Part shown: piece by piece, positions 1 to 64,000 of the stretch
Layout: each line of letters starts with the position of its first letter
Position numbering within the stretch: the first letter of the stretch is position 1
From: an uncultured Candidatus Rokubacteria bacterium
GTDB lineage: Bacteria > Methylomirabilota > Methylomirabilia > Rokubacteriales > CSP1-6
Direction: 5' to 3'
Length of the DNA stretch: 64,000 nt
Assembly: GCA_963762145.1 (NCBI GenBank)
Contig: CAVXJS010000011.1
Coordinates: forward strand, 320,001-384,000
Notes under the pieces: generated by a model
Databases searched by the model: none
What the model was told of the DNA's origin: nothing
What the model saw: only the letters and a program-made list of their open reading frames with translations
Position numbers and translations under genes: made by a program

Positions 1-779
1 CGTCCGTCCTCGGCGGGATTGCCGGACCAGCTCTCCTTGCCGTAGAGCAGGAGCGTCGGGCAGGTGATGCGCGAGTAGAGCAGCGCGATGTCGCGCAGGC
101 GCATGTCGTAGGGCGGGAACACCCGCACGTAGTTGTCGAACTTCCAGCTATACGTCCCGTCCTCGTTCTGGTTCACCCCGTGCACGGTGAGGTGCCGCGC
201 CTGGTCGGCGGACAGATGCGGGTTCTCCTCCTGCATGCGGCGGAAGGCATCCTCGATCGAGGGATAGCGCCGCGGCAGGCGGCCCGCCAGGTTGCGCTGC
301 TCGCGGATCCACTCGTCCATCCGCTGCGCGATCGTCTTGGTCGAGCGCTCGGCGAGCTTTCGCGGCGAGGGGCCGACCCCCTCGATCGATACCAGCCGGG
401 CGACCGTCTCCGGGTAAATACCGGCATAGCGAAGCGCAATATTGCCGCCCAGCGAGTGGGCCACGATCGTGACCGGGGCCAGCCGCTGGCCGTGGATGAG
501 CTGGGCCAGGTCGTAGATGTAGCCGGCCATCGTGTAGCTGCCGTCGGTGGACCACTGGCTGTCGCCGTGGCCACGTAGGTCCGGCGCGATGATGTGCCAG
601 TCGCGACGGAGCGCCGCCGCGGTCCAGTCCCAGTTGCGGCAGTGATCCCGCCCGCCGTGCAGCAGCAGGAGCGGCGGCTTGTCGGGATTGCCCCAGTCGA
701 CATAGTGCAGGCGGAGGCGCTGGGAGAAGAAGGTGTGCGACGCGGGGCCCGGCATGCTGTCGGTCATGGCGTCGGTCAC
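1..779 (-). CDS. Alpha/beta-fold hydrolase, 3' end outside the window
   Basis: Manual translation: RLHYVDWGNPDKPPLLLLHGGRDH...APDLRGHGDS...VAHSLGG (nucleophile elbow). Start is GTG 779, overlapping the upstream stop, or ATG 767. Not in the ORF track because it runs off the edge. Confidence 0.88.
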   Translation of the reverse strand, partial: MTDAMTDSMPGPASHTFFSQRLRLHYVDWGNPDKPPLLLLHGGRDHCRNWDWTAAALRRDWHIIAPDLRGHGDSQWSTDGSYTMAGYIYDLAQLIHGQRLAPVTIVAHSLGGNIALRYAGIYPETVARLVSIEGVGPSPRKLAERSTKTIAQRMDEWIREQRNLAGRLPRRYPSIEDAFRRMQEENPHLSADQARHLTVHGVNQNEDGTYSWKFDNYVRVFPPYDMRLRDIALLYSRITCPTLLLYGKESWSGNPAEDG

Positions 780-1840
780 CCGGCCGTTCCCGCTCGGAGA
801 TAGTCCACCGCGCGGCGGTGGCTCTCGAGCAGGCCGTCGAGCCGCGCCGGCTCGCCGCGGCCCCAGCCGCACTCGGTGGCCACGCCGAAGCCGCCGCCCA
901 CCGCGGCGCGCGCGGTATCCATGCGCCGCCGGTCGCCGTCGGCGTCGTCGTGATGGATGAGCCCCAGATAGAGGCGCGCGCCCTCGGGCAGGCGCAGCCC
1001 GCGCAGGGGCGCGAAGTACGCGGCGTCGTCGCGCTCGCGCGGCACCGGCAGGTGGATGAAGCCGAGCGGGCGCCGCACCGTGGTGACGATCGCGCGGGTG
1101 AGCTCGGCCAGCACGCCCGCGTCGGTCGGCATCACCAGATGCTGGTCGGCCGGGCTGCCGTAGCAGAGGTGATAGCCGAGCTCGACGTCGGCGGGCACCG
1201 CGGCCCCGAGGCGCTCGAGCAGGGCGAAGATCCGCGCCTTGTAGTCGGCGGGGCGGGACGGGAAGTAGTTCTCGAACACCAGCACCTCCTGGCAGATGTC
1301 CCACTGGATGCTGAGCTCGGCGTGGGGGATGGCGGCGCTGATGTCGGCCAGGGCCCGGAGCAGCGAGCGCTCGTAGACCCGCAGGTAGTCGTCGTGCGCG
1401 CGCGGGCTCACGTACATGTACGCGCTCGACATCGCGGTGGGCAGGCAGACCTGGAAGCGCAGCCCCGGCGGCACGACGCCGTCGCGCCGCAGCCGGGTGA
1501 AGACGGCCCAGGACTCGCGCGCGGCCTCCGCGTACCCGGTCGGGAACGCGACGGAGTCGGGATCCACGCCGGGCCGGAAGCGCAGGAGATCGGTGCGGCG
1601 CAGCAGGGAGCCGTCCCACTGCCGCAGCTCGAGCAGCCCCGCGTCCGCGTCCACCTCCATCGCGGGATGGCGCTCGAGCATCGTGCGCTGCCAGTAGATC
1701 CAGCGCCGGCGCTCCCCGGTCTCGCCGTCCGGCATGCGGGAGAGCACGGGACCGAGCGATGCCGCGAGGCGGCGGAAGACGTCCTCGGTGGTGGGGAGCG
1801 GGACGCTGCCGATGAGGTGTGCGAGCCCCGCCGTGCTCAT
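776..1840 (-). CDS. Cobalamin-independent methionine synthase catalytic-domain-like (MetE/UROD fold) protein
   Basis: AHLIGSVP N-terminus, PDGETGER, HLCYG and TECGWG Zn-ligand-like motifs. ATG 1840 overlaps the upstream TGA (ATGA). Confidence 0.75.
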   Translation of the reverse strand: MSTAGLAHLIGSVPLPTTEDVFRRLAASLGPVLSRMPDGETGERRRWIYWQRTMLERHPAMEVDADAGLLELRQWDGSLLRRTDLLRFRPGVDPDSVAFPTGYAEAARESWAVFTRLRRDGVVPPGLRFQVCLPTAMSSAYMYVSPRAHDDYLRVYERSLLRALADISAAIPHAELSIQWDICQEVLVFENYFPSRPADYKARIFALLERLGAAVPADVELGYHLCYGSPADQHLVMPTDAGVLAELTRAIVTTVRRPLGFIHLPVPRERDDAAYFAPLRGLRLPEGARLYLGLIHHDDADGDRRRMDTARAAVGGGFGVATECGWGRGEPARLDGLLESHRRAVDYLRAGTAG

Positions 1841-2517
1841 CGGACCAGGGCTCCGTGGTCGAGCAGGGCCACTCGATCCGCCACCGCCTCCGCGACGACC
1901 GGGTCCCGCTCGGTCAGCACGACCGTGGCCCCGGCCGCGCGCAGCTCGGCGATCAGCGCGCCCACCCCCGGGCGATCTTCCTCGGGCAGCCGGCCGAGCG
2001 GGCCGTCGAGCAGCAGCAGCCGCGGCGCCAGCGCCAGGGCCTGGGCCAGCTCGAGCCGCGCGAGCTCGCCGGCCGAGAGCGCGTCGCGGCGCCGGCGCGC
2101 GATGCCCGTGAGCCCGACGCGCGCGAGCAGCGCGGCGTCGTGCTCGCGGCCCTCCGCCCCGGGCCAGCGGGCCACGACCCCGCTGAGCGGGCCCCACCGA
2201 GGCCAGCGGCGAGCCAGCGTGATCGCCTCCGCGACGGTCAGGGACCAGGGCGGCGTCGAGATCTCGCCGACCCGGACCAAACCCTGCCGGGCGCGCTCGC
2301 GCGGATCCGTTCCCGTGATCTCGCGGCCGTCGTAGATCAGGCGCCCGGACTCGAACGGCAGCGAGCCGGTGAGGCAGCGCAGGCCGACGGTCTTGCCGGC
2401 CCCGGCGGGGCCGCAGAGCGCGAAGATCTCGCCCTCCTCCACCGTGAACGAGAGCGCGTCCAGCGCCGCGACACCGCCCACGCGGCAGGTGAGCCCGACG
2501 ACCTCGAGTATTCTCAT
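1837..2517 (-). CDS. LivG-like ABC ATP-binding protein with degenerate catalytic motifs
   Basis: Walker A GPAGAGKT, signature-like LSAGE, Walker B LLLLDG (Glu replaced by Gly), no H-loop His. Confidence 0.75.
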   Translation of the reverse strand: MRILEVVGLTCRVGGVAALDALSFTVEEGEIFALCGPAGAGKTVGLRCLTGSLPFESGRLIYDGREITGTDPRERARQGLVRVGEISTPPWSLTVAEAITLARRWPRWGPLSGVVARWPGAEGREHDAALLARVGLTGIARRRRDALSAGELARLELAQALALAPRLLLLDGPLGRLPEEDRPGVGALIAELRAAGATVVLTERDPVVAEAVADRVALLDHGALVR

Positions 2518-2729
2518 GCGAGTCGCCAGTCTGCGGTCAGGGCGCGCACGGCAGCATCTTAGCGGAAAATTCCGGGGGTGCTAGCCTCGTTCTAGCGGGT
2601 TCACCGCGGTCATCCAACTCATCATCAAGCACCAGTTCCCGGTGAGCATGTCGACGAAGCCCGACTTCTCGGACTACGTCAACGACAAGGGCGTCTCCCG
2701 CCCCCAGCCCCGCTAGCTGTCCCTCCCGC

Positions 2730-3288
2730 TCAGCGAGCGCCGAGCTGCCGCACGAGGTCGGCCACGCGGCTCGTCAGGGCGTCGTCGTCGGGCAGGTCGC
2801 CCTCGGGTGTCACCCGATCGATGACCTCCGGCAGGAGCTCGGACAGGCCGCGGGAAGTATCCTCCTGGCTGAGGCCGGCCTGGCGGGAGATCTGCTCGAG
2901 ACCGTCCGGCCCGAAGATCTGCGACATCGCATCCGCCGGGATCGGCTTGTTCGCGCCACGGCCCACCCACGAATCGGCCTGCTCGCCGAAGCCCGCGCCC
3001 TGGAGCTGCGCGAGAATGCCCCCGAGTCCTCCCGCCGAGCTCCCGCCTCCGGCGGCTCCGAGCACCTGACCGAGGAGATCGCCGAGGCCCCCCGCCGCTG
3101 CTCATCTGGCCGGGCATGCCCCGCTGGGATCCACGGTTCGACAGCATCGCGAGCACGACCGGCAACATCGCCACGAGCACGCTGCTCGTGTTCGTGGCGC
3201 CTCCGGCCGGCCGCCGCGAGGGCGCCTGCGGTGACTGGTTGCCCATCTGTCCCGCGAGTCCACCGAGCAGATCGTCGAGAAGTCCCAT
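2730..3288 (-). CDS. YidB/DUF937 family protein (one frameshift near 3080)
   Basis: MGLLDDLLGGLAG start after GGAGG; C-terminal part GGLGGILAQLQGAGFGEQADSWVGRGANKPI...LSELLPEVIDRVTPEG in a second frame. Confidence 0.85.
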
Positions 3289-3303
3289 GGATGCCTCCTC
3301 TGG

Positions 3304-4619
3304 TCAGTACCGGTTTGCGATCGGCAGCTCGTCGGCCGGGAAGAGGGTGATGATCTGGGCGCCCTTCGGTGTGACGATCACCTCCTCCTCGATGCGCGCC
3401 GCCGAGGTGCCGTCGGTGGCCGGGCAGTAGGTCTCGACCGCGAAGACCATGACCGACCTCGAGCTCCATCGGGTCGTCGAACGAGTTGAGCCGCGAGATG
3501 ATCGGTCGCTCGTGCAGGCCGAGCCCCAGCCCGTGGCAGAAGTTCAGCCCGAAGGCGGCCATCTCGCTCTCGAATCCGATGTCCTGCGCGCGCGGGAAGG
3601 CGCGCGCGATGCGATCGGTGCCGACCCCCGGCTTGATGAGGGCGATGGCCCCGTCCATCCACTCGCGGGCGCGCTTGTAGGCGGTCTGACTGCGGCGCGG
3701 TCGCGCGCCCCACGCTGAACGTGCGGTAGTAGCAGGTGCGGTAGCCCACGTAAGACTGGATGATGTCGAAGAAGGCCTGGTCGCCCGGGCGGATGATCCG
3801 GTCGGTGAAGTTGTGCGGGTGCGGGGAGCAGCGCTCGCCGGAGATCGCGTTGATGGCCTCCACGCAGTCCGAGCCCATCTCGTAGAGCCGCTTGTTGGCC
3901 AGCGCCACGATGTCGTTCTCGCGCACGCCCGGCTTGAGCGCTTCGAAGATGTCCTGGTAGACGCCGTCGCCCATGGCCGCGGCCATGTTGAGCAGGACCA
4001 GCTCGTCCGCGTTCTTGATCACGCGCGCCTCGAGCATCACCTGCTGGCCGTCGCGCACCTGGATGCCCAGCTTCTGGAGCGCGAAGAGGAACGGCGGCTC
4101 GACCACGTCGATGCCGAGCGGCATGCCCGCCACGCCCTCCCGGGTCAGGATGGCCTTGATCTCGCGCGCGGCCGCCTCGAAGAGGCCCGCCTTCGGCGAG
4201 ACGGCGCCGCGCATGCCCACCATGCCGGCCAGGCACTGATTCGGCGGGAGCTGCGGGCGTGGACAGGCGGTGATGCCGCGCCGCCGAGCCGAAATCCCAC
4301 ACCCAGGGCTGCCCGTTTCCGGTGAGCAGGCTCCAGCGGTGAGCTTGTCGCGCGCCCACTCGCCGATCACGGTGCCCGAGATGTAGCGGATGTTGTACTG
4401 GTCGAAGAGGAGCAGGGCGCCCAGGCCCGACTTCGCGAGGGCGCGGCGGGTGCGGCCGAGGCGGTATTCGTGCAGGCGGTGAAAATCCACGCGCTCCTCG
4501 AAATCCACCTGGGTGTGGCCGGGCGCCTGGATCGGCCGATCCCAGCGGTGCTTCGGGTCCACCGCGTCGGTCTTCCGAGCCGGGGCTCTCGTGGCCGGGG
4601 CCGCTGCCTTGCGCGCCAT
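3304..4619 (-). CDS. M24 (Xaa-Pro peptidase/creatinase) family protein (several frameshifts)
   Basis: VDFEERVDFHRL...FDQYNIRY N-domain; ARVIKNADE, HGLGLGLHERP, ET and RIEEEV motifs across frames; RBS GAGGAGG before ATG 4619. Confidence 0.85.
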
Positions 4620-4698
4620 CTCCACCTCCTCGGGTTCGTGGTGAGCGTCGCGTCTCTCCTACCACATACCGTGTGGGTGCGATAGACTCGGCTGCACC

Positions 4699-6465
4699 AT
4701 GACGACGCCGCCCCCGCCCGTCGCCCCCGCCCAGGACGCGATGCCGACCACCAAGGGCCTGAACTATTTCCTGGAGGACCGGAACTTCCAGTTCGTCTGC
4801 GAGTCGGTGATGGGCGCGGGCGTCTACGAGCGGGCCCGGCCGCATCTGACCGACCTCGGGGCGATCGCGGGCGACGAGCTCGACGCGCTGGCCGCGGTGG
4901 CCGATCGCAACCCGCCCGGGCTGCGCGCGTGGGACGAGCGTGGGCGCCGCGTGGACGAGATCGTGCGCCACCCGGCCTATCGCCGCATGGAAGAGATCGC
5001 CTTCTCCCGGTTCGGGCTCGCCGCCATGGCTCACCGTCCGGGCGTGCTGGGCTGGCCGGGCCGCGCGCCGCAGGTGCTCAAGTACGCTCTGTCCTATCTC
5101 TTCGCCCAGGCCGAGTTCGGCCTCCTCTGCCCGGTGAACATGACGGACTCGTGCGCGCGCATGCTCGGCGCCTTCGGCAGCGAGGAGCTCAAGGCGCGCT
5201 ACCTGCCGCATCTGACGTCCACCGAGCCGGACACGCTCTGGCAGGGCACGCAGTGGATGACCGAGCGCACCGGCGGCTCCGACGTCGGCGCCTCCACCAC
5301 GGTGGCCCGGCGCGGCGCCGACGGGCAGTGGCGCCTCTGGGGCGACAAGTGGTTCACCTCGGTGGCCAACGCGGAGCTGGCGCTGACCCTCGCTCGGCCC
5401 GAGGGCGCGCCCGACGGCACGCGCGGGCTCGCGATGTTCCTGGTGCCCAGGCGCCTGCCCGACGGCAGCAAGAACAACTGGACGATCAACCGGTTGAAGG
5501 ACAAGCTCGGCTCGCGCTCGATGGCGACCGGCGAGGTGACCTACGCGGGGGCGGTCGGCTACGTCGTGGGCGAGCTCGACTCGGGCTTCAGGCAGATGAT
5601 GGAGATGGTCAACGGCTCGCGCCTGTCCAACGCGATGCGCGCGGCCGGCATCATGCGGCGGGCCCTGCTCGAGTCGCTGGTGCACGCGCGCCAGCGAGTG
5701 GCGTTCGGGCGCCCGCTGGTGGACCTGCCGCTGCTGCGCAGCAACCTGCTCGGCATGCTGCTCGACGCGGAGGCGGCCGCCTCGGTGATCCTGAACGGCG
5801 CGGCGCTCCTCGACCGGCGCGACGCGGGCGCGACGGACGCGCGGACGCTCACGCGAGTGTGGACGCCGCTCGCCAAGTACTGGATCACGCTGCGCGCGCG
5901 CGACGTGACCGCGGAGGCCATGAACGTCCGCGGCGGCAACGGGTACGTGGAGGAGTGGGTGAACCCGCGGCTGCTGCGGGACGCCTACCTCGGTGCGATC
6001 TGGGAGGGCTCGGCCAACGTGGTCGCGCTCGACGTGCAGCGGGCGATCCTCAAGGACCGCGGGCTCGAGGCGCTGGCCGTCTTCATGGCCGAGCGACTCG
6101 GGCGCGTGTCCGAGCCGGCCGCGAAGCCGCTGGTGGACCTGGTGAAGGCGAGCCTCGAAGCGGTGACCCGGCAGGTGGCGACCTGGGCCGGGGTGTCCGC
6201 GGCGGAGCGCGAGCTGGCCGCGCGGCCGGTGGCGGACACGCTCTACCACCTGCTCGCGGGCTCGCTTCTCCTCGCCGAGGGGCAGCTCCTGCGCGAGCAG
6301 GGCGGGAGCTACCGCAAGCTGCTCGCGGCGGGCCTCTACCTCAAGCGCTGGCTCGAGCTGCGCAGCCCCGCGAGCCCGCCGTTCACCGCGCGGCAGATCG
6401 AGTGGCTCGAGCCCCTCGCGGACTGGCGCCCGATCGCCGCCGCTGCGCTCGCCGACGTGGACTAG
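4699..6465 (+). CDS. Acyl-CoA dehydrogenase, AidB-like
   Basis: QWMTERTGGSDV, GDKWFTS, RLKDKLGSRS, RVAFGRPL, RGGNGYVEE, IWEGSANV motifs. Confidence 0.92.
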   Translation: MTTPPPPVAPAQDAMPTTKGLNYFLEDRNFQFVCESVMGAGVYERARPHLTDLGAIAGDELDALAAVADRNPPGLRAWDERGRRVDEIVRHPAYRRMEEIAFSRFGLAAMAHRPGVLGWPGRAPQVLKYALSYLFAQAEFGLLCPVNMTDSCARMLGAFGSEELKARYLPHLTSTEPDTLWQGTQWMTERTGGSDVGASTTVARRGADGQWRLWGDKWFTSVANAELALTLARPEGAPDGTRGLAMFLVPRRLPDGSKNNWTINRLKDKLGSRSMATGEVTYAGAVGYVVGELDSGFRQMMEMVNGSRLSNAMRAAGIMRRALLESLVHARQRVAFGRPLVDLPLLRSNLLGMLLDAEAAASVILNGAALLDRRDAGATDARTLTRVWTPLAKYWITLRARDVTAEAMNVRGGNGYVEEWVNPRLLRDAYLGAIWEGSANVVALDVQRAILKDRGLEALAVFMAERLGRVSEPAAKPLVDLVKASLEAVTRQVATWAGVSAAERELAARPVADTLYHLLAGSLLLAEGQLLREQGGSYRKLLAAGLYLKRWLELRSPASPPFTARQIEWLEPLADWRPIAAAALADVD

Positions 6466-6472
6466 AGGAGCC

Positions 6473-8413
6473 ATGGACGTCACCGAGATCATCTGGCGGC
6501 CCGACCCCGAGGCGGCCGCGCGCACCCGCATGGGCCGCTTCATGAGGCAGCACGGCCTCGCGACCCTGGAAGACCTGCAGCGCCGCTCGATCGCGGACCC
6601 CGAATGGTACTGGGACGCGGTCTCGCGCGACCTGGGCCTGCACTGGTTCACACCCTACCGGCGCGTGCTCGACGAGTCCCAGGGCATCGCCTGGCCGCGC
6701 TGGTTCGAGGGCGGGCGGCTCAACCTGGCCGACAGCTGCGTCGACCGGCACGTCGCGGCGGGCCGCGGCGGCAAGCCCGCGGTGATCGCCGAGGCCGAGG
6801 ACGGGACGGTCCGCACGCTGACCTACGCGGAGCTGGGCGGGGAGATCAACCGGCTGGCCAACGCGCTCAAGCGCCTCGGGATCCGCCCGGGCGACACGGT
6901 CGGGATCTTCCTGCCCATGTGCGCGGAGGCGGTGATCGCCACGCTCGCGGTGGCGCGCATCGGCGCGGTGTACACGCCGTGCTTCTCGGGCTACGGCGCA
7001 CAGGCGGTGGCCTCGCGCCTCGACGGCTGCGGCGCGCGCGTGCTCATTACCGCGGATGCCTTCGCGCGCCGCGGGCAGGCGATCCCGCTCAAGCGCACCG
7101 CGGACGACGCGGTGAGCGCCTCGCCGACCATGGAGCACGTCATCGTCTACCGCCGGGGCAACGGCGACGTGCCGTGGAAGGACGGCCGCGACCTCTGGTG
7201 GCACGACCTGGTGGCGAAGGAGTCCACCGAGTGCCCGGCGCTCCCGGTCGAGGCCGATCACCCGTGTCTCATCATCTACACCTCGGGCACCACCGGGCGC
7301 CCCAAGGGCACCGTGCTCACCCACGGCGGCTTCTCGATCAAGAACGCGCACGACTTCGCGTATCTCTTCGATCTCGGCGAGTCCGACCGGCTCTTCTGGG
7401 TGACCGACCTGGGCTGGCTCATGGGCCCGATGCTCATCGGCGGGGCGCTGCTGACCGGCGGCACCGCGGTGCTCTTCGAGGGCACGCCCGACTACCCGAA
7501 GCCGGACCGGCTCTGGTCGGTGCTCGAGCGCCACCGGGTCACCGTGCTCGGCATCTCGCCCACCGCGGTGCGGGCGCTCATGCCGCACGGCGCGGAGTGG
7601 GTCACGCGCCACGATCTCTCCTCGCTCAAGCTGATGGCGTCGACCGGCGAGCCGTGGAATCCCGAGCCCTATCGCTGGCTCTTCGAGACGGCGGGGAAGG
7701 GCAAGCTGCCGATCATCAACTACACCGGCGGCACCGAGATCTCGGGTGGCATCCTCTCGTGCTTCCCGATCGCGCCGATCAAGCCTTGCTCGTTCGCGGG
7801 GCCGATTCCGGGCATGGCCGCCGACGTGTACGACGAGGAAGGCCGGCCGGTGCGCGGCCAGGTGGGTGAGCTCGTGGTCACGCGCCCGTGGCCCGGGATG
7901 ACCGCGGGCTTCTGGAAGGACCGCGAGCGCTATCTCGAGACCTACTGGTCGCGCTGGCCCGACGTCTGGGTGCACGGCGACTGGGCCTACGTGGACGACG
8001 ACGGCTTCTGGTTCATCCAGGGCCGCTCGGACGACACGCTCAAGATCGCGGGCAAGCGGGTGGGACCGGCCGAGGTGGAATCGGTGCTGGTCGGCCATCC
8101 GGCGGTGGCCGAGGCGGCGGCCATCGGCGTGCCGCACGAGATCAAGGGCGAGAGCGTGGTGTGCTTCGCGGTCCTGCGTCCCGACCGGCAGCCGTCCGAG
8201 ACGCTCCGCGCCGAGCTCGTGGAAGAAGTGGTGCGCTCGATGGGGAAGGCGATCCGCCCCGAGCGCGTGCTCTTCGCGCGCGAGCTGCCCAAGACCCGAA
8301 GCGCCAAGATCATGCGCCGGGTGGTGCGCGCGACCTACCTCGGCCGAGACCCCGGCGATCTCTCCTCGCTCGACAACCCGGGCGGGGTCAAGGCGATCAG
8401 CGACGCCCAGTAA
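6473..8413 (+). CDS. Acetate/short-chain acyl-CoA synthetase (AMP-forming)
   Basis: YTSGTTGRPKG AMP-binding loop, GRSDDTLKIAGKRVG, LPKTRSAKIMRR; RBS GAGGAG. Confidence 0.93.
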   Translation: MDVTEIIWRPDPEAAARTRMGRFMRQHGLATLEDLQRRSIADPEWYWDAVSRDLGLHWFTPYRRVLDESQGIAWPRWFEGGRLNLADSCVDRHVAAGRGGKPAVIAEAEDGTVRTLTYAELGGEINRLANALKRLGIRPGDTVGIFLPMCAEAVIATLAVARIGAVYTPCFSGYGAQAVASRLDGCGARVLITADAFARRGQAIPLKRTADDAVSASPTMEHVIVYRRGNGDVPWKDGRDLWWHDLVAKESTECPALPVEADHPCLIIYTSGTTGRPKGTVLTHGGFSIKNAHDFAYLFDLGESDRLFWVTDLGWLMGPMLIGGALLTGGTAVLFEGTPDYPKPDRLWSVLERHRVTVLGISPTAVRALMPHGAEWVTRHDLSSLKLMASTGEPWNPEPYRWLFETAGKGKLPIINYTGGTEISGGILSCFPIAPIKPCSFAGPIPGMAADVYDEEGRPVRGQVGELVVTRPWPGMTAGFWKDRERYLETYWSRWPDVWVHGDWAYVDDDGFWFIQGRSDDTLKIAGKRVGPAEVESVLVGHPAVAEAAAIGVPHEIKGESVVCFAVLRPDRQPSETLRAELVEEVVRSMGKAIRPERVLFARELPKTRSAKIMRRVVRATYLGRDPGDLSSLDNPGGVKAISDAQ

Positions 8414-8414
8414 C

Positions 8415-8450
8415 CCGCCCCGCTCAGGCGAGAGGGCAGGCTAGGGGCGG
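8415..8450. repeat. Degenerate REP-like hairpin between convergent genes
   Basis: CCGCCCC...GGGGCGG arms enclosing GAGAGGGCAGG, similar to the palindromes at 33273, 42578 and 43597. Confidence 0.4.
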
Positions 8451-8451
8451 C

Positions 8452-10377
8452 TCAGGCGGCGCGCCGCTCCTGCCGCCGCGAGTACGCGAAGGCAGCCACG
8501 ATCAGCAGCACCACCACGAGCTGCGTCAGCACGCCCTGCCACGTCGGGTAGAGACCGAGCGACGGGACCGCGGGCAGGTCGAGCGGCTGCACCGGCAGGC
8601 TCCCGGCCTCCTGCAGGGCCGCGATGCCCTTGCCGGCCAGGACCACCGCGAGGAGCGCCATCAGGATCGAGCCCACCCCGAAGAAGAGGCCGAGCGGCAG
8701 CCGCAGGCCGGCCTTCAGGATGAGCCAGGCGAGCGCCACCAGGCCGACCACCGCGGCCGCGAACCCGGCCCCGACCGCGAGGCGCCCGTCGGCGCCCGCC
8801 TCGACCCAGAGCGCCTGATAGAACAGCACCGTCTCGAAGGCCTCGCGGTAGACCGCGAGGAACGAGATCGACGCGAGCGCCCACATGGTGCGGCCGGAGA
8901 GCGCGGTCGCCACGCGCGTCTCGATGAACGCCTTCCACCGGGCCGCGTGGCTGTGGCGGTGCATCCAGAAGCCCACGTAGAGCAGCATGACGGCCGCGAC
9001 GAGCGCGGCGATGCCCTCGGTGATCTCGCGACCGGCCCCGGTGACGGTCACCAGGTAGGAGGCGGCCACCCAGGTGAGCCCGCCGAGCGCGAGGGCCCCG
9101 ATCCATCCCGCGTGCACGTAGCGGAGCGCGTCGCGGCGCCCCGCCCTGATCAGCAGGGCGATGAGGGCCGCCACCACCAGCAGGGCCTCGAGCCCCTCCC
9201 GGAGCAGGATCACCAGCGCGCTGGCGAAGAGCGTGCCGGGGGAGAGGCGGGCCGCGTCGAGCCGCTGCCGCGCGGTCTCGAGCAGGGCCTGGATCGCGCG
9301 TTCCTGCGTCTCGACCGCGGTCACCGGCGCCCCGGACTGGAGCAGCGACCGGTAGCGCAGCATCTCGGCCTCGACGCGGGTCAAGAGCGCGCCGTCCACC
9401 GCGCGCAGCGGGGCCTCCACCAGCTCGAACCCCTCCAGGTACCCGGTGACCGCGAGCCGATGGGCACGCGTGGCGTCGCCCTGGCGGTAGGCCTCCAGGC
9501 TCTCGCCCAGCAGCCGCGCGCTCACGTCGAGCGGCGTCTCGCGGCCGCCCACCGCGCCGGGCTCGGCGCGCAGGTGGGCGAGCACGGCCGCCCCGTCGCG
9601 GCCCAGCCGGGCGGTCACCTCCCGCGGCGTCGCCATCACGAGCGCGCGCAGGTCCCCGAGCTCGCCCGCACCCGTGCCGGCCTTCCAGAGCGCGGCCCCG
9701 CGGGCGCGCTCGTCGGCGCTTCCCGCGAGCGTGGTGACGTAGAAGGCCAGCGCCCAGCGCTGGGGGTCGCTCAGTGCGGAGAACCCGGTCATCCCGGTGC
9801 CCTTGATGCCAAGGGTGATCGTGTTGTAGAGACCGAGCACGCTGAGCTGGCCCTGGCGGGCCGCGTCGGTGAGGTCGGCGGGCGGCGGCGTGAGCCCCTT
9901 GGCCGCGGGTCCGTCGCCGCGGCCGCTCGCGCCGTGGCAGACCGCGCAGTGCGTGGCGAAGTCGGCGGGGGCGGACGCGAGGTCCGGTGCCCGCCGCGGA
10001 GACACCCGGACCTGGTAGACCTCGATGATGCGTCCCCGCAGCTCGCCCGCGAGCCGCGTCACCTCGTCGCCCGGCCGCTTGTCGCCGATCGCGGCGGCCA
10101 GCTGCGCGGCCCCGGTCTCGAGCGCGGTCCGCTCCGGGCGGGCCGGAAGCTCGCGGATCAGGGCGAGCACGCTCGCGGCGAACTCGACCTGCTCGTCGTA
10201 CTCGCCCTGGTCGGCGACCTTGCCGTCCTTGACCGCTTCCGGGTAGTCCACACCCAGGTAGTCGAGCAGGTGGAGGATCGGCGCGAAGGGATCGTCGGCG
10301 GCGGCCGGCGCCGCGGTGAAGCCGGACGCCGCGATCAGGGCGAGGAGGAGGGCGACCCGGATGAAGGGGCGCGTCAG
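8452..10377 (-). CDS. Cytochrome c-FTR1 family iron permease fusion (PbrT/EfeU-like)
   Basis: Signal-peptide-like N-terminus, LHLLDYLGVDYPEAV, heme motif CAVCHG, REGLE and REAFE permease motifs. The frame is open to a CTG at 10377; the track starts it at GTG 10251. Confidence 0.9.
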   Translation of the reverse strand: MTRPFIRVALLLALIAASGFTAAPAAADDPFAPILHLLDYLGVDYPEAVKDGKVADQGEYDEQVEFAASVLALIRELPARPERTALETGAAQLAAAIGDKRPGDEVTRLAGELRGRIIEVYQVRVSPRRAPDLASAPADFATHCAVCHGASGRGDGPAAKGLTPPPADLTDAARQGQLSVLGLYNTITLGIKGTGMTGFSALSDPQRWALAFYVTTLAGSADERARGAALWKAGTGAGELGDLRALVMATPREVTARLGRDGAAVLAHLRAEPGAVGGRETPLDVSARLLGESLEAYRQGDATRAHRLAVTGYLEGFELVEAPLRAVDGALLTRVEAEMLRYRSLLQSGAPVTAVETQERAIQALLETARQRLDAARLSPGTLFASALVILLREGLEALLVVAALIALLIRAGRRDALRYVHAGWIGALALGGLTWVAASYLVTVTGAGREITEGIAALVAAVMLLYVGFWMHRHSHAARWKAFIETRVATALSGRTMWALASISFLAVYREAFETVLFYQALWVEAGADGRLAVGAGFAAAVVGLVALAWLILKAGLRLPLGLFFGVGSILMALLAVVLAGKGIAALQEAGSLPVQPLDLPAVPSLGLYPTWQGVLTQLVVVLLIVAAFAYSRRQERRAA

Positions 10378-10784
10378 CGCTTCGTCTCCCGCGGCGTGAC
10401 CGCGATCGCGAGCTTGCCGACGCCGGCGAGCCGCGCCGCGTCCATGACGTCCACCACGCGCCCGTGAAGCACGTCGGTGTCGGCCTCGATCACCACCGCG
10501 AGCTCGGGCTCGGTGCGGGCGCGGGCCTGCAGGCGCGCGGTGAGCTGGGCGGCGTCGACCGGCTCCCGCTCGAGATAGATGACGCCCTCGCGCGAGATCG
10601 AGACCGAGACCGGCGCGCGCGCCGCCTCCGCGCGGGCCGCCTTGGGCAGATTGACCGGGATGCCGCCGTGCACCGTCATCGCGAGGCTCGCCATCATGAA
10701 GAAGACGAGCAGGAAGAACACGGTGTCGATCATGGGGATGATCTCGATCCGGGCCTTGCGGGGCGGGCGGCGGCGGAACTTCAC
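10374..10784 (-). CDS. exbD: Biopolymer transport protein ExbD/TolR
   Basis: IEIIPMIDTVFFLLVFFM transmembrane segment with the conserved Asp; VIEAD...HGRVVDVMD. Confidence 0.92.
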   Translation of the reverse strand: MKFRRRPPRKARIEIIPMIDTVFFLLVFFMMASLAMTVHGGIPVNLPKAARAEAARAPVSVSISREGVIYLEREPVDAAQLTARLQARARTEPELAVVIEADTDVLHGRVVDVMDAARLAGVGKLAIAVTPRETKR

Positions 10785-11395
10785 GGGATCTGCTGCTCCC
10801 GCAGCGCGAGGTCGAGGCGGCTGGCCAGCCGCTCCATCGTGTCCATGGCCTGCTCGGCGCGGGCCAGGAAGTAGTTGTAGGGCACCAGGGTGGCGATCGC
10901 GATGCCGAGGCCGGCCGCGGTGGCGATCAGGGCCTCGGCCACGCCCCCGGTGATGGCGTTCGGCTGGTTCATGCCGCTCGTCGACAGGATGCCGAAGGCG
11001 GCGATCATGCCGGTGACGGTGCCCAGCAGTCCGAGCAGGGGCGACAGCGTGATGATGGTGTCGAGGACCGGGAGGTAGCTGCGGAGGCGGCTCATCTCGG
11101 TCTGGGCCGCCGCTTCCATCGCGGCGGCGGGCGGGGCCTGTCGCTCGGCGAGGCCCGCCGCGACCACCCGCGCGGTCGCGGTGCGGGAGGCGCGGGCGAC
11201 CTCGAGCGCCTCGTCCAGCTTGCCGCGCTCGGCCAACTCGAGGGCGCGCTCGGCGGGACCCGCGTCACCCTGGCGCCACCAGAAGCCGAGCCGCTCGACC
11301 ACCACGGCCACGGCCAGGACGGAGCAGATCAGGAGCGGGATCATCACGGGCCCGCCCTTGGCGAGCGTCTGGATCAGAGTGCCGATGTGAAGCAC
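10781..11395 (-). CDS. exbB: MotA/TolQ/ExbB proton-channel protein
   Basis: PLLGLLGTVTGMIAAF and GGVAEALIATAAGLGIAI motifs. Confidence 0.92.
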   Translation of the reverse strand: MLHIGTLIQTLAKGGPVMIPLLICSVLAVAVVVERLGFWWRQGDAGPAERALELAERGKLDEALEVARASRTATARVVAAGLAERQAPPAAAMEAAAQTEMSRLRSYLPVLDTIITLSPLLGLLGTVTGMIAAFGILSTSGMNQPNAITGGVAEALIATAAGLGIAIATLVPYNYFLARAEQAMDTMERLASRLDLALREQQIP

Positions 11396-11497
11396 GACGG
11401 GCCCCTTCGCTGCCGGCGGCGTCGCGGGGACGGCCGGCTCTGGTGGCTCGCTGCCTGGGGCGAATGCCCGTCGGGGTGGCTGGCTGGGGTGGACAGG

Positions 11498-11677
11498 TTA
11501 CTTGGTCAGGATCAGCTTGTCCGCCTTGGTGATGTGCAGCCGGTATTCCTGGCCGCGATGCACGATGACGATCTCACGGCGTCCCCGGAACAGCTCCGCG
11601 CTCGCGATCCGGACGCCGGCCCGCGCGGTCGCGGGAGCCTCGCGGGCGAGGGGAGCCTCACCGGGGTCGTCGATCAC
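11498..11677 (-). CDS. hemP: Hemin uptake protein HemP/HmuP
   Basis: [34 protein letters not shown] with the family KLILTK C-terminus; GTG 11677 overlaps the bfr stop. Confidence 0.88.
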
Positions 11678-12153
11678 GTATCCTCTTCCTTGATCTGCTG
11701 GGAGAGATAGTGCGCCTCCCCCACCTGCCGGATCAGCTCCATCTGCTCCTCGATCCAATCGATGTGCCCCTCTTCGGCGGTCAGGATGTTTTCCACGAGC
11801 TCGCGCGTGCCGTTGTCGCCCAGCCCCCGGCACAGCTCCACCCCGGCATTCAGCGCGGCCACCGCGGCCCGCTCCAGATCGAGATCGAGCCGGAGCTGCT
11901 CGGGCACCGTCTGCCCGACGTTCACCTTGCCGAGCCGCTGCACGTTCGGCACGCCCTCCAGGTAGAGGATCCGCTCGATGAGCCGGTCGGCGTGACGCAT
12001 CTCACCGATCGATTCTTCGCGCAGCTTCTTCCACAGGCGCTTGTAGCCCCAGTTCTCGCACATCCGAGCGTGGATGAAGTACTGGTTGATGGCGGTCAGC
12101 TCCGCCGTGAGGATGTCGTTGAGCAGGCTCACCACCTGGTCGTGCCCCTTCAT
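11674..12153 (-). CDS. bfr: Bacterioferritin
   Basis: MKG...[24 protein letters not shown] (heme-ligand Met and ferroxidase ligands), [16 protein letters not shown]. Confidence 0.96.
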
Positions 12154-12173
12154 AGATTCCCCCCGTGAGGACG

Positions 12174-12367
12174 TTAGTGGACTGCTGCCGCCCACCATAG
12201 TGCCCGTCACGGGCCCGCTCCACCAGCGCGTCGAGGAGGTCGCCGCAGGCGCCGCAGTCTCCGCCCGCCCCGCATGCGCGCTCGACCTGGGCGACCGTGC
12301 GCGCGCCGTCCGCGATGACCGCCTCGACAGTGCGATCGGAGACGCCGCGGCAGAGGCAGAGGATCAT
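12174..12367 (-). CDS. bfd: Bacterioferritin-associated [2Fe-2S] ferredoxin
   Basis: [11 protein letters not shown]...GAGGDCGAC. As written, the frame runs on to 12002 inside bfr; a 1-nt indel would give the TAA at 12174-12176, so the end is inferred. Confidence 0.85.
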
Positions 12368-12445
12368 CCGCGGGAGCTCCGGGGCGCGGCCGGCCGGTCG
12401 ATCATTCGGGTGCCTTTCCGTTCACTCTTAGGGCCCTGATACGAC

Positions 12446-12482
12446 GATGGTTAGGTTTACCTAATTATAATTGGGCTGTCAA
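12446..12482 (-). promoter_or_regulatory. Sigma-70-type promoter for bfd overlapped by a DtxR/IdeR-like operator
   Basis: Minus-strand TTGACA at 12482-12477. GATGGTTAGGTTTACCTAA (12446-12464) matches TWAGGTWAGSCTWACCTWA at 16 of 19 positions. AT-rich island in GC-rich DNA. Confidence 0.65.
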
Positions 12483-12562
12483 CGGAGAATTTCCCCACCC
12501 TGCCGGCCGGGTCGGCTTACCATCGCGGCATCCAAATCGTCGATGCCCAAGGAGGGGAACAC

Positions 12563-13810
12563 ATGCGCATGCGCCCGACCGTGCAGTGGCTGTTGGGAGT
12601 GGCTCTCGCGATGGCCGTGGCCCTGGTCCCGGCCGCGCCGGCCCGGGCCGACGAGACCTGCCAGTCCCCCTTCCTGCCCAAGGTGACCGGCCAGGAAGAC
12701 TACCTCTACGTGTGGACCCTCGGGGTGAAGGGGGTGGCGGACGGCAACGACAGCATGGTCACCGTGGACGTCACCCCCGGGTCAGGGCGCTACGGCCAGA
12801 TCGTCCACCGGGCTCCGGTGCCCGGCCAGCACGAAGCCCACCACGCCGGCTTCACCGACGACCGGCGCTTCCTCTGGGCGGGGGGGCTCGACACCAGCCA
12901 GATCTTCATCTTCGACGTGGCCTCGAACCCGGGCCAGCCGAAGCTGGTGAAGACGATCAAGACGTTCGTGAAGGACACCGGAGGCCTGGTCGGTCCACAT
13001 ACCTTCTACGCGCTCCCGGGGCGGATGCTGATCACCGCCCTCTCCAACTCCAAGGACTACGGCGGCCGGACCGGGATGGCCGAGTACACCAACGACGGGA
13101 AGTTCATCCGGACGATCTGGATGCCCGCGGAGGCTCCCTACGGCTACGACGTCCGGGTCAACGTCAACCTGAACCGCATGCTCACGTCGTCGTTCGCGGG
13201 CCGGAAGAACTACATGCGGCCGATCGGGGAGCTCCTGAAGGACGGCGAGGCCATGAAGCAGTTCGGCTCGTCGGTCGTCGTCTGGGACTTCCACGCGCGC
13301 AAGCCGCTCCAGGTGCTCCAGATCCCGGGCGCGCCGCTCGAGCTCCGGTGGGCCCTCCTGCCGAATCATCCGTACGCCTTCACCTCGACCGCGCTCACCG
13401 GGCAGCTCGTGCTGATCCACCAGCAGCCGGACGGCAAGTGGACCCACAAGAACATCGCCGAGATCGGCGCCAACATCCCGGTGGACATCAGCATCGCGCC
13501 CGACGACAGCAAGATCTACGTGAACTCCTACGGCGACGGGACGCTGCGGATCTACGACGTGACCAATCCGTTCGAGGGCAAGCTCATCCACCAGGTGAAG
13601 CTCGGCGACCAGGCCAACATGGTCTCGACCTCGTGGGACGGCCAGCGCGTCTACGCGACCAGCTCGCTGCTCTCGCAGTGGGACAAGCCCGGCGACCAGT
13701 GGCTGAAGGCCTTCGCGTGGGAGGACGGCAAGCTGGTCCCGAAGTTCAGCACCGACTTCAACGGGGTCGGGCGCGCGCACATCATGAACTTCGGGAGCAA
13801 GTCCCGGTAA
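12563..13810 (+). CDS. Exported SBP56 family protein, methanethiol oxidase (MtoX)-like
   Basis: Signal peptide then DETCQSPF, YVWTLG, EAHHAGFTDDRR, GPHTFYALPGRMLI, PGAPLE, PVDISI, QWDK, GRAH motifs typical of bacterial MtoX. Confidence 0.88.
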   Translation: MRMRPTVQWLLGVALAMAVALVPAAPARADETCQSPFLPKVTGQEDYLYVWTLGVKGVADGNDSMVTVDVTPGSGRYGQIVHRAPVPGQHEAHHAGFTDDRRFLWAGGLDTSQIFIFDVASNPGQPKLVKTIKTFVKDTGGLVGPHTFYALPGRMLITALSNSKDYGGRTGMAEYTNDGKFIRTIWMPAEAPYGYDVRVNVNLNRMLTSSFAGRKNYMRPIGELLKDGEAMKQFGSSVVVWDFHARKPLQVLQIPGAPLELRWALLPNHPYAFTSTALTGQLVLIHQQPDGKWTHKNIAEIGANIPVDISIAPDDSKIYVNSYGDGTLRIYDVTNPFEGKLIHQVKLGDQANMVSTSWDGQRVYATSSLLSQWDKPGDQWLKAFAWEDGKLVPKFSTDFNGVGRAHIMNFGSKSR

Positions 13811-13812
13811 CC

Positions 13813-14508
13813 GTGCGCGGCTGGCTCGGTCCCGGCGCGCTCGCGGTGGCCCTGGCCGCGGGCGCGCTGGGGCCGCCCGGCGCGACGGCCCACTCGCCCG
13901 GGCCCGCGCTCGCGGACGAGTTCATCCAGGGTGTGTTCACGCCCGCGTTCGTGCCGCCGCCGCCCGGCAGCTACGAGCTGCCCGCGATCAAGCGCGTCGG
14001 CGCCTTCACGCTGCGCGACGCCGCGGGGCGGGTGGTGGATACCCGCGCGATTATGGCGGGGAAGATCGCGGTGGTGAGCTTCATCTACACCGCGTGCCCG
14101 GACCGCCTCGGCTGCCCGCTCGCGAGCCAGGCGCTGCGCGATATCCAGACCCGGCTACGCGAGACGGGCCTCGCGGGGGAGACGGCGCTCGTCTCGATCA
14201 GCTTCGACCCCGAGCGCGACCGGCCCGCCCAGCTCGCGAAGTACGCCGCGGTCTACGACGCCGATCCCGCCCTCTGGCGCTTCCTGACCGCCCCGTCCGG
14301 CCGCGTGCTCGACGCGGTGCTGGAGAGCTACGGGCAGGACCGGACGCCCGAGCGTGACGAGCGCGGCCGGCCCACCGGACGCATTCGCCACGTGCTGAAG
14401 GTCTTCCTGGTGGACCGCGAGGGGTTCATCCGCAACGTCTACAGCGCGGGTTTCCTGGTGCCCGAGCTGGTGATGAACGACATCCGCACCGTGCTGGGGA
14501 AGCCCTAG
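13813..14508 (+). CDS. SCO1/SenC family copper chaperone
   Basis: GTG 13813; SFIYTACPDRLGCP, SISFDPERD, RHVLKVFLVD; lies directly after the SBP56 gene, as in mtoX clusters. Confidence 0.88.
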   Translation: MRGWLGPGALAVALAAGALGPPGATAHSPGPALADEFIQGVFTPAFVPPPPGSYELPAIKRVGAFTLRDAAGRVVDTRAIMAGKIAVVSFIYTACPDRLGCPLASQALRDIQTRLRETGLAGETALVSISFDPERDRPAQLAKYAAVYDADPALWRFLTAPSGRVLDAVLESYGQDRTPERDERGRPTGRIRHVLKVFLVDREGFIRNVYSAGFLVPELVMNDIRTVLGKP

Positions 14509-14516
14509 CGGAGTGG

Positions 14517-15053
14517 CTAGAGAACGTGGAGGAGGGGGCGGGCGCGGAGCGTCGCCTCGTCCCAGAAGCCGGTCGTGCGCAGCTCGTCCAGCGCCTTGGC
14601 CATGTCGTCCCCGCGCATGACCGCGAGGGTCCCGCCGCCCGGGAAGAAGCCGCCGAACGCCATGCGCCCGCCGCCGCGGGCCTCGATGAGGGCGAAGGAG
14701 GCCATCTCCACGTCGGGGGCCAGACCTTCCACCAGCGTGACCGGGCGCGAGCCGTCGGTGACGAGGGGAGGCAGCTCCCACGGCTCGAGGAATTGCGCGA
14801 AGCTCCGCGGCGCGTAGCTGGCCCACACGCCGCCGGTCATGTAGGGGTCCTCCTCCACCAGCCGGCGGACGTCGTCCGGCTGCTGGACGCGATAGAACAC
14901 GTCGGCACCGCGGCCGTCCGGGGCGGGCCCGCCGCCGATGACGAGCCCCTGGGCGCGGAGGCCCATGAGCCGCTCGAGGTGGGCCTTGCGGTACGGCTCG
15001 CGCTTCTCCAGGTAGTCGTCCGCGGTCTTCACCGCGACGTGGTAGATGATCAC
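14517..15053 (-). CDS. YciI family protein with a probable second YciI-like domain
   Basis: DYLEKREPYRKAHLERL, GGGPAPDG, VEEDPYMTGGVW; GTG 15053 overlaps the upstream TGA. Confidence 0.75.
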   Translation of the reverse strand: MIIYHVAVKTADDYLEKREPYRKAHLERLMGLRAQGLVIGGGPAPDGRGADVFYRVQQPDDVRRLVEEDPYMTGGVWASYAPRSFAQFLEPWELPPLVTDGSRPVTLVEGLAPDVEMASFALIEARGGGRMAFGGFFPGGGTLAVMRGDDMAKALDELRTTGFWDEATLRARPLLHVL

Positions 15054-15815
15054 GGGGTGACCCAGCCGCCCGCGAACGGGATGACCTGGCCGATGAAGAA
15101 GTCGGCGTCCTCGGAGGCCAGGTACACGGCGAGGCGGGCGGATTCCTCGCTGCGCGCGAGCCGGCCCGGCCGGGATGTGCTTGACCATGCGCGCGAGCCG
15201 GACGGGGTCGGCGGTGAGGGCGGGCGGGAAGTACGTCGGGTTCTCGACGTAGTTCTGGGCGATCGCGTTGACCTGGATGCCGTCCTCCGCGACCTCGCGC
15301 CCGACCGCCTTGGTGAGCCCGTTGACGCCGGCGCGCGCCGCGGTGTAGGCCGCGTAGTTGCGGGAGGCCGGGGAAGGCCGCGGCGGAGGACATGTTGATG
15401 ATCTTGCCGCGCCCGGCCGGCCGCATCACGCGCAGCGCGGCGCGCAGGCAGTAGAACGGCTCGTCGAGCAGCCGCGCCATCATCTCGCGCCACGCCGCGT
15501 CGGTGATCTCCTCGGTCGGGCTGCCCGGAGGGCGGGTGGGCGTTGTTGTTGACGAGGATGTCGAGGCGGCCGAAGCGCGCCGACCACCGCCGTCGACCAC
15601 GCGGTCGGCCTCGCCCGAGCGGCTGAGGTCGCCGCCGAGCGACGAGCACGTCGCGGCCGAGGCGCTCGGCGATGCGCGCGAAGCGGCGCGATCGCCGCCT
15701 CGTCCCGGTCGTGCAGCGCCACCGAGGCGCCCTCGCGGCAGAACTCCTCGGTGATGGCGGGGCCCATGAAGTGGCTGACGTTGGTGATGAGCGCGACCTT
15801 GCCGGTGAGCTTCAT
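15050..15815 (-). CDS. SDR-fold enzyme with halohydrin dehalogenase motifs (several frameshifts)
   Basis: TNVSHFMG (T-x4-F-x-G), S-x12-Y-x3-R (SAAAFPGLP/NYAAYTAAR across a 1-nt indel), NAIAQNYVENPTYFP, IGQVIPFAGGW. Confidence 0.8.
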
Positions 15816-15896
15816 GCGTGGCTCACGAGCGTACGCGGGACTTCGCGGCCGCGCAAGGCCGTGGTAACGTGAGAGCGCGCGGGCAAGGGAGGTGCC

Positions 15897-18500
15897 GTGG
15901 CCGTGAGAGCGGCTCCTCGAGTCGTTCAAGGCCCGCTACCAGTTTCCCCTCGACGACTTCCAGCTCCGGGCCATCGCGGCGATCCACGACGGCAGTCGGT
16001 GATCGTGTCCGCGCCGACCGGCGCCGGCAAGACCCTGGTGGCCGAGTTCGCCATCCACGCGCGCGCTCAACCGCGGCCGCCGCATCGCCTACACCACGCC
16101 GCTGAAGGCGCTCTCCAACCAGAAGTACGCCGACTTCGTGCCGCCAGTTCGGCGCCGAGCAGGTCGGCATCCTCACCGGCGACGTCAAGGTCAACTCCGC
16201 GCGCGCCCGCTGGTGGTGATGACCACCGAGATCCTGCGCAACATGTTCTACACCGGCGGGCTCGAGGGCCTCGAGACGGTGGTGCTCGACGAGTGCCACT
16301 ACATGGGCGACGAGGGGCGCGGGACGGTGTGGGAGGAGATCATCGTCAACTGCCCGCAGGACGTCGCGCTGGTCGCGCTGTCCGCCACCGTGCGCGAACG
16401 TCGACGAGATCGCCGACTGGATCAGCCTCGTGCACCGGCCCATCGTGGCCATCACCCATCCGCACCGCCCGGTGCCGCTGCAGTACCTGGTCGCCGACCT
16501 GTCGGGCGAGATCCACGCCTACGACGCCGTCCGCCACGGCAAGGTGCGCCTGCTCGGCGAGGAGCGCGAGGGCGGCTACAACGACCGCGGGCGCTGGTAC
16601 ACGCGCCGGGTCGTCGATCCCACCGTGATGCTCGACGAGCTGGAGGCCGCGGGTGGCTGCCCGCGATCTACTTCATCTTCAGCCGCGCGGGCTGCGAGCG
16701 CGCGATGGAGACGGTGCTCGCCGAGGGCAAGCCGCTGCTGACGCGCGAGCAGCAGCGGCAGGTGGACGAGGCGATCCGCGAGCAGATCACCGACAACCCG
16801 ACCATCGCGGAGTCGCCGCTCAACCAGACCATCTTCCAGGCGCTCGGCATGGGCGTGGGCCTCCACCACGCGGGGATTCTGCCCACCGTGAAGCGCCTCA
16901 TCGAGCTGCTCTTCGAGCGCGGCCTCTGCAAGGTGGTGTTCGCCACCGAGACGATGTCGCTCGGCATCCACATGCCGGCCAAGAGCGTGGTGCTCCAGTC
17001 GCTGACCAAGCGCACCGACCGGGGCTTCCGCAGCCTGACCCACAACGAGCTGACCCAGATGGCGGGGCGCGCGGGCCGCCGCGGCATCGATCCCGAGGGC
17101 AAGTGCGTGATGGCCCTCGACGTGCGCGACGGGCTCGACGACATGCGGCGGGTGGTCGACGGCCCGCCCGAGCCGATCGCGAGCCAGTTCAAGCTGGGCT
17201 ACGGCTCGGTCGCGCTCCTGCTCTCGACCGGGCAACGACCTGGCGACGATCCGGCGCATCGTCGAGTCCTCGTTCGGCCAGTACCAGAACCTGAAGCGCA
17301 TCCGCGGCGCTCGAGGCCGAGGTGGCGAGCCTGGAGATGGCGGTGGACGACGCGCGCGGCTTTCACGCGCCCGTGCGGCGACTTCTCGCGCATCGGCCGC
17401 TACCGCCAGGCGCGCGCCGAGGTCGAGGCGGCGCGCATGGCGCGCGGGCGGGGCGGGCGGCGCGGCCGCGCCGCGGCCGACGCGGAGCCCGGGCGGCTCG
17501 CGCTGGTGCGGCGCAAGAGCGGCGGCCAGCCTCGGCCTCATCGTGCGGGGTGGACCGGCGGCGCCACCGCGATCTCATCCAGCGTGCTGCTGCCCCACGG
17601 CGGCACCGTGCAGATGAAGGAGGGCAACGTCAAGCGCGTGTTCTGGCAGACGCCGCCGCATGCACGTCCCGCGCGACTGGGAGCGGCGCACCCGCGGCCT
17701 CACCGAGCAGATGGCCCGCCTCTCGGTGCCCGAGCTGATCGAGCGCGAGAAGAGCCAGGGGCCCGAGGCGCGCGCTCGCCGCGATCGAGTGCCACCGCTG
17801 CCCGTGGGGCTCGCAGGGCCGCTGCGAGCAGGCCTGGAAGGGCCTCGACGGCTGGAGCGCCAGCTCGCCCAGAAGCGGGAGACGCTCGACGCCTTCAGCA
17901 ACGCCTACTGGCAGGAGTTCCTCCGGGTCGTCGAGGTGCTCGAGCACTTCGGCGCGGTGCAGGACGGCAAGCTCCTCGGCCAAGGGCCAGCTCATCGCCG
18001 GGCTCCGCCACGACAACGAGCTGCTGGTGGCCGAGATGGTCGACCGCGGCGTCCTCGCGCGACACCACGCTCGCCGAGGCGGCCGCGCTCTGCTCGTGGC
18101 TCATCGAGGAGTCGCGCTCGGGCGACGGCGCGGTGGCGCGGCTCTTCCTCAAGAAGCGGCCCAAGCTCAGGCACAAGCTCCAGGAGATGGAGTCGATCGC
18201 CGACACCGTCCTCGAGGTCGCAGCGGCGGCACGGCAGCTGCCGATGCCGGTCGGCCATCTCCACCGGCTTCATGCCGTCGGTGTTCCGGTGGGCTTCGGG
18301 CGAGGACGACTGGTCCGCCATCGTGGAGGAGTCCTTCGGCGGCCACGAGGGGGATCTGATCCGCGCCATGCGCCGGCTCATCGACGTGCTCCGCCAGCTC
18401 GCGGAGTCGCCCGAGGTGCGAGCCGGTGGTGGCCGGCCTCCTCGGCCGGGCGGCCCGCGTCATCGACCGCGGCATCGTGCTGGAGTCGGCCCTGATTTGA
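15897..18500 (+). CDS. Ski2-like/HelY DExH-box RNA helicase (many frameshifts)
   Basis: FPLDDFQ, APTGAGKT, TPLKALSNQKY, MTTEILRN, LDECH, LSAT, HHAGILP, ATETMSLG, QMAGRAGRRG, C-terminal EGDLIRAMRRLIDVLRQ. Confidence 0.9.
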
Positions 18501-18538
18501 CGGGCTGGCGGGCTCCCGTAGATATAATGGGCCCAGGT

Positions 18539-19081
18539 ATGATGAAGGCTGCGATGAGCCGATTGACCCGCTCCTCCCTTCGGCTGACCACGGGCCGACT
18601 GGCCGCGGCGGCGGCGCTGCTGACCGCCGCGTGCATCACGCCCGAGCCCGTGCTCGAGCGGACCTCCCGCGGCCCCAACGCCGAGGAGTTCTTCATCATG
18701 CAGTCGTACGCGACCAACGGCCGGAGCCCGAACTTCGACGAGAAGCGCGTGTGGCGCGACCAGATGGACGAGAAGGTTTTCAAGTATCTCCGCGAGCACC
18801 CCGAGCTCGAGAACACCTCGCGCTACAGCGAGTTCCGCTTCTGGCGCCAGGTGACCACCGGCAGCACCCCCGCCGAGGTGAAGGTCCTGCTCGGGGAGCC
18901 CCGCGAGCAGACCATCGACACCGCCCTGATGGCCTTCTGGGGCGAGCAGCACTGGCAGGCGGTCCGCACCACCGCCAAGGAAGCCTGGGTGTATCCGCTC
19001 GGCTGGGTCATCTTCTTCGACGACAAGGGCGTGGTCGACACGCTCCGGCGGGTCTCGCCGCTCGACACTCAGACCGAGTAG
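18539..19081 (+). CDS. Hypothetical lipoprotein
   Basis: Basic N-terminus plus LLTAA-C lipobox; the EVKVLLGEP...EAWVYP segment resembles SmpA/BamE-like domains. Confidence 0.7.
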   Translation: MMKAAMSRLTRSSLRLTTGRLAAAAALLTAACITPEPVLERTSRGPNAEEFFIMQSYATNGRSPNFDEKRVWRDQMDEKVFKYLREHPELENTSRYSEFRFWRQVTTGSTPAEVKVLLGEPREQTIDTALMAFWGEQHWQAVRTTAKEAWVYPLGWVIFFDDKGVVDTLRRVSPLDTQTE

Positions 19082-19118
19082 CCGCGTGCTAGACTTGGGC
19101 GTCTTTTCTACGACGCCC

Positions 19119-19739
19119 ATGCCCAACGCTGCCCTCACGTGGATCGAGCCGGGAGCGAGCGCCACCCTCATCTGGCACGGCGCGGCGGCGTCCCGGTCCG
19201 ACGGCGGCCGGCTCTACGTGGTGTCCGGCCCCATCCTGGAGCAGCCCCCCGCGTCGCCCTACTTCATCCTGGCCGCCGAGGAAGACGGAGACTTCGCGGA
19301 CCGGCTCTATCGCGGCCAGGTGGCGCTGCCCGAGCTCCGCGCCTTCCTGGCCCGCTGCCGCGTGGCCCGCGGCGAGCTGGTGGACGATCAGCAGTACGTC
19401 GCCACCGCGGAGGAGCTGCCGGTCCTCGCGGTCCTCGACGCGTGGCGCGACCGGCCCGGCCCCCCCGCGCTGCCGTATCTCGACGACATCAACGCGTTCA
19501 TGCCCGCCTCCGCCCCGCTCTACGTGACCGCGGAGGCCCACGCGGCCGCGCAGCAGGAGGCCGAGCAGTTCGGCACCGCGTGGGTCTGCGACGAGTGCGG
19601 AGAAGCCGAGGACGCGGGGATCTTCTTCTGGACCGTGCACCGCGGGCCGGCGGTGCGCGTGTGCTTTCTCATCCACAACGACGCCGGGGTCTGGACCTGC
19701 CGGCTCCACCCGTTCGAGTTCGCGAAGGAGACCGCATGA
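19119..19739 (+). CDS. Hypothetical protein with C-terminal CxxC...C...CxxH
   Basis: Open frame with GC3-biased codons; WVCDECG; stop overlaps the ggt ATG. Alternative start GTG 19086. Confidence 0.7.
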   Translation: MPNAALTWIEPGASATLIWHGAAASRSDGGRLYVVSGPILEQPPASPYFILAAEEDGDFADRLYRGQVALPELRAFLARCRVARGELVDDQQYVATAEELPVLAVLDAWRDRPGPPALPYLDDINAFMPASAPLYVTAEAHAAAQQEAEQFGTAWVCDECGEAEDAGIFFWTVHRGPAVRVCFLIHNDAGVWTCRLHPFEFAKETA

Positions 19740-21466
19740 TCCGCTCCACCCTCAGCGTGACCAAGCACACCCCGAGCGCGCGCGCCCTGGTGGCCGCCGA
19801 GCACCCGCTCGGGGCCGAAGTGGGCGCGGGCATCCTGGCCCGCGGCGGCAATGCGGTGGACGCGGCGGTCGCCACCGCGTTCGCGATGACGGTGGTGGAG
19901 CCCTTCATGTCCTCGGTGGCCGGCGGCGGCACCATGCTCGTGCACCTGGCCCGGCGCGGCGAGACGATCGCGCTCGACTTCAACGTGCAGGCCCCCGCGG
20001 CCTGTCACGAGAGCTGCTACGAGCTGGGCGAGGGGGTGGCGCAGGCCCTGTTCCCGTGGCGCCGCGTGGTGGGCGACGCCAACAACTTCGGCCCGAAGTC
20101 GGTGGCGATTCCCGGCTCGGTGGCCGGGCTCTGCCTGGCCCTCGAGCGGTACGGCACGATGGACCTCGCCGACGTGATGGCCCCCGCGATCACGCTGGCC
20201 GAGAAGGGCTTCGAGGTGGACTGGTACCACGCGCTGACCATCGGGCCGCACTGCGACGAGCTCGACGTCTTCCCGGAGACCGCGCGCAGCTATCTGCGCG
20301 ACGGCCACTACGTGTACCGCCCGGCCTCGAGCATGCCCGCCGACGTGCTGCGCCAGCCGGACCTCGGCCGCAGCCTGCGGCTCATCGCCAAGGACGGCCC
20401 CAAGGCCTTCTACCGCGGCGCGATCGCCCAGGCCATCGACGAGGAGATGCGCCGCACCGGCGGCTTCCTGCGCGCGAGCGATCTCGCGGGCTACGCGCCG
20501 CGCGTGGTCGAGCCGCTGACCATGACCTATCGCCGGCTCGAGCTGGCCTTCTCTCCCGGCGCCACCGGCGGGCCGACCGCGGTGGAGATGCTCAACATCC
20601 TGGCCCGCTTCCCGGCCGCGAAGGTGGGATACGAGACGGCGGGCGGCCTCCACCTGCGCGCGGAGGCGGTGCGCTACGCGTTCCTCGACCGGCTGCGGCA
20701 CCTGGCCGATCCGCTCGCGGTGCGCGTGCCGTGGCGCGGGCTGGCCTCGAGCGAGCACGCGCAGGAGGTGGCCGCGGGTCTCCGGGCCGCCGGCCCGCGC
20801 AGCGACGCCAAGCTGCCGGACGCGTGGGCGCACGACGCGGCGGTCGGCGGCCTCGGGCGGGGGACGATGGCGGTGGCGCGCGGCCGCCGCCGGCTGCCCA
20901 CCGACGGCAGCGACTGCACCACCCACATCTGCGCGGTGGACCGTCAGCGCAACATGGTCTCGCTGACCAATACCGCGGTCTCCCTCTTCGGCTCGCGCAT
21001 GGTGGTGCCGGGCACCGGCATCCTGCTCCAGAACGGGATGCTCTGGTTCGATCCGGAGCCGGGCCGCGCGAACTCGGTCGCGGCGGGCAAGCGGCCGGTC
21101 GTGAACATGGTGCCCGCGCTGGGCTTCCGGCAGGGCGAGCCCTACCTCACGGTGGGAGCGCCGGGCGGGCGCAAGATCGTCTCGGCCATCCCGCAGGTGA
21201 TCGCCAACATCGCGGACCAGGGCGATACCCCGCAGGCGGCCATCGAGGCGCCGCGCCTGCACACCGAGGGCGGCGAGCTCTGGGTGGACGATCGGGTGGG
21301 CGAGCGGTCCCTCGCCGCGCTGCGGAAGATGGGCCACGCCGTGGTCCCGAAGCACCAGGCCTACGGCACCATCCACTTCGCGCGGCCGGTGGCGATCCGG
21401 ATCGGGCGGCGCGGCCTCGAGGCCGGCCTCGATCACCTGAACGCCGCCGCGGCGGCGGGAATCTAG
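19736..21466 (+). CDS. ggt: Gamma-glutamyltransferase family Ntn hydrolase
   Basis: GGNAVDAAVA, VVEPFMSSVAGGG, VAIPG, FYRGAIA, autocleavage Thr in DCTTHI, GILLQNGM, GAPGG, APRLH. Confidence 0.9.
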   Translation: MIRSTLSVTKHTPSARALVAAEHPLGAEVGAGILARGGNAVDAAVATAFAMTVVEPFMSSVAGGGTMLVHLARRGETIALDFNVQAPAACHESCYELGEGVAQALFPWRRVVGDANNFGPKSVAIPGSVAGLCLALERYGTMDLADVMAPAITLAEKGFEVDWYHALTIGPHCDELDVFPETARSYLRDGHYVYRPASSMPADVLRQPDLGRSLRLIAKDGPKAFYRGAIAQAIDEEMRRTGGFLRASDLAGYAPRVVEPLTMTYRRLELAFSPGATGGPTAVEMLNILARFPAAKVGYETAGGLHLRAEAVRYAFLDRLRHLADPLAVRVPWRGLASSEHAQEVAAGLRAAGPRSDAKLPDAWAHDAAVGGLGRGTMAVARGRRRLPTDGSDCTTHICAVDRQRNMVSLTNTAVSLFGSRMVVPGTGILLQNGMLWFDPEPGRANSVAAGKRPVVNMVPALGFRQGEPYLTVGAPGGRKIVSAIPQVIANIADQGDTPQAAIEAPRLHTEGGELWVDDRVGERSLAALRKMGHAVVPKHQAYGTIHFARPVAIRIGRRGLEAGLDHLNAAAAAGI

Positions 21467-21469
21467 GCC

Positions 21470-21781
21470 ATGGCCGAGGTCACGCTCACCGCTGCATTCT
21501 CCACCGTGCCCGCGCCGGAGCAGGAGGCGATCAAGCGCCTGCTCACCGAGACCATCGAGCAGCTCGCCCAGGAGGACAAGAGCTTCTCCCGGGCCCGCGT
21601 GGTGTTCACCGAGTCGGACGAGCGCTGCGGGCTCACCGCCGAGCTCGACGGGGTGAAGAAGGAAGGCGTGCCGCTGTCCATCGACATCGAGCAGCTCGAG
21701 GACGCCCAGACCGGCGCGGGCGCCCGGGCGCAGCTCAAGGAAGCGCTGCGCCTCTACTTCCGGCGGGTGATGGGGAAGTGA
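21470..21781 (+). CDS. Hypothetical protein
   Basis: 103-aa acidic ORF tightly packed in the operon. Confidence 0.7.
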   Translation: MAEVTLTAAFSTVPAPEQEAIKRLLTETIEQLAQEDKSFSRARVVFTESDERCGLTAELDGVKKEGVPLSIDIEQLEDAQTGAGARAQLKEALRLYFRRVMGK

Positions 21782-22518
21782 CCGACGCGGGAGTGCTGCT
21801 CTTCGTGCACGGCGGCTGCACGTTCACGGTCGCCGACGGAGTGCAGCCGCCCAAGGCGGGCTCGCTGCTGTTCTGCCGCCACCTGCCGGTCTGCGCGGGC
21901 GATCGGGTGCTCGAGATCGGCACCGGGATCGGCCTGGCCGCGGTGCTGGCCGCGCGGGCCGGGGCGCGCGTGGTGGCGACCGACCTGGTCGAGGCGGCGG
22001 TGCGCTGCGCGCGCGCGAACGCGGTGGTCAACGGCGTGGCGGATCGCGTCGAGGTGCTCGCGGGCGACGGCTTCGCGCCGGTGCGCGGGCGCGTCTTCGA
22101 CCTGATCTGCACGAGCCCGCCCCAGATGCCCACCCCGCCCGATCGCGAGCGCGCCGACGCGACGGCGGCGGCCGACAACGGCGGCCGCGACGGCTGGGCC
22201 CTGCTCGACCGGGTGATCGCGGGCGCCCCCGCGCACCTCGCACTGGGCGGCCGGCTGGTCTTCACGCTCTTCGGCTTCCTCGGGGTCAAGGCGGCGCTCG
22301 CCCGGCTCCACGCCGCGGGGCTCGAGCCCGCGATCCTGGGCCAGGAGACGCAGGCCTTTCCGCGCATCGGCTACGAGCGCATCGAGCACATTCGCGCCCT
22401 CGACGCCGAAGCCACCCTGCCGGCCCAGGGGTGGCCCGTCACGGTCGAGCGCTACGTGATTCAGGGGACTTGGCAGGGAAGCAGGCCGGGGACCCGGACG
22501 GAGGATCGATCGCGATGA
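21778..22518 (+). CDS. Class I SAM-dependent methyltransferase, HemK/PrmC-like
   Basis: VLEIGTGIG motif I, VVATDL, FDLICTSPPQ (NPPY-equivalent), GGRDG; GTG 21778 overlaps the upstream stop. Confidence 0.85.
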   Translation: MTDAGVLLFVHGGCTFTVADGVQPPKAGSLLFCRHLPVCAGDRVLEIGTGIGLAAVLAARAGARVVATDLVEAAVRCARANAVVNGVADRVEVLAGDGFAPVRGRVFDLICTSPPQMPTPPDRERADATAAADNGGRDGWALLDRVIAGAPAHLALGGRLVFTLFGFLGVKAALARLHAAGLEPAILGQETQAFPRIGYERIEHIRALDAEATLPAQGWPVTVERYVIQGTWQGSRPGTRTEDRSR

Positions 22519-23273
22519 AGCCGGCGCGCAATCTCATCGTCAACGCCGACGACTACGGCCTCACCGCGGGGGTGAGCCGCGGCATCCTGGACTCGCACCG
22601 GCGCGGGATCGTGACGAGCACGACCCTGCTCGTCAACCGCCCGGTCGACCCCGCGCTCATCGACGCGCTGAAGGCCTCCGGGATGGGCGTGGGGCTGCAC
22701 ATGAACCTCACGCTGGGGCCGCCGGTGGCGCCCGCAAAGCGCGTGGCCTCGCTCCTCACCGCGGAGGGTACGTTCACGCGCGACGCGCGCGAGGCCGCGC
22801 AGCGCGCCCGGCCGGACGAGGCGCGCATCGAGCTCGGCATGCAGATCGACGAGTTCCGGACGATCATGGGGCGGTTCCCCACCCATCTGGACTCCCACCA
22901 CCACGTCGGCCGGCAGGAGCCGATCCTGGAGCTGGTGCTGGACTTCGCGCGCGCCATCAAGGTGCCGGTGCGCACGCAGGACGCGGAGGTGCGCGCGGCG
23001 GCGCGCAAGCTCGCGCTCAAGACGCCGGATCACTTCATGGGCGAGTCGGGTCCCGACGCGTACTGGTCGTCCGAGCGCGTGCTCGCGCACCTGCGTGAGC
23101 TGCCGGGCGGCGTGACCGAGTTCATGACCCATCCCGGCTACTTCGACGACGACCTCGCCTACAGCCGCTACGGGCGTCAGCGGGACGTCGAGCTCGCCGG
23201 CCTGACCGATCCGGCCGCCCGCGCCCTCGTCGAGCGGGAGGGCATCCGGCTCATGCACTTCGGGGACCTCTAG
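22515..23273 (+). CDS. ChbG/YdjC family carbohydrate deacetylase
   Basis: LIVNADDYG, GLHMNLT, HLDSHHH, EFMTHPG motifs; ATG 22515. Confidence 0.92.
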   Translation: MKPARNLIVNADDYGLTAGVSRGILDSHRRGIVTSTTLLVNRPVDPALIDALKASGMGVGLHMNLTLGPPVAPAKRVASLLTAEGTFTRDAREAAQRARPDEARIELGMQIDEFRTIMGRFPTHLDSHHHVGRQEPILELVLDFARAIKVPVRTQDAEVRAAARKLALKTPDHFMGESGPDAYWSSERVLAHLRELPGGVTEFMTHPGYFDDDLAYSRYGRQRDVELAGLTDPAARALVEREGIRLMHFGDL

Positions 23274-23280
23274 GGCACGC

Positions 23281-24225
23281 GTGGCCCCCGACGTCGTCAT
23301 CGGGGTGGACGTGGGCGGGACGACCGTGGCCGCGGGCCTCGTGGCCGCGGATGGACGGGTGCTCGAGCATCAGCAGGCGCCCACGCACGCGCGCGGCCCG
23401 GGCACCGCGCTGGACGCGATCGGCGAGCTGCTCGACGGGCTCGCCGAGCAGGCCCGGGCCCGGGGCGTGACGGTCACCGGGATCGGCCTCGGCGTGGCCG
23501 GAATCGTGGACGCCGAGCGCGGGGCGATGGGCGTGGACGTCCACTACATCCCCGAGCTGGCCCGCGCGCCGCTCGCCGCCATGCTGGCCGACCGTCTTCG
23601 CGTACCCGTCTACGTGGACAACGACGTCAACGCGCTCGCGCTGGCCGAGTGGACGTGGGGCGCCGGACGCGGGGCGCGGTCGCTCGTCATGCTGGCCCTG
23701 GGTACCGGGGTCGGCGGCGGCATCATCCTCGACGGCCGGCTGCACCGCGGCGCGAGTGGCTTCGGCGGCGAGCTCGGTCACGTGCCGGTCGACTTCAACG
23801 GACCGCCCTGCATCTGCGGCGGGCGCGGCTGCCTCAAGTCCTACGTGTCGGGCACCGACATCGGGCGGCGCGGCGGCGCGCGCCTCGGGCGTCCGGTGAG
23901 CGCGGCCGAGGTCTTCCGGCTCGCGGCGGCCGGCGACGCGGGGGCGGACGCGGTGGTGGAGGAGGCCTGCGCCGCCCTCGGGGCGGGGCTGGCCATCATC
24001 GTGAACGGGCTCGACCCGGAGCGGGTCCTGCTGGCGGGCAGCGTGGCCAAGTCGCTCCGGCCCATCGAGGCGCGGGTGCGCGCGGCCCTGGCCCGGTACG
24101 CGTTCGCGGAGGCGCTGCGCGCGACGCACCTCGAGATCCTGACCCTCGACAAGGACGCGACGGTGCGGGGCGGCGCCGCGCTGGTCCACTACGAAACCCA
24201 GCGACGGAGGAGGGCGACGTCATGA
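23281..24225 (+). CDS. ROK family sugar kinase
   Basis: GVDVGGT, DNDVNA, GTGVGGG, GELGH, CICGGRGC. Confidence 0.92.
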   Translation: MAPDVVIGVDVGGTTVAAGLVAADGRVLEHQQAPTHARGPGTALDAIGELLDGLAEQARARGVTVTGIGLGVAGIVDAERGAMGVDVHYIPELARAPLAAMLADRLRVPVYVDNDVNALALAEWTWGAGRGARSLVMLALGTGVGGGIILDGRLHRGASGFGGELGHVPVDFNGPPCICGGRGCLKSYVSGTDIGRRGGARLGRPVSAAEVFRLAAAGDAGADAVVEEACAALGAGLAIIVNGLDPERVLLAGSVAKSLRPIEARVRAALARYAFAEALRATHLEILTLDKDATVRGGAALVHYETQRRRRATS

Positions 24226-25271
24226 AAGCCATCACGCTTCACGGACCGGGCGACGTGCGGGTGGAATCGGTGCCGGACCCGCGCATCGTGGATCCCACCG
24301 ACGCGGTGCTCCGCATCACGACCAGCGCGGTCTGCGGCTCCGACCTGCACCAGTACCACGGGCGGGTGGCCGGGCTCGATCCGGGGATCGTGATGGGCCA
24401 CGAGTTCATGGGCGTCGTCGAGGAAGTCGGCTCCGCGGTGCGGCAGATCAAGAAGGGCGACCGCGTGCTCGCGCCCTTCTCGATCTCGTGCGGCTTCTGC
24501 GAGTGGTGCCGGATGCGGCTGCCCACCCAGTGCGCCACCACCGGCCGCGCGGTGTTCGGCGGGCGCTTCGGCAAGCAGTACCCGGGCGGCCAGGCGGAGG
24601 CCATCCGGGTGCCGTTCGCCGACCACATGTGCGAGCCGGTCCCCGCCGGGATGACCGACGAGCAGGTGTTCTTCCTGGGCGACATCCTCTCCACCGGCTA
24701 CGTCTGCGCCGAGAACGCGGGGATCCGTCCCGGCGACACGGTGGCGGTGTTCGGCGCCGGTCCCGTCGGCCTGCTCGCGCTGCAGTCGGCGCATCTCTTC
24801 GGGCCGAGCCGCGTCTTCGTGGTGGACCGCGTGGACTACCGCCTGAAGCTCGCGGAGGAGCTCGGTGGCATTCCGGTGAATCTCGACCGCGGCGATCCCG
24901 CCGAGCAGCTGCGCGCCCAGACGCGCGGCCGTGGCCCCGACGCGGTGCTGGAGTGCGTCGGCCACGAGGCGCCGTTCACGCAGGCCATCCAGGCGGTGCG
25001 CGCGGGCGGCACCGTCTCCTCGGTGGGGGTCTACGTGGAGCCGTCCATGGGTTTCCCGGCGCGGGAGGCGTTCTTCAAGGACCTCACGCTGCGCATGGGC
25101 ATCTGCAACGCGCGCAACTTCATCACGCCCCTCATGCCGCTGATCCAGAGCGGGCGCCTGCAGCCCACGCGCATCATCACGCACACGATGCCGCTCGCGG
25201 ACACCCCGAAGGGGTACGCGATCTTCGATCGCAAGGAGGACCGCGCGATCAAGGTGATGCTCAAGCCCTGA
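24222..25271 (+). CDS. Zn-dependent alcohol dehydrogenase (glutathione-independent formaldehyde dehydrogenase-like MDR)
   Basis: CGSDLH, GHEFMG, CGFCEWC structural Zn site, GGQAE, DILSTG, GAGPVG; ATG 24222 after GGAGG. Confidence 0.92.
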   Translation: MKAITLHGPGDVRVESVPDPRIVDPTDAVLRITTSAVCGSDLHQYHGRVAGLDPGIVMGHEFMGVVEEVGSAVRQIKKGDRVLAPFSISCGFCEWCRMRLPTQCATTGRAVFGGRFGKQYPGGQAEAIRVPFADHMCEPVPAGMTDEQVFFLGDILSTGYVCAENAGIRPGDTVAVFGAGPVGLLALQSAHLFGPSRVFVVDRVDYRLKLAEELGGIPVNLDRGDPAEQLRAQTRGRGPDAVLECVGHEAPFTQAIQAVRAGGTVSSVGVYVEPSMGFPAREAFFKDLTLRMGICNARNFITPLMPLIQSGRLQPTRIITHTMPLADTPKGYAIFDRKEDRAIKVMLKP

Positions 25272-25274
25272 GCC

Positions 25275-25290
25275 TGGCACACCGCTTGCT
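25275..25290 (+). promoter_or_regulatory. Sigma-54 (-24/-12) promoter
   Basis: TGGCAC-ACCGC-TTGCT, an exact consensus match upstream of 25373. Confidence 0.7.
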
Positions 25291-25372
25291 CCCTTAGTCC
25301 CACAGCCTCATCCAGGGACCACTCCGGTGCCCAGACGGACAGGTCTGACACCGAAGTGACGGAGAAGCGAAC

Positions 25373-25879
25373 ATGGACCCGAACGGCAGCCCCTTCCGCC
25401 GTCCGCCCCCACGGCCGACCTCCCGGCCCCGCCGGAGCGGGTTCGGGCCGGTTCCCGCCGCGCCCTTGACCGCCGACGTCAGGCATGCACCGGCGAGGCG
25501 CGTGCGAGCCCGCAGCGTACGCCCCGCCTCGTACCGCCTGGCCGCGGGCGCCTTCTACCTGGTCGCCGCGCTGACGCTGCTCGACGTCGCGCTCTCCTTC
25601 GCCTGGCACCACCCGGGCGTCATCTTCGGGCTCGGCCTGCCCCGCTGGGTGACCGGCGCAGTCCCGGTCGCCTGGATGGCCGTGCCGTTCATCCTGGGCT
25701 TCCTGCTCGTCGGGCGGCTCGTCCAGCGGAGGCGGCTCTGGGTGTTCGCGCTCGGCGCCGCGGTGTACGCGCTGGACGGCCTGATCGTCGTCGCGGCCCA
25801 CGACTGGGTGGCAGTGGCGATCCACACGGTCCTGCTCGCGCTGATGGTTCGGAGCCTGGACGTGGGGCGCCGGCCCTAG
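25373..25879 (+). CDS. Hypothetical membrane protein
   Basis: Pro/Arg-rich N-terminus then about four hydrophobic segments; GGAG RBS. Confidence 0.65.
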   Translation: MDPNGSPFRRPPPRPTSRPRRSGFGPVPAAPLTADVRHAPARRVRARSVRPASYRLAAGAFYLVAALTLLDVALSFAWHHPGVIFGLGLPRWVTGAVPVAWMAVPFILGFLLVGRLVQRRRLWVFALGAAVYALDGLIVVAAHDWVAVAIHTVLLALMVRSLDVGRRP

Positions 25880-25891
25880 CCGGCGCGGGCG

Positions 25892-26416
25892 CTACTTGGA
25901 TCGGGTAGGCGCCTTGGGCGCGGGCGCCTTCGGGCCGGGCGGGCGCTTGACGAGCGGGTCGAGGGCTCGTGCGAGGCGCGCCTCGTCGCTCCGGCCGTGG
26001 ATCTTGGCCGCGATCTCCCCGCGCTTGTTGATGACCACGGTGTAGGGAGTGCCCCGGAAGCCGAAGCGGTTGGCGATCTTCAGGCGCGGATCGAGGCCGG
26101 CGGGGTAGCTCGCCTTGTTGGCCTCGAGGAAGTGGCGCGCGTCGGCCTCGGTGTCCTGGACCTGCACGCTCACCAGCTCGACCCCGCTCGGGCGGTACTT
26201 CCGGTAGACGCGCTCGATCATCTCCGCTTCCTCGTTGCACACCTTGCACCACGAGGCCTGGAAGCGCACCACCAGCACGTGCTTGCCGATGTGCGCGCGC
26301 GAATCGAAGTGCCCGGAGCCGTCGAGCAGCGTGACGGTGAACGCGGGGGCCGAGGGCGCGGCCGTCGCGAGCGCGGGCGCGAGGAGGAGCGCGCCCAGCG
26401 TGAGGGCCAGGCGCAT
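25892..26416 (-). CDS. TlpA/ResA family thiol-disulfide oxidoreductase
   Basis: Signal peptide, APAFT, FQASWCKVC, GTPYTVVIN. Confidence 0.88.
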   Translation of the reverse strand: MRLALTLGALLLAPALATAAPSAPAFTVTLLDGSGHFDSRAHIGKHVLVVRFQASWCKVCNEEAEMIERVYRKYRPSGVELVSVQVQDTEADARHFLEANKASYPAGLDPRLKIANRFGFRGTPYTVVINKRGEIAAKIHGRSDEARLARALDPLVKRPPGPKAPAPKAPTRSK

Positions 26417-26844
26417 CAGACCGGTCCGAAGCCCGGCTTGGGCGCGGGCGGCGGGCTGGGCCGGCGGAACGCGGACTTCGCGTCGAGCATCTGCTTGATC
26501 GTGTTCACCAGCTCGCTCGCCTTGAACGGCTTCGGGATCAGCGGCCGCCCGGAGCCCTTGACCGCGGCGGTGGAGAAGCCCGACATGAGCACGATCTTCG
26601 TGCTCGGGCTGGTGGCCTCGACGCGCTTGGCCAGCTCGATGCCGTTCATGATCGGCATCACCACGTCGGTGAGCAGCAAGTGAATCGGCTGGGCCTCGGC
26701 GATGCGGCGCGCCGCGGCGGGATCGCCGGTGTCGATGACGTTGTACCCGTGCAGGGTGAGGATCTCGCGGACGAGGGCGCGTACCTCCGGCTCATCGTCC
26801 ACGACGAGAATCGTCTGTCGCGCGTCCTCGCTAGGCTCGGGCAC
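26416..26844 (-). CDS. Stand-alone response regulator receiver
   Basis: ILVVDDE, LLLTDVVMP, MSG, KPF; GTG 26844 after GGGGAG (track start ATG 26862). Confidence 0.9.
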   Translation of the reverse strand: MPEPSEDARQTILVVDDEPEVRALVREILTLHGYNVIDTGDPAAARRIAEAQPIHLLLTDVVMPIMNGIELAKRVEATSPSTKIVLMSGFSTAAVKGSGRPLIPKPFKASELVNTIKQMLDAKSAFRRPSPPPAPKPGFGPV

Positions 26845-26873
26845 CGTTGTCTCTCCCCGCATGGGCCTTTGGC

Positions 26874-26889
26874 TGCAGGCGAAATGCCA
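26874..26889 (-). promoter_or_regulatory. Sigma-54-like promoter
   Basis: Minus strand TGGCAT-TTCGC-CTGCA with the correct GG-N10-GC spacing. Confidence 0.5.
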
Positions 26890-27045
26890 GGGCGCACCGA
26901 TTGTAACCTACGGTTTTTGCGAGAGCCGCCGACCTTTCGCGGGCGGCCGATCGCGTAACTTTTTCCGCAACGCCGGTCATCCGGCACGCCCGGACGTCGT
27001 CGAATCTCGGCCGGTGATTCGCGGCTCGGCTGCTAGAGTTTGCGC

Positions 27046-27648
27046 ATGCGGTCAACCGCCGGATCGCGCCCCGTGGCCAGCAAGCGCCCGCTCAAGAGGT
27101 ACCTGACGACCGGTAAAGTCGGTGAAATGCTTGAAGTTTCGCCGGCCGCCATCAAGAAGTGGATCCAGCAGGGCAAGCTGGCCGCGTTCCGGACCCCGGG
27201 TGGACACTTCCGCATCCTGGCGGACGAGTTCGAGCGCTTCCAGAAGACCCACGGTTTCGGGACGGGCGCCGGTGAGCCGCTGCGCGTGCTCGTGGTGGAC
27301 GATCAGGCCGACGTCGAGGTGCTCGTGGCCTCCCTCCGCGCCTCGCATCCCCGGGCGCAGCTGGAAACCGCGGCGAACGGCTTCGAGGGGCTGCTCAAGG
27401 TCGGCACGTTCCGTCCCGACGTGCTGCTCCTCGACCTCGGCCTGCCGGGCATGGACGGCTTCGAGGTCTGTCGCCAGATCAAGCGCGATCCGGTCATTCG
27501 CGACACGAAGGTCGTGGTGATGGCCGCCCGCTTGCTCGACGCGGAGCCGCGGGCGATGGACGCGGGCGCCGACGGGTTCCTCTCCAAGCCCTTCGAGGCC
27601 GCCACCGTCGACGGGCTCCTGCGCCGCCTGCTCGCCGCGCGCGGTTGA
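27046..27648 (+). CDS. Response regulator with N-terminal excisionase-type HTH and C-terminal receiver
   Basis: YLTTGKVGEMLEVSPAAIKKW...RTPGGHFRI; VLVVDD, LLLDLGLP, KPF. Confidence 0.9.
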   Translation: MRSTAGSRPVASKRPLKRYLTTGKVGEMLEVSPAAIKKWIQQGKLAAFRTPGGHFRILADEFERFQKTHGFGTGAGEPLRVLVVDDQADVEVLVASLRASHPRAQLETAANGFEGLLKVGTFRPDVLLLDLGLPGMDGFEVCRQIKRDPVIRDTKVVVMAARLLDAEPRAMDAGADGFLSKPFEAATVDGLLRRLLAARG

Positions 27649-27718
27649 GCGCGGTGCCCTCGCGCCGCGAGCCGCGCTCGATTGCGGGCTCGTTCGGGCG
27701 CGTGCCATAATCCCGACC

Positions 27719-30609
27719 ATGAGCGATCTCGAGCACGAGCTGCGCCGCGCGCGTCGAGGGCGACGTCCGCTTCGACCGCTACTCGCGCCTGCTGTACTCG
27801 ACGGACGCCTCGATGTACCAGATGGAGCCGATGGGCGTGGTGGTTCCGCGCCACGCCGGCGACGTGCAGGCGGTCGATCGAGGTCGCCAACCGCTCGAGC
27901 GCGCCGGTCCTGCCGCGGGGCGGCGGCACCTCGCTGACCGGCCAGACGGTCAACCACGCGGTCGTCCTCGACTTCTCGCGCCACATGAACCGGGTCCTCG
28001 AGGTGAACGAGGAGGAGCTGTGGGCGCGGGTGCAGCCCGGGCTGGTGCAGGACGAGCTGAACCACCACGTGCGGCCGCTCGGGCTGCTCTTCGGGCCCGA
28101 CACCTCCACCTCGAACCGCGCCACCATCGGCGGCATGCTCGGCAACAACTCCGGGCGGCTCGCACTCGATCGCCTACGGCCTCACCGTCGAGCACGTGAT
28201 CGAGATGACCACGATCCTCGCCGACGGCAGCCGCGCGGTCTTCGGCGAGGTGACGCCCGAGCAGTTCAAGGCCAAGATGCGCGCTGCCCGGGCTGGAAGG
28301 GCAGATCTACCGCGAGATCGACGCGGATCCGCGACGCAGTACGACGACCGAGATCCGGCGCGGTATCCGCAGCACTGGCGCCGCGTCTGCGGCTACAACC
28401 TGGACGAGCTGGTGCAAGGACCGGCCGCTCAACATGGCGCGCGCTCATCGTGGGCTCGGAGGGCACGCTCCTCACCGTGGTCGAGGCGAAGATGCGCCTC
28501 GTGCAGCAGGCCCAAGGAGACCGCGGTCGACGTGATCCACTACCACGACATGCAGGAGGCGCTCGAGTCCTCGCAGGCCATCCTCGAGACCGGGCCCTAC
28601 GCCGTCGAGCTCACCGACAAGATGATCCTCGACCTCGCCCGCGCGAACATCGAGCAGGCGCAGCGCATGGGATTCGTGCAGGGCGATCCCGCGGCGATCC
28701 TGATCGTGGAGTACGCGGGGGACACCGACGCAGGAGGTCAAGGCCAAGGTCGAGGCCCTCGAGGCGCGGCGGGCGCGCGGACGCTTCGGCTACGCCTCGC
28801 ACATCGCCTACGACCCGGGCGAGCAGCAGTCGATCTGGAAGCTCCGCAAGGCCGGCCTCGGCCTGCTGTTCGGGCGTGCAGCGGCGAGGCCAAGCCGATC
28901 GCGTTCATCGAGGACACCGCGGTCGACCCGAAGCACCTGCCCGAGTTCGTGCCGCGCTTCCGCGAGATCATGGCCAAGCACGGGGCGCGACGGCGCCTAC
29001 TACGGCCACTGCTCGGTGGGGTGCCTGCACATCCGCCCGCTGATCAATCTGAAGACCGAGCGCGGCCTCGAGCAGGTCCGGGCCATGGCCGAGGAGATCT
29101 TCGACCTCGTGCTCGAGTTCGGCGGCGCCATCTCGAGCGAGCACGGCGACGGCCGCGCGCGGAGCCCGTTCCTCGAGCGGGTGTTCGGCCCGACGATGTT
29201 CCAGGCGTTCACGCGAGTCGAAGGCCGCGTTCGATCCGCAAGAACCTGATGAACCCCGGCAACATCGTGGCGCAGCCCGGGCGTCACCGAGCACCTCCGC
29301 TACGGCGCCGAGTACAAGACGTGGGAGCCGAAGACGCTGCTCGACTTCTCGGCGCAGGGCGGCTTCGCGGCGGCCGTCGAGATGTGCAACGGCGTCGGCG
29401 TGTGCCGCAAGAAGCTCGAGGGCACGATGTGCCCGTCGTACATGGCCACGCGCGACGAGGAGCACTCCACGCGCGGGCGCGCCAACGCGCTGCGCGCCGT
29501 GCTGTCCGGCCAGGTGCCGGCGGCCGACTTCGCGGGCAAGCGGCTCTACGAGGTGATGGATCTCTGCCTCGAGTGCAAGGGCTGCAAGGCGGAGTGCCCG
29601 TCCAACGTCGACATGGCCAAGATGAAGTACGAGTTCCTGCACCACTACCACGCAGGTCAACGGGCTGCCCCTGCGCAACCGGCTGTTCGGGCACATCGCG
29701 CGGCTCTCGTGGCTCGGCTCGCGGCCTGGCGCCGATCTCCAACTGGATCGCGCGCTCGCTGCCGAACCGCTGGCTGATGGAGCGCGTCGTCGGGCATCGA
29801 CCGGCGGCGGCCGCTGCCCGCCTTCGCGCGCGAGACGTTCACCGACTGGTTCGACCGGCGCCGACGCCCGCCGCGGCCGCCGCGGGGCGCGTGGTGCTCT
29901 TCCACGACACGTTCATCACCTACAACACGCCGGAGATCGGGCCGCGCCGCGGTGGAGCTGCTGGAGGCGGCGGGCTATCGCGTCCAGCTCGTGGACAAGA
30001 AGTGCTGCGGCCGGCCGATGATCTCCAAGGGCATGCTCGACGAGGCCAAGGCGCACGCGGAGTGGAACGTGGCGCGCCTGCTGCCGCTGGTCGCGCGCGG
30101 GCGCCGCCATCGTCGGGCTCGAGCCCTCCTGCCTGCTCACGCTGCGCGACGAGTAGCGTCGAGCTGGTGCGCACCGACGAGGCGCGCGCGGTTGCGCGCT
30201 CGAGCTTCCTCCTGGAGGAGTTCCTGCTGCGCGAGCGGGCGCGCGGCCTGACGCTGCCCGTGGAAGAACGGCGGCGCGCCGCGGCGCGCGCTGCTCCACG
30301 GCCACTGCCACCAGAAGGCGATGGTCGGCACCGCGCCCGACCGTGGCCGCGCTCCGGTGGGCGGGCTACGAGGTGAGCGAGGTGGACTCCGGCTGCTGCG
30401 GCATGGCGGGCTCGTTCGGCTTCGAGCGCGAGCACTACGACATCTCGGTGACGCTCGGCAACCGGCGGCTCGCGCCCGCGGTGAAGGCGGCGACCGCCGA
30501 GACCGAGATCGTGGCGCCCGGCATCTCGTGCCGCCAGCAGATCGAGCATCTGGCGGGCCGTCAGGCCAAGCACCCCGCCCAGATCCTGCGCGACGCGCTC
30601 CGCTCCTGA
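27719..30609 (+). CDS. FAD-linked oxidase with Fe-S and CCG domains (GlcD/GlcF fusion, YdiJ-like; many frameshifts)
   Basis: YSTDASMY, PRGGGTSLTGQ, GSEGTL, GCLHIRP, EHGDG, CNGVGVC, CLECKGC...CPSNVD, CCGRP, HCHQK, CCGMAGSFG. Confidence 0.9.
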
Positions 30610-30642
30610 GCCCGGCGTCCGCGGACGCCGGCCGCCCCGCCG

Positions 30643-31422
30643 ATGGACAACCTGACGCTCAAGCTCGTGGTGACGCCCGCGCTCATCGGGGCGGCCACGC
30701 TCGCGGGCCGGCGCTGGGGCCAGTCCATCGGCGGCTGGCTGGTGGGCCTGCCGCTCACCACCGGCCCGGTCGCCTTCTTCATCGCGCTCGATCACGGAGA
30801 AGCCTTCGCGGCGGCCGCGGTGGTGGGCTCGCTGGCGGGCGCCGTCGCGGAGGTCGCCTTCAGCCTGGCGTACGGCTGGAGCGCGCTCCGGTGCCGGTGG
30901 CCGGCGGCCCTGCTGGCCGGCACCGCCGCGTACGCGGCCGTCGCGGCGCTCGTGCAGGGGCTGGCGCTCGGCGCCTTCGCGCTCTTCGTCCTGGTCGTCG
31001 TCGCCCTGGCGGTGTCGCTCCGGTTGATGCCGCGAGGCGCCGCCGGGGGCGCCGCGGTGGTGGCCCCGCGCTGGGACCTGCCGGCGCGCATGGTGCTGGC
31101 CACCACCGTGGTGCTGGTCCTGACCGCGCTCGCGCCGCGGCTCGGCGCCCAGTGGAGCGGACTGCTCGCGACCTATCCGCTCTTCGCGGCTATCCTGACC
31201 GCCTTCGGCCACCGGTTGCAGGGCGCGGGCGCGGCGATCGGGGTGCTGCGTGGCCTGCTCTTCGGGCTGTTCTCGTTCGCGGGGTTCTGCCTCGTCCTGG
31301 CCCTGGGCCTCGTTCCGCTCGGCATCGCAGGCGCGTTCGCCGCCGCGATCGCGGTCGCCCTCCTGGCGCAGGGGGTCTCGCTCTGGCGGCTGCGGGCGCC
31401 GCGTGGCCCCGGACCCTCTTGA
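30643..31422 (+). CDS. Hypothetical integral membrane protein
   Basis: Many hydrophobic helices; RRWG..GGWLVGLP and an internal repeat GLLATYP. Confidence 0.8.
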   Translation: MDNLTLKLVVTPALIGAATLAGRRWGQSIGGWLVGLPLTTGPVAFFIALDHGEAFAAAAVVGSLAGAVAEVAFSLAYGWSALRCRWPAALLAGTAAYAAVAALVQGLALGAFALFVLVVVALAVSLRLMPRGAAGGAAVVAPRWDLPARMVLATTVVLVLTALAPRLGAQWSGLLATYPLFAAILTAFGHRLQGAGAAIGVLRGLLFGLFSFAGFCLVLALGLVPLGIAGAFAAAIAVALLAQGVSLWRLRAPRGPGPS

Positions 31423-31492
31423 CTCCGCCGCGTCGCCACGCCTAGATAGTCCCGGCATCACTCGCCTCGCACCCGACCAAGGAGACTCGCGC

Positions 31493-32505
31493 ATGAGAGC
31501 GTCCCTCTACGAAGGCTCCCGGACTTTTCGCACCGTGCCCGCGACGCGCCCGGCGCGCGCCCAGGACCAGGCGCTGCTCCGCGTGCTGCGCGCGGGCATC
31601 TGCGGCACCGACCTGCACATCTTCCAGGGGCATCTCGATCACCGCATCCCGAAGGGCGGCATCATCGGGCACGAGACCTTCGCGGAGGTGGTGGAGGCGC
31701 CGGCGGCGAGCGGGTTCGGTCCGGGAGATCGGGTAGTCGTCGAGCCGATCCGCGCCTGCGGGGAGTGCCGGGCCTGCAAGATGGGCGGCTACTACCTGTG
31801 CTACGAGCTCAAGATCTCGGCGTGGAGCTGCCGGGCGGCATGCAGGACTACTGGGCGGTGGAGGCCAAGCGCATGCTCCACGTGCCCGCCTCGCTCGCGG
31901 ACGACCAGGCCGCGATGATCGAGCCGCTCGCGGTGGCGACGCACGACGTGCGCCGGGCGGCGGTCAAGTCGGGCGACACCGTGCTGGTGCTGGGCGGCGG
32001 GCCCATCGGCGCCCTCATCGCGATGGTTTCTCGCCACCGCGGCGCGCGCGTCATCGTGAGCGAGATCAACCCGTACCGGATCGAGCTGCTGCGGGGCCTC
32101 GGGCTCGAGGTGATCGGGATGGACGCCGACCCGGTGCGCTTCGTCGACGAGTGGACCGAGGGGCAGGGGGTGGACGTGGCCTTCGAGGTCACCGGCCATC
32201 CGGCCGCCGCGCGCGTGATGACCGAGACGGTGCGCGTCTGGGGCACGGTGAGCATCGTGGCCATTCACTCCGAGCCGACGCCGGTGAACCTCTACCCGAT
32301 GTTCGCGCGCGAGGTCACCATGCACGGCAGCCGCCTGTACAACCGCGAGGACTGGGAGGAGGCCATCCGCCTGGCCGCCTCCGGCGCGGTGACGCTCGCC
32401 CCGCTCGTGAGCCGCAAGATCCCGCTCGAGGGCCTGCAGGAGGGCATGGAGGAGGCGCTGCGCGGGGGGCCGGTGATGAAGGTGCTGGTGGACCTGACCG
32501 CCTGA
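31493..32505 (+). CDS. Zn-binding (sugar-alcohol/threonine-type) dehydrogenase (one frameshift near 31820)
   Basis: GICGTDLH, GHE, CGECRAC, EPLAVA, GGGPIG; RBS AAGGAG. Confidence 0.9.
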
Positions 32506-32540
32506 GTCCTCGAGATCCCCGCAGCGGTACGGCTACTCGA

Positions 32541-33260
32541 ATGGTTCCCCGGCTGACCGCTCTCGTCGCCGCGGCGGTCGTCGCGGGGTGCGTCGCGAGC
32601 GCGCCGCCCGGCGAGTCCCCACCCGGCGTCCGGCGCCTGCTCCCGGCCGAGCCGGCCGCGGCGATCCTCTACGTGGCGCTGGGTGACAGCACGGTCGAAG
32701 GCGTCGGCGCTAGCTCTCCCGCCCACAACTACGTGGGCCGGCTTCATGAGCGGCTCCGCGCGGTCTATCCTCAGGCGCGGCTGAGGAACCTCGGGGTGGG
32801 GGGCGCCACGGCCTCCGGGGTGTTGAGCCGGCAGCTTCCGCGGGCTCTCGAGCTCCAGCCCGATCTCGTCACGCTCTCGGTCGGCCCCAACGACATCACC
32901 GACAAGCGCGATCTCGAGCGCTACGCTCGCGATATCGACGCGATCCTCCGCGCCCTCACCCGTGGGACCAGCGCGGTCGTGGTCGTCAATCTCATCCCCG
33001 ATCTCACGGTCACGCCCCGGTTCAGCGGCACGGAGATCGAGCCGCGCGTGCGCGAGCGGGTGATCGCCTTCAACGAGGTTCTGGTGCGTCAGGCGCGCGC
33101 GTACGGTGCGGAAGTCGTGGACCTCTACGCCGCGAGCCAGCGCGAGGTGCCGGGCCGCCCCGATCTCATCGGGCCCGACCGGTATCATCCGTCGGACGAA
33201 GGGTACGCGCGCTGGGCCGAACTGATGTGGCCAGGTATCGAGGCGCGAATCGGGCGCTGA
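32541..33260 (+). CDS. SGNH/GDSL hydrolase lipoprotein
   Basis: VVAG-C lipobox, YVALGDS, NLGVGG, GPND, DRYHP catalytic motif. Confidence 0.9.
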   Translation: MVPRLTALVAAAVVAGCVASAPPGESPPGVRRLLPAEPAAAILYVALGDSTVEGVGASSPAHNYVGRLHERLRAVYPQARLRNLGVGGATASGVLSRQLPRALELQPDLVTLSVGPNDITDKRDLERYARDIDAILRALTRGTSAVVVVNLIPDLTVTPRFSGTEIEPRVRERVIAFNEVLVRQARAYGAEVVDLYAASQREVPGRPDLIGPDRYHPSDEGYARWAELMWPGIEARIGR

Positions 33261-33272
33261 GCCGAGCGAAGT

Positions 33273-33314
33273 CCCCTCACCCTGCCCTCTCCCCTCTGGG
33301 GAGAGGGCAGGGTG
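33273..33314. repeat. REP/BoxC-like palindrome
   Basis: Perfect 17-bp stem CACCCTGCCCTCTCCCC-tct-GGGGAGAGGGCAGGGTG between convergent genes. Confidence 0.8.
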
Positions 33315-33321
33315 CAGCGGG

Positions 33322-33498
33322 CTACTTGTCCTTGATCGCGGCCTGGACCTTGGCCGCCATGTCGGGCGGGATCGTCGCGATACCGTGATCCTTCCGGGCG
33401 TGCTCGGCGCCCTTGGCCAGCACCTCGGCCACGTCCTTGCCCTCGATCACCGTGTTGCAGCCGGCCATCAGGTCACCACACCGAAGAACCTTCGCCAT
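33322..33498 (-). CDS. DUF1059 family small metal-binding protein (58 aa)
   Basis: MAKVLRCGDLMAGCNTVIEG...AEHARKDHG...AAIKDK; RBS AGGAGG; below the ORF-track length cut-off. Confidence 0.88.
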   Translation of the reverse strand: MAKVLRCGDLMAGCNTVIEGKDVAEVLAKGAEHARKDHGIATIPPDMAAKVQAAIKDK

Positions 33499-33535
33499 GA
33501 TCAGTCCTCCTTCTCGTATCTGCGGTCGGGTTGCG

Positions 33536-34500
33536 CTATCGCCCGGGCGAGACGATCAGGTTGCTCGGCTTGCCCTGGAGGTAGTTCTCGATATTGGCCA
33601 CCGCGGCGAGGAGCCCGTCGCGGATGACCTCGGGCGTCTGGCCCGCGTTGTGGGGCGAGACGACCACGTTGGGCAGGGTCAGGATCGGGTCGTCGGCGGC
33701 CAGCGGCTCCTGGTGGAAGACGTCGAGGCCGGCGCCCAGGAGGCGGCGCTCGCGCAGCGCGGCCAGCAGCGCCTCCCGGTCCACCAGCGCGCCCCGGCCG
33801 GTGTTCACCAGGATGGCGGTGGGCTTCATCATCGCGAGCTCCTTGCGGCCCAGGAAGTTGCGCGTCTCCGGGGTGAGCCGCACGTGCAGGCTCACCACGT
33901 CCGCGGTCGAGAGGATCTCCTCCTTGGAGGCCGGCTTGGCGCCGGTCTTGCGGATGCGCGCCTCGTCGCCCAGCGCGCTCCAGCCGAGCACGTTCATGCC
34001 GATGCCGCGCGCGATGCGTGGCGAGGCGCCCGCCGATGGCGCCCATGCCGAAGACGCCCAGGGTCTTGCCGACGGAGCTGGGTCAGCATCTCGCGCGGCC
34101 AGCGGCCCTGGCGCATCTCCGCGTCGATCGTCAGGATCCGGCGCCCCACCACCAGCATGAGGGTGAGCGCGTGCTCGGCGACCGCGAAGGCGTTGATGCC
34201 GGGGGTGTTGCAGACGGTGATCCCGCGCATGCCCGCCGCGTTGAGATCGATGTTGTCGGTGCCGGTGCCCCACACCGAGACGATCTTGAGCTTGGGGCAG
34301 GCCACGAACACCGCCTCGCTGAAGCGGGCGTGGGCGCGGATATTGAGCGCGGCCTGGGCGTCGCCGATGCGGCGGATCAGCTCCACTTCCTGGTCGGCGC
34401 CGCGCTCGGTGAAGACGCGCACCGCGCCCAGGCGCTTGGCCCGCTGATGCGCCTCGCTGCCGTCGAAGACGGAGGGGAAGTCGTCCGGGGCGACGATCAC
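33536..34500 (-). CDS. D-2-hydroxyacid dehydrogenase (phosphoglycerate/hydroxypyruvate reductase-like; frameshifts)
   Basis: GTGTDNID, VAEH, GMGAIG, SLHVRLTPET, NTGRG, GLDVFHQEP, SPHNAG. Confidence 0.88.
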
Positions 34501-35699
34501 GCGGCGGCCCCGAGAACACGGCCTGGGCGGCGGACACGCCGGCGCCCGCCTCGCTCCGGTAGCCGAGGTCACGCAGGGTCATCTCGATCGCGGAGAGCGT
34601 GGGCAGCACGTACATCGGGCTCGAGGTGATGCCCATGTGCCCGACCCGCAGCGTGCTCGTGCGGATCTTGTCGAGGCCGGTGCCGATCAGGATGCCGTAG
34701 CGGTCGCGCATGTGGGTGACCACCGCGGCCGGATCGATCCCGTCCGGCGTCTTGAAGCACGAGACCGTGTTGGACACGAGCGACGCGTCCGGGAACATCT
34801 GCAGGCGCATGGCCTCGACGCCGGCGCGGAACGCGCGTCCCGCGACCGCGTGGCGGCGGAAGCGGTGGGCGAGGCCTTCTTCCAGGATGAGCCGGGCGGC
34901 GACTCCCAGGGCCTGGGTGAGGTGGGTCGGGATCGAGACCGGCTGCCGCCGCGGGCTGCCGTCGGGGATCTGGCCGCCGCGGGAGGTGGGGATCCAGTTC
35001 TCCTTCCAGCGGAGGAGATCGTAGGCCCACGAGCTGGCCTTGTGCTTGCGGCGCTCCATCGCCTCCCACGCGGCGGGGCTCACCGACACGATCGCCATCC
35101 CGAGCGGCGCGGCGAGGCACTTCTGCGAGCCGGTCATGTTGAAGTCCACGCCCCACTCGTCGGTGCGCACGTCGAGGCCGGCGAGGGAGGAGACGGTGTC
35201 GAGCATGAAGAGCGCGCCGTGGCGCTTCACGATGCGGCCCACCTCGGCGGCGGGATAGGTGGTGCCGGTGGACGTTTCGTTGTGGACCATCGAGACGACC
35301 TTGGGCTTCACGCGCTCGACGTCCTTCTCGAGCCGAGCCAGGTCGAGGGGCTGGCCCCACTCCACGGCGTGCTCGGTGACCTCGGCGCCCGCGCGCGTCA
35401 TGATCTCGCGCATGAGGGAGCCGAAGACGCCCGCCACCACCACGAGGGCCCGATCGCCCGGCTCGAGCACCGAGATCGCGGAGGCCTCGAGCGCGGTGCG
35501 GCCCGATCCGGGCATCGCGATGACCTCGCCGCGCGCTCGTCTGGAAGATGTCCCGCAGCGCGAGGGTCACCGGCTCCAGGACCTTCACGTCGAAGTTCAT
35601 GTCGTACTGGATGGTGGCCGGCTGATTCATCGCCTGGACGACCGGGAACGGCAGCTCGGTCGGGCCCGGGATCATCAGGATCGGATGGGAGTGGGTCAC
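34497..35699 (-). CDS. Class V PLP aminotransferase (alanine-glyoxylate/serine-pyruvate type; frameshifts)
   Basis: LMIPGPT, HNETSTG, LDTVSS, TGSQKCL (PLP Lys), LRVGHMG. Alternative start ATG 35723. Confidence 0.9.
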
Positions 35700-35753
35700 T
35701 CCCCACCGGATGGTGGAATCCATGAGGCAGCTCCTTTGCCGGCCGGAGCCGGG

Positions 35754-36041
35754 CTACACGCTGGCCTGGGCCAGGCCGCTCTGCTTGCGACGGATCAGGT
35801 AGAGGTTGCGCAGGTACACGAACAGGCCGGCTCCCTGGCCGAGGATGAAGACGGGGTCCAGGCGGTAGATGGCGTAGATCAGCAGGGTGAGGCCGCCGCC
35901 GATGGAGAAGAACCAGAACGAGATGGGGATCACGCTCTCCTTCTTGCGCTCGGAGGCGATCCACTGAACGAGGAAGCGCCCCGAGAAGAACGCCTGTCCG
36001 AGGAATCCCACCGTCAACCAGAGATGCTCTGAGGTCATCAT
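35754..36041 (-). CDS. Lipid A biosynthesis N-terminal (LAB_N) domain membrane protein
   Basis: GFLGQAFFSGRFLVQWIASERKKESVIP...DPVFILGQ...YLRNL. Confidence 0.9.
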   Translation of the reverse strand: MMTSEHLWLTVGFLGQAFFSGRFLVQWIASERKKESVIPISFWFFSIGGGLTLLIYAIYRLDPVFILGQGAGLFVYLRNLYLIRRKQSGLAQASV

Positions 36042-36136
36042 AGCTCCACTCTCCACGCTGGCTCGACCCTCCGTGCTAGAATTCAGCCATTCACGTTACC
36101 GGACATCCCCGGGGGCCGCAAGGAGTTTCGTCGACC

Positions 36137-36623
36137 GTGCGACGCATCGATCAGGCGCTGGTGGACGAAGTCTGGCGCGAGACCGCGTCGTACCCGCCCG
36201 GGCGGGTCGACGAGGAGGCGCGCGACTTCCTGGGCCGGCAGCCGCACGTGGCCGCCTTCGCCCACTCGGTCACCCGCGAGCAGGACGCCTCCGTGCAGCG
36301 CGCCGCGCTGGGGCTCTGCTTCCTCCTCTTCAAGGTCCTGGAGCGCAGTCTCGGGCACCCGTTCCCGCTCCTCTCCGAGTCCCGCATCCAGGACGCGCAC
36401 CAGGCGGTGACGGAGTGGCTCGACACGCTGGACGGACGGCGCGGAGTCGGACCGGGTGCTCGAGACGGTGAGCGCGCCCGGCCACCCGACGCTGCCCGCC
36501 TACATCATCGCGGTGTTCTACGGGGAGGGCGCCGAGGGCTGTGACGAGCGGGTCCGCGCCGGGTTCGCGCTGATGCTGCGCACGCTGACCGACGCGCTCG
36601 ACGTGGGCCAGGTGGAAGCCTGA
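36137..36623 (+). CDS. Hypothetical protein (one frameshift near 36440)
   Basis: GGAG RBS before GTG; coding-like frame continuing HPTLPAYIIAVFY...LTDALD to TGA 36621-36623. Confidence 0.65.
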
Positions 36624-36653
36624 AGAGCTGTGACGTCCTGATCGGCGCCGCGT

Positions 36654-36819
36654 CGGGAGGGGGAGGCCGCGGGGGCGAGGGGTGGGCCTCTGATCACGAC
36701 CCGTGGTCTCGTTTCTCGCAGTCAGGAGTTCCCAATCCGGGAGCGATAGATTCCTGGCTTCCGTCGGCGGGGAGCGCATCACCCGGCCCACCCTTCGCCC
36801 CCGCGGCCTCCCCCTCCCG
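36654..36819. repeat. 166-nt element bounded by 35-bp inverted repeats
   Basis: 36654-36688 and 36785-36819 are reverse complements with one mismatch; 96-nt interior. Confidence 0.85.
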
Positions 36820-36853
36820 GTTGCCCGGGATCGAGCACACCGCGGCGGAAGGA

Positions 36854-37180
36854 CTAGACGGGCTCGGTGGGGCCGGACGTGATCGCGATGACGAGCGCGC
36901 CGGTGGGGCTGGTGACGGTGTGGACGCAGCCGGGCGGGCGCCGCGCGTAGTTGCCGGCCGTGCACACGCCGGTGTCGTCCGCGACGCTGCCCTCGAGCAC
37001 GTAGATCTGCTCGTCGCCGAGATGCCGGTGGCGGGGAACGGTCGCCCCGGGCTCGTAGCGCATCAGGATGGCCTTGTGGGGGCCCTCCTCCCAGAGCGTC
37101 TTCCAGAAGACGCCCGGCCGGCGCTCGACCCACGGCACGGTGCTGGTGGTCACGAAGAGGCTGACGGGCGGGGTGGTCAC
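36854..37180 (-). CDS. ChrR-like cupin domain protein
   Basis: PRHRHLGDEQIYVLEG and PPGCVH cupin motifs. Confidence 0.88.
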   Translation of the reverse strand: MTTPPVSLFVTTSTVPWVERRPGVFWKTLWEEGPHKAILMRYEPGATVPRHRHLGDEQIYVLEGSVADDTGVCTAGNYARRPPGCVHTVTSPTGALVIAITSGPTEPV

Positions 37181-37205
37181 GGGAGCGGTCTCCTTCCGGG
37201 CGATC

Positions 37206-37790
37206 TCAGCGCCCGGCGTCGCGCAGGGCCTGCTTGATGGCGTCGCGGAACTCCTCGAGGGGCAGGGCGCCCTCGATCTTCCGCTGGTTGATGAAGAACG
37301 TGGGGGTGGCGCGCACGCCGGCCTCGCGCCCCTCGCGCTGCTCGGCCAGGACCGCGTCGCGGAACCGGCCGGTGTCGAGACACTCGGTGAACGCGGGCGC
37401 GTCGAGCCCGAGGCGCCGCGCGTAGCCGATCAGATGGTCGCGGGAGAGGTCGGGCTGGGCCACGAAGAGGAGATCGTGGTACTCCCAGTAGCGTCCCTGG
37501 GCGCCCGCGCAGCGGGCGGCCAGCGCGGCGGGCAGCGCGTTGGGGTGGGAGCGCAGGGGGAAGTCCTTGAACACGAGGCGCACCGTGTCGCGGGAACTCG
37601 GCCTGCAGCCGCTGGAGGACCTCCTGGGCGCGCTTGCAGAAGGGGCACTCGTAGTCGCTCCACTCGAAGATCGGTGACCGGGGCCGAGGCCGGGCCCTTC
37701 GTCATCGCGGGATCCGCGGTGAACCGCGGCGCGTCCTGCGCGCGCCCGCGGTCGCGATCCACAGCGCCAGGGCGACCAGGCCGGCCGCCG
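37206..37790 (-). CDS. DsbA/BdbD family thioredoxin-fold protein (frameshifts; start approximate)
   Basis: EWSDYECPFC, FKDFPL..HPNALPAA, GVRATPTFFIN. Confidence 0.85.
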   Translation of the reverse strand, partial: RRPAWSPWRCGSRPRARAGRAAVHRGSRDDEGPGLGPGHRSSSGATTSAPSASAPRRSSSGCRPSSRDTVRLVFKDFPLRSHPNALPAALAARCAGAQGRYWEYHDLLFVAQPDLSRDHLIGYARRLGLDAPAFTECLDTGRFRDAVLAEQREGREAGVRATPTFFINQRKIEGALPLEEFRDAIKQALRDAGR

Positions 37791-37820
37791 ACGCGGAGGG
37801 TGTAGACTCGGACGCGAGCG

Positions 37821-38190
37821 ATGGGCTTCGTCCTTCGGATCATCGTGTACACGCTGGCCCTCTTGGTGGCCGCGCACGTGGTGCCGGGCATCCGGCTCGA
37901 CGGCTTGCTTCCGCGCTGGTGGCGGGCTTGCTGCTGGGCCTCGTCAACGCGATCGTGCGGCCGGTCCTGGTCGTGCTCACGTTCCCGATCACGCTGCTGA
38001 CCCTGGGGCTCTTCCTGTTCGTCCTCAACGCCTTCTGCCTGTGGCTGGTCGCCGTCTTCGTCGCCGGCTTCCACGTGGCCGGCTTCTGGTCCGCGTTCTG
38101 GGCGCGCTGGTCGTGAGCGTGGTGAGCTGGATCGTCACCGCGCTGGTCAGCGACAGCGGCCAGGTCGAGGTCCTCGAGCGCCGGCGCTGA
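37821..38190 (+). CDS. YvlD/DUF360 (phage holin 4-like) membrane protein (frameshifts)
   Basis: GLVNAIVRPVLVVLTFPITLLTLGLFLFVLNA motif. Confidence 0.88.
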
Positions 38191-38194
38191 GGCG

Positions 38195-38235
38195 CCCCTC
38201 ACCCTGCCGCTCTCCCCAGTGGGGGACGGAGACGG
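38195..38235. repeat. REP/BoxC-like palindrome (degenerate)
   Basis: CCCCTCACCCTGCCGCTCTCCCCAGTGGGGGACGGAG between convergent genes. Confidence 0.6.
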
Positions 38236-38236
38236 C

Positions 38237-38998
38237 CTAGGCGGCGCGGTCGGACTCGACCGAGGTGATGATGTAGGTGCCGCTCTTGGCGTCGCGCTCG
38301 AGGGTGACGATCTTCTGCTTGGCCGCCTCCTCCAGGAGCTTCGAGAACGTCGAGTAGCCGTAGTAGGACTCGTTGAAGGCGGGGTTCTTCCGGATCATGG
38401 TCTGCTTGACCATCGAGCCCCACAGCGTGTCCTTGTTCTCGCGCTGCAGCGCCTGGACGGCCTCGATGAGCTGGGCGAAGGCCTCGGCCTTCTTCTCGGG
38501 CAGCCCGCGCAGGGCGGTGGTCTTCTTCGACTCGCGGATGAGGTCCTCGTAGAAGATGAACTCGTCGCAGTTGCCGACCAGGAGCTCGGACGAGGAGGAC
38601 TTGACCCCGAGCCCGATCACGTAGCGGTCGTTCTCCCGCAGCTTGGACACGAGCGGCGAGAAGTCGGAGTCGCCCGAGACCAGCGCGAAGCTGTCGACAT
38701 GCTGCTTGGAGTAGGCCAGGTCCATCGCGTCCACCACCATGCGGATGTCGGCCGAGTTCTTGCCGCTGTAGCGGCTCTGGGGGACGTCGATCAGCTCGAT
38801 GGCGTGCTCGTGGAAGGGCCGCTTGTACTCGGCGTAGCGGTTCCAGTCCGCGTAGGCCCGCTTGACCATGATCTTGCCCTTCTCGACCAGCCGCTCCAGC
38901 ACCAGCTTGATCTCGAACTGCTTGTACTGCGCTTCCTTGACGCCGCGGACGATGTTCTCGAAATCCATGAACATCGCCAGCTTCCGGTCGTCACTCAT
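38237..38998 (-). CDS. NYN (LabA/DUF88, PIN-like) domain protein with C-terminal OST-HTH/LOTUS domain
   Basis: FMDFEN, GKNSADIRMVVD, LVSGDSDF, CDEFIFY, FNESYYGYSTFSKLL. Confidence 0.92.
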   Translation of the reverse strand: MSDDRKLAMFMDFENIVRGVKEAQYKQFEIKLVLERLVEKGKIMVKRAYADWNRYAEYKRPFHEHAIELIDVPQSRYSGKNSADIRMVVDAMDLAYSKQHVDSFALVSGDSDFSPLVSKLRENDRYVIGLGVKSSSSELLVGNCDEFIFYEDLIRESKKTTALRGLPEKKAEAFAQLIEAVQALQRENKDTLWGSMVKQTMIRKNPAFNESYYGYSTFSKLLEEAAKQKIVTLERDAKSGTYIITSVESDRAA

Positions 38999-39153
38999 GC
39001 CTTGCCGTCCCTCCCGCTCCCCAGGGCGTTCCGGCGCCGGTGCTCCAGGGCGGGCCCGTGCCCACCCCCTCGCCGGTCTTCATTATAGGGCCGACATTTG
39101 ACAGCGGCGTGACATCGGGCAGCGCCGCCGGCCGGGTAGACCTCGGCGGAGCC

Positions 39154-39685
39154 ATGAGACGGATCCGCAGCGCTTGCACCTGACGGTGGCCATGCTGCCG
39201 TGGTCGGGTCCGGGCGCCCGGCGAGGCCGCCGGCACCTGGTGACAGGTGGGCCAGCCCGCGCCCGAGATCACCGGCGGGCCCTGGATCAACAGCGAGCCG
39301 CTGTCGCTCGGCGGGGCTGCGCGGGCGCGTGGTGCTTGTGGAGTTCTGGACCTACGGCTGATACAACTGCAAGAACGTGATCCCGCAGTTGCGGGACTGG
39401 CACGCGAAGTACGAGAGGCAGGGGCTGACCATCGTCGGCGTCCACTCGCCCGGAGTTCTTCTGGGAGAAGCCGACCGAGAAGGTGGCCGCGGCGACCGAG
39501 GAGCTGGGCGTGAAGTACCCGGTGGTGCAGGACAATGACTTCGCGATCTGGCGCCGCTACCGCAACTGGGCGTGGCCGGCCGCGGTGCATCGTGGACAAG
39601 AAGGGCGTCGTCCGCTACACCCACATCGGCGAGGGGGCCTACTCCGAGACGGAGCAGCTGATCCGGCGCTCCTGCCGAGCCGTAG
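39154..39685 (+). CDS. DipZ/TlpA-like redoxin, predicted selenoprotein with UxxC (frameshifts elsewhere in the gene)
   Basis: APEITGGPWINSEPL..LRGRVVLVEFWTYG-TGA-YNC, IVGVHSPEF, YPVVQDND..IW, HIGEGAY; TGA at 39359-39361 occupies the first Cys position. Confidence 0.8.
39376..39404 (+). promoter_or_regulatory. Bacterial SECIS-like hairpin
   Basis: TCCCGC-AGTT-GCGGGA upper stem 25 nt after the TGA, lower stem CGTG/CACG, G at loop position 2. Confidence 0.65.
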
Positions 39686-41225
39686 GTGGGTCGCGCGCGC
39701 GAAGCGCTTCGGCTCCTGATCTTCGGCGCGGTCTTCGCCGCCGCCGTCGTGCTGGCCGTGCTCGGCTACTTCTCGCTCCGGCAGTGGGAGGCGTCGGCGG
39801 AGCTGCTGTTCCGCGAGCAGGCGCGCGACATGGCGGCGATGGCGGCCGAGAAGGTGGAGATGGCGGTGCTCAAGGGCCGAGGAGGAGTGCATCGCGCGGC
39901 CTGCAGGCCGCTCGTGCTCGACGCCGGACTTCCGCCCGGACGCGGTGCGAGGCCTGGAAGGCCCAGACACCCGCTCTTCGACGCGTCTACCTCTTCGACC
40001 GCCAGGGCCGGCTGCTCTACCCGGTCGGCTGGACGCGCGACGAGGCGGCGGTCTTCGCCGCGCTCCTCGCGCGAGATCTCCCAGGGCTTCTGGGACCGGG
40101 GCGGGCGGCGCCACTTCGCGGTCGGGCGGCCAGGTGTCCTGGCCGCGGTGATCCCCGGCGCGGCGCGCGGGCCCGTGCTGGTCGGCCCTCGGCCGCAACG
40201 AGGACGCGCTCCGCCGCGACGTGCTGGACAAGACGCTCGGCGGGCTCGAGGGCAAGAGCGTGCTGGCCATCGCTCGACGAGCCGGGCCGGCCCGTCTACA
40301 CCTCGGGGCCGCTCGACGGCGCCGAGCGCGTGCTCACGGTGCCGCTTCGGCGAGGCGCTGCCCGCGTGGCGCGTCGCGCTCTACCAGCCGGCGGGCGCGT
40401 CGCCGCGCGACATGCCGTGCGGCGCCAGGCGATGATCTTCATCGGCCGCCTTCGCGCTGCTGCTCGTCGTGATCGCGCTCGGGCTCGGTCGCGACGTACC
40501 GGCTGGTCCGCCGCGAGTCGGAGATGGCGCGGCTCAAGTCGGACTTCGTGGCCAACGTCTCGCACGACCTCAAGACCCCGCTGTCGCTGATCCGCATGTT
40601 CGCGGAGACCCTCGAGATGGATCGCGTGCCCGACGAGCGCGCGCCGGCGCGAGTACTACGGCGTGATCACGCGCGAGAGCGAGCGGCTCACCCGCCTCAT
40701 CGACAACGTGCTCGACTTCTCCCGGATCGAGAGCGGCCGCCAGCGCTACGACATCGCGCCGGGCCGCGTGGAGCCGATCGTCCACGAGGTGGTGGAGGCG
40801 TTCCGCTATCCGCTCGCCCAGCAGGGCTTCAAGGTCGACGTGGCGATCGCGCCCGACCTGCCGGACGTGCCGCTGGACGGCGCGGCGATGAAGCAGGCGC
40901 TGGCCAACCTGGTGGACAATGCGATCAAGTACTCGGGCGAGCGCCGGCGCCTTCGCGTGGCGGCCCGCCGGGACGGGGGGCGAGGTCGCTGGTCGAGGTC
41001 GCGGACGAGGGCATCGGGATCCCGGCCGCCGAGCGCGAGCGAATCTTCGAGAAGTTCTATCGCATCGGACGGAGCGAGACGCAGGGGCGGCGGGGCAGCG
41101 GCGTCGGGCCTGGCCCTGGTCAAGCACATCGTCGAGGCCCACGGCGGCCGCGTCACGCGTGGAGAGCCGCGCCGGGCGAGGGCAGCCGCTTCACCCTGCA
41201 CCTGCCCCTCGGCGTGAGGGAGTGA
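39686..41225 (+). CDS. Membrane sensor histidine kinase (many frameshifts)
   Basis: Two transmembrane segments, FVANVSHDLKTPL H-box, NLVDNAIKYS, DEGIGI, FEKFYR, GSGVGL. Confidence 0.9.
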
Positions 41226-41230
41226 GCCGG

Positions 41231-41932
41231 ATGCCGCGCATCCTGATCGTGGACGACGAGCCCGAGATGGTGCGCGGGCTGGAGGACAACCTCCGCTTCG
41301 AGGGCTACCAGACCGTCACCGCCGGCGACGGCAAGCAGGGCCTGGCCCTGGCGCTGTCGGAGGCGCCGGACCTGGTCCTGCTCGACGTCATGATGCCGGG
41401 CATGAGCGGCTGGGACGTCTGCCGCGAGCTGCGGCGGCGGGGCCTCGACGTGCCGGTGATCATGCTGACCGCGCGGGGCGAGGAGGTGGACCGCGTGCTG
41501 GGGCTCGAGCTGGGGGCGGACGACTACGTCACCAAGCCGTTCAGCCTGCGCGAGCTGCTGGCGCGCATCCGCGCGGTGCTGCGCCGGCCGGGCCCGCGGC
41601 AGAAGTTCGAGGAGTTCGCCTTCGGCGACGTGCGGGTGCACCTGCGGGCGCGGCAGGCCTTCAAGGCGGGTCACGAGGTGCGGCTCACCCGCAAGGAGTT
41701 CGACCTGCTGCGCTACCTGGTGGAGCACCCGGGCGAGGTGATCACGCGCGATCGGCTGCTGGACGAGGTGTGGGGCTATGAGCGGTTCCCGACCACGCGG
41801 ACGGTGGACACGCATATCCTGAGGCTGCGGCAGAAGTTCGAGCGACGATCCCGGAGCGGCCCGGCGCACATCCTGACCGCGCACGGCCAGGGCTACCGGT
41901 TCGCCGGTACGCCGAGAGGAGCGCGACCATGA
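41231..41932 (+). CDS. OmpR/PhoB family response regulator
   Basis: ILIVDDE, LLDVMMP, GADDYVTKPF, LTRKEFDLL, RTVDTHILRLRQK. Confidence 0.95.
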   Translation: MPRILIVDDEPEMVRGLEDNLRFEGYQTVTAGDGKQGLALALSEAPDLVLLDVMMPGMSGWDVCRELRRRGLDVPVIMLTARGEEVDRVLGLELGADDYVTKPFSLRELLARIRAVLRRPGPRQKFEEFAFGDVRVHLRARQAFKAGHEVRLTRKEFDLLRYLVEHPGEVITRDRLLDEVWGYERFPTTRTVDTHILRLRQKFERRSRSGPAHILTAHGQGYRFAGTPRGARP

Positions 41933-42575
41933 GCGAGACCGCCGAGGAGCTGGCCCGGCGCACCCCGCCCGGCCAGGTGCTGACCAAGAAGTGGCCCGTG
42001 CTGACCTACGGCCGCACGCCGCGCTTCGATCCCGCGGCGCTGGCGCTTCCGCTGCTTCGGCCTCGTGGAGGAGGAGGTGAGCTTCACGTGGGAGGAGTTC
42101 CTCGCGCTGCCGCGCACCGAGGTGATCTGCGACATCCACTGCGTCACGCACTGGTCGCGGCTGGACAATCGCTTCGAGGGCGTGTCCATCCGCGAGATCA
42201 TGCGGCGCGTGCGGCTCGAAGCCCGAGGCCCGGCTACGTGCTGATCCACGCCGATCCGGACTACACGACCAACCTGCCGCTCGAGGAGCTGGTCGACGAC
42301 GACGTGCTGCTGGCGCTCAAGCACGACGGCCAGGATCTCGACGCCCGGATCACGGCGGCCCGCTGCGGCTGGTGGTGCCCAAGCTCTACTTCTGGAAGAG
42401 CGCCAAGTGGCTCCGCGGCTTCGAGTTCCTCGACGTCAATCCGCCCGGCTTCTGGGAGATCAACGGCTACCACATGCACGCCGATCCCTGGACCGAGGAG
42501 CGCTACTCCGACCAGGAGACGCGCGCGATGCAGACGATGCGCGCCGAGGCCGCGCGCAAGCTCCGCGCGAAGTAG
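41929..42575 (+). CDS. Sulfite-oxidase-like molybdopterin oxidoreductase (YuiH/MsrP-like; frameshifts)
   Basis: PPGQ...[13 protein letters not shown] (Mo-ligand Cys), [25 protein letters not shown]...DPW.EERY. Confidence 0.88.
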
Positions 42576-42577
42576 AT

Positions 42578-42660
42578 CCCTCTCACCCTGCCCTCTCCCC
42601 AGAGGGAGAGGGAGAGCTCGAACACCCTCGCCCCCGGAGCGGACGGGCAGGGTGAGGGGC
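42578..42660. repeat. Composite REP/BoxC-like element
   Basis: CTCACCCTGCCCTCTCCCCAGAGGGAGAGGG followed by the inverted half GGGCAGGGTGAGGGG. Confidence 0.75.
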
Positions 42661-42664
42661 GACC

Positions 42665-43497
42665 CTACGCGCCGAGGAAGGCGCGCACGTGCGCGGACGA
42701 AGTCGTCGGGCCGGTCGGCGGGCACGGTGTGCCCGGCGCCGGGAATCTCGACCAGGCGGCCGTCGGGCAGGCGCTCGGTCATCTTCTTGGCGACCTCGGG
42801 CGAGAGGATGTCGCTCTCCGCGCCGCGCACGACCAGCGTCGGGCAGGGGATGCGCGCCAGCGGCTCCCACAGGTCCACCGTGTCGCGCCGGCCCGCGCGC
42901 ATCATGTCGCGCAGCCCCTTGGCGTACTTCCAGGTGAGCTCCGCCGTCGGGCAGGCGCTTGAGGCCGTGGGCGACGCGCTGGCGCAGCAGGTCCACGTCC
43001 TGGAGCGGGTTGGCGCGGCGGATGTACTCGACCGCCTACTCCTCGCTCTCGATCCGCTCCGGGCGACTGCGACATCATGCCGCGCACGCGCTGGAGCCCC
43101 GCGAGCGCGATATCGGGGCCGATGTCCACGATGACGAGCCGCTCGAGCCGCGCCGGCGTGGGCGCGCCGCGTACTGGATCGCGATGCGCCCGCCCATCGA
43201 GTGCCCGAGGAGCGCGAAGCGCTCGAGCTCGAGGCTGCCCGCGAAGGCGGCGACGTCGTCGGCCATGGTGCCCACGCGGTAGTCGTCGTCGGGCGCGGCG
43301 TCGCTGTCGCCGTGGCCGCGCTGGTCGAGCGCGAGCACGCGCCGGCCGGGCACGAGGCGCTCGGCCAGGCGGTCCCAGACGCGCGCGTGGCCGGTGATGC
43401 CGTGGAGCAGGACCACGGGCGGGGCGCCGGCGGGCCCCCAGTCGAGATAGTGCAGCGTGATGCCGTTGACGCGGACGGAGCGCTCGGTGAAGGACAT
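42665..43497 (-). CDS. Alpha/beta-fold hydrolase (frameshifts)
   Basis: LHYLDWG, LLHG, DQRGHGDS, GHSMGG, RGAESD, GAGHTV. Confidence 0.9.
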
Positions 43498-43596
43498 GAC
43501 CGACGCAGTCTAGTCCCCGCGACACCGCCGGTCAATCGCGCGCGGCTTGCCTAGCGCGGGAGCCCTGACGGTAGAGTGGGCTACCCCTGACGGTAG

Positions 43597-43635
43597 CCCC
43601 TCACCCTGCCCTCTCCCCCTCCGGGGAGAGGGGAG
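43597..43635. repeat. REP/BoxC-like palindrome
   Basis: CCCCTCACCCTGCCCTCTCCCCCTCCGGGGAGAGGGGAG immediately upstream of the dehydratase gene. Confidence 0.7.
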
Positions 43636-43649
43636 AAGAGAGCATAGAC

Positions 43650-45196
43650 ATGGCGACGTTACGCGATCACCGACGTGGCGATCGTGCTGAAGCCCGAGGA
43701 CGACGTGGCCATCGCCAAGAAGGAGATCCCGGCGGGCACCGTGCTCGAGGACGCGGTCGGCCGCATCGAGGTGCGGCAGGACATCAAGCCCGGCCACAAG
43801 GTCGCGCGGCGCGCCCGCCGGATCGGCGAGGCGGTACGCCGCTACGGCCAGCCCATCGGCTTCGCCACCGCGGAGATCGCGGTCGGGCGATCACGTGCAC
43901 ACCCAGAACGTCGCGGTGGGCGAGCGGCACCAGGAGTACGAGGTCGGCACCGACGTGCAGCCGGTGGCGTTCTACCCGCCGGGCCAGATGAGATATTTCG
44001 ACGGATACCTTCGAGAAGACGGCCGGGTCGGGACGCGCAACTACGTGGCGGTGATCTCGGGAGTCAACTGCTCCGCGAGCGTGAGCCAGTTCGTCAAGGA
44101 TCGGTTCCGCGACGTGCAGAAGGACTACCCGAACATCGACGGGGTACTCGCCATCACCCACAAGTCCGGGTGCGGCACCAAGCTCTTCGGCGAGGACCAC
44201 ATGGCGCTGCAGCGGGTGCTCGCCGGCTACGCCAAGCACCCCAACATCGCGGCCTACATCCTGATCGGGCTCGGCTGCGAGGTGAACCAGGCCGCGGTCA
44301 TGGTGGACCGGCAGCGGATGGCCGCGCCCGGGCATCCGGAGCGCAAGCCGTTCGTGGTCAACATCCAGGAGGCGGGCGGGATCCGGAAGACGGTGGAGAC
44401 CGCGGTCCGTGAGGTGGCCAAGCTGCTACCGCTCGCCAACGCGATGAAGCGGACGAAGCAGCCGGTGTCGGAGCTCACGCTCGCCACCAACTGCGGAGGC
44501 TCCGACGGCGCCTCCGGCATCACCGCGAACCCCGCCCTCGGCTGGGCGGTGGACGAGCTGGTGCGCTACGGCGGCACCGGAGTGCTCGCCGAAACGCCCG
44601 AGATCTACGGGGCCGAGCACCTGCTGATCCGGCGCGCGATCAACGAGGGCGTGGCCAAGAAGCTGATCGATCGGTACAAGTGGTGGGAGTGGTATTGCCG
44701 CGGCATCGAGGCGATGGACAACAATCCCGCCCCCGGCAACAAGGCGGGCGGCATCACCACCGTCTACGAGAAGTCGCTGGGCGGCGTGACCAAGGGCGGC
44801 ACCACCCCGATGATGGACGTCTTCCAGTACGGCGAGCCCATCACCACCCGCGGCTTCGTGTTCATGGACACCCCGGGGCACGATCCGGTCTCCATCACCG
44901 GGCTCGTGGCGGGCGGCTGCAACATGATCTGCTTCACCACCGGTCGTGGCTCGGTGTTCGGCTGCAAGCCGGTGCCCTCGATCAAGCTCGCGACTAACAG
45001 CCTCATGTACCGGCACATGTCGGAGGACATGGACATCAACTGCGGGGTGATCCTCGAGGGCACCCCGCTGCCCGAGGTCGGCCGGCAGATCTTCGAGGAG
45101 ATCGTGGCGGTGGCCTCCGGCAAGCGCAGCAAGAGCGAGCTCTCGGGCGTCGGCGAAGAGGAGTTCGCTCCGTGGATCATCGGGCCGGTCATGTAG
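43650..45196 (+). CDS. UxaA/GarD family dehydratase with SAF domain (frameshifts near the 5' end)
   Basis: DDVAIA, GHKVA, RYGQPIG, HTQN, GRVGTRNY, HKSGCG, GLGCE, CGGSD, GNKAGG, EKSLG, FTTGRG. Confidence 0.92.
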
Positions 45197-45299
45197 TGCG
45201 AGGCGCAGCCAAAGGCGAGCCGAGCGGATCAATAATGTCTTGATGAAGTAGACGGTAAACGGGGAACAGGGAACAGCAAACGGGAGCGGGAGAGAGCCG

Positions 45300-45581
45300 A
45301 TGCCAAACCCGGGCATGTACCGCGGCGACCGCCGCCGCAAGGAAGATCAGCGCAAGGCCAAGCTGGAAGCCAAGAGGGCGCGCAAGGCCGAGCGGCGCGA
45401 GACCGGGACGAGTGGGCCCGAGATCGCGGACCAGGCCGAGATGGGGGTCGGCGACAGCGTCGAGTTCGTCTGGTTCTCCCCGAGCAAGGGCCGGACCCAG
45501 ACGACGCCGAACAAGGCGGCGCCGGTGGTGGACGGGATCGACGACTGGATGCTGCTGAGCGAGCCGCCGCCGGAGAGCTAG
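45300..45581 (+). CDS. Hypothetical protein with basic N-terminus
   Basis: 93-aa ORF with GC3-biased codons; K/R-rich helix then a Trp-containing C-terminal segment. Confidence 0.65.
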   Translation: MPNPGMYRGDRRRKEDQRKAKLEAKRARKAERRETGTSGPEIADQAEMGVGDSVEFVWFSPSKGRTQTTPNKAAPVVDGIDDWMLLSEPPPES

Positions 45582-46138
45582 CTGCGGACGGGCTCGACCC
45601 GGCGAGGCTCTGGCCGAGGGGACGAACCGGTCGGCGCGCCGTCCGCGACCTGGCCGCCCTTGAAGAATGCGGCCAGAAAGCCGTCGGCGGACACGGGCCG
45701 ACGCGGGCGATCCGTGAAGCGGTCGGCCCGGAATCCGGCGCGGGCCCGCACGATGAAGCTGTAGAAGTGGACGAGGCCGCTCGAGGCGAACTTGCCGTTG
45801 AAGACGATGTCGAGCGGCAGGTGCAGCAGCATGCCGAAGACCCATCCCCAGAGCCAGTCCACGTTGGTGTACCACGCGATCGCGGCCAGCAGGACCAGCA
45901 GCTCGTAGGAGTGCAGCACGAGGACGACCCGCTGCGCCTTGCCGTTGAGGTAGTAGCGGAGGAAGCTGCCGGGACGGAGGTCGCGCTGACGTTCGAAGAG
46001 CACGTAGTCGACCATGTGGTCCACGTCGATCAGGAAGCCGCCGGCCGCGAGGCCCGCGGTGACCGCGAGGCTCCCGGTGCCCGCGTAGACCGCGCCGCAG
46101 GCGATCGCAGTGGTGACGAGATGGCCTCCGGGGCTGAT
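45578..46138 (-). CDS. Membrane-bound metal-dependent hydrolase-like protein (YbcI/YdjM-like)
   Basis: SPGGH...IDVDH...LHSYE...HLPLD His/Asp pattern; the frame is open upstream to ATC 46138 (track start GTG 46024). Confidence 0.65.
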   Translation of the reverse strand: MSPGGHLVTTAIACGAVYAGTGSLAVTAGLAAGGFLIDVDHMVDYVLFERQRDLRPGSFLRYYLNGKAQRVVLVLHSYELLVLLAAIAWYTNVDWLWGWVFGMLLHLPLDIVFNGKFASSGLVHFYSFIVRARAGFRADRFTDRPRRPVSADGFLAAFFKGGQVADGAPTGSSPRPEPRRVEPVRS

Positions 46139-46148
46139 GGCGAACCGC

Positions 46149-46271
46149 CTAGCGCAGGGGGTGGCGCCGGCGAATGCGAACGGGAATCGGCCGCCGCGTG
46201 GGCGGCACCAGCCAGCCCAGCGGCACGCTGTCGATCAGCTCCAGGAGGCGGCGCCCGAGTCGCTTCAACAT
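46149..46271 (-). CDS. Small basic protein (40 aa)
   Basis: MLKRLGRRLLELIDSVPLGWLVPPTRRPIPVRIRRRHPLR directly downstream of a sigma-54 promoter. Confidence 0.6.
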   Translation of the reverse strand: MLKRLGRRLLELIDSVPLGWLVPPTRRPIPVRIRRRHPLR

Positions 46272-46284
46272 GCTCCAAGAAAGG

Positions 46285-46327
46285 AGCAACTCCGATGCCA
46301 GACGCCCCGTGGCGCAAGTAATTGAAT
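46285..46327 (-). promoter_or_regulatory. Sigma-54 promoter with upstream IHF-like site
   Basis: Minus strand TGGCAT-CGGAG-TTGCT (46300-46285) and ATTCAA-TTAC-TTG (46327-46315), one mismatch to WATCAANNNNTTR. Confidence 0.68.
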
Positions 46328-46391
46328 TACTGTAGACCCCAGGGTCCGAGCGTGGAAGAGTAAGCCAAAACAGGGAGTCAAGGGGACCAAA

Positions 46392-48386
46392 ATGGGGAGA
46401 GCGATGGCACCGAAAATTACCGAGACCGGGTTCGACGAGATCGTTCGGTCCGACCCTTCGGTCTGGGAGATCGAGACTTCGGGGGCGGGCCCGCAGGGTC
46501 GGCTGCCGCTGACCGCGGAGATGCTGCTCGAGAGCCCGAGCGGCGACATCTTCGGGCTCACCCAGAACGCGGGCATGGGCTGGGATCCGCGCGAGCTTGG
46601 CCGACCACAGTTCCTCATGCTCTCCACCCAGGGCGGCATCCGCGCGCCCGACGGCAAGCCGATCGCGCTCGGCTACCACACGGGACACTGGGAGATCGGG
46701 TTGCTCATGCAGGCGGCCGCCCAGGAGCTGGCCGCGCTCGGCGGCCTGCCGTTCGCCGGCTTCTGCTCGGACCCGTGCGACGGGCGCACCCAGGGCACGC
46801 CGGGCATGATGGACAGCCTGGCCTACCGCAACGACGCGGCGATGGTGCTGCGGCGGCTGGTCCGCTCGCTGCCCACGCGGCGGGGCGTGCTCGGCGTCGC
46901 CACGTGCGACAAGGGCCTGCCCGCGATGATGATGGCGCTGGCCGCGCTGCGCGATCTGCCCTGCGTGCTCGTGCCGGGCGGCGTGACGCTGCCGCCCACC
47001 GAGGGCGAGGACGCGGGGACCGTGCAGTCCATCGGGGCCCGGTTCGCGCACGGCGAGCTCACGCTGGAGCGGGCGGCCGACCTGGGCTGCCGCGCGTGCG
47101 GCTCGCCGGGCGGCGGCTGCCAGTTCCTCGGCACCGCGGCCACGTCCCAGGTCGTCGGCGAGGCGCTCGGGCTGTCGCTGCCGCACACCGCGCTCGCGCC
47201 CTCCGGGCAGCCGATCTGGCTCGACATGGCCCGGCGCTCGGCCCGCGCGTTGACGTCGCTCGCGGCCCGCGGCCTGACCACGCGCGACATCGTCACCGAC
47301 GCCGCGGTGCGGAACGCCATGATGGTGCACGCGGCGTTCGGCGGCTCGACGAATCTGCTGCTCCACCTGCCCGCGATCGCGCACGCCGCGGGGTTGCGTC
47401 GCCCCGTGGTGCAGGACTGGATCGACGTCAACCGGCAGGTGCCGCGGCTGGTGGACGTGCTGCCCAACGGGCCCCGCAACCATCCCACCGTGCGCGTGTT
47501 CCTGGCCGGCGGCGTGCCGGAGGTGATGCTGCACCTGCGCCGCCTGGGCCTGCTGGACGAGACCTGCCTGACCGTGACCGGGGAGGCGCTCGGCCGCGCG
47601 CTCGACTGGTGGGAGGGCTCCGAGCGGCGCACCGCGCTGCGCGAGCGGCTCATGCGGCAGGATGGGGTGGATCCGGACGACGTCATCATGGATCCGGAGC
47701 GGGCGCGCGCGCGCGGGCTCACGAGCACCGTGACCTTCCCGCGCGGCAACCTGGCCCCGGAGGGCGCGGTGATCAAGAGCACCGCGATCGATCCGTCGGT
47801 GGTGGATGCCGACGGCGTCTATCGCAAGACCGGCCCCGCCCGCGTGTTCACGACCGAGCGCGCCGCGATCGCGGCCATCAAGAGCACGGGGCCCGAGCGG
47901 ATCAAGCCGGGCGACGTGCTGGTGCTCATCTGCCGCGGGCCGCTCGGCGCGGGCATGGAGGAGATCTACCAGATCACCTCCGCGCTCAAGCACCTGTCCT
48001 GGGGCAAGCAGGTGGCGGTGCTGACCGACGCGCGCTTCTCCGGCGTCTCGACCGGTGCGTGCATCGGCCACGTCGGGCCCGAGGCGCTCGCGGGTGGACC
48101 CATCGGGCGGCTCCTGGAGGGGGATCTCGTGCAGATCGTGGTGGACCGGCTGCGGCTCGAGGGCAGCGTGGACCTGGTCGGCGCCGAGGGCCGGACGTTC
48201 GGGGCGGCGGAGGGCGCGCGGGTCCTCGCGGCGCGCGTCCCGCGGCCGGATCTCGCGCCGGACCCCGGCCTCCCCGACGACACGCGGCTCTGGGCCGCGC
48301 TGCAGCATGCGGGTGGCGGGGCCTGGGGCGGCTGTGTCTACGACGTGGATGCGATCGTGGCCGCGCTCAGGACTGGGTCACGGTGA
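46392..48386 (+). CDS. YjhG/YagF family D-xylonate dehydratase (IlvD/Edd superfamily)
   Basis: [77 protein letters not shown]. Start may be ATG 46404. Confidence 0.93.
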
Positions 48387-48756
48387 CGACGAGGCCGATC
48401 GACGCCAGGATGTTGCCCACGCGCACGCACTCCGTCTCGGGGCCGACCTTCACCACCGCCTTGCCGGTATTGTGCACCTGCCACGCCAGCTCCCAGCCCC
48501 GCTCTTCCGAGCAGGCGATGGCCTTGATGAGCTGCTTCACCACTTCCTCGAACGTGTGGCAGTCGCAGTTGTGGAGCACGGTCATCCAGGGGGGCGCGAC
48601 CTGGACGTCGGTCGCGTCGAGCTCATCGACCTGCGGGCTCTCGGTAGTTTCGGCTTGCGACCGGGGGCTGTTGGCGTGCAACCGTGGGCTGTTGGCTTGC
48701 AACCGGAGCCTGTTGGCTTGCAACCGGGGGCTGTTGGCTTGCAACCGGGACTTCAT
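48367..48756 (-). CDS. clpS: ATP-dependent Clp protease adaptor ClpS with N-terminal heptapeptide repeats
   Basis: [17 protein letters not shown]...[12 protein letters not shown]...L...GL ClpS core. Confidence 0.82.
48652..48750. repeat. 21-bp tandem repeat, about 4.7 copies, inside clpS
   Basis: Units GGCTTGCAACCGGGGGCTGTT with few substitutions, encoding RLQANSP repeats. Confidence 0.9.
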
Positions 48757-48827
48757 TACTTATCCGCTCGGCTCGCCTTCGGCTTCACCTCGCCATGCTA
48801 CTGCATCGCGCGAGGCCATGGCCCGCA

Positions 48828-50026
48828 CTACCCGATGACGCCGGTGGCGCGAAGGCGCGCGATGGTGCCGTCGCTGTAGCTCAGGATCTCGCGGAGGATC
48901 TCGTCCGTGTGCTCGCCGAGCCGGGGGGCTCGGGCGGGATGGCGGATCTCGCCTTCGGTGCGGACGGGGCTCCGGACTTCCTTCAGGGGCCCGAACTCGG
49001 GGTGCTCCACCTCCACGATCATATCGCGCGCCAGCACCTGCGGGTCGGCCAGGGCCTGGCGCACGTCGTTGACCGGCGCCGAGGGCACCCGGCCCCGGAG
49101 ACGGGCGAGCCAATCCTCGGTGGTCCGGGTGGTGAAGCGGGCCCGCAGGAGCGGCAGGAGCGTGTCCTTGTTCGCGAACCGGTCGCCGAAGGTGCGGAAG
49201 CGCGCGTCGTCGGCCAGCTCCGGGGCGCCGAGGATCTCCACCAGGTCGCGCCAGAACTTGTCCTTGTTGCAGAAGATCACGATCCAGCCGTCGCGGGTCG
49301 GGAAGTTCTGGGCCGGCACGAGGGTCTGGTGCGCCGAGCTCGCGGTGCGCTCCGCGATCCAGTCGCGGTTGAGCGTCCACACCGCGAAGTACGACAGCAT
49401 GCTGACCGCGGTGTCGAGCAGGGAGATGTCCACGTCCCGGCCCACCCCGGTGCGCTGGGCATCGAAGAGTCCCACCATCAGGCCGACCATCGCGGCGTAG
49501 CCGCCCGCGAAGTCGATCACCGAGACGCCGCACTTGCCCGGAGGGCCGTCGGGCTCGCCGGTCACCGCCATGTAGCCCGCGTAGCCCTGGACCAGGTAGT
49601 CGAAGGCGGGCTCGGCCGCGCGCGGACCGGTGCGCCCGTAGCCGGTGAGCGAGCAGCAGACTATGCGTGGCGTTCACCTCACGCAGGACGGCGTAGGTGA
49701 GGCCGAGCTTGTCGGGCAGGTCACCGCGCGCGTTGTTGAAGACCGCATCCGACACCCGGACGAGGTCGTGGAAGACCGCCTGGCCGTCGGGGTGCCGCAG
49801 GTTGAGCGACACCGAGCGCTTGCCGCGGTTGAACGACTGGAAGTAGGGCGAGTCGGCCTCACCCTGGAAGGGCGGGACGTAGCGGGCGCTGTCGCCGCCC
49901 ACCCCGGGATCCTCGATCTTGATGATGTCGGCGCCGAGGTCGGCCAGCATCTGGGTGCCGAACGGGCCGGCCCCGAACTGCGACACGGCCAGGATGCGCG
50001 ACGCCGTCGAGCGGGGGACGGGTCAT
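48828..50026 (-). CDS. CaiB/BaiF family III CoA-transferase (frameshifts)
   Basis: AGPFGTQMLADLGADIIKIE, FNRGKRSV, GYGRTGP, catalytic Asp region PAFDYLVQG, APRLGEHT. Confidence 0.92.
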
Positions 50027-50027
50027 G

Positions 50028-50511
50028 TCAGTAGGGGAGCCGGCCCTCGCCTAGCGTCGCGTGGTTCTTCCGGGGCACGAGCACGGCTCGGGTATAGGAG
50101 CACACGGTTTCGCCTCGCTGGTTGACGCCCTGGGTGTCGACGGTCACGATGCCGCGGTCGCCCTGGCGCGACTCCCGCAGCGCGAGCACGCGGCTCTTCG
50201 CGTAGAGCGTGTCGCCGATGAACGTCGGCTTCTCGTGCTTGAGCTCGGTCGACCTCGAGGTTCGCGATGGCGCGCCCCGAGACGTCGGCGACCGTCATGC
50301 CGATCACCACGCTGAAGACCAGCGGGCCCAGCACCACGCGCTGCCTGTGCTGGGTGTGGGTCTCGGCATAGTGCGCGTCCGAGTGGAGCGGGTGCTGGTT
50401 CATCGTGAGCAGCGCGAACCACGTGCAGTCCGCCTCGGTGATGGTGCGGCCGGGCCAGTGGGTGAACTCCTGGCCGACCGAGAAGTCTTCGAAGTAGCGG
50501 CCGTAGCTCAC
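50028..50511 (-). CDS. MaoC family (R)-hydratase (one frameshift)
   Basis: GRYFEDF..G...H.PGRTITEAD, MNQHPLH, PTFIGDTL, NQRGE. Confidence 0.9.
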
Positions 50512-52747
50512 GGGGCCTCGAGCCGGCGCGCCGCGAGCCGAGCGCCGCTCGCCCGCCTGGTCGCGCGGCCCGACCAGCAGGCGCGGCCGCGTCGCGGTAG
50601 TAGCGCTCGACAGGGAACTCGCTCGTGTACCCGTAGCCCCCGTGGATGCGCATGGACTCGAGCGTGACCATGTCGGCGGTCGTCGCCCGCGGCCACGGCG
50701 GGCCATCGGCGGCGCCCGCGTCGTCGCGCGCGTCGGCGTCGAGGCGCTCGGCCGCGCGCCCGGTCAGGAGGCGCGCCGCGGTGATCGCGGTCGCCATGTC
50801 GGCCAGCTTGAGCTGCACCGCCTGGTGCTGGCAGATCGGCTTGCCGAAGGTGGACCGCTGCTGGGAGTAGCGCAGCGCCGCCTCGAAGGCGGCCTGGGCC
50901 AGCCCCACCGCGGTGGCGGCGGCGCCCACATTGGTGACGGCCTCGAGCAGCGTCTCGCCGCCTTCGCGGAGCGCCGCCGGGGCGCCGAGGCGCACGCCGA
51001 CCAGGACCACGTCCGCCGCGCCGAGGCCGCGCAGGCCGACGGTGTCGGACGCGAGGCCCACGGTCAGGCCGGCCCGGCCCGACTCGACCATGAAGCACGC
51101 GGGCTCCCGCCGTTCTCCAGCGCGGCGTTGACCAGGAACAGCTTGGCCCGGCCCGCGTTCGGCACCACCGGCGCAGACCCGGTGAGGACCCAGTCCGTGC
51201 CCGCGCGGCGCGCCCCGATGGATGCCGCCCACCAGCGACGGCGGTCCACCGCTCGCCCCGCGTCATCGGGGGCAGCAGCCGCTCGCGGGCATCGCGCGGC
51301 ACGCTCCGCGCCACCGCGAGCGTCGCGGCGAGCTGGGCGGCGAGCCAGATGGCGAGGGCGGCCCAGCCGCGCGCGAGCTTCCTCCACGAGCATGGCCGCG
51401 GTGGTGAGCGGCAGGCCGAGCCCGCCGTGCTCGGCGCCGGCCAGGGCGCCGAGGATGCCGAGCTCGGCGAGCTGCGCCACCAGAGCCTCGGGATCGCGCC
51501 GGCCCTGGTCCTGCTCGGCCGCGACCGGCACGACGTCCTTCTCGACGAGCCTGCCGCACCGCCAGCACGAGCTGTTTCTGCTCGTCCGGGCTCGCCCTCG
51601 CGCGAGGTCAGCGCCCCCGGCCGCTCGCCGTAGCGCTCGAGCAGGTTCCGGCAGATGATGAGACGCTGGATCTCGTTGGTGCCCTCGCCGATGATCATGA
51701 GCGGCGCGTCGCGGTAGAGCCGCTCGATCAGGCCCGAGGCGAGCTGGCCGCGCACGCCTTCGATCTTCATGGCCTCCACCGCGACCGCCTGGGCCGCCTC
51801 CGAGGCGTAGAGCTTGGCCATGCCCGCCTCGAGATCGCACCGCTCGCCGCGGTCCTTCATGGCCGCGGCCCAGTAGGTGACGAGCCGAGCCGACTCCACG
51901 CGCGTGGCGATGTCCGCGAGGGCCGCGGGTGGCTCCGGCAGCGTGCGCGCCGCGCGCAGCGCCTCGTCGAGCGCCGCCTGGGCGACGCCCACCGCGCGCG
52001 CCGCGATGTTGATCCGTCCGGCCTCGAGCCCGGACATGACGTGCTTGAACCCGCGGCCCTCCACGCCGCCCACCAGGTTCGCGGCCGGGCAGGGGAAGGA
52101 GTCGAAAAACAGCTCCGCCGTATCCACGCCCTTGTAGCCGAGCTTGGCGATGGACTTGACGACCTCGAGACCGGGGGCGCCCTTCTCGACGATGAAGCAG
52201 GACATGCCGCGGTGACGGGGGACTCGGCGGGATCGGTCAGGGCGAGCAGCGCGAACGTGTTGCCCTCGCGGCCGTTGGTGACGAACATCTTGGACCCGGA
52301 GAGCAGGTAGCGGTCGCCGTCACGCCGGGCCACCGTGCGGATGGCCTGCACGTCGGAGCCGGCGTGGGGCTCGGTGAGGCAGAGGCCGCCACGCGCTTGC
52401 CCGCTCGCGAAGCGGGGCAGCAGGCGGAGCCGCTGCTCGTCGGTGCCGTGGTTGAGGACGATGAGCGCGGCCATGGTGTGGCTGTTGATGACGCCGGCGA
52501 GGGACATGAAGCCCCGGCAGAGCTCCTCGATGATCCGCGCATAGGTGGTGACGTCGAGGCCGAGGCCGCCGTAGTCGGCGGGCACCAGGGCGCCGAAGAG
52601 GCCGAGGCGCTTCATGCGGTCCACCAGCTCGTGCGGGTAGCGGTCGGCGTGCTCGAGGGCAGGGGCCGTTCCCATCACCTCCCGCTCCACGAACTCGCGG
52701 ACGGAGGCCACGATGGCGGGGGCGCGACTGGCGGTGCGTGGACTCAA
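50508..52747 (-). CDS. Tandem two-module acyl-CoA dehydrogenase (frameshifts)
   Basis: Module 1: CLTEPHAGSD, GSKMFVTNG, KLGYKG, GEGTNEIQR. Linker with no stop. Module 2: RSTFGKPICQHQAVQ, RIHGGYGY..EFPVERYYRDA. Confidence 0.8.
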
Positions 52748-52869
52748 GGAAACCTCGCGTCGAGACTAGCAAAGCCCGCGCGTTCATTGCAAGGCGTGCC
52801 CCTCCCCGGGGGGGCCGGGCCCGCGGCTTCTTACTTGGTCCGGGTTGCTTCGCCCGGTATGCTTGACGC

Positions 52870-53580
52870 ATGACTCTTACCGTCGCCAGCTACAACATTC
52901 ACAAGTGTGCAGGGCTCGACCGCCGCGTGGACCTCGACCGCATCGCCCAGGTGCTGGAGGAGATCGACGCCGATCTGGTGGGTGTCCAGGAAGTGTTCCA
53001 GCCTCAGGCCGTGAGCCTGGCCGAGCGCCTCGGCATGCAGGTCGCGATGAGCCCCACGCGGGAGCGGGACGGCCTGCCATACGGGAACGCGGTCCTCACC
53101 CGCCTGGCCATCCGCGGCAGCCGCACCTTCGACCTCTCGCGCCCCTCCCGCGAGCCACGGGGCGGCATCCGTCTGGATCTCGAGATGCCCGGCTCCGAGC
53201 GGGGCGAGGGACTCCTGCACGTCTTCAACGTCCACTTCGGCCTCAAGATCCGCGAGCGGGCCGAGCAGGTCCGCATGCTCGTCCGGGAGCACATCCTGCA
53301 CGACGAGCTGACCGGTCCGCGGATCGTCGTAGGCGATCTGAACGAGTGGTTTCCGGGCGCGGTCGGGCGCACCCTGCGCCGCGAGCTCAGCGGGCCGCGC
53401 ATCCGGCGCACGCATCCGGCGCCGCTGCCGATCTTCCCGCTCGACCGTATCTACTGGGACCGCGGTCTGGGCGCCGACGGCTTTCACGTGCACCGCAGCC
53501 GCCTGGCTCGCGTGGCGTCGGATCACCTGCCGGTGGTCGCGCGCCTGCGGCTCATCGTCGCGCACGCCCGCCCGGCATAG
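52870..53580 (+). CDS. Endonuclease/exonuclease/phosphatase family protein (YbhP-like)
   Basis: SYNIH, VQEV, GNAVL, NVHFG, GDLNE, LDRIY, SDHLP. Confidence 0.92.
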   Translation: MTLTVASYNIHKCAGLDRRVDLDRIAQVLEEIDADLVGVQEVFQPQAVSLAERLGMQVAMSPTRERDGLPYGNAVLTRLAIRGSRTFDLSRPSREPRGGIRLDLEMPGSERGEGLLHVFNVHFGLKIRERAEQVRMLVREHILHDELTGPRIVVGDLNEWFPGAVGRTLRRELSGPRIRRTHPAPLPIFPLDRIYWDRGLGADGFHVHRSRLARVASDHLPVVARLRLIVAHARPA

Positions 53581-53637
53581 CGACGGCCAGGGGATAACGA
53601 CGGCCAAGGGGTAACGACGGCCAAGAGGTAACGACGG
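53581..53637. repeat. 17-bp tandem direct repeat, about 3.3 copies
   Basis: CGACGGCCAGGGGATAA / CGACGGCCAAGGGGTAA / CGACGGCCAAGAGGTAA / CGACGG. Confidence 0.85.
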
Positions 53638-53713
53638 ATTGTTGCCTGAAGTGCCGCGCTTTGTATGCGAGCGGATCGGCGTAATCTTGCGCGGTCGAAG
53701 AATAGGACAAGGA

Positions 53714-53757
53714 GATCAATGACTTATCGAGTGCTGGCCGGTGGCAAGCGCCTTGCT
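53714..53757 (+). promoter_or_regulatory. Sigma-54 promoter with upstream IHF-like site
   Basis: GATCAA-TGAC-TTA (53714-53726) and TGGCAA-GCGCC-TTGCT (53742-53757). Confidence 0.65.
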
Positions 53758-53773
53758 CTCCTACAGGCCTGTC

Positions 53774-54232
53774 ATGGAAGAGCACGCGAGAGGGGAGCAC
53801 GTCGCGCTGATCGGGGCATCGCCCGCCACCTGGCAATCACCGGGGACGGAACCGGGGCCCACGCGCCTGCCTTCGCGGGCCCTGGTGGTGGACGATTCGC
53901 TGGTGGTCGCGGAGGTGGTGACCACGCTGCTGCGCCGTACGGGCTGGACGGTGGATGTGGCGACCAGCGTGGACGCGGCCCTCGAGCACGTGCGTGGCGT
54001 GCCCTACGACCTGGTGGTCTGCGACGTCTGCATGCCGGATGGCGGTGGGCCGGCCGTCTACTATGCGGCGACGACGCGGCGACCCGATCTGACCAACCGC
54101 TTCCTCTTCATCACCGGGAACGTGGACGACCCGGAGCCCTGGCGCTTCCTGGCCAAGATCCGCGCCCACGTGCTCGAGAAGCCCTTCACCGGCCGGGCCC
54201 TCCGGCACGCCCTGATCAAGGTCATCGCCTAG
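53774..54232 (+). CDS. Stand-alone response regulator receiver
   Basis: ALVVDDS, VVCDVCMP, FITG, EKPF. Confidence 0.88.
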   Translation: MEEHARGEHVALIGASPATWQSPGTEPGPTRLPSRALVVDDSLVVAEVVTTLLRRTGWTVDVATSVDAALEHVRGVPYDLVVCDVCMPDGGGPAVYYAATTRRPDLTNRFLFITGNVDDPEPWRFLAKIRAHVLEKPFTGRALRHALIKVIA

Positions 54233-54804
54233 CCCGGCCGCTCGTCGCGGCCCTTCTCCTGCTGTCGGCCCTCGCCGGCCCCGTCTGGGCTGGTGCCCCC
54301 ACCGAGCAGCTCCGCGCCTACACCGACCGGGTCGTCAAGATCCTGGAAGACCCCGCGCTCGACCAGGCGCAGCGCAAGACCGAGATCCGCGCGGTGGCGC
54401 TGGAGGCCTTCGACGTGGGCGAGGCGGCGCGCCGCGCCCTCGGGACGCACTGGTCCAAGCGCACCCCCGCGGAGCGCGAGGAGTTCGCCGGGCTGTTCCA
54501 GGGGCTGCTCGAGCGCGGCTATCTCTCGCGCATCGGTGAGTACGGCGGCGAGCGCGTGCAGTACGTGGCCGAGCGGGTGGACGGCGAGTTCGCCGTCGTG
54601 CGGGCCCAGATCGTCACCGCCAAGGGGACCCAGATCCCGATCGAGGCCCGCGTGGTGCGAAAGGGCGAGCGCTGGCTCATGTACGACGTGCTGATCGAGA
54701 ACGTGAGCCTGGTGGCGAGCTACCGCTCGCAGTTCGACCGCGTGATCCGCACCTCCTCCTACGAGGACCTGGTGCGTCGTCTCAAGGAGCGCGGGCAGCC
54801 CTAG
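54229..54804 (+). CDS. MlaC/Ttg2D family periplasmic lipid-binding protein (start unresolved)
   Basis: Signal-peptide-like LLLLSALAGPVWA; ALG.HW...TPAEREEF; YDVLIENVSLVASYRSQF. No canonical start codon nearby. Confidence 0.82.
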   Translation, partial: LARPLVAALLLLSALAGPVWAGAPTEQLRAYTDRVVKILEDPALDQAQRKTEIRAVALEAFDVGEAARRALGTHWSKRTPAEREEFAGLFQGLLERGYLSRIGEYGGERVQYVAERVDGEFAVVRAQIVTAKGTQIPIEARVVRKGERWLMYDVLIENVSLVASYRSQFDRVIRTSSYEDLVRRLKERGQP

Positions 54805-55343
54805 CCGCGCTCCCCGCGCGGGCGCTCCGTGAGGAGCGGCACCAGGAGGCTCACCGCCAGCTCCGCCTTCAGCCGGAGCTCCTCGTCCCGGTTGCCCGCG
54901 ACCGGGTGCGCGATCACCGCGAAGGGGTAGTCGGCCCGGCCGTTCGCCTCGGCCATCGCCCGGGCACTCGCCTCGAACCGGTCGGTGATGACCGCGACGG
55001 CGGGGATGCCGAGCCTTTCGGCGGACATGGCGTCGTGCAGACTGCACGACGAGCAGCTCCCTCAGTCTCCGATCGCGGAGATGATCGCGTCGGCGCCGCT
55101 CATCTCGCCGAGCATCTCCGCGGGCGCGGGGCGGCTCGAGTCGGGCTTGCGCCGGCGAATGAACTCCCGGACGCCGTACCGCGACGCGAGGATCCGCTCG
55201 ACGTGGTTGTAGAAGCCGGCCGTCCCGATCTTGGCGTTGTCGAGGAGGCCGACGACGGTGCCCTCCAGCCCTCGGAGCGGCGCGGCCAGGGTCATGGCGT
55301 CGCCCTCGGCGTCGAGTCGCGGATCCAGCACTCTCAGGCCCAT
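54801..55343 (-). CDS. UGSC family selenoprotein (180 aa with Sec read-through)
   Basis: Two track ORFs are in frame across the TGA at 55064-55062: LDPR...GLLDNAK...AIGD-U-GSCSSCSLHD...ERLGIP...HPV. Confidence 0.88.
55031..55051 (-). promoter_or_regulatory. Bacterial SECIS-like hairpin
   Basis: CGTCGTGCA-GTC-TGCACGACG, a perfect 9-bp stem; loop begins with G 19 nt after the TGA. Confidence 0.75.
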
Positions 55344-55355
55344 GGCTTCCCCTTA

Positions 55356-56390
55356 TCAGATCGTCTTGGTGACGGCGAGCGACTTGGCCCCGTACCACGG
55401 CGGCACCACGACTCCGAACCCCCCGGCCGGGCCTCCCGCGGCCACGATCAGCAGGTCGTCGGGCGACCGAAGCGCGGGGTACACCGTCTCCTCGTCCTTC
55501 CGCGCGGCCACCGCGCTCTTGCCGGCCGTGCGCCACTCGCCCCGGCGCACGCGGGCGGCCTCGAAGACGTAGGCACGGATGTCCGCCTTGCTCCACCCCG
55601 CGGCGCCGATCGTGTCGCGCTGCTGCTTGGCGATCACGAGGGCGTAGTTGCCGGCCCAGATGGAGTACGTGAGCATGTTGGCGCGGATGGCGGCCACGTA
55701 GGTATCGAGGATCTCCCGGGGATCGTGTGTCCACTCGTTCATGATCTGGTGCGGCGACTCCGCCGCGAGCACCGTCACCGCCGAGGCGCCCGCCGGCACG
55801 CCCCGCTCGGCCGCGAGCGACGGCCAGGGACTGTCCTCCTCGTCCTCGGCCACGCAGAAGGTGAACTTGCCGGGATGCCCGAGGGTCGACCGATCGAGCC
55901 GGCCGGGAACGCCGCCGAGCACGTTGATGATGAGCAGCCGGAGCGCCCGCCCGATCGTGGCGTTCGCCCGGCTGCCATTGGCGAGCACGTTGTGGGTCGC
56001 GTTCATCCCGATCGCGGTGCGGACCGGGCCGTTGACCACGACGAACGGGGCACTCCCGCCGGTACTCGCGGTGCACCCGTGTAGCCCGTACGCCGGCTCG
56101 CACACCGCCCGCACGAGCGCCATCACGACCGGCATGTACTCGGGGCGGCACCCGGCCATGACCGCGGCGATGGCCGTCTTCTCTGCGGTGATGCGCCGCC
56201 GCCGCACCGGCTCGACCCCGACGACGTCCCCCGCGCCGACGGTGGCCGCGTCGAGGAACCGCCGGACCAGCTCCTCGGTGGGCGGGACGATCGGCAACCC
56301 GTCCGTCCAGCCATTGCGCTGGAACAGCTCGTTCGCCTCGTGAGGGTCGGCCACGTCGTAGGCCGCCGACCGCAGCGCCTGCTCGGTCAT
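55356..56390 (-). CDS. Uncharacterised UGSC-associated protein (DGLPIVPPT family)
   Basis: GWTDGLPIVPPT, AVMAGC.PEY.PV, VNGP, RANATIGRALRL, TLGHPGK, IVAAGG. Confidence 0.82.
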   Translation of the reverse strand: MTEQALRSAAYDVADPHEANELFQRNGWTDGLPIVPPTEELVRRFLDAATVGAGDVVGVEPVRRRRITAEKTAIAAVMAGCRPEYMPVVMALVRAVCEPAYGLHGCTASTGGSAPFVVVNGPVRTAIGMNATHNVLANGSRANATIGRALRLLIINVLGGVPGRLDRSTLGHPGKFTFCVAEDEEDSPWPSLAAERGVPAGASAVTVLAAESPHQIMNEWTHDPREILDTYVAAIRANMLTYSIWAGNYALVIAKQQRDTIGAAGWSKADIRAYVFEAARVRRGEWRTAGKSAVAARKDEETVYPALRSPDDLLIVAAGGPAGGFGVVVPPWYGAKSLAVTKTI

Positions 56391-56453
56391 CGCGGAACGA
56401 ATGATGACACCGGGTGCCGCTCGACACCAGCCCGAAGCGCGACGTCGCCGAAG

Positions 56454-57047
56454 CTAGTTGGAGGAGCGGGGCGACGACGACTTGGTGACCCACACCACCC
56501 ACGGCAGCGTCGCCGAGTCCTCCCGGCGCACGTCCACGCGATACCCCTGGCTGCGCATGCTGGCGGCGAGGCGGTCGGCCGCGCCATCGTCCGCGAAGGC
56601 GGCCGCACGCACCCAGGGCGCGGTGTCGCCGGCGACGGACCGGACCGGCTTCGGCTCGAGGTCTTCGCGCCGGGGGGCGAGCGCGAGGGCGTCGTTCAGC
56701 CACGTCTCGCGGAGCTCCGGCGACGCCACGGCCCAGGGCTCGTCGCGGGAAAGCGGAGCCGGAGCCTGCGGGAGGAGATAGGGTAATCCGAGGAAGACGA
56801 TCACGAACGTGGGAACGAATGCCGCGAGGGCGGTCTGGATCCCACGCAGCACAGGCGTGCCGGACTCCGGGACCTCTTCCCCTTCTTCCCCTTCTTCTTC
56901 TTCCTTCTCGTCGTCACTCCCGAGGGGATATCGGGCTTCGAGCGAGAGGCGGACATCGTCGAGGAGATCCCGTTCCGGTGCGAGCCACTCCCCAAGCTCG
57001 GTGGGCTCAACGGGACCCGCGGTACTCGCGATCGCTTCACGTTCCAC
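56454..57047 (-). CDS. Bitopic membrane protein with C-terminal SPOR-like domain
   Basis: Acidic cytoplasmic N-region, one transmembrane segment, WVRAAAF...AADRLAASMRSQGY...WVVWV; GTG 57047. Confidence 0.7.
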   Translation of the reverse strand: MEREAIASTAGPVEPTELGEWLAPERDLLDDVRLSLEARYPLGSDDEKEEEEGEEGEEVPESGTPVLRGIQTALAAFVPTFVIVFLGLPYLLPQAPAPLSRDEPWAVASPELRETWLNDALALAPRREDLEPKPVRSVAGDTAPWVRAAAFADDGAADRLAASMRSQGYRVDVRREDSATLPWVVWVTKSSSPRSSN

Positions 57048-57104
57048 GGCTGACCACCCCTTGCCTGCCGGGCAGGTCTGACTCGCTGCTGCTCGGGCCG
57101 GGTA

Positions 57105-57133
57105 AACGTATCCACCCGGGGGCGGCTTGTCAA
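57105..57133 (-). promoter_or_regulatory. Sigma-70 promoter of the SPOR gene
   Basis: TTGACA (57133-57128), 17-bp spacer, TACGTT (57110-57105). Confidence 0.65.
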
Positions 57134-57187
57134 GCGATGTTTTCGGGAAAGTCGGCGTAAGTATGTGACTCTGTTCATGTATAGCTC

Positions 57188-57206
57188 TGTGGATGAATGT
57201 GGATAA
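57188..57206 (-). promoter_or_regulatory. Tandem DnaA boxes
   Basis: TTATCCACA (57206-57198, perfect) and TCATCCACA (57196-57188, one mismatch). Confidence 0.65.
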
Positions 57207-57231
57207 CATCCCCCACGAGCTGCCGGATCGA

Positions 57232-57966
57232 TCAGAGCGCGACGTCGCCGAGGAAGATGCGCTTGACCTCGGCGGACTGGAGCAGCTCCGCCGACGATCC
57301 GGTCAGGATGGTCCGGCCCGATTCGAGGATGTAGCCGCGATCCGCGAGCCGGAGCGCGAGCTCCACGTTCTGCTCGATGAACACGATGCTGATGCCCTGC
57401 TCGTCGCGGATGCGCCGCATCAGGCCGCCGAGCTGCTGCACGACGAGGGGAGACAGCCCGAGGAACGGCTCGTCGATCATCAGCAGGCGCGGGCGCGCCA
57501 TGAGCCCGCGCGCGATTGCCACCATCTGCTGCTCGCCGCCCGACAGGGTGTGCGCGAGCTGGGTCCGGCGGGACGCGATGATCGGGAACAGGCGCTCGAC
57601 CTGCGCCAGGGACTCCGCCCGGTGGGGGCGCGCGACCGGATTGTGGGCGCCCAGCAGCACGTTGTCGAGCACGGTGAGGAACGGGAACAGGCGCCGGCGC
57701 TCCAGCACGTGCGCGAGGCCTTCCCCCGCGGTGCGGTGGGCGGGCAGTCCGTCGATGCGCTTGCCGAGGAGGGTGATGTGGCCCGCGCGGGGCGCGATCA
57801 GCCCCGAGATCGAGTTCATCAGGGTCGACTTGCCCGCCCCGTTCGGTCCCAGGACCGCGACGATCTCGCCCTCGCCCACGTGCATCGCGGCCTGCCACAG
57901 CACCTGGAAGTCGCCGTAGGCGACGTCGAGGCCGTCGACCGATAGCATGGGCGTCGCGGCGCTCAC
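57232..57966 (-). CDS. livF: Branched-chain amino acid-type ABC ATPase
   Basis: GPNGAGKST, LSGGEQQM, MIDEPFLGL, IEQN. Confidence 0.9.
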   Translation of the reverse strand: MSAATPMLSVDGLDVAYGDFQVLWQAAMHVGEGEIVAVLGPNGAGKSTLMNSISGLIAPRAGHITLLGKRIDGLPAHRTAGEGLAHVLERRRLFPFLTVLDNVLLGAHNPVARPHRAESLAQVERLFPIIASRRTQLAHTLSGGEQQMVAIARGLMARPRLLMIDEPFLGLSPLVVQQLGGLMRRIRDEQGISIVFIEQNVELALRLADRGYILESGRTILTGSSAELLQSAEVKRIFLGDVAL

Positions 57967-58685
57967 TGGGTGTACGCCTTGCCGAGGTAGGCGTCGACGA
58001 CCCGGGGGTCGCGCGTCACCACGTCGGGCGTGCCGTCGGCGATCTTCTCGCCGAGGTAGAGGGCGACGATGCGCTGGGCCACCGCGGTGATGACCCGCAT
58101 GTTGTGCTCGATGACCAGGAGGGTGAGGCCGCCGCGGTGCAGGTCGCGGACGAGCTGCACCAGGCCGGGAATGCTGCGCTGGTCCACGCCGCCGGTCACC
58201 TCGTCGAGCAGGAGGACCCGCGGCTCGGTGGCCAGCGCGCGGGCCAGCTCGAGGCGCTTGCGCTGGCCGGTGGACAGGGTGCGCGCGTAGGCGTCCGCCT
58301 TCTCGCCGAGCCCCACGCGGTCGAGCAGCTCGCGGGCGCGGGCGCGCGCGTGGCGCACGTCGTGGGTGCGGGTGAGCGCGCCGACCATCACGTTGTCCAC
58401 CACGGTGAGCCCCGCGAACGGCCGCAGCTTCTGGAACGTCCGCGCCACGCCGAGGCGGCATACCCGGTCCGGCGAGAGGCCGGTGAGCGGGCTGCCGTCG
58501 AGCCGCACCAGGCCCGCGTCGGGGCGATAGAATCCGCTGATGATCTCGAACAGGGTCGACTTGCCGGACCCGTTCGGCCCGATGATGCCGACCAGCTCCC
58601 CGGGCGCCACGTCGAAGGAGACGTCGCGATTCGCGGTGACCCCGCCGAAGCTCTTGGTGATCCCCGCGACGGAGAGCAGGCTCAC
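57963..58685 (-). CDS. livG: Branched-chain amino acid-type ABC ATPase
   Basis: GPNGSGKST, RTFQ, LLDE, IEHNM, V.DAYLG. Confidence 0.9.
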   Translation of the reverse strand: MSLLSVAGITKSFGGVTANRDVSFDVAPGELVGIIGPNGSGKSTLFEIISGFYRPDAGLVRLDGSPLTGLSPDRVCRLGVARTFQKLRPFAGLTVVDNVMVGALTRTHDVRHARARARELLDRVGLGEKADAYARTLSTGQRKRLELARALATEPRVLLLDEVTGGVDQRSIPGLVQLVRDLHRGGLTLLVIEHNMRVITAVAQRIVALYLGEKIADGTPDVVTRDPRVVDAYLGKAYTQ

Positions 58686-59656
58686 GCGGCCGGCCTCGGG
58701 GCGGGGCGCCGGCGCAGGAGCGCGCCGACCCAGGGGAGCAGGCCTTGCGGCGCGACGCGCATGGTCACGATGAGCGCGGTCCCGTAGATGATCAGGTAGA
58801 TCCCCACGAGCCCGGCCCCGATCCCGCCGAAGCGAGCGCGGAGCGATGTCTCCAGGAGCGTGATGAGGGCGGCGCCGAGGAACGGCCCGAGCGGGGTCCC
58901 GATGCCCCCGAGGATCGCGAACAGGCAGAAGCGGACCGACAGGTCCACCGAGAAGACGTACAGGGGGTCCACGAAGCCGACGTACTGGGTCCAGAGCGTG
59001 CCGCACACCGCGGTGAGCGCGGCGCTGACCGCGATGGCGGCGACCTTGAGGCGGCGGGCCGGCACGCCGAGCGAGAGGGCGGCGTCCTCGTCTTCGCGCA
59101 CCGCGGCGAGCTGATAGCCGCGACGCGAGCGCTCGAGGTACAGCTGGACCAGGTAGAGCACGGCGGCGAGGACGAGGATGAGGTACACCCACACCCGCTT
59201 GTCCACGATCCCCAGCGTCCAGAGGCCTGGGCGGAAGGGAACCGGGATCCCCTCCGATCCGGAGGTGAAGGCGCGCCAGCGGCTCGCCACGATGAGCAGC
59301 ACCTGGGAGAGGGCGATCGTCGCGAGCCCGAAGTAGGGGCCGCGGAGACGGTTGCTGAGAAAGCCGAGGATGACGCCGAACGCGGTGGCGAGCGCGGCGC
59401 CGACCAGCAGGCCGATCCAGGGCGAGACCCCCCAGCGCGTGCCGAGGATCGCCGCCGCGTAGGCGCCGAGCCCGAAGAAGGCGGCGTGGCCGAGCGAGAC
59501 CTGGCCGGCGTAGCCGCCGGCCACGTTCCAGGCCGCCCCGGTCGTGCCCCACAGCAGGATCAGGACCAGGCCGTCGAGGAGGAAGGCGTCGCGGACCACG
59601 AGCGGCCCGAGGGCGGCCGCGGCGAAGAACGCGAGGGCGGGCCACGGGCCTCTCAC
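58682..59656 (-). CDS. livM: Branched-chain amino acid-type ABC permease
   Basis: GYAGQVSLGHAAFFGLGAY, RLRGPYF, AVREDEDAA, LGGIGT. Confidence 0.9.
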   Translation of the reverse strand: MRGPWPALAFFAAAALGPLVVRDAFLLDGLVLILLWGTTGAAWNVAGGYAGQVSLGHAAFFGLGAYAAAILGTRWGVSPWIGLLVGAALATAFGVILGFLSNRLRGPYFGLATIALSQVLLIVASRWRAFTSGSEGIPVPFRPGLWTLGIVDKRVWVYLILVLAAVLYLVQLYLERSRRGYQLAAVREDEDAALSLGVPARRLKVAAIAVSAALTAVCGTLWTQYVGFVDPLYVFSVDLSVRFCLFAILGGIGTPLGPFLGAALITLLETSLRARFGGIGAGLVGIYLIIYGTALIVTMRVAPQGLLPWVGALLRRRPAPRPAA

Positions 59657-60534
59657 GTGCCGATCACCTCGGCCCCGCGCTGGCCGAACAGGCCGGCGGG
59701 ACGGATCACGAGGATCGCGATGAACAGGAGCAGGTAGAGCACTTCCTTCCACGCGGTCCCGATGACGTAGGACCCCACGACCTCGACGAAGGCCACGACG
59801 AGGCTGGCGATCAGCGCGCCGACCATGTCCCCGAGTCCGCCCAGCACCACCGCCACGTAGGCGATCAGCACGAACTGGAGCCCGATCGACGGGTAGACGG
59901 GATAGATCGGCGCGAGCACCACCCCGGCCACCCCGACGCAGGTGATGCCGACCGCCCACGTCATGGCGAAGACCCGGCCGGTGTCGATCCCCATGAGCGA
60001 CGCCGCGTGCCGGTCCTGCGCGGTCGCCCGCATGATCTTCCCGGCGTAGGACCACCGCATGAAGGCGAAGAGCCCGGCGGTGAAGAGGACCGCGACCACG
60101 AACGCGGCGATCTGGGCGAGGTTGATCGCCACGCCGCCGAAACGGACGACGACCGCGTAGTAGCTGGTCCGGACGAACTGGGCGTCCGCGCTCCAGAGCA
60201 CGAGGGCGAGCGCCTGGAGCGCGATCGACAGCCCGACGGTCGTGAAGATCTGCACGCTGTGCGAGGCGTGGATCACCGGCTGCATGACCAGGCGGTAGCT
60301 GAGCCATCCGCCCCCGAAGATGACGGGCAGCCCCAGCACGAGCGTCACGTAGGGATCGAGCCCGAGGAGGGTGAATGACCAGAAGGCGAGATACATGCCC
60401 AGCATGAGGAACTCGCCGTGCGCGAAGTTGACCACCCGCATCACCCCGAAGATGAGGGTGAGGCCCACCGCGATGAGCGCGTAGATGCCGCCCAGCAGGA
60501 TGGTGGAGGCGAGAAGCTGGGGAATGACGTGCAT
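59653..60534 (-). CDS. livH: Branched-chain amino acid-type ABC permease
   Basis: YALIAVGLTLIFGVMRVVNFAHGE, MRATAQD, VLGGLG. Confidence 0.92.
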   Translation of the reverse strand: MHVIPQLLASTILLGGIYALIAVGLTLIFGVMRVVNFAHGEFLMLGMYLAFWSFTLLGLDPYVTLVLGLPVIFGGGWLSYRLVMQPVIHASHSVQIFTTVGLSIALQALALVLWSADAQFVRTSYYAVVVRFGGVAINLAQIAAFVVAVLFTAGLFAFMRWSYAGKIMRATAQDRHAASLMGIDTGRVFAMTWAVGITCVGVAGVVLAPIYPVYPSIGLQFVLIAYVAVVLGGLGDMVGALIASLVVAFVEVVGSYVIGTAWKEVLYLLLFIAILVIRPAGLFGQRGAEVIGT

Positions 60535-60618
60535 GGTCGGTTGATCAGCCGACAGCGCGACGCCCCGGGGTGGCGCCCCGGGGCGTACGAGCTGAGATCG
60601 GCGGATCGGCGGGGCGCG

Positions 60619-61893
60619 CTACTTGCGCTGGTCCCACGCGCCGAGCGGGATCCACTTGGCGCGGTTGGTGGTGAACTCCTCCGGCCACACCGTGACGAGC
60701 TGCCCGCCCTGCCACTGGAGCATGTAGTGCTGCACGCGGGCGTTGGTGTTCTGCCCGTTCTCGTCGAACTTCAAGCCCCAGCCGTTGATCGCCGAGCCGA
60801 CCGGCACGTCCATCGCCATGACCGCGGCGCGGAACTTGTCGGGGTCGTCGCTCTTGGCCGCGTCGAGCACGAGCTTGAGGACCCACAGGCCGCCTCCCGC
60901 GAGCTGGTGCCCGCCGGTGGGGATGTCCGAGCCGGTCTTGGTCTTCACCGCGTTCCGGAACGCGCGCTCGATCTGCTGGCCCTCGGGCCGCATCTTCTCG
61001 ATGATCAGGCCGGGGCCGGGCTCGAGGAGCGCGAAGGGACCGTTGCCGTCATTGCCGAAGGCCTTGCCGAAGTCGGGCGAGCCGTAGCCGGTGGCCCCCG
61101 CGTGGACGACCGCCTTGACCTCGAAGTTCTGCTCCCGCGCCTGCCGCCAGAAAAGGATGGCGTCCTGGTTGCGGGCGATGTGGTGCAGGACGTCGGGGTT
61201 GGCGTTCTTGAGCTTGAGGATCACCGGGGTGAGGTCGTTGGTGGTGAAGGTGTAGTACTCCAGCGCCACCTCCTGCATTCCGAACTCGGCCTTGGCCCGC
61301 TGCCGCGCGGACTCGGTCACGCTCTGGCCGTACGAGGAATCCTCCGACAGATACGCGACGCGCAGCTCGCTCGTCTTCTTGCCGAGACGGTGCGCGAGAT
61401 GCTTCGCGATGAACTCGACGTTGTACCAGCCGAACCCGGTACCGTCGATCTCGGTCCGGTACACGTTCTTGAGCCCGCGCTTGGTGAGCCGCGGATCGAC
61501 GCAGGACGTCTCCCAGTAGATGACGTTCTGCCGCGCGGCCGCCTCGCTGGCCGCGCCGCACAGGGTGGAGGAGAAGGTGCCGGTGATGATCTTGACCCCT
61601 TCCCGGGTGGCCAGCCGGGTGGCCTCGGAGGCGGCCACGGTCGGATCGACCGCGTCCCCGACCACGAAGACCAGCTTCTTGCCCATCACGCCGCCGCGCT
61701 CGTTGATGAGGTCGCGGACGATCTCGTAGCCCTCGAGGTGCCGCTTGCCCTCGGCCGCGAGGTTGCCGGTCAGCGGCTCCAGCACCCCGATCTTGTACTC
61801 GCCACTCAGCGGCTGCTGCGCCTGGAGGGCGCCGACGGCACCGACGGCCAGCGCGACGAGACCCACCACCACCGTCCACTTCATTCGCCTCAT
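60619..61893 (-). CDS. ABC transporter substrate-binding protein (LivJ/LivK-like; substrate unknown)
   Basis: Signal peptide, KIGVLEPLTG, INERGGVMG, QWQGG..VTVWP. Confidence 0.92.
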   Translation of the reverse strand: MRRMKWTVVVGLVALAVGAVGALQAQQPLSGEYKIGVLEPLTGNLAAEGKRHLEGYEIVRDLINERGGVMGKKLVFVVGDAVDPTVAASEATRLATREGVKIITGTFSSTLCGAASEAAARQNVIYWETSCVDPRLTKRGLKNVYRTEIDGTGFGWYNVEFIAKHLAHRLGKKTSELRVAYLSEDSSYGQSVTESARQRAKAEFGMQEVALEYYTFTTNDLTPVILKLKNANPDVLHHIARNQDAILFWRQAREQNFEVKAVVHAGATGYGSPDFGKAFGNDGNGPFALLEPGPGLIIEKMRPEGQQIERAFRNAVKTKTGSDIPTGGHQLAGGGLWVLKLVLDAAKSDDPDKFRAAVMAMDVPVGSAINGWGLKFDENGQNTNARVQHYMLQWQGGQLVTVWPEEFTTNRAKWIPLGAWDQRK

Positions 61894-61993
61894 GCCTGCT
61901 CTCCTCTCGTTGGTCCGGGGCACTGCGATTGGGACGGGCGGCGGCAGCGACAACCCGACGCACCGGGCGGCCAGTGTACCGCAGGTGGCCGCC

Positions 61994-62968
61994 CTACTGC
62001 TCCTGCTCCTGCTGCTGCTGGGCCGCGATCTCCTCGGCGGCCAGCTTGAGCCGGTCCCTCCGGCGCTCCGGGATCTCCTGGTAGACCGGGACGTCGATCT
62101 GCTCCATCTCCTCGTGCAGCGCCGAGATGTCCTTGGGGGTGGATTCCTGGGTGCGCACCTCGGTGCGCAGGGTCTCGTCCGCGTTGCCGCGGAAGATGCC
62201 CTTGTTGGGCGGCACGTCGTCGTAGTGCCGGCCGTGGCCCACCACCACGTAGTGGCCGTCGATCTCGCGGTTGTGGGTCGGATCGAACGGCACCCAGCCC
62301 GCGGTGGGAGAGTAGAACTCCACCCACGCGTGGCTCTGGGCCGTCTCCCCGTCGCGCGCCGGCATGTGCAGGTAGCCGCTCACGTAGCGGCACGGGATCT
62401 GGCGCAGCCGCAGGAGGCCGAGCATGAGGTGGGTGAAGTCCTGGCAGACGCCCGCCCCCGCGGCGAGGAAGTCGTCGCTGGTGGATTCGTAGCTGGTCAC
62501 GTTCTTCCGGTAAGTGAAGTGCTCGCCGATGTGCCGTCCGCACGCGCGCACCAGCTCGCCGAGCGGCGCGGTCGCCGGGACGGGCACCCCCTGCGCGAAC
62601 TTGCGCAGCGCCGCGCTCGCCCGCACCGGCCCGTCGAAGGCCAGGAAGTCGAGCAGAGGGTAGGGCGGCTCCGGATACGGACGCGGGTCGGTGACGCTGG
62701 CCAGCGCGGGCGCGGCCGGATGGGTGCTCACCGCGGAGCGAGCCACCACCTCGATGCGGTCGTGGAAGTGGACGATCGTGAAGTGGTGCACCACGTTGTG
62801 GTTCCAGTCCCGGTAGCGCGAGGTCTTGGTCGGCGGGCCCACCGCGAGCACGAAGGACTGGAGCGTCTGGTCCCCGGTGGTCTTGGGCTGCATGCGCAGC
62901 TCGAGGAATGACTCCCGGATGTAGGCGTCGTAGGCCAGCGACAGGGTGTGCTCGATCTCGACGAACAT
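61994..62968 (-). CDS. Transglutaminase-like protein with N-terminal bacterial transglutaminase domain
   Basis: Catalytic triad GVCQDFTH / SHAWVE / FDPT; IPCRYVSGYL; Gln-rich C-terminus QQQQEQEQ. Confidence 0.92.
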   Translation of the reverse strand: MFVEIEHTLSLAYDAYIRESFLELRMQPKTTGDQTLQSFVLAVGPPTKTSRYRDWNHNVVHHFTIVHFHDRIEVVARSAVSTHPAAPALASVTDPRPYPEPPYPLLDFLAFDGPVRASAALRKFAQGVPVPATAPLGELVRACGRHIGEHFTYRKNVTSYESTSDDFLAAGAGVCQDFTHLMLGLLRLRQIPCRYVSGYLHMPARDGETAQSHAWVEFYSPTAGWVPFDPTHNREIDGHYVVVGHGRHYDDVPPNKGIFRGNADETLRTEVRTQESTPKDISALHEEMEQIDVPVYQEIPERRRDRLKLAAEEIAAQQQQEQEQ

Positions 62969-62973
62969 GGCGC

Positions 62974-63933
62974 TCAGGAGCCGAAGTACACCGCGGACAG
63001 CGCGTCGTGGGCGCGGCCCAGCTCGGCGAGGACGTGATCGAGGAAGGACAGGCTCTGGCCCTCGCGGATGAGGTCGTGCCCCTGGTAGGAGAGCTCGGCG
63101 GCGAGCTTGCCCACGATCCGGACCGGCTGGCTGAGATCGCTCGCGCTCGAGATGCGGTCGAGGTGCTCCTTGACGGTGGCCACCCCGTAGCGCACCGAGC
63201 GCGGGGTCTGCGGATCGAAGAGGAGGAACTGGAGCACATCGATCGGCTCGAGGCGCGCGCCGAAGACCTTGCGGTAGTTCTCGAGCGAGGAGAGCCCGCG
63301 CAGGAGGCTGCGCCACTGGCTGTAGAAGAGCGGCAGGTCGATCTTGGGCTCGGCGGTCACCAGAGCGGGCAGCTTGGTGCGGAGGATCACGGTGGTGCGG
63401 AACACCCGCTCGAAGGACTCGCCGAGCTTGAGGAAGAGCCAGCCCGCGTCGCGCGTGAGGGTGTGCTCGATCGCGCCGACCGTGCTCAGGATCCCGCGAT
63501 GGGTCGACTGCATCGCGGTCCGGAAGGTCGCGGGATCCGAGAGGCGGCGGCGATTGTAGGCTTCGAGCTCCCGGTAGGTCTCGTTGAGATTGATGAAGCA
63601 CTCCAGCGTCAGGGCCTCGCGCACCGAGCGGGCGTTGTCGCGCGCCTTCTTGAGCGAGTGGAACACCGAGTAGCGGTTGTCGGGATCGATCGAGAGCCCC
63701 AGCAGGGTGGTGGCGGCGAGGCCGGCCAGGTGGCGGGCGGGCGGCTCGTTCTCCGAGAAGCCCGGGAAGATCGTGCGGAGGTCGTCCCACTCGCAGCGGG
63801 CCAGCTGCTCGTCGAGGCCGAGCACCTCGGTGGAGAGCTCCTCGGTCACCAGGAGCAGCCGCGTGGTGTTCTCGGCGCGCTCCAGATAGCGCCCCATCCA
63901 GTAGAGGCCGTCCGCGACGCGGGAGAGGATCAT
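62974..63933 (-). CDS. Alpha-E (DUF403) domain protein
   Basis: MILSRVADGLYWMGRYLERAE, ARDNARSVR, LG..FER, PRS motifs. Confidence 0.92.
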   Translation of the reverse strand: MILSRVADGLYWMGRYLERAENTTRLLLVTEELSTEVLGLDEQLARCEWDDLRTIFPGFSENEPPARHLAGLAATTLLGLSIDPDNRYSVFHSLKKARDNARSVREALTLECFINLNETYRELEAYNRRRLSDPATFRTAMQSTHRGILSTVGAIEHTLTRDAGWLFLKLGESFERVFRTTVILRTKLPALVTAEPKIDLPLFYSQWRSLLRGLSSLENYRKVFGARLEPIDVLQFLLFDPQTPRSVRYGVATVKEHLDRISSASDLSQPVRIVGKLAAELSYQGHDLIREGQSLSFLDHVLAELGRAHDALSAVYFGS

Positions 63934-64000
63934 GGCTCGCGCGGCGCGAGGACCCAGGTGTCCTTGCTGCCCCCGCCCTGGGAGGAGTTCACCACGTAGG
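63930..64000 (-). CDS. C-terminus of a circularly permuted type 2 ATP-grasp protein (partial)
   Basis: YVVNSSQGGGSKDTWVL, the family C-terminal motif; stop overlaps the alpha-E ATG. Confidence 0.88.
   Translation of the reverse strand, partial: YVVNSSQGGGSKDTWVLAPREP

Follow-up and report, generated by a model that had tools for sequence, protein, structure and literature searches.

The window, by which we mean the whole stretch of 64,000 nucleotides analysed here, carries at positions 54801-56390 two short open reading frames separated by a single TGA, together with a neighbouring gene for a protein of 344 residues. This locus raises the question of whether the TGA encodes selenocysteine (Sec), whether the two genes form one system, and what such a system could do. 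The initial annotation had proposed a two-subunit selenium-dependent enzyme of an undescribed kind. All the elements described there for this locus were confirmed, and they sit on the minus strand.

The in-frame TGA and its hairpin

With translation table 11, the halves are called as separate ORFs (55062..55343, 93 aa; 54801..55028, 75 aa). They had been joined in frame through one TGA by the initial annotation, and reading through this codon indeed gives ...AIGD-U-GSCSSCS... and a product of 180 residues with Sec94, encoded with its stop at 54801..55343. The joined product matches the UGSC family model PF24696 with 162.3 bits (cut-off 25), from position 1 to position 171 of the 172 in the model. 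Its score with NF041046, computed with C substituted for U, is 124.7 bits, just under the cut-off of 125. The protein is an ordinary member of the UGSC family, with the same model span, the D-U-G-S-C motif and a TGA followed by a downstream hairpin.

The TGA is codon 94 of the read-through translation (55062..55064), and the motif around it reads D-U94-G-S-C97-S-S-C100. Among 80 loci of other species, all of the 71 full UGSC matches have TGA at the Sec position, the same is true of the eight UGSC paralogues of the source genome (8/8), and database homologues carry a Cys there. The cluster of the U-x2-C-x2-C type that had been described is conserved in part: U-G-x-C is present in 71/71 orthologues, whereas 53/71 have the third Cys. 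The window copy is the only one of the source genome's 8 UGSC copies with a Cys at the C100 position, and the codon of this third Cys falls inside the stem of the hairpin.

Bacterial SECIS elements are recognised as stem-loops that lie shortly after the UGA and whose apical loop includes a conserved G. We found the perfect 9-bp hairpin of the initial annotation, CGUCGUGCA-GUC-UGCACGACG, at 55031..55051; it begins 10 nt past the UGA and, in the RNA fold, carries an apical GUC. Covariation was analysed on 71 sequences, i.e., the window and 70 orthologue segments. The G of the apical loop, 20 nt after the UGA, is invariant, and 89% of the pairing cells pair in register versus at most 49% in slid registers. 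Changes on both sides occur in five of the nine stem pairs, and the covariation score was reached by 0/500 shuffles. The hairpin is also in register in 7/8 UGSC paralogues of the source genome. Rfam has no family for this hairpin, and the sole row obtained, for an sRNA on the opposite strand, was below threshold.

A check of the Sec machinery had been suggested, and selA (C9:753893-754987), selB (C9:751777-753660), tRNA-Sec (C9:756633-756726, 69.3 bits) and two copies of selD (C11:419505-420437, itself with a TGA, and C14:136744-137655) were all found in the source genome. The TGA of the window is a Sec codon. The opposite reading, in which translation ends at the TGA and two unrelated small ORFs lie beside an unrelated gene, agrees with the separate ORFs called under table 11, but it is almost certainly wrong: a single Pfam model covers both halves, the SECIS-like hairpin is kept with compensatory changes, the Sec machinery of the genome is complete, the column holds TGA in every orthologue and Cys in database homologues, and fusions with the partner protein read through the TGA.

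The arrangement is also found in an independent soil-metagenome contig (X3, 406 nt), which spans the TGA and the gene junction with 0 differences. Run X16 gave a 196-nt contig across the TGA together with pieces of the partner gene; its RNA label is a guess and it was not counted as transcription. A scan for promoters and terminators over 54400-57400 on both strands returned no sites.

Pairing of UGSC with an uncharacterised partner family

In the window, the partner gene (55356..56390; ORF call, 344 aa plus stop) comes first and the separate UGSC gene follows 12 nt downstream. The spacer (55344..55355), read directly, contains a Shine-Dalgarno-like AAGGGGAAG between the partner stop and the UGSC ATG. 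All three motifs previously pointed out in the 344-residue neighbour, WTDGLPIVPPT, AVMAGC and RANATIGRAL, are present. This uncharacterised protein has no family match in Pfam or NCBIfam, and none of 57 members of its family gave a Pfam match above noise with E values up to 1, Gly_reductase-type models included. In a 57-sequence alignment (A1), the near-invariant residues are D30-G-L-P33, P36-P37, M78-A-G-C81-x-P83, R141-A-N143 and G147-R148, followed by C179, E182 and W189; C81 and C179 are the only two near-invariant Cys. The family counts 5031 representative clusters and occurs in soil and marine phyla. In the Protein Atlas, the nearest clusters are unnamed or carry the automatic name "Thioredoxin family protein", and they share no Pfam family.

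The source genome has 8 UGSC and 8 partner copies, always together. Four pairs are split, with the partner before UGSC, and four are fused with UGSC at the N-terminus, one of these fusions needing at least three frameshifts to read as a single frame. The 80 loci of other species contain 83 full-length partner copies, and UGSC is adjacent or fused for 66 of them: at most 250 nt downstream on the same strand (60), fused downstream (1), fused upstream (3) or adjacent upstream (2). It lies further away for 7/83 copies, is absent despite room for 7/83 and is absent with a contig end for 3/83. We also compared 151 genomes of the phylum: 123 encode the partner, 124 encode UGSC and 27 have neither family. 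The sole mismatch (G105) has UGSC without a partner; this genome is 76% complete and the match sits at a contig end. The set includes three unpublished genomes (G029, G058 and G101), each with both families; leaving them aside, the partner is in 120/148 and UGSC in 121/148.

A failure of the two families to co-occur had been named in the initial annotation as evidence against the pair, and our results showed co-occurrence, adjacency and fusion. UGSC and its partner are a real unit. As the partner is almost always beside or fused to UGSC, the pair is probably one redox enzyme. A search from the UGSC side found no UGSC fusions among longer database proteins, a weak negative since automated gene calls of Sec forms end at the TGA; fusions were found when searching from the partner side. 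C81 and C179 of the partner are retained even where the fused UGSC domain has lost both U and C. This conservation, the occurrence of partners without UGSC and the single case in 151 genomes of UGSC without a partner point to the partner as the putative core subunit. Because some fused UGSC domains lack the redox residues, this domain may also, or only, be structural.

We then surveyed the domains of 40 long partner-family representatives, chosen by length from 150 listed. In 19 of the 40, UGSC is present in either order, whole or as a half truncated at the TGA. In six others, an AhpC-TSA/Redoxin domain with a CPTC, CATC or CPTS motif and a ResA-like NCBIfam match occupies the same N-terminal place, and one representative carries an FTR-B-like domain. 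UGSC, thioredoxin-like and FTR-B-like modules are all of types that attack disulfides. The remaining 14 have no Pfam domain; seven of these are 616-741 residues long, and six of the seven match the partner in at least two stretches, i.e., they are tandem partner copies. A subfamily of the partner ends in a C-x-D-C-E tail (27/79 copies). This tail was considered as a substitute for UGSC and rejected, as 22 of the 27 tailed copies also adjoin UGSC.

Structural models and candidate chemistry

The AlphaFold2 model of UGSC (pLDDT 89.9) consists of five beta-alpha units in flavodoxin-like order, with the Sec at the N-terminus of helix 95-110. Among the Foldseek matches listed for this model, GTPase domains, lumazine synthase and CheY-like receivers are on top, with TM of at most 0.52; no thioredoxin is among those listed, which does not exclude unlisted families. 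A PDB profile search with UGSC gave no meaningful match. The partner model (pLDDT 95.3, pTM 0.93) places C81 at the N-terminus of a helix. Structure and PDB sequence searches identified no clear solved fold for the partner, and a PDB profile search gave no match. The sole solved chain spanning most of the partner model in Foldseek is 7xky_A (E 1.8e-4, TM 0.25-0.28), which VIA-align superposes with Z 6.1 and an rmsd of 5.5 Å over 186 residues, a Z below the tool's "common" level.

This chain is the alpha part of a class I (Fe-S) fumarate hydratase, likewise a two-subunit enzyme. It could suggest that Sec94, C97 (and C100) combine with C81 and C179 into a composite metal or Fe-S site, in a hydro-lyase-like or metal-handling enzyme. 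The U-x-x-C-x-x-C of 53/71 orthologues and the C-x-D-C-E tail of some partner copies go in the same direction. We nevertheless judge such a site to be very unlikely: the fold match is weak and comes with no sequence or Pfam match, neither the third Cys nor the tail is family-wide, the partner has only two near-invariant Cys where the fumarate hydratase subunit has three cluster-ligand cysteines, and the CxxC/CxxS thioredoxin-like replacements argue for thiol chemistry.

The complex was modelled on P0175, a naturally occurring fusion of the Cys form (residues 190-528 against 1-178, 10-row alignment). For this fused homologue, which is not the window's own pair, an ipSAE of 0.81 was obtained versus 0.00 for the best of 3 controls; the benchmark mark is reached by 116/157 solved complexes and by 2/215 mismatched pairs. 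The runs show at least 84% contact agreement and a partner-chain pLDDT of at least 82. The modelled interface includes the Sec loop and the most conserved motifs of the partner. Contact between the Sec/Cys cluster and the conserved Cys of the partner had been proposed as a co-folding check. On this fusion the Sec loop does lie in the interface, but C81, C179 and the Sec-equivalent residue are not among the named contacts, the nearest of which are M78 and the residues just after the Sec. PDB sequence-profile searches found no similar solved complex.

Our preferred reading, to which we give about an even chance, is that the pair forms two subunits of one cytoplasmic thiol/selenol-dependent reductase, with a redox chemistry and a substrate that we infer. 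The earlier proposal of a two-subunit Sec-dependent reductase or thiol-transfer enzyme is thereby upheld for the pairing of the two families and retained as the best reading for a chemistry that stays conjectural. The 344-residue partner would be the core, substrate-handling subunit with C81 and C179, and UGSC a dedicated small redox subunit, a flavodoxin-like alpha/beta domain with U94-G-S-C97 at the start of a helix. UGSC would dock by its N-terminal L-D-P peptide, by the D-N-x-K and R-K-P loops and by the Sec loop onto a partner surface made of DGLPxxPPT, the helix that ends with A-G-C81, the loop of residues 104-111 and N156-x-x-G. The target of the selenolate would be an oxidised sulfur of the partner or an adduct of the substrate bound there; C97 would resolve this intermediate to an internal Se-S bond, which a general cellular reductant would then reduce. 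The roles given to the two Cys of the partner and the direction in which electrons flow are presumptive, and the substrate probably differs between paralogues. The reductase reading resembles known reductases fused to, or served by, dedicated redoxins, such as the catalytic chain of ferredoxin:thioredoxin reductase (FTR) with its target and ResA/TlpA-like CxxC domains, in that relatives of the partner carry at the same end a ResA-like CxxC or CxxS domain or an FTR-B-like domain instead of UGSC. It differs from redoxin-served reductases in that the UGSC module is predicted to be a flavodoxin-like Sec domain and not a thioredoxin fold. Against it stands the partner fold, which matches no known reductase in Foldseek or VIA-align.

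UGSC uses Sec almost without exception. Such use is unusual for a mere electron-shuttling redoxin and agrees better with a Sec that is catalytic. In glycine and D-proline reductases, the selenoprotein (GrdB or PrdB) works with a second, substrate-binding subunit, the pyruvoyl protein GrdE or PrdA; in the proposed mechanism, the Sec nucleophile cleaves a C-X bond and a Cys resolves the selenium adduct to Se-S. By analogy, the partner would only bind and activate a small substrate, Sec94 would reductively cleave its C-X bond and C97 would resolve the product to Se-S. The near-universal Sec is consistent with this route, and so is a profile comparison in which UGSC aligns over 78 columns, Sec on Sec, with 26 PrdB/GrdB-like selenoproteins of the phylum (hhalign score 33.3, P 5.9e-4). 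With 20 short PrdB/GrdB-like sequences, the score is 35.3 (P 1.6e-4, probability 51%). The controls scored 12.9 for the reversed profile, at most 21.4 for 20 column shuffles and 18.5 for the partner profile, so that 0/22 reached 22; the probability across the UGSC comparisons is 29-51%, a moderate match. Both families have a strand, then U-x-x-C, a helix and E-x-x-G-I-P-T. In addition, genomes of the window's bacterial family carry 2 to 13 or more copies in varied catabolic neighbourhoods, which suggests many substrates.

We consider this C-X-cleaving route rather unlikely. UGSC is about half as long as GrdB/PrdB and gives no match to PF07355 with a cut-off of E 0.01, and its profile alignment is of moderate strength only. 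The partner does not resemble the pyruvoyl subunits GrdE/PrdA or, in Pfam, any Gly_reductase/PrdA-type protein, and no relative of it lies within about 1.5 kb of 30 PrdB-like loci. Its Cys are kept in fusions whose UGSC has lost U and C, and the FTR-B and thioredoxin-like replacements fit protein-disulfide reduction more simply. The source genome also encodes a PF07355-like selenoprotein elsewhere (C8:71617-72807), for which a PDB sequence search gave no match.

A broader proposal, which we make tentatively and regard as doubtful, is that the pair defines a new class of two-subunit selenoenzymes, whose small subunit would be a pared-down GrdB/PrdB core and whose large subunit would have a fold not yet seen in solved structures. 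The family would have diversified into many reductases of small organic compounds, each with its own substrate, and every one of the 2 to 13 or more copies per genome in the window's bacterial family would sit in a different catabolic or transport setting. If true, selenium chemistry of the Grd/Prd type would extend beyond anaerobes that ferment amino acids and reach bacteria that abound in soils and seas; we take the carriers of the pair to be aerobic soil and marine lineages and not amino-acid fermenters.

Earlier reports and genomic context

No function is assigned to the UGSC family in the accessible parts of reports from 2007 to 2026 (2007, 2008, 2016, 2022 and 2026), and the review of 2026, in its accessible part, places UGSC among selenoproteins of uncharacterised function. 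A "UGSC/Unknown_1 fusion" was reported by Zhang and Gladyshev (2008; PMC2398784), and in an excerpt of Dataset S1 of this paper UGSC reads are fused to ...GWTDGLPIVPPT...NGVMAGCRPEY..., after the UGSC domain. Judged from the residues printed in this excerpt, "Unknown_1" is the window's partner family. The pair had been presented as undescribed, a claim that does not hold; its fusion was printed in that 2008 dataset, and the pair is therefore of a known but uncharacterised kind. The window differs from the published fusion in having separate genes, 12 nt apart and in the opposite order, whereas the source genome contains four such UGSC-first fusions.

The accessible text of the same paper counts 255 Sec versus 21 Cys forms of UGSC in GOS, describes UGSC as the most used selenoprotein family in non-marine GOS samples and guesses it to be a thioredoxin-fold redoxin (PMC2398784). 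Hyphomonas neptunium is named as a UGSC carrier in an accessible passage of the 2007 paper, and we found the UGSC-partner pair in the cultured Sheuella amnicola. The question of UGSC function thus gains a testable object: one specific partner family, absent from Pfam and NCBIfam and without a solved relative, in a predicted heterodimer of cultured bacteria whose subunits, in the model, dock through conserved motifs. On this partner, UGSC can be replaced by thioredoxin-like and FTR-B-like modules.

The substrate had also been tentatively linked to a nearby Liv-type transporter. This link was not borne out: 840 nt with another ORF separate the pair from livF, and no neighbour, and so no third gene beyond the pair, is conserved in the 80 loci of other species. 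ORFs were clustered for this comparison as stop-to-stop frames of at least 100 aa, and the two largest other clusters proved to be frames that overlap the pair or run antisense to it. Neighbours are reported only where Pfam confirmed them, as GC3-based gene calls missed or mis-framed several genes. The neighbourhoods of the pairs include CoA-transferase III, ILVD/EDD dehydratase, SDR, amidase and TRAP, MFS and ABC transporters. In the 80 loci, the commonest neighbours are MFS (13), CoA-transferase III (11) and ABC ATPase (7).

The UGSC gene, its partner and the in-frame TGA

The partner gene is an ORF of 344 residues (window 55356..56390, minus strand). Its stop is separated by 12 bases, reading AAGGGGAAG, from the ATG at 55343 of the UGSC frame, which ends at 54801 (window 54801..55343, minus strand) and contains a single in-frame TGA at 55062-55064. 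Reading through this TGA gives a product of 180 residues with the motif ...AIGD-U-GSCSSCS.... The joined protein matches the Pfam family PF24696 (UGSC) with 162.3 bits (cut-off 25) over model positions 1-171 of 172. With C substituted for U, it reaches 124.7 bits for the NCBIfam model NF041046, "UGSC family (seleno)protein" (cut-off 125). The partner has no match in Pfam or NCBIfam.

The window's genome (6.26 Mb in 25 contigs, 88% complete) carries selA, selB and tRNA-Sec clustered on contig 9, as well as two selD genes. One of these (C11:419505-420437, about 35 kb past the window's end) has its own in-frame TGA and is therefore predicted to encode a Sec-containing selenophosphate synthetase; the second (C14:136744-137655) has no such TGA.

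A perfect 9-bp hairpin, CGUCGUGCA-GUC-UGCACGACG, starts 10 bases 3' of the UGSC UGA. Of the genome's eight UGSC copies, seven have the same hairpin after the TGA in the same register; the remaining copy forms another G+C-rich hairpin, whose loop is GGUC. We aligned the window's segment with 70 of 71 orthologue segments of other species (one, which ends in N, was dropped). Standard pairs fill 89.0% of the hairpin cells, compared to 10.5-49.3% after shifting the 3' arm by 1-3 columns, and both-sided changes occur at five of the nine pairs (21 cells). The observed covariation score was reached by none of 500 shuffles, and the first loop base, 20 nt after the UGA, is an invariant G across the 71 segments. 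Compensatory changes, such as GC to CG at one pair and UA to GU at another, accompany amino-acid changes at the "third Cys" position of UGSC. As the hairpin sits within coding sequence, part of its conservation is that of the protein.

A TGA occupies the Sec column in all 71 full-length UGSC matches adjoining partner genes of other species (best 80 loci), and in all 150 UGSC places among the matches listed for the phylum sample; Cys at this position occurs in database homologues. A soil-metagenome contig from an independent study is identical to window 55038-55443, which spans both the TGA and the gene junction. Judged from these sequence comparisons, the TGA is a Sec codon. The initial annotation had described a UGSC gene with TGA and hairpin beside a 344-residue partner, and had made its reading depend on the Sec machinery: both genes are confirmed, on the minus strand, selA, selB, selD and tRNA-Sec are present, and the TGA column is conserved.

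Association of the two families

According to a survey published in PLoS Genetics in 2008 (PMC2398784), the GOS data contain 255 Sec and 21 Cys forms of UGSC, and UGSC is the most used family in non-marine samples. The same source reports a "UGSC/Unknown_1" fusion. In reads of its Dataset S1, the UGSC domain continues into ...GWTDGLPIVPPT...NGVMAGCRPEY..., which identifies Unknown_1, as far as these reads go, as the partner family of the window. The proposal that the locus represents an undescribed system thus falls, since UGSC and partner had already been linked, as a fusion, in this paper. Papers from 2016, 2022 and 2026 name the UGSC family without giving a function. In the UGSC literature searched, we found no description of the two-gene operon form or of the near-obligate co-occurrence, nor any mention of fusions of the partner to other redoxins, of a complex model or of kinship with GrdB/PrdB. 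As a member of its selenoprotein system, which is widespread but functionally uncharacterised, the locus is ordinary; its value is that of a well-defined object for testing what UGSC proteins do.

The partner family is large, with at least 7999 matches in one collection (7999 of 8000 scored candidates), and those listed are all named "hypothetical protein" and have no Pfam domain. A second collection holds 5031 representative clusters at E up to 0.001. Among 57 diverse members, none matched a Pfam family beyond noise, and none of 10 scanned plain or tandem-repeat members matched NCBIfam.

Scanning one genome per species gave at least 599 relatives of the partner, of which the best 80 loci were analyzed. 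Their hosts are Burkholderiales, Alpha- and Gammaproteobacteria, SAR116, Acidimicrobiia, Dehalococcoidia and other Chloroflexota, Methylomirabilota/Rokubacteria, Myxococcota, Binatia, Acidobacteriota and one spirochaete. Six-frame translations were searched with HMMs from our own alignments and partner matches below 250 model positions were dropped, which left 83 partner copies. In 60 of them, UGSC is a separate gene on the same strand at most 250 nt downstream; it is fused downstream in one and upstream in three, and lies adjacent upstream in two. Five further copies have UGSC 278-4081 nt downstream, one has it 1.8 kb upstream and one on the opposite strand at 2.6 kb. No UGSC accompanies seven copies that have 700 nt or more of sequence on either side, nor three where the contig ends.

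The same association is seen across the phylum. Among 151 genomes, the partner is found in 123, UGSC in 124 and neither in 27. The two genome sets are identical save for one genome (G105, 76% complete), whose UGSC match lies at a contig end. Without three unpublished genomes included in these counts (G029, G058 and G101, all with both genes), the partner is found in 120 and UGSC in 121 of 148. In one family, all 93 genomes have both genes and each genome gave between 2 and 13 partner matches (for most of these genomes, scoring was limited to the 13 best candidates); another has neither in 18 of 18, and a mixed family of 12 genomes has both in the same eight. We report these as counts and not as a test, because related genomes are not independent.

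The window's genome itself has eight UGSC and eight partner copies, every UGSC adjoining a partner, and its partner copies are 36-47% identical to that of the window. Four loci have the order partner-UGSC, each as two separate genes, and four have the order UGSC-partner in one continuous frame whose sole stop is the Sec TGA. The fused copy at C14:370297-371656 requires at least three frameshifts to be read through and is either a pseudogene or an assembly fault. Three of the eight units lie within 21 kb (C11:374801-395195), from window 54801 onward to 11 kb past the window's end: the window's pair, a fusion (C11:389027-390595) and a further pair (C11:393643-395195). Taken over the 83 copies, the 151 genomes and these eight copies, the families co-occur, adjoin and fuse, as the initial annotation had expected, and they form one unit.

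Predicted folds and candidate mechanisms

An alignment of 57 partner sequences revealed invariant or near-invariant residues at D30-G-L-P33, P36-P37, M78-A-G-C81-x-P83, P87, G121-P122, R141-A-N143, G147-R148, C179, E182, W189 and G319. The AlphaFold2 model of the partner (pLDDT 95.3, pTM 0.93) has no clear solved relative. Its best Foldseek matches are class I fumarate hydratases (E 1.8e-4, TM 0.25-0.28). A Foldseek-independent search gave a top Z of 7.0, to a generic alpha+beta sub-domain only (residues 222-331), while 7xky_A, an alpha subunit of fumarate hydratase, reached a Z of 6.1 (186 residues, rmsd 5.5); the tool itself rates such levels as common. The family profile matched no PDB chain by sequence. 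A subfamily of 27 of 79 copies, mostly proteobacterial or marine (for example L066:6001-7050, and L052-L083 among other loci), has a conserved C-terminal G-A-C-[VIL]-D-C-E tail; 22 of the 27 have an adjacent UGSC, and the window's copy has no tail. A composite metal or cluster site would draw on the weak fumarase-like match and on the Cys patterns, namely this tail and the third Cys of U-x-x-C-x-x-C in UGSC; we consider it very improbable, given that these patterns are unconserved (tail in 27 of 79 copies, third Cys in 53 of 71 UGSC orthologues).

The UGSC model (pLDDT 89.9, 17-row alignment) has five beta-alpha units, with Sec94 directly after strand 86-92 and at the beginning of helix 95-110. 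In Foldseek, it comes closest to GTPase domains, lumazine synthase and CheY-like receivers (TM up to 0.52), and no thioredoxin is among the matches listed. The predicted layout is flavodoxin-like and appears unlike the thioredoxin-like fold guessed in 2008 (PMC2398784).

Outside the window, the genome encodes a PF07355 (GRDB)-like selenoprotein of 397 residues with one in-frame TGA and a T-U-P-F-C motif (C8:71617-72807; locus L047/L128). Relatives that likewise have one TGA were found in 41 of 61 phylum genomes (40 of 60 without the unpublished G058), also in families devoid of UGSC and partner, and no partner-family gene was found in the flanks of about 1.5 kb of 30 GRDB-like loci. A GRDB-like profile built from 26 sequences of phylum genomes can be aligned with that of UGSC across 78 columns, with Sec placed on Sec (score 33.3, P 5.9e-4), and both have E-x-x-G-I-P-T after the Sec region. 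Restricting the set to its 20 short sequences gives a score of 35.3 (P 1.6e-4, probability 51%). All controls scored less: 12.9 for the reversed alignment, at most 21.4 for 20 column shuffles and 18.5 for the partner profile against the same set. Remote homology of UGSC and selenoprotein B is probable but unproven.

Other domains can take the place of UGSC. From 150 listed representatives, we chose 40 proteins clearly longer than a plain partner and scanned them against Pfam. A full UGSC domain precedes the partner in ten; six have only the post-Sec half of UGSC N-terminally and three the pre-Sec half C-terminally (the other gene order), in both cases Sec forms cut by gene callers. Six carry an N-terminal AhpC-TSA/Redoxin domain, with CPTC, CATC or CPTS motifs and a ResA-like look, and one a ferredoxin:thioredoxin reductase beta-like (FTR-B-like) domain resembling the NCBIfam "FtrB family double-selenoprotein". 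Thus, three kinds of disulfide-attacking module share one place beside the partner. In the other 14, no Pfam domain accompanies the partner; seven of these have 616-741 residues, and six of the seven match the partner in at least two stretches (tandem copies). Four thioredoxin-like fusions (P0204, P0221, P0159 and P0213) have an additional conserved Cys motif, K/R-P/F-G-C-[GA]-[SA]-[KR], in the linker before the partner domain.

To model the complex, an alignment of ten natural database fusion proteins was split into its two domains. The fused homologue gave an ipSAE of 0.81, against 0.00 for the best of three controls, and the mark is reached by 116 of 157 solved complexes versus 2 of 215 mismatched pairs. 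Runs share at least 84% of contacts, with a partner chain pLDDT of at least 82. No like complex has been solved, so this pass does not reproduce a known structure. In window numbering, the partner contributes W28, P36-E40, V42, 59-68, 71, 74-75, M78, 102, 104-111, L152, N156-G159 and a few others; UGSC contributes the L-D-P peptide at its N-terminus, the loops D-N-x-K and R-K-P, the residues directly following Sec (95-100) and helix 121-133. C81, C179 and the Sec-equivalent residue are not among the contacts named. This homologue model supports binding of UGSC to the partner.

There is an asymmetry between the two proteins: the partner is found without UGSC, and UGSC without partner in only one, incomplete genome of the 151. 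The partner retains C81 and C179 even where the UGSC domain fused to it has lost U as well as C. We favor, with an even degree of confidence, a two-subunit thiol/selenol reductase in which the partner would be the core and UGSC a dedicated redox subunit. The UGSC selenolate would attack an oxidised sulfur, or an adduct, at the conserved partner site around C81 and C179, and C97 would then resolve the product to Se-S. The main rival is that Sec itself acts as the catalytic nucleophile on a partner-held substrate, by analogy with proline and glycine reductases. That UGSC uses Sec almost without exception and has a PrdB-like kinship points this way, but redox-dead UGSC domains exist and FTR-B and thioredoxin-like modules replace UGSC, and we regard this reading as rather unlikely.

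Genomic neighbourhoods

The initial annotation had also proposed a two-subunit Sec-dependent reductase or thiol-transfer enzyme, possibly acting on the substrate of the nearby Liv-type transporter; we retain the former as the favored reading and find no support for a specific link to the transporter. The window's pair does lie downstream of a Liv-type ABC operon, with an 840-nt stretch holding another ORF in between. Neighbourhoods vary among the eight loci of this genome: other pairs lie beside TRAP DctQ/DctM and SBP_bac_5 genes or MFS transporters, and further neighbours encode CoA-transferase III, ILVD/EDD dehydratases, SDRs, an amidase, an M20 peptidase, DHDPS and AtuA. Besides the pair, no neighbour is conserved across the best 80 loci of other species. 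The commonest are MFS (13 loci), CoA-transferase III (11), SDR and luciferase-like monooxygenase (10 each), LysR (8), TctC and ABC ATPase (7 each), HpcH aldolase and a TPP enzyme with FlK thioesterase (6 each) and amidase (5). Such variety suggests that the substrates are many and belong to the small organic acids and amides. SelB and SelA genes lie within 6 kb of the pair at four loci each (for example L048:9784-11697 and L121:11005-12369, with three further loci per family).

Between livF and the partner gene, window 56454-57209 (minus strand) holds an ORF of 251 residues with an acidic E/G-rich stretch and a hydrophobic segment. It matches neither Pfam nor NCBIfam, its coding statistics are weak by GC3 score, and it may or may not be a real gene. 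On the other side, UGSC converges with an MlaC-domain gene (53665..54804, plus strand), their stops overlapping in a palindromic CTAG at window 54801-54804. Further along, an acyl-CoA dehydrogenase (window 50508-52747, minus strand) is seemingly divided over two overlapping frames: 51857..52747 encodes its N-terminal and middle domains, 50508..52205 its C-terminal one. This split suggests a frameshift or a sequencing error.
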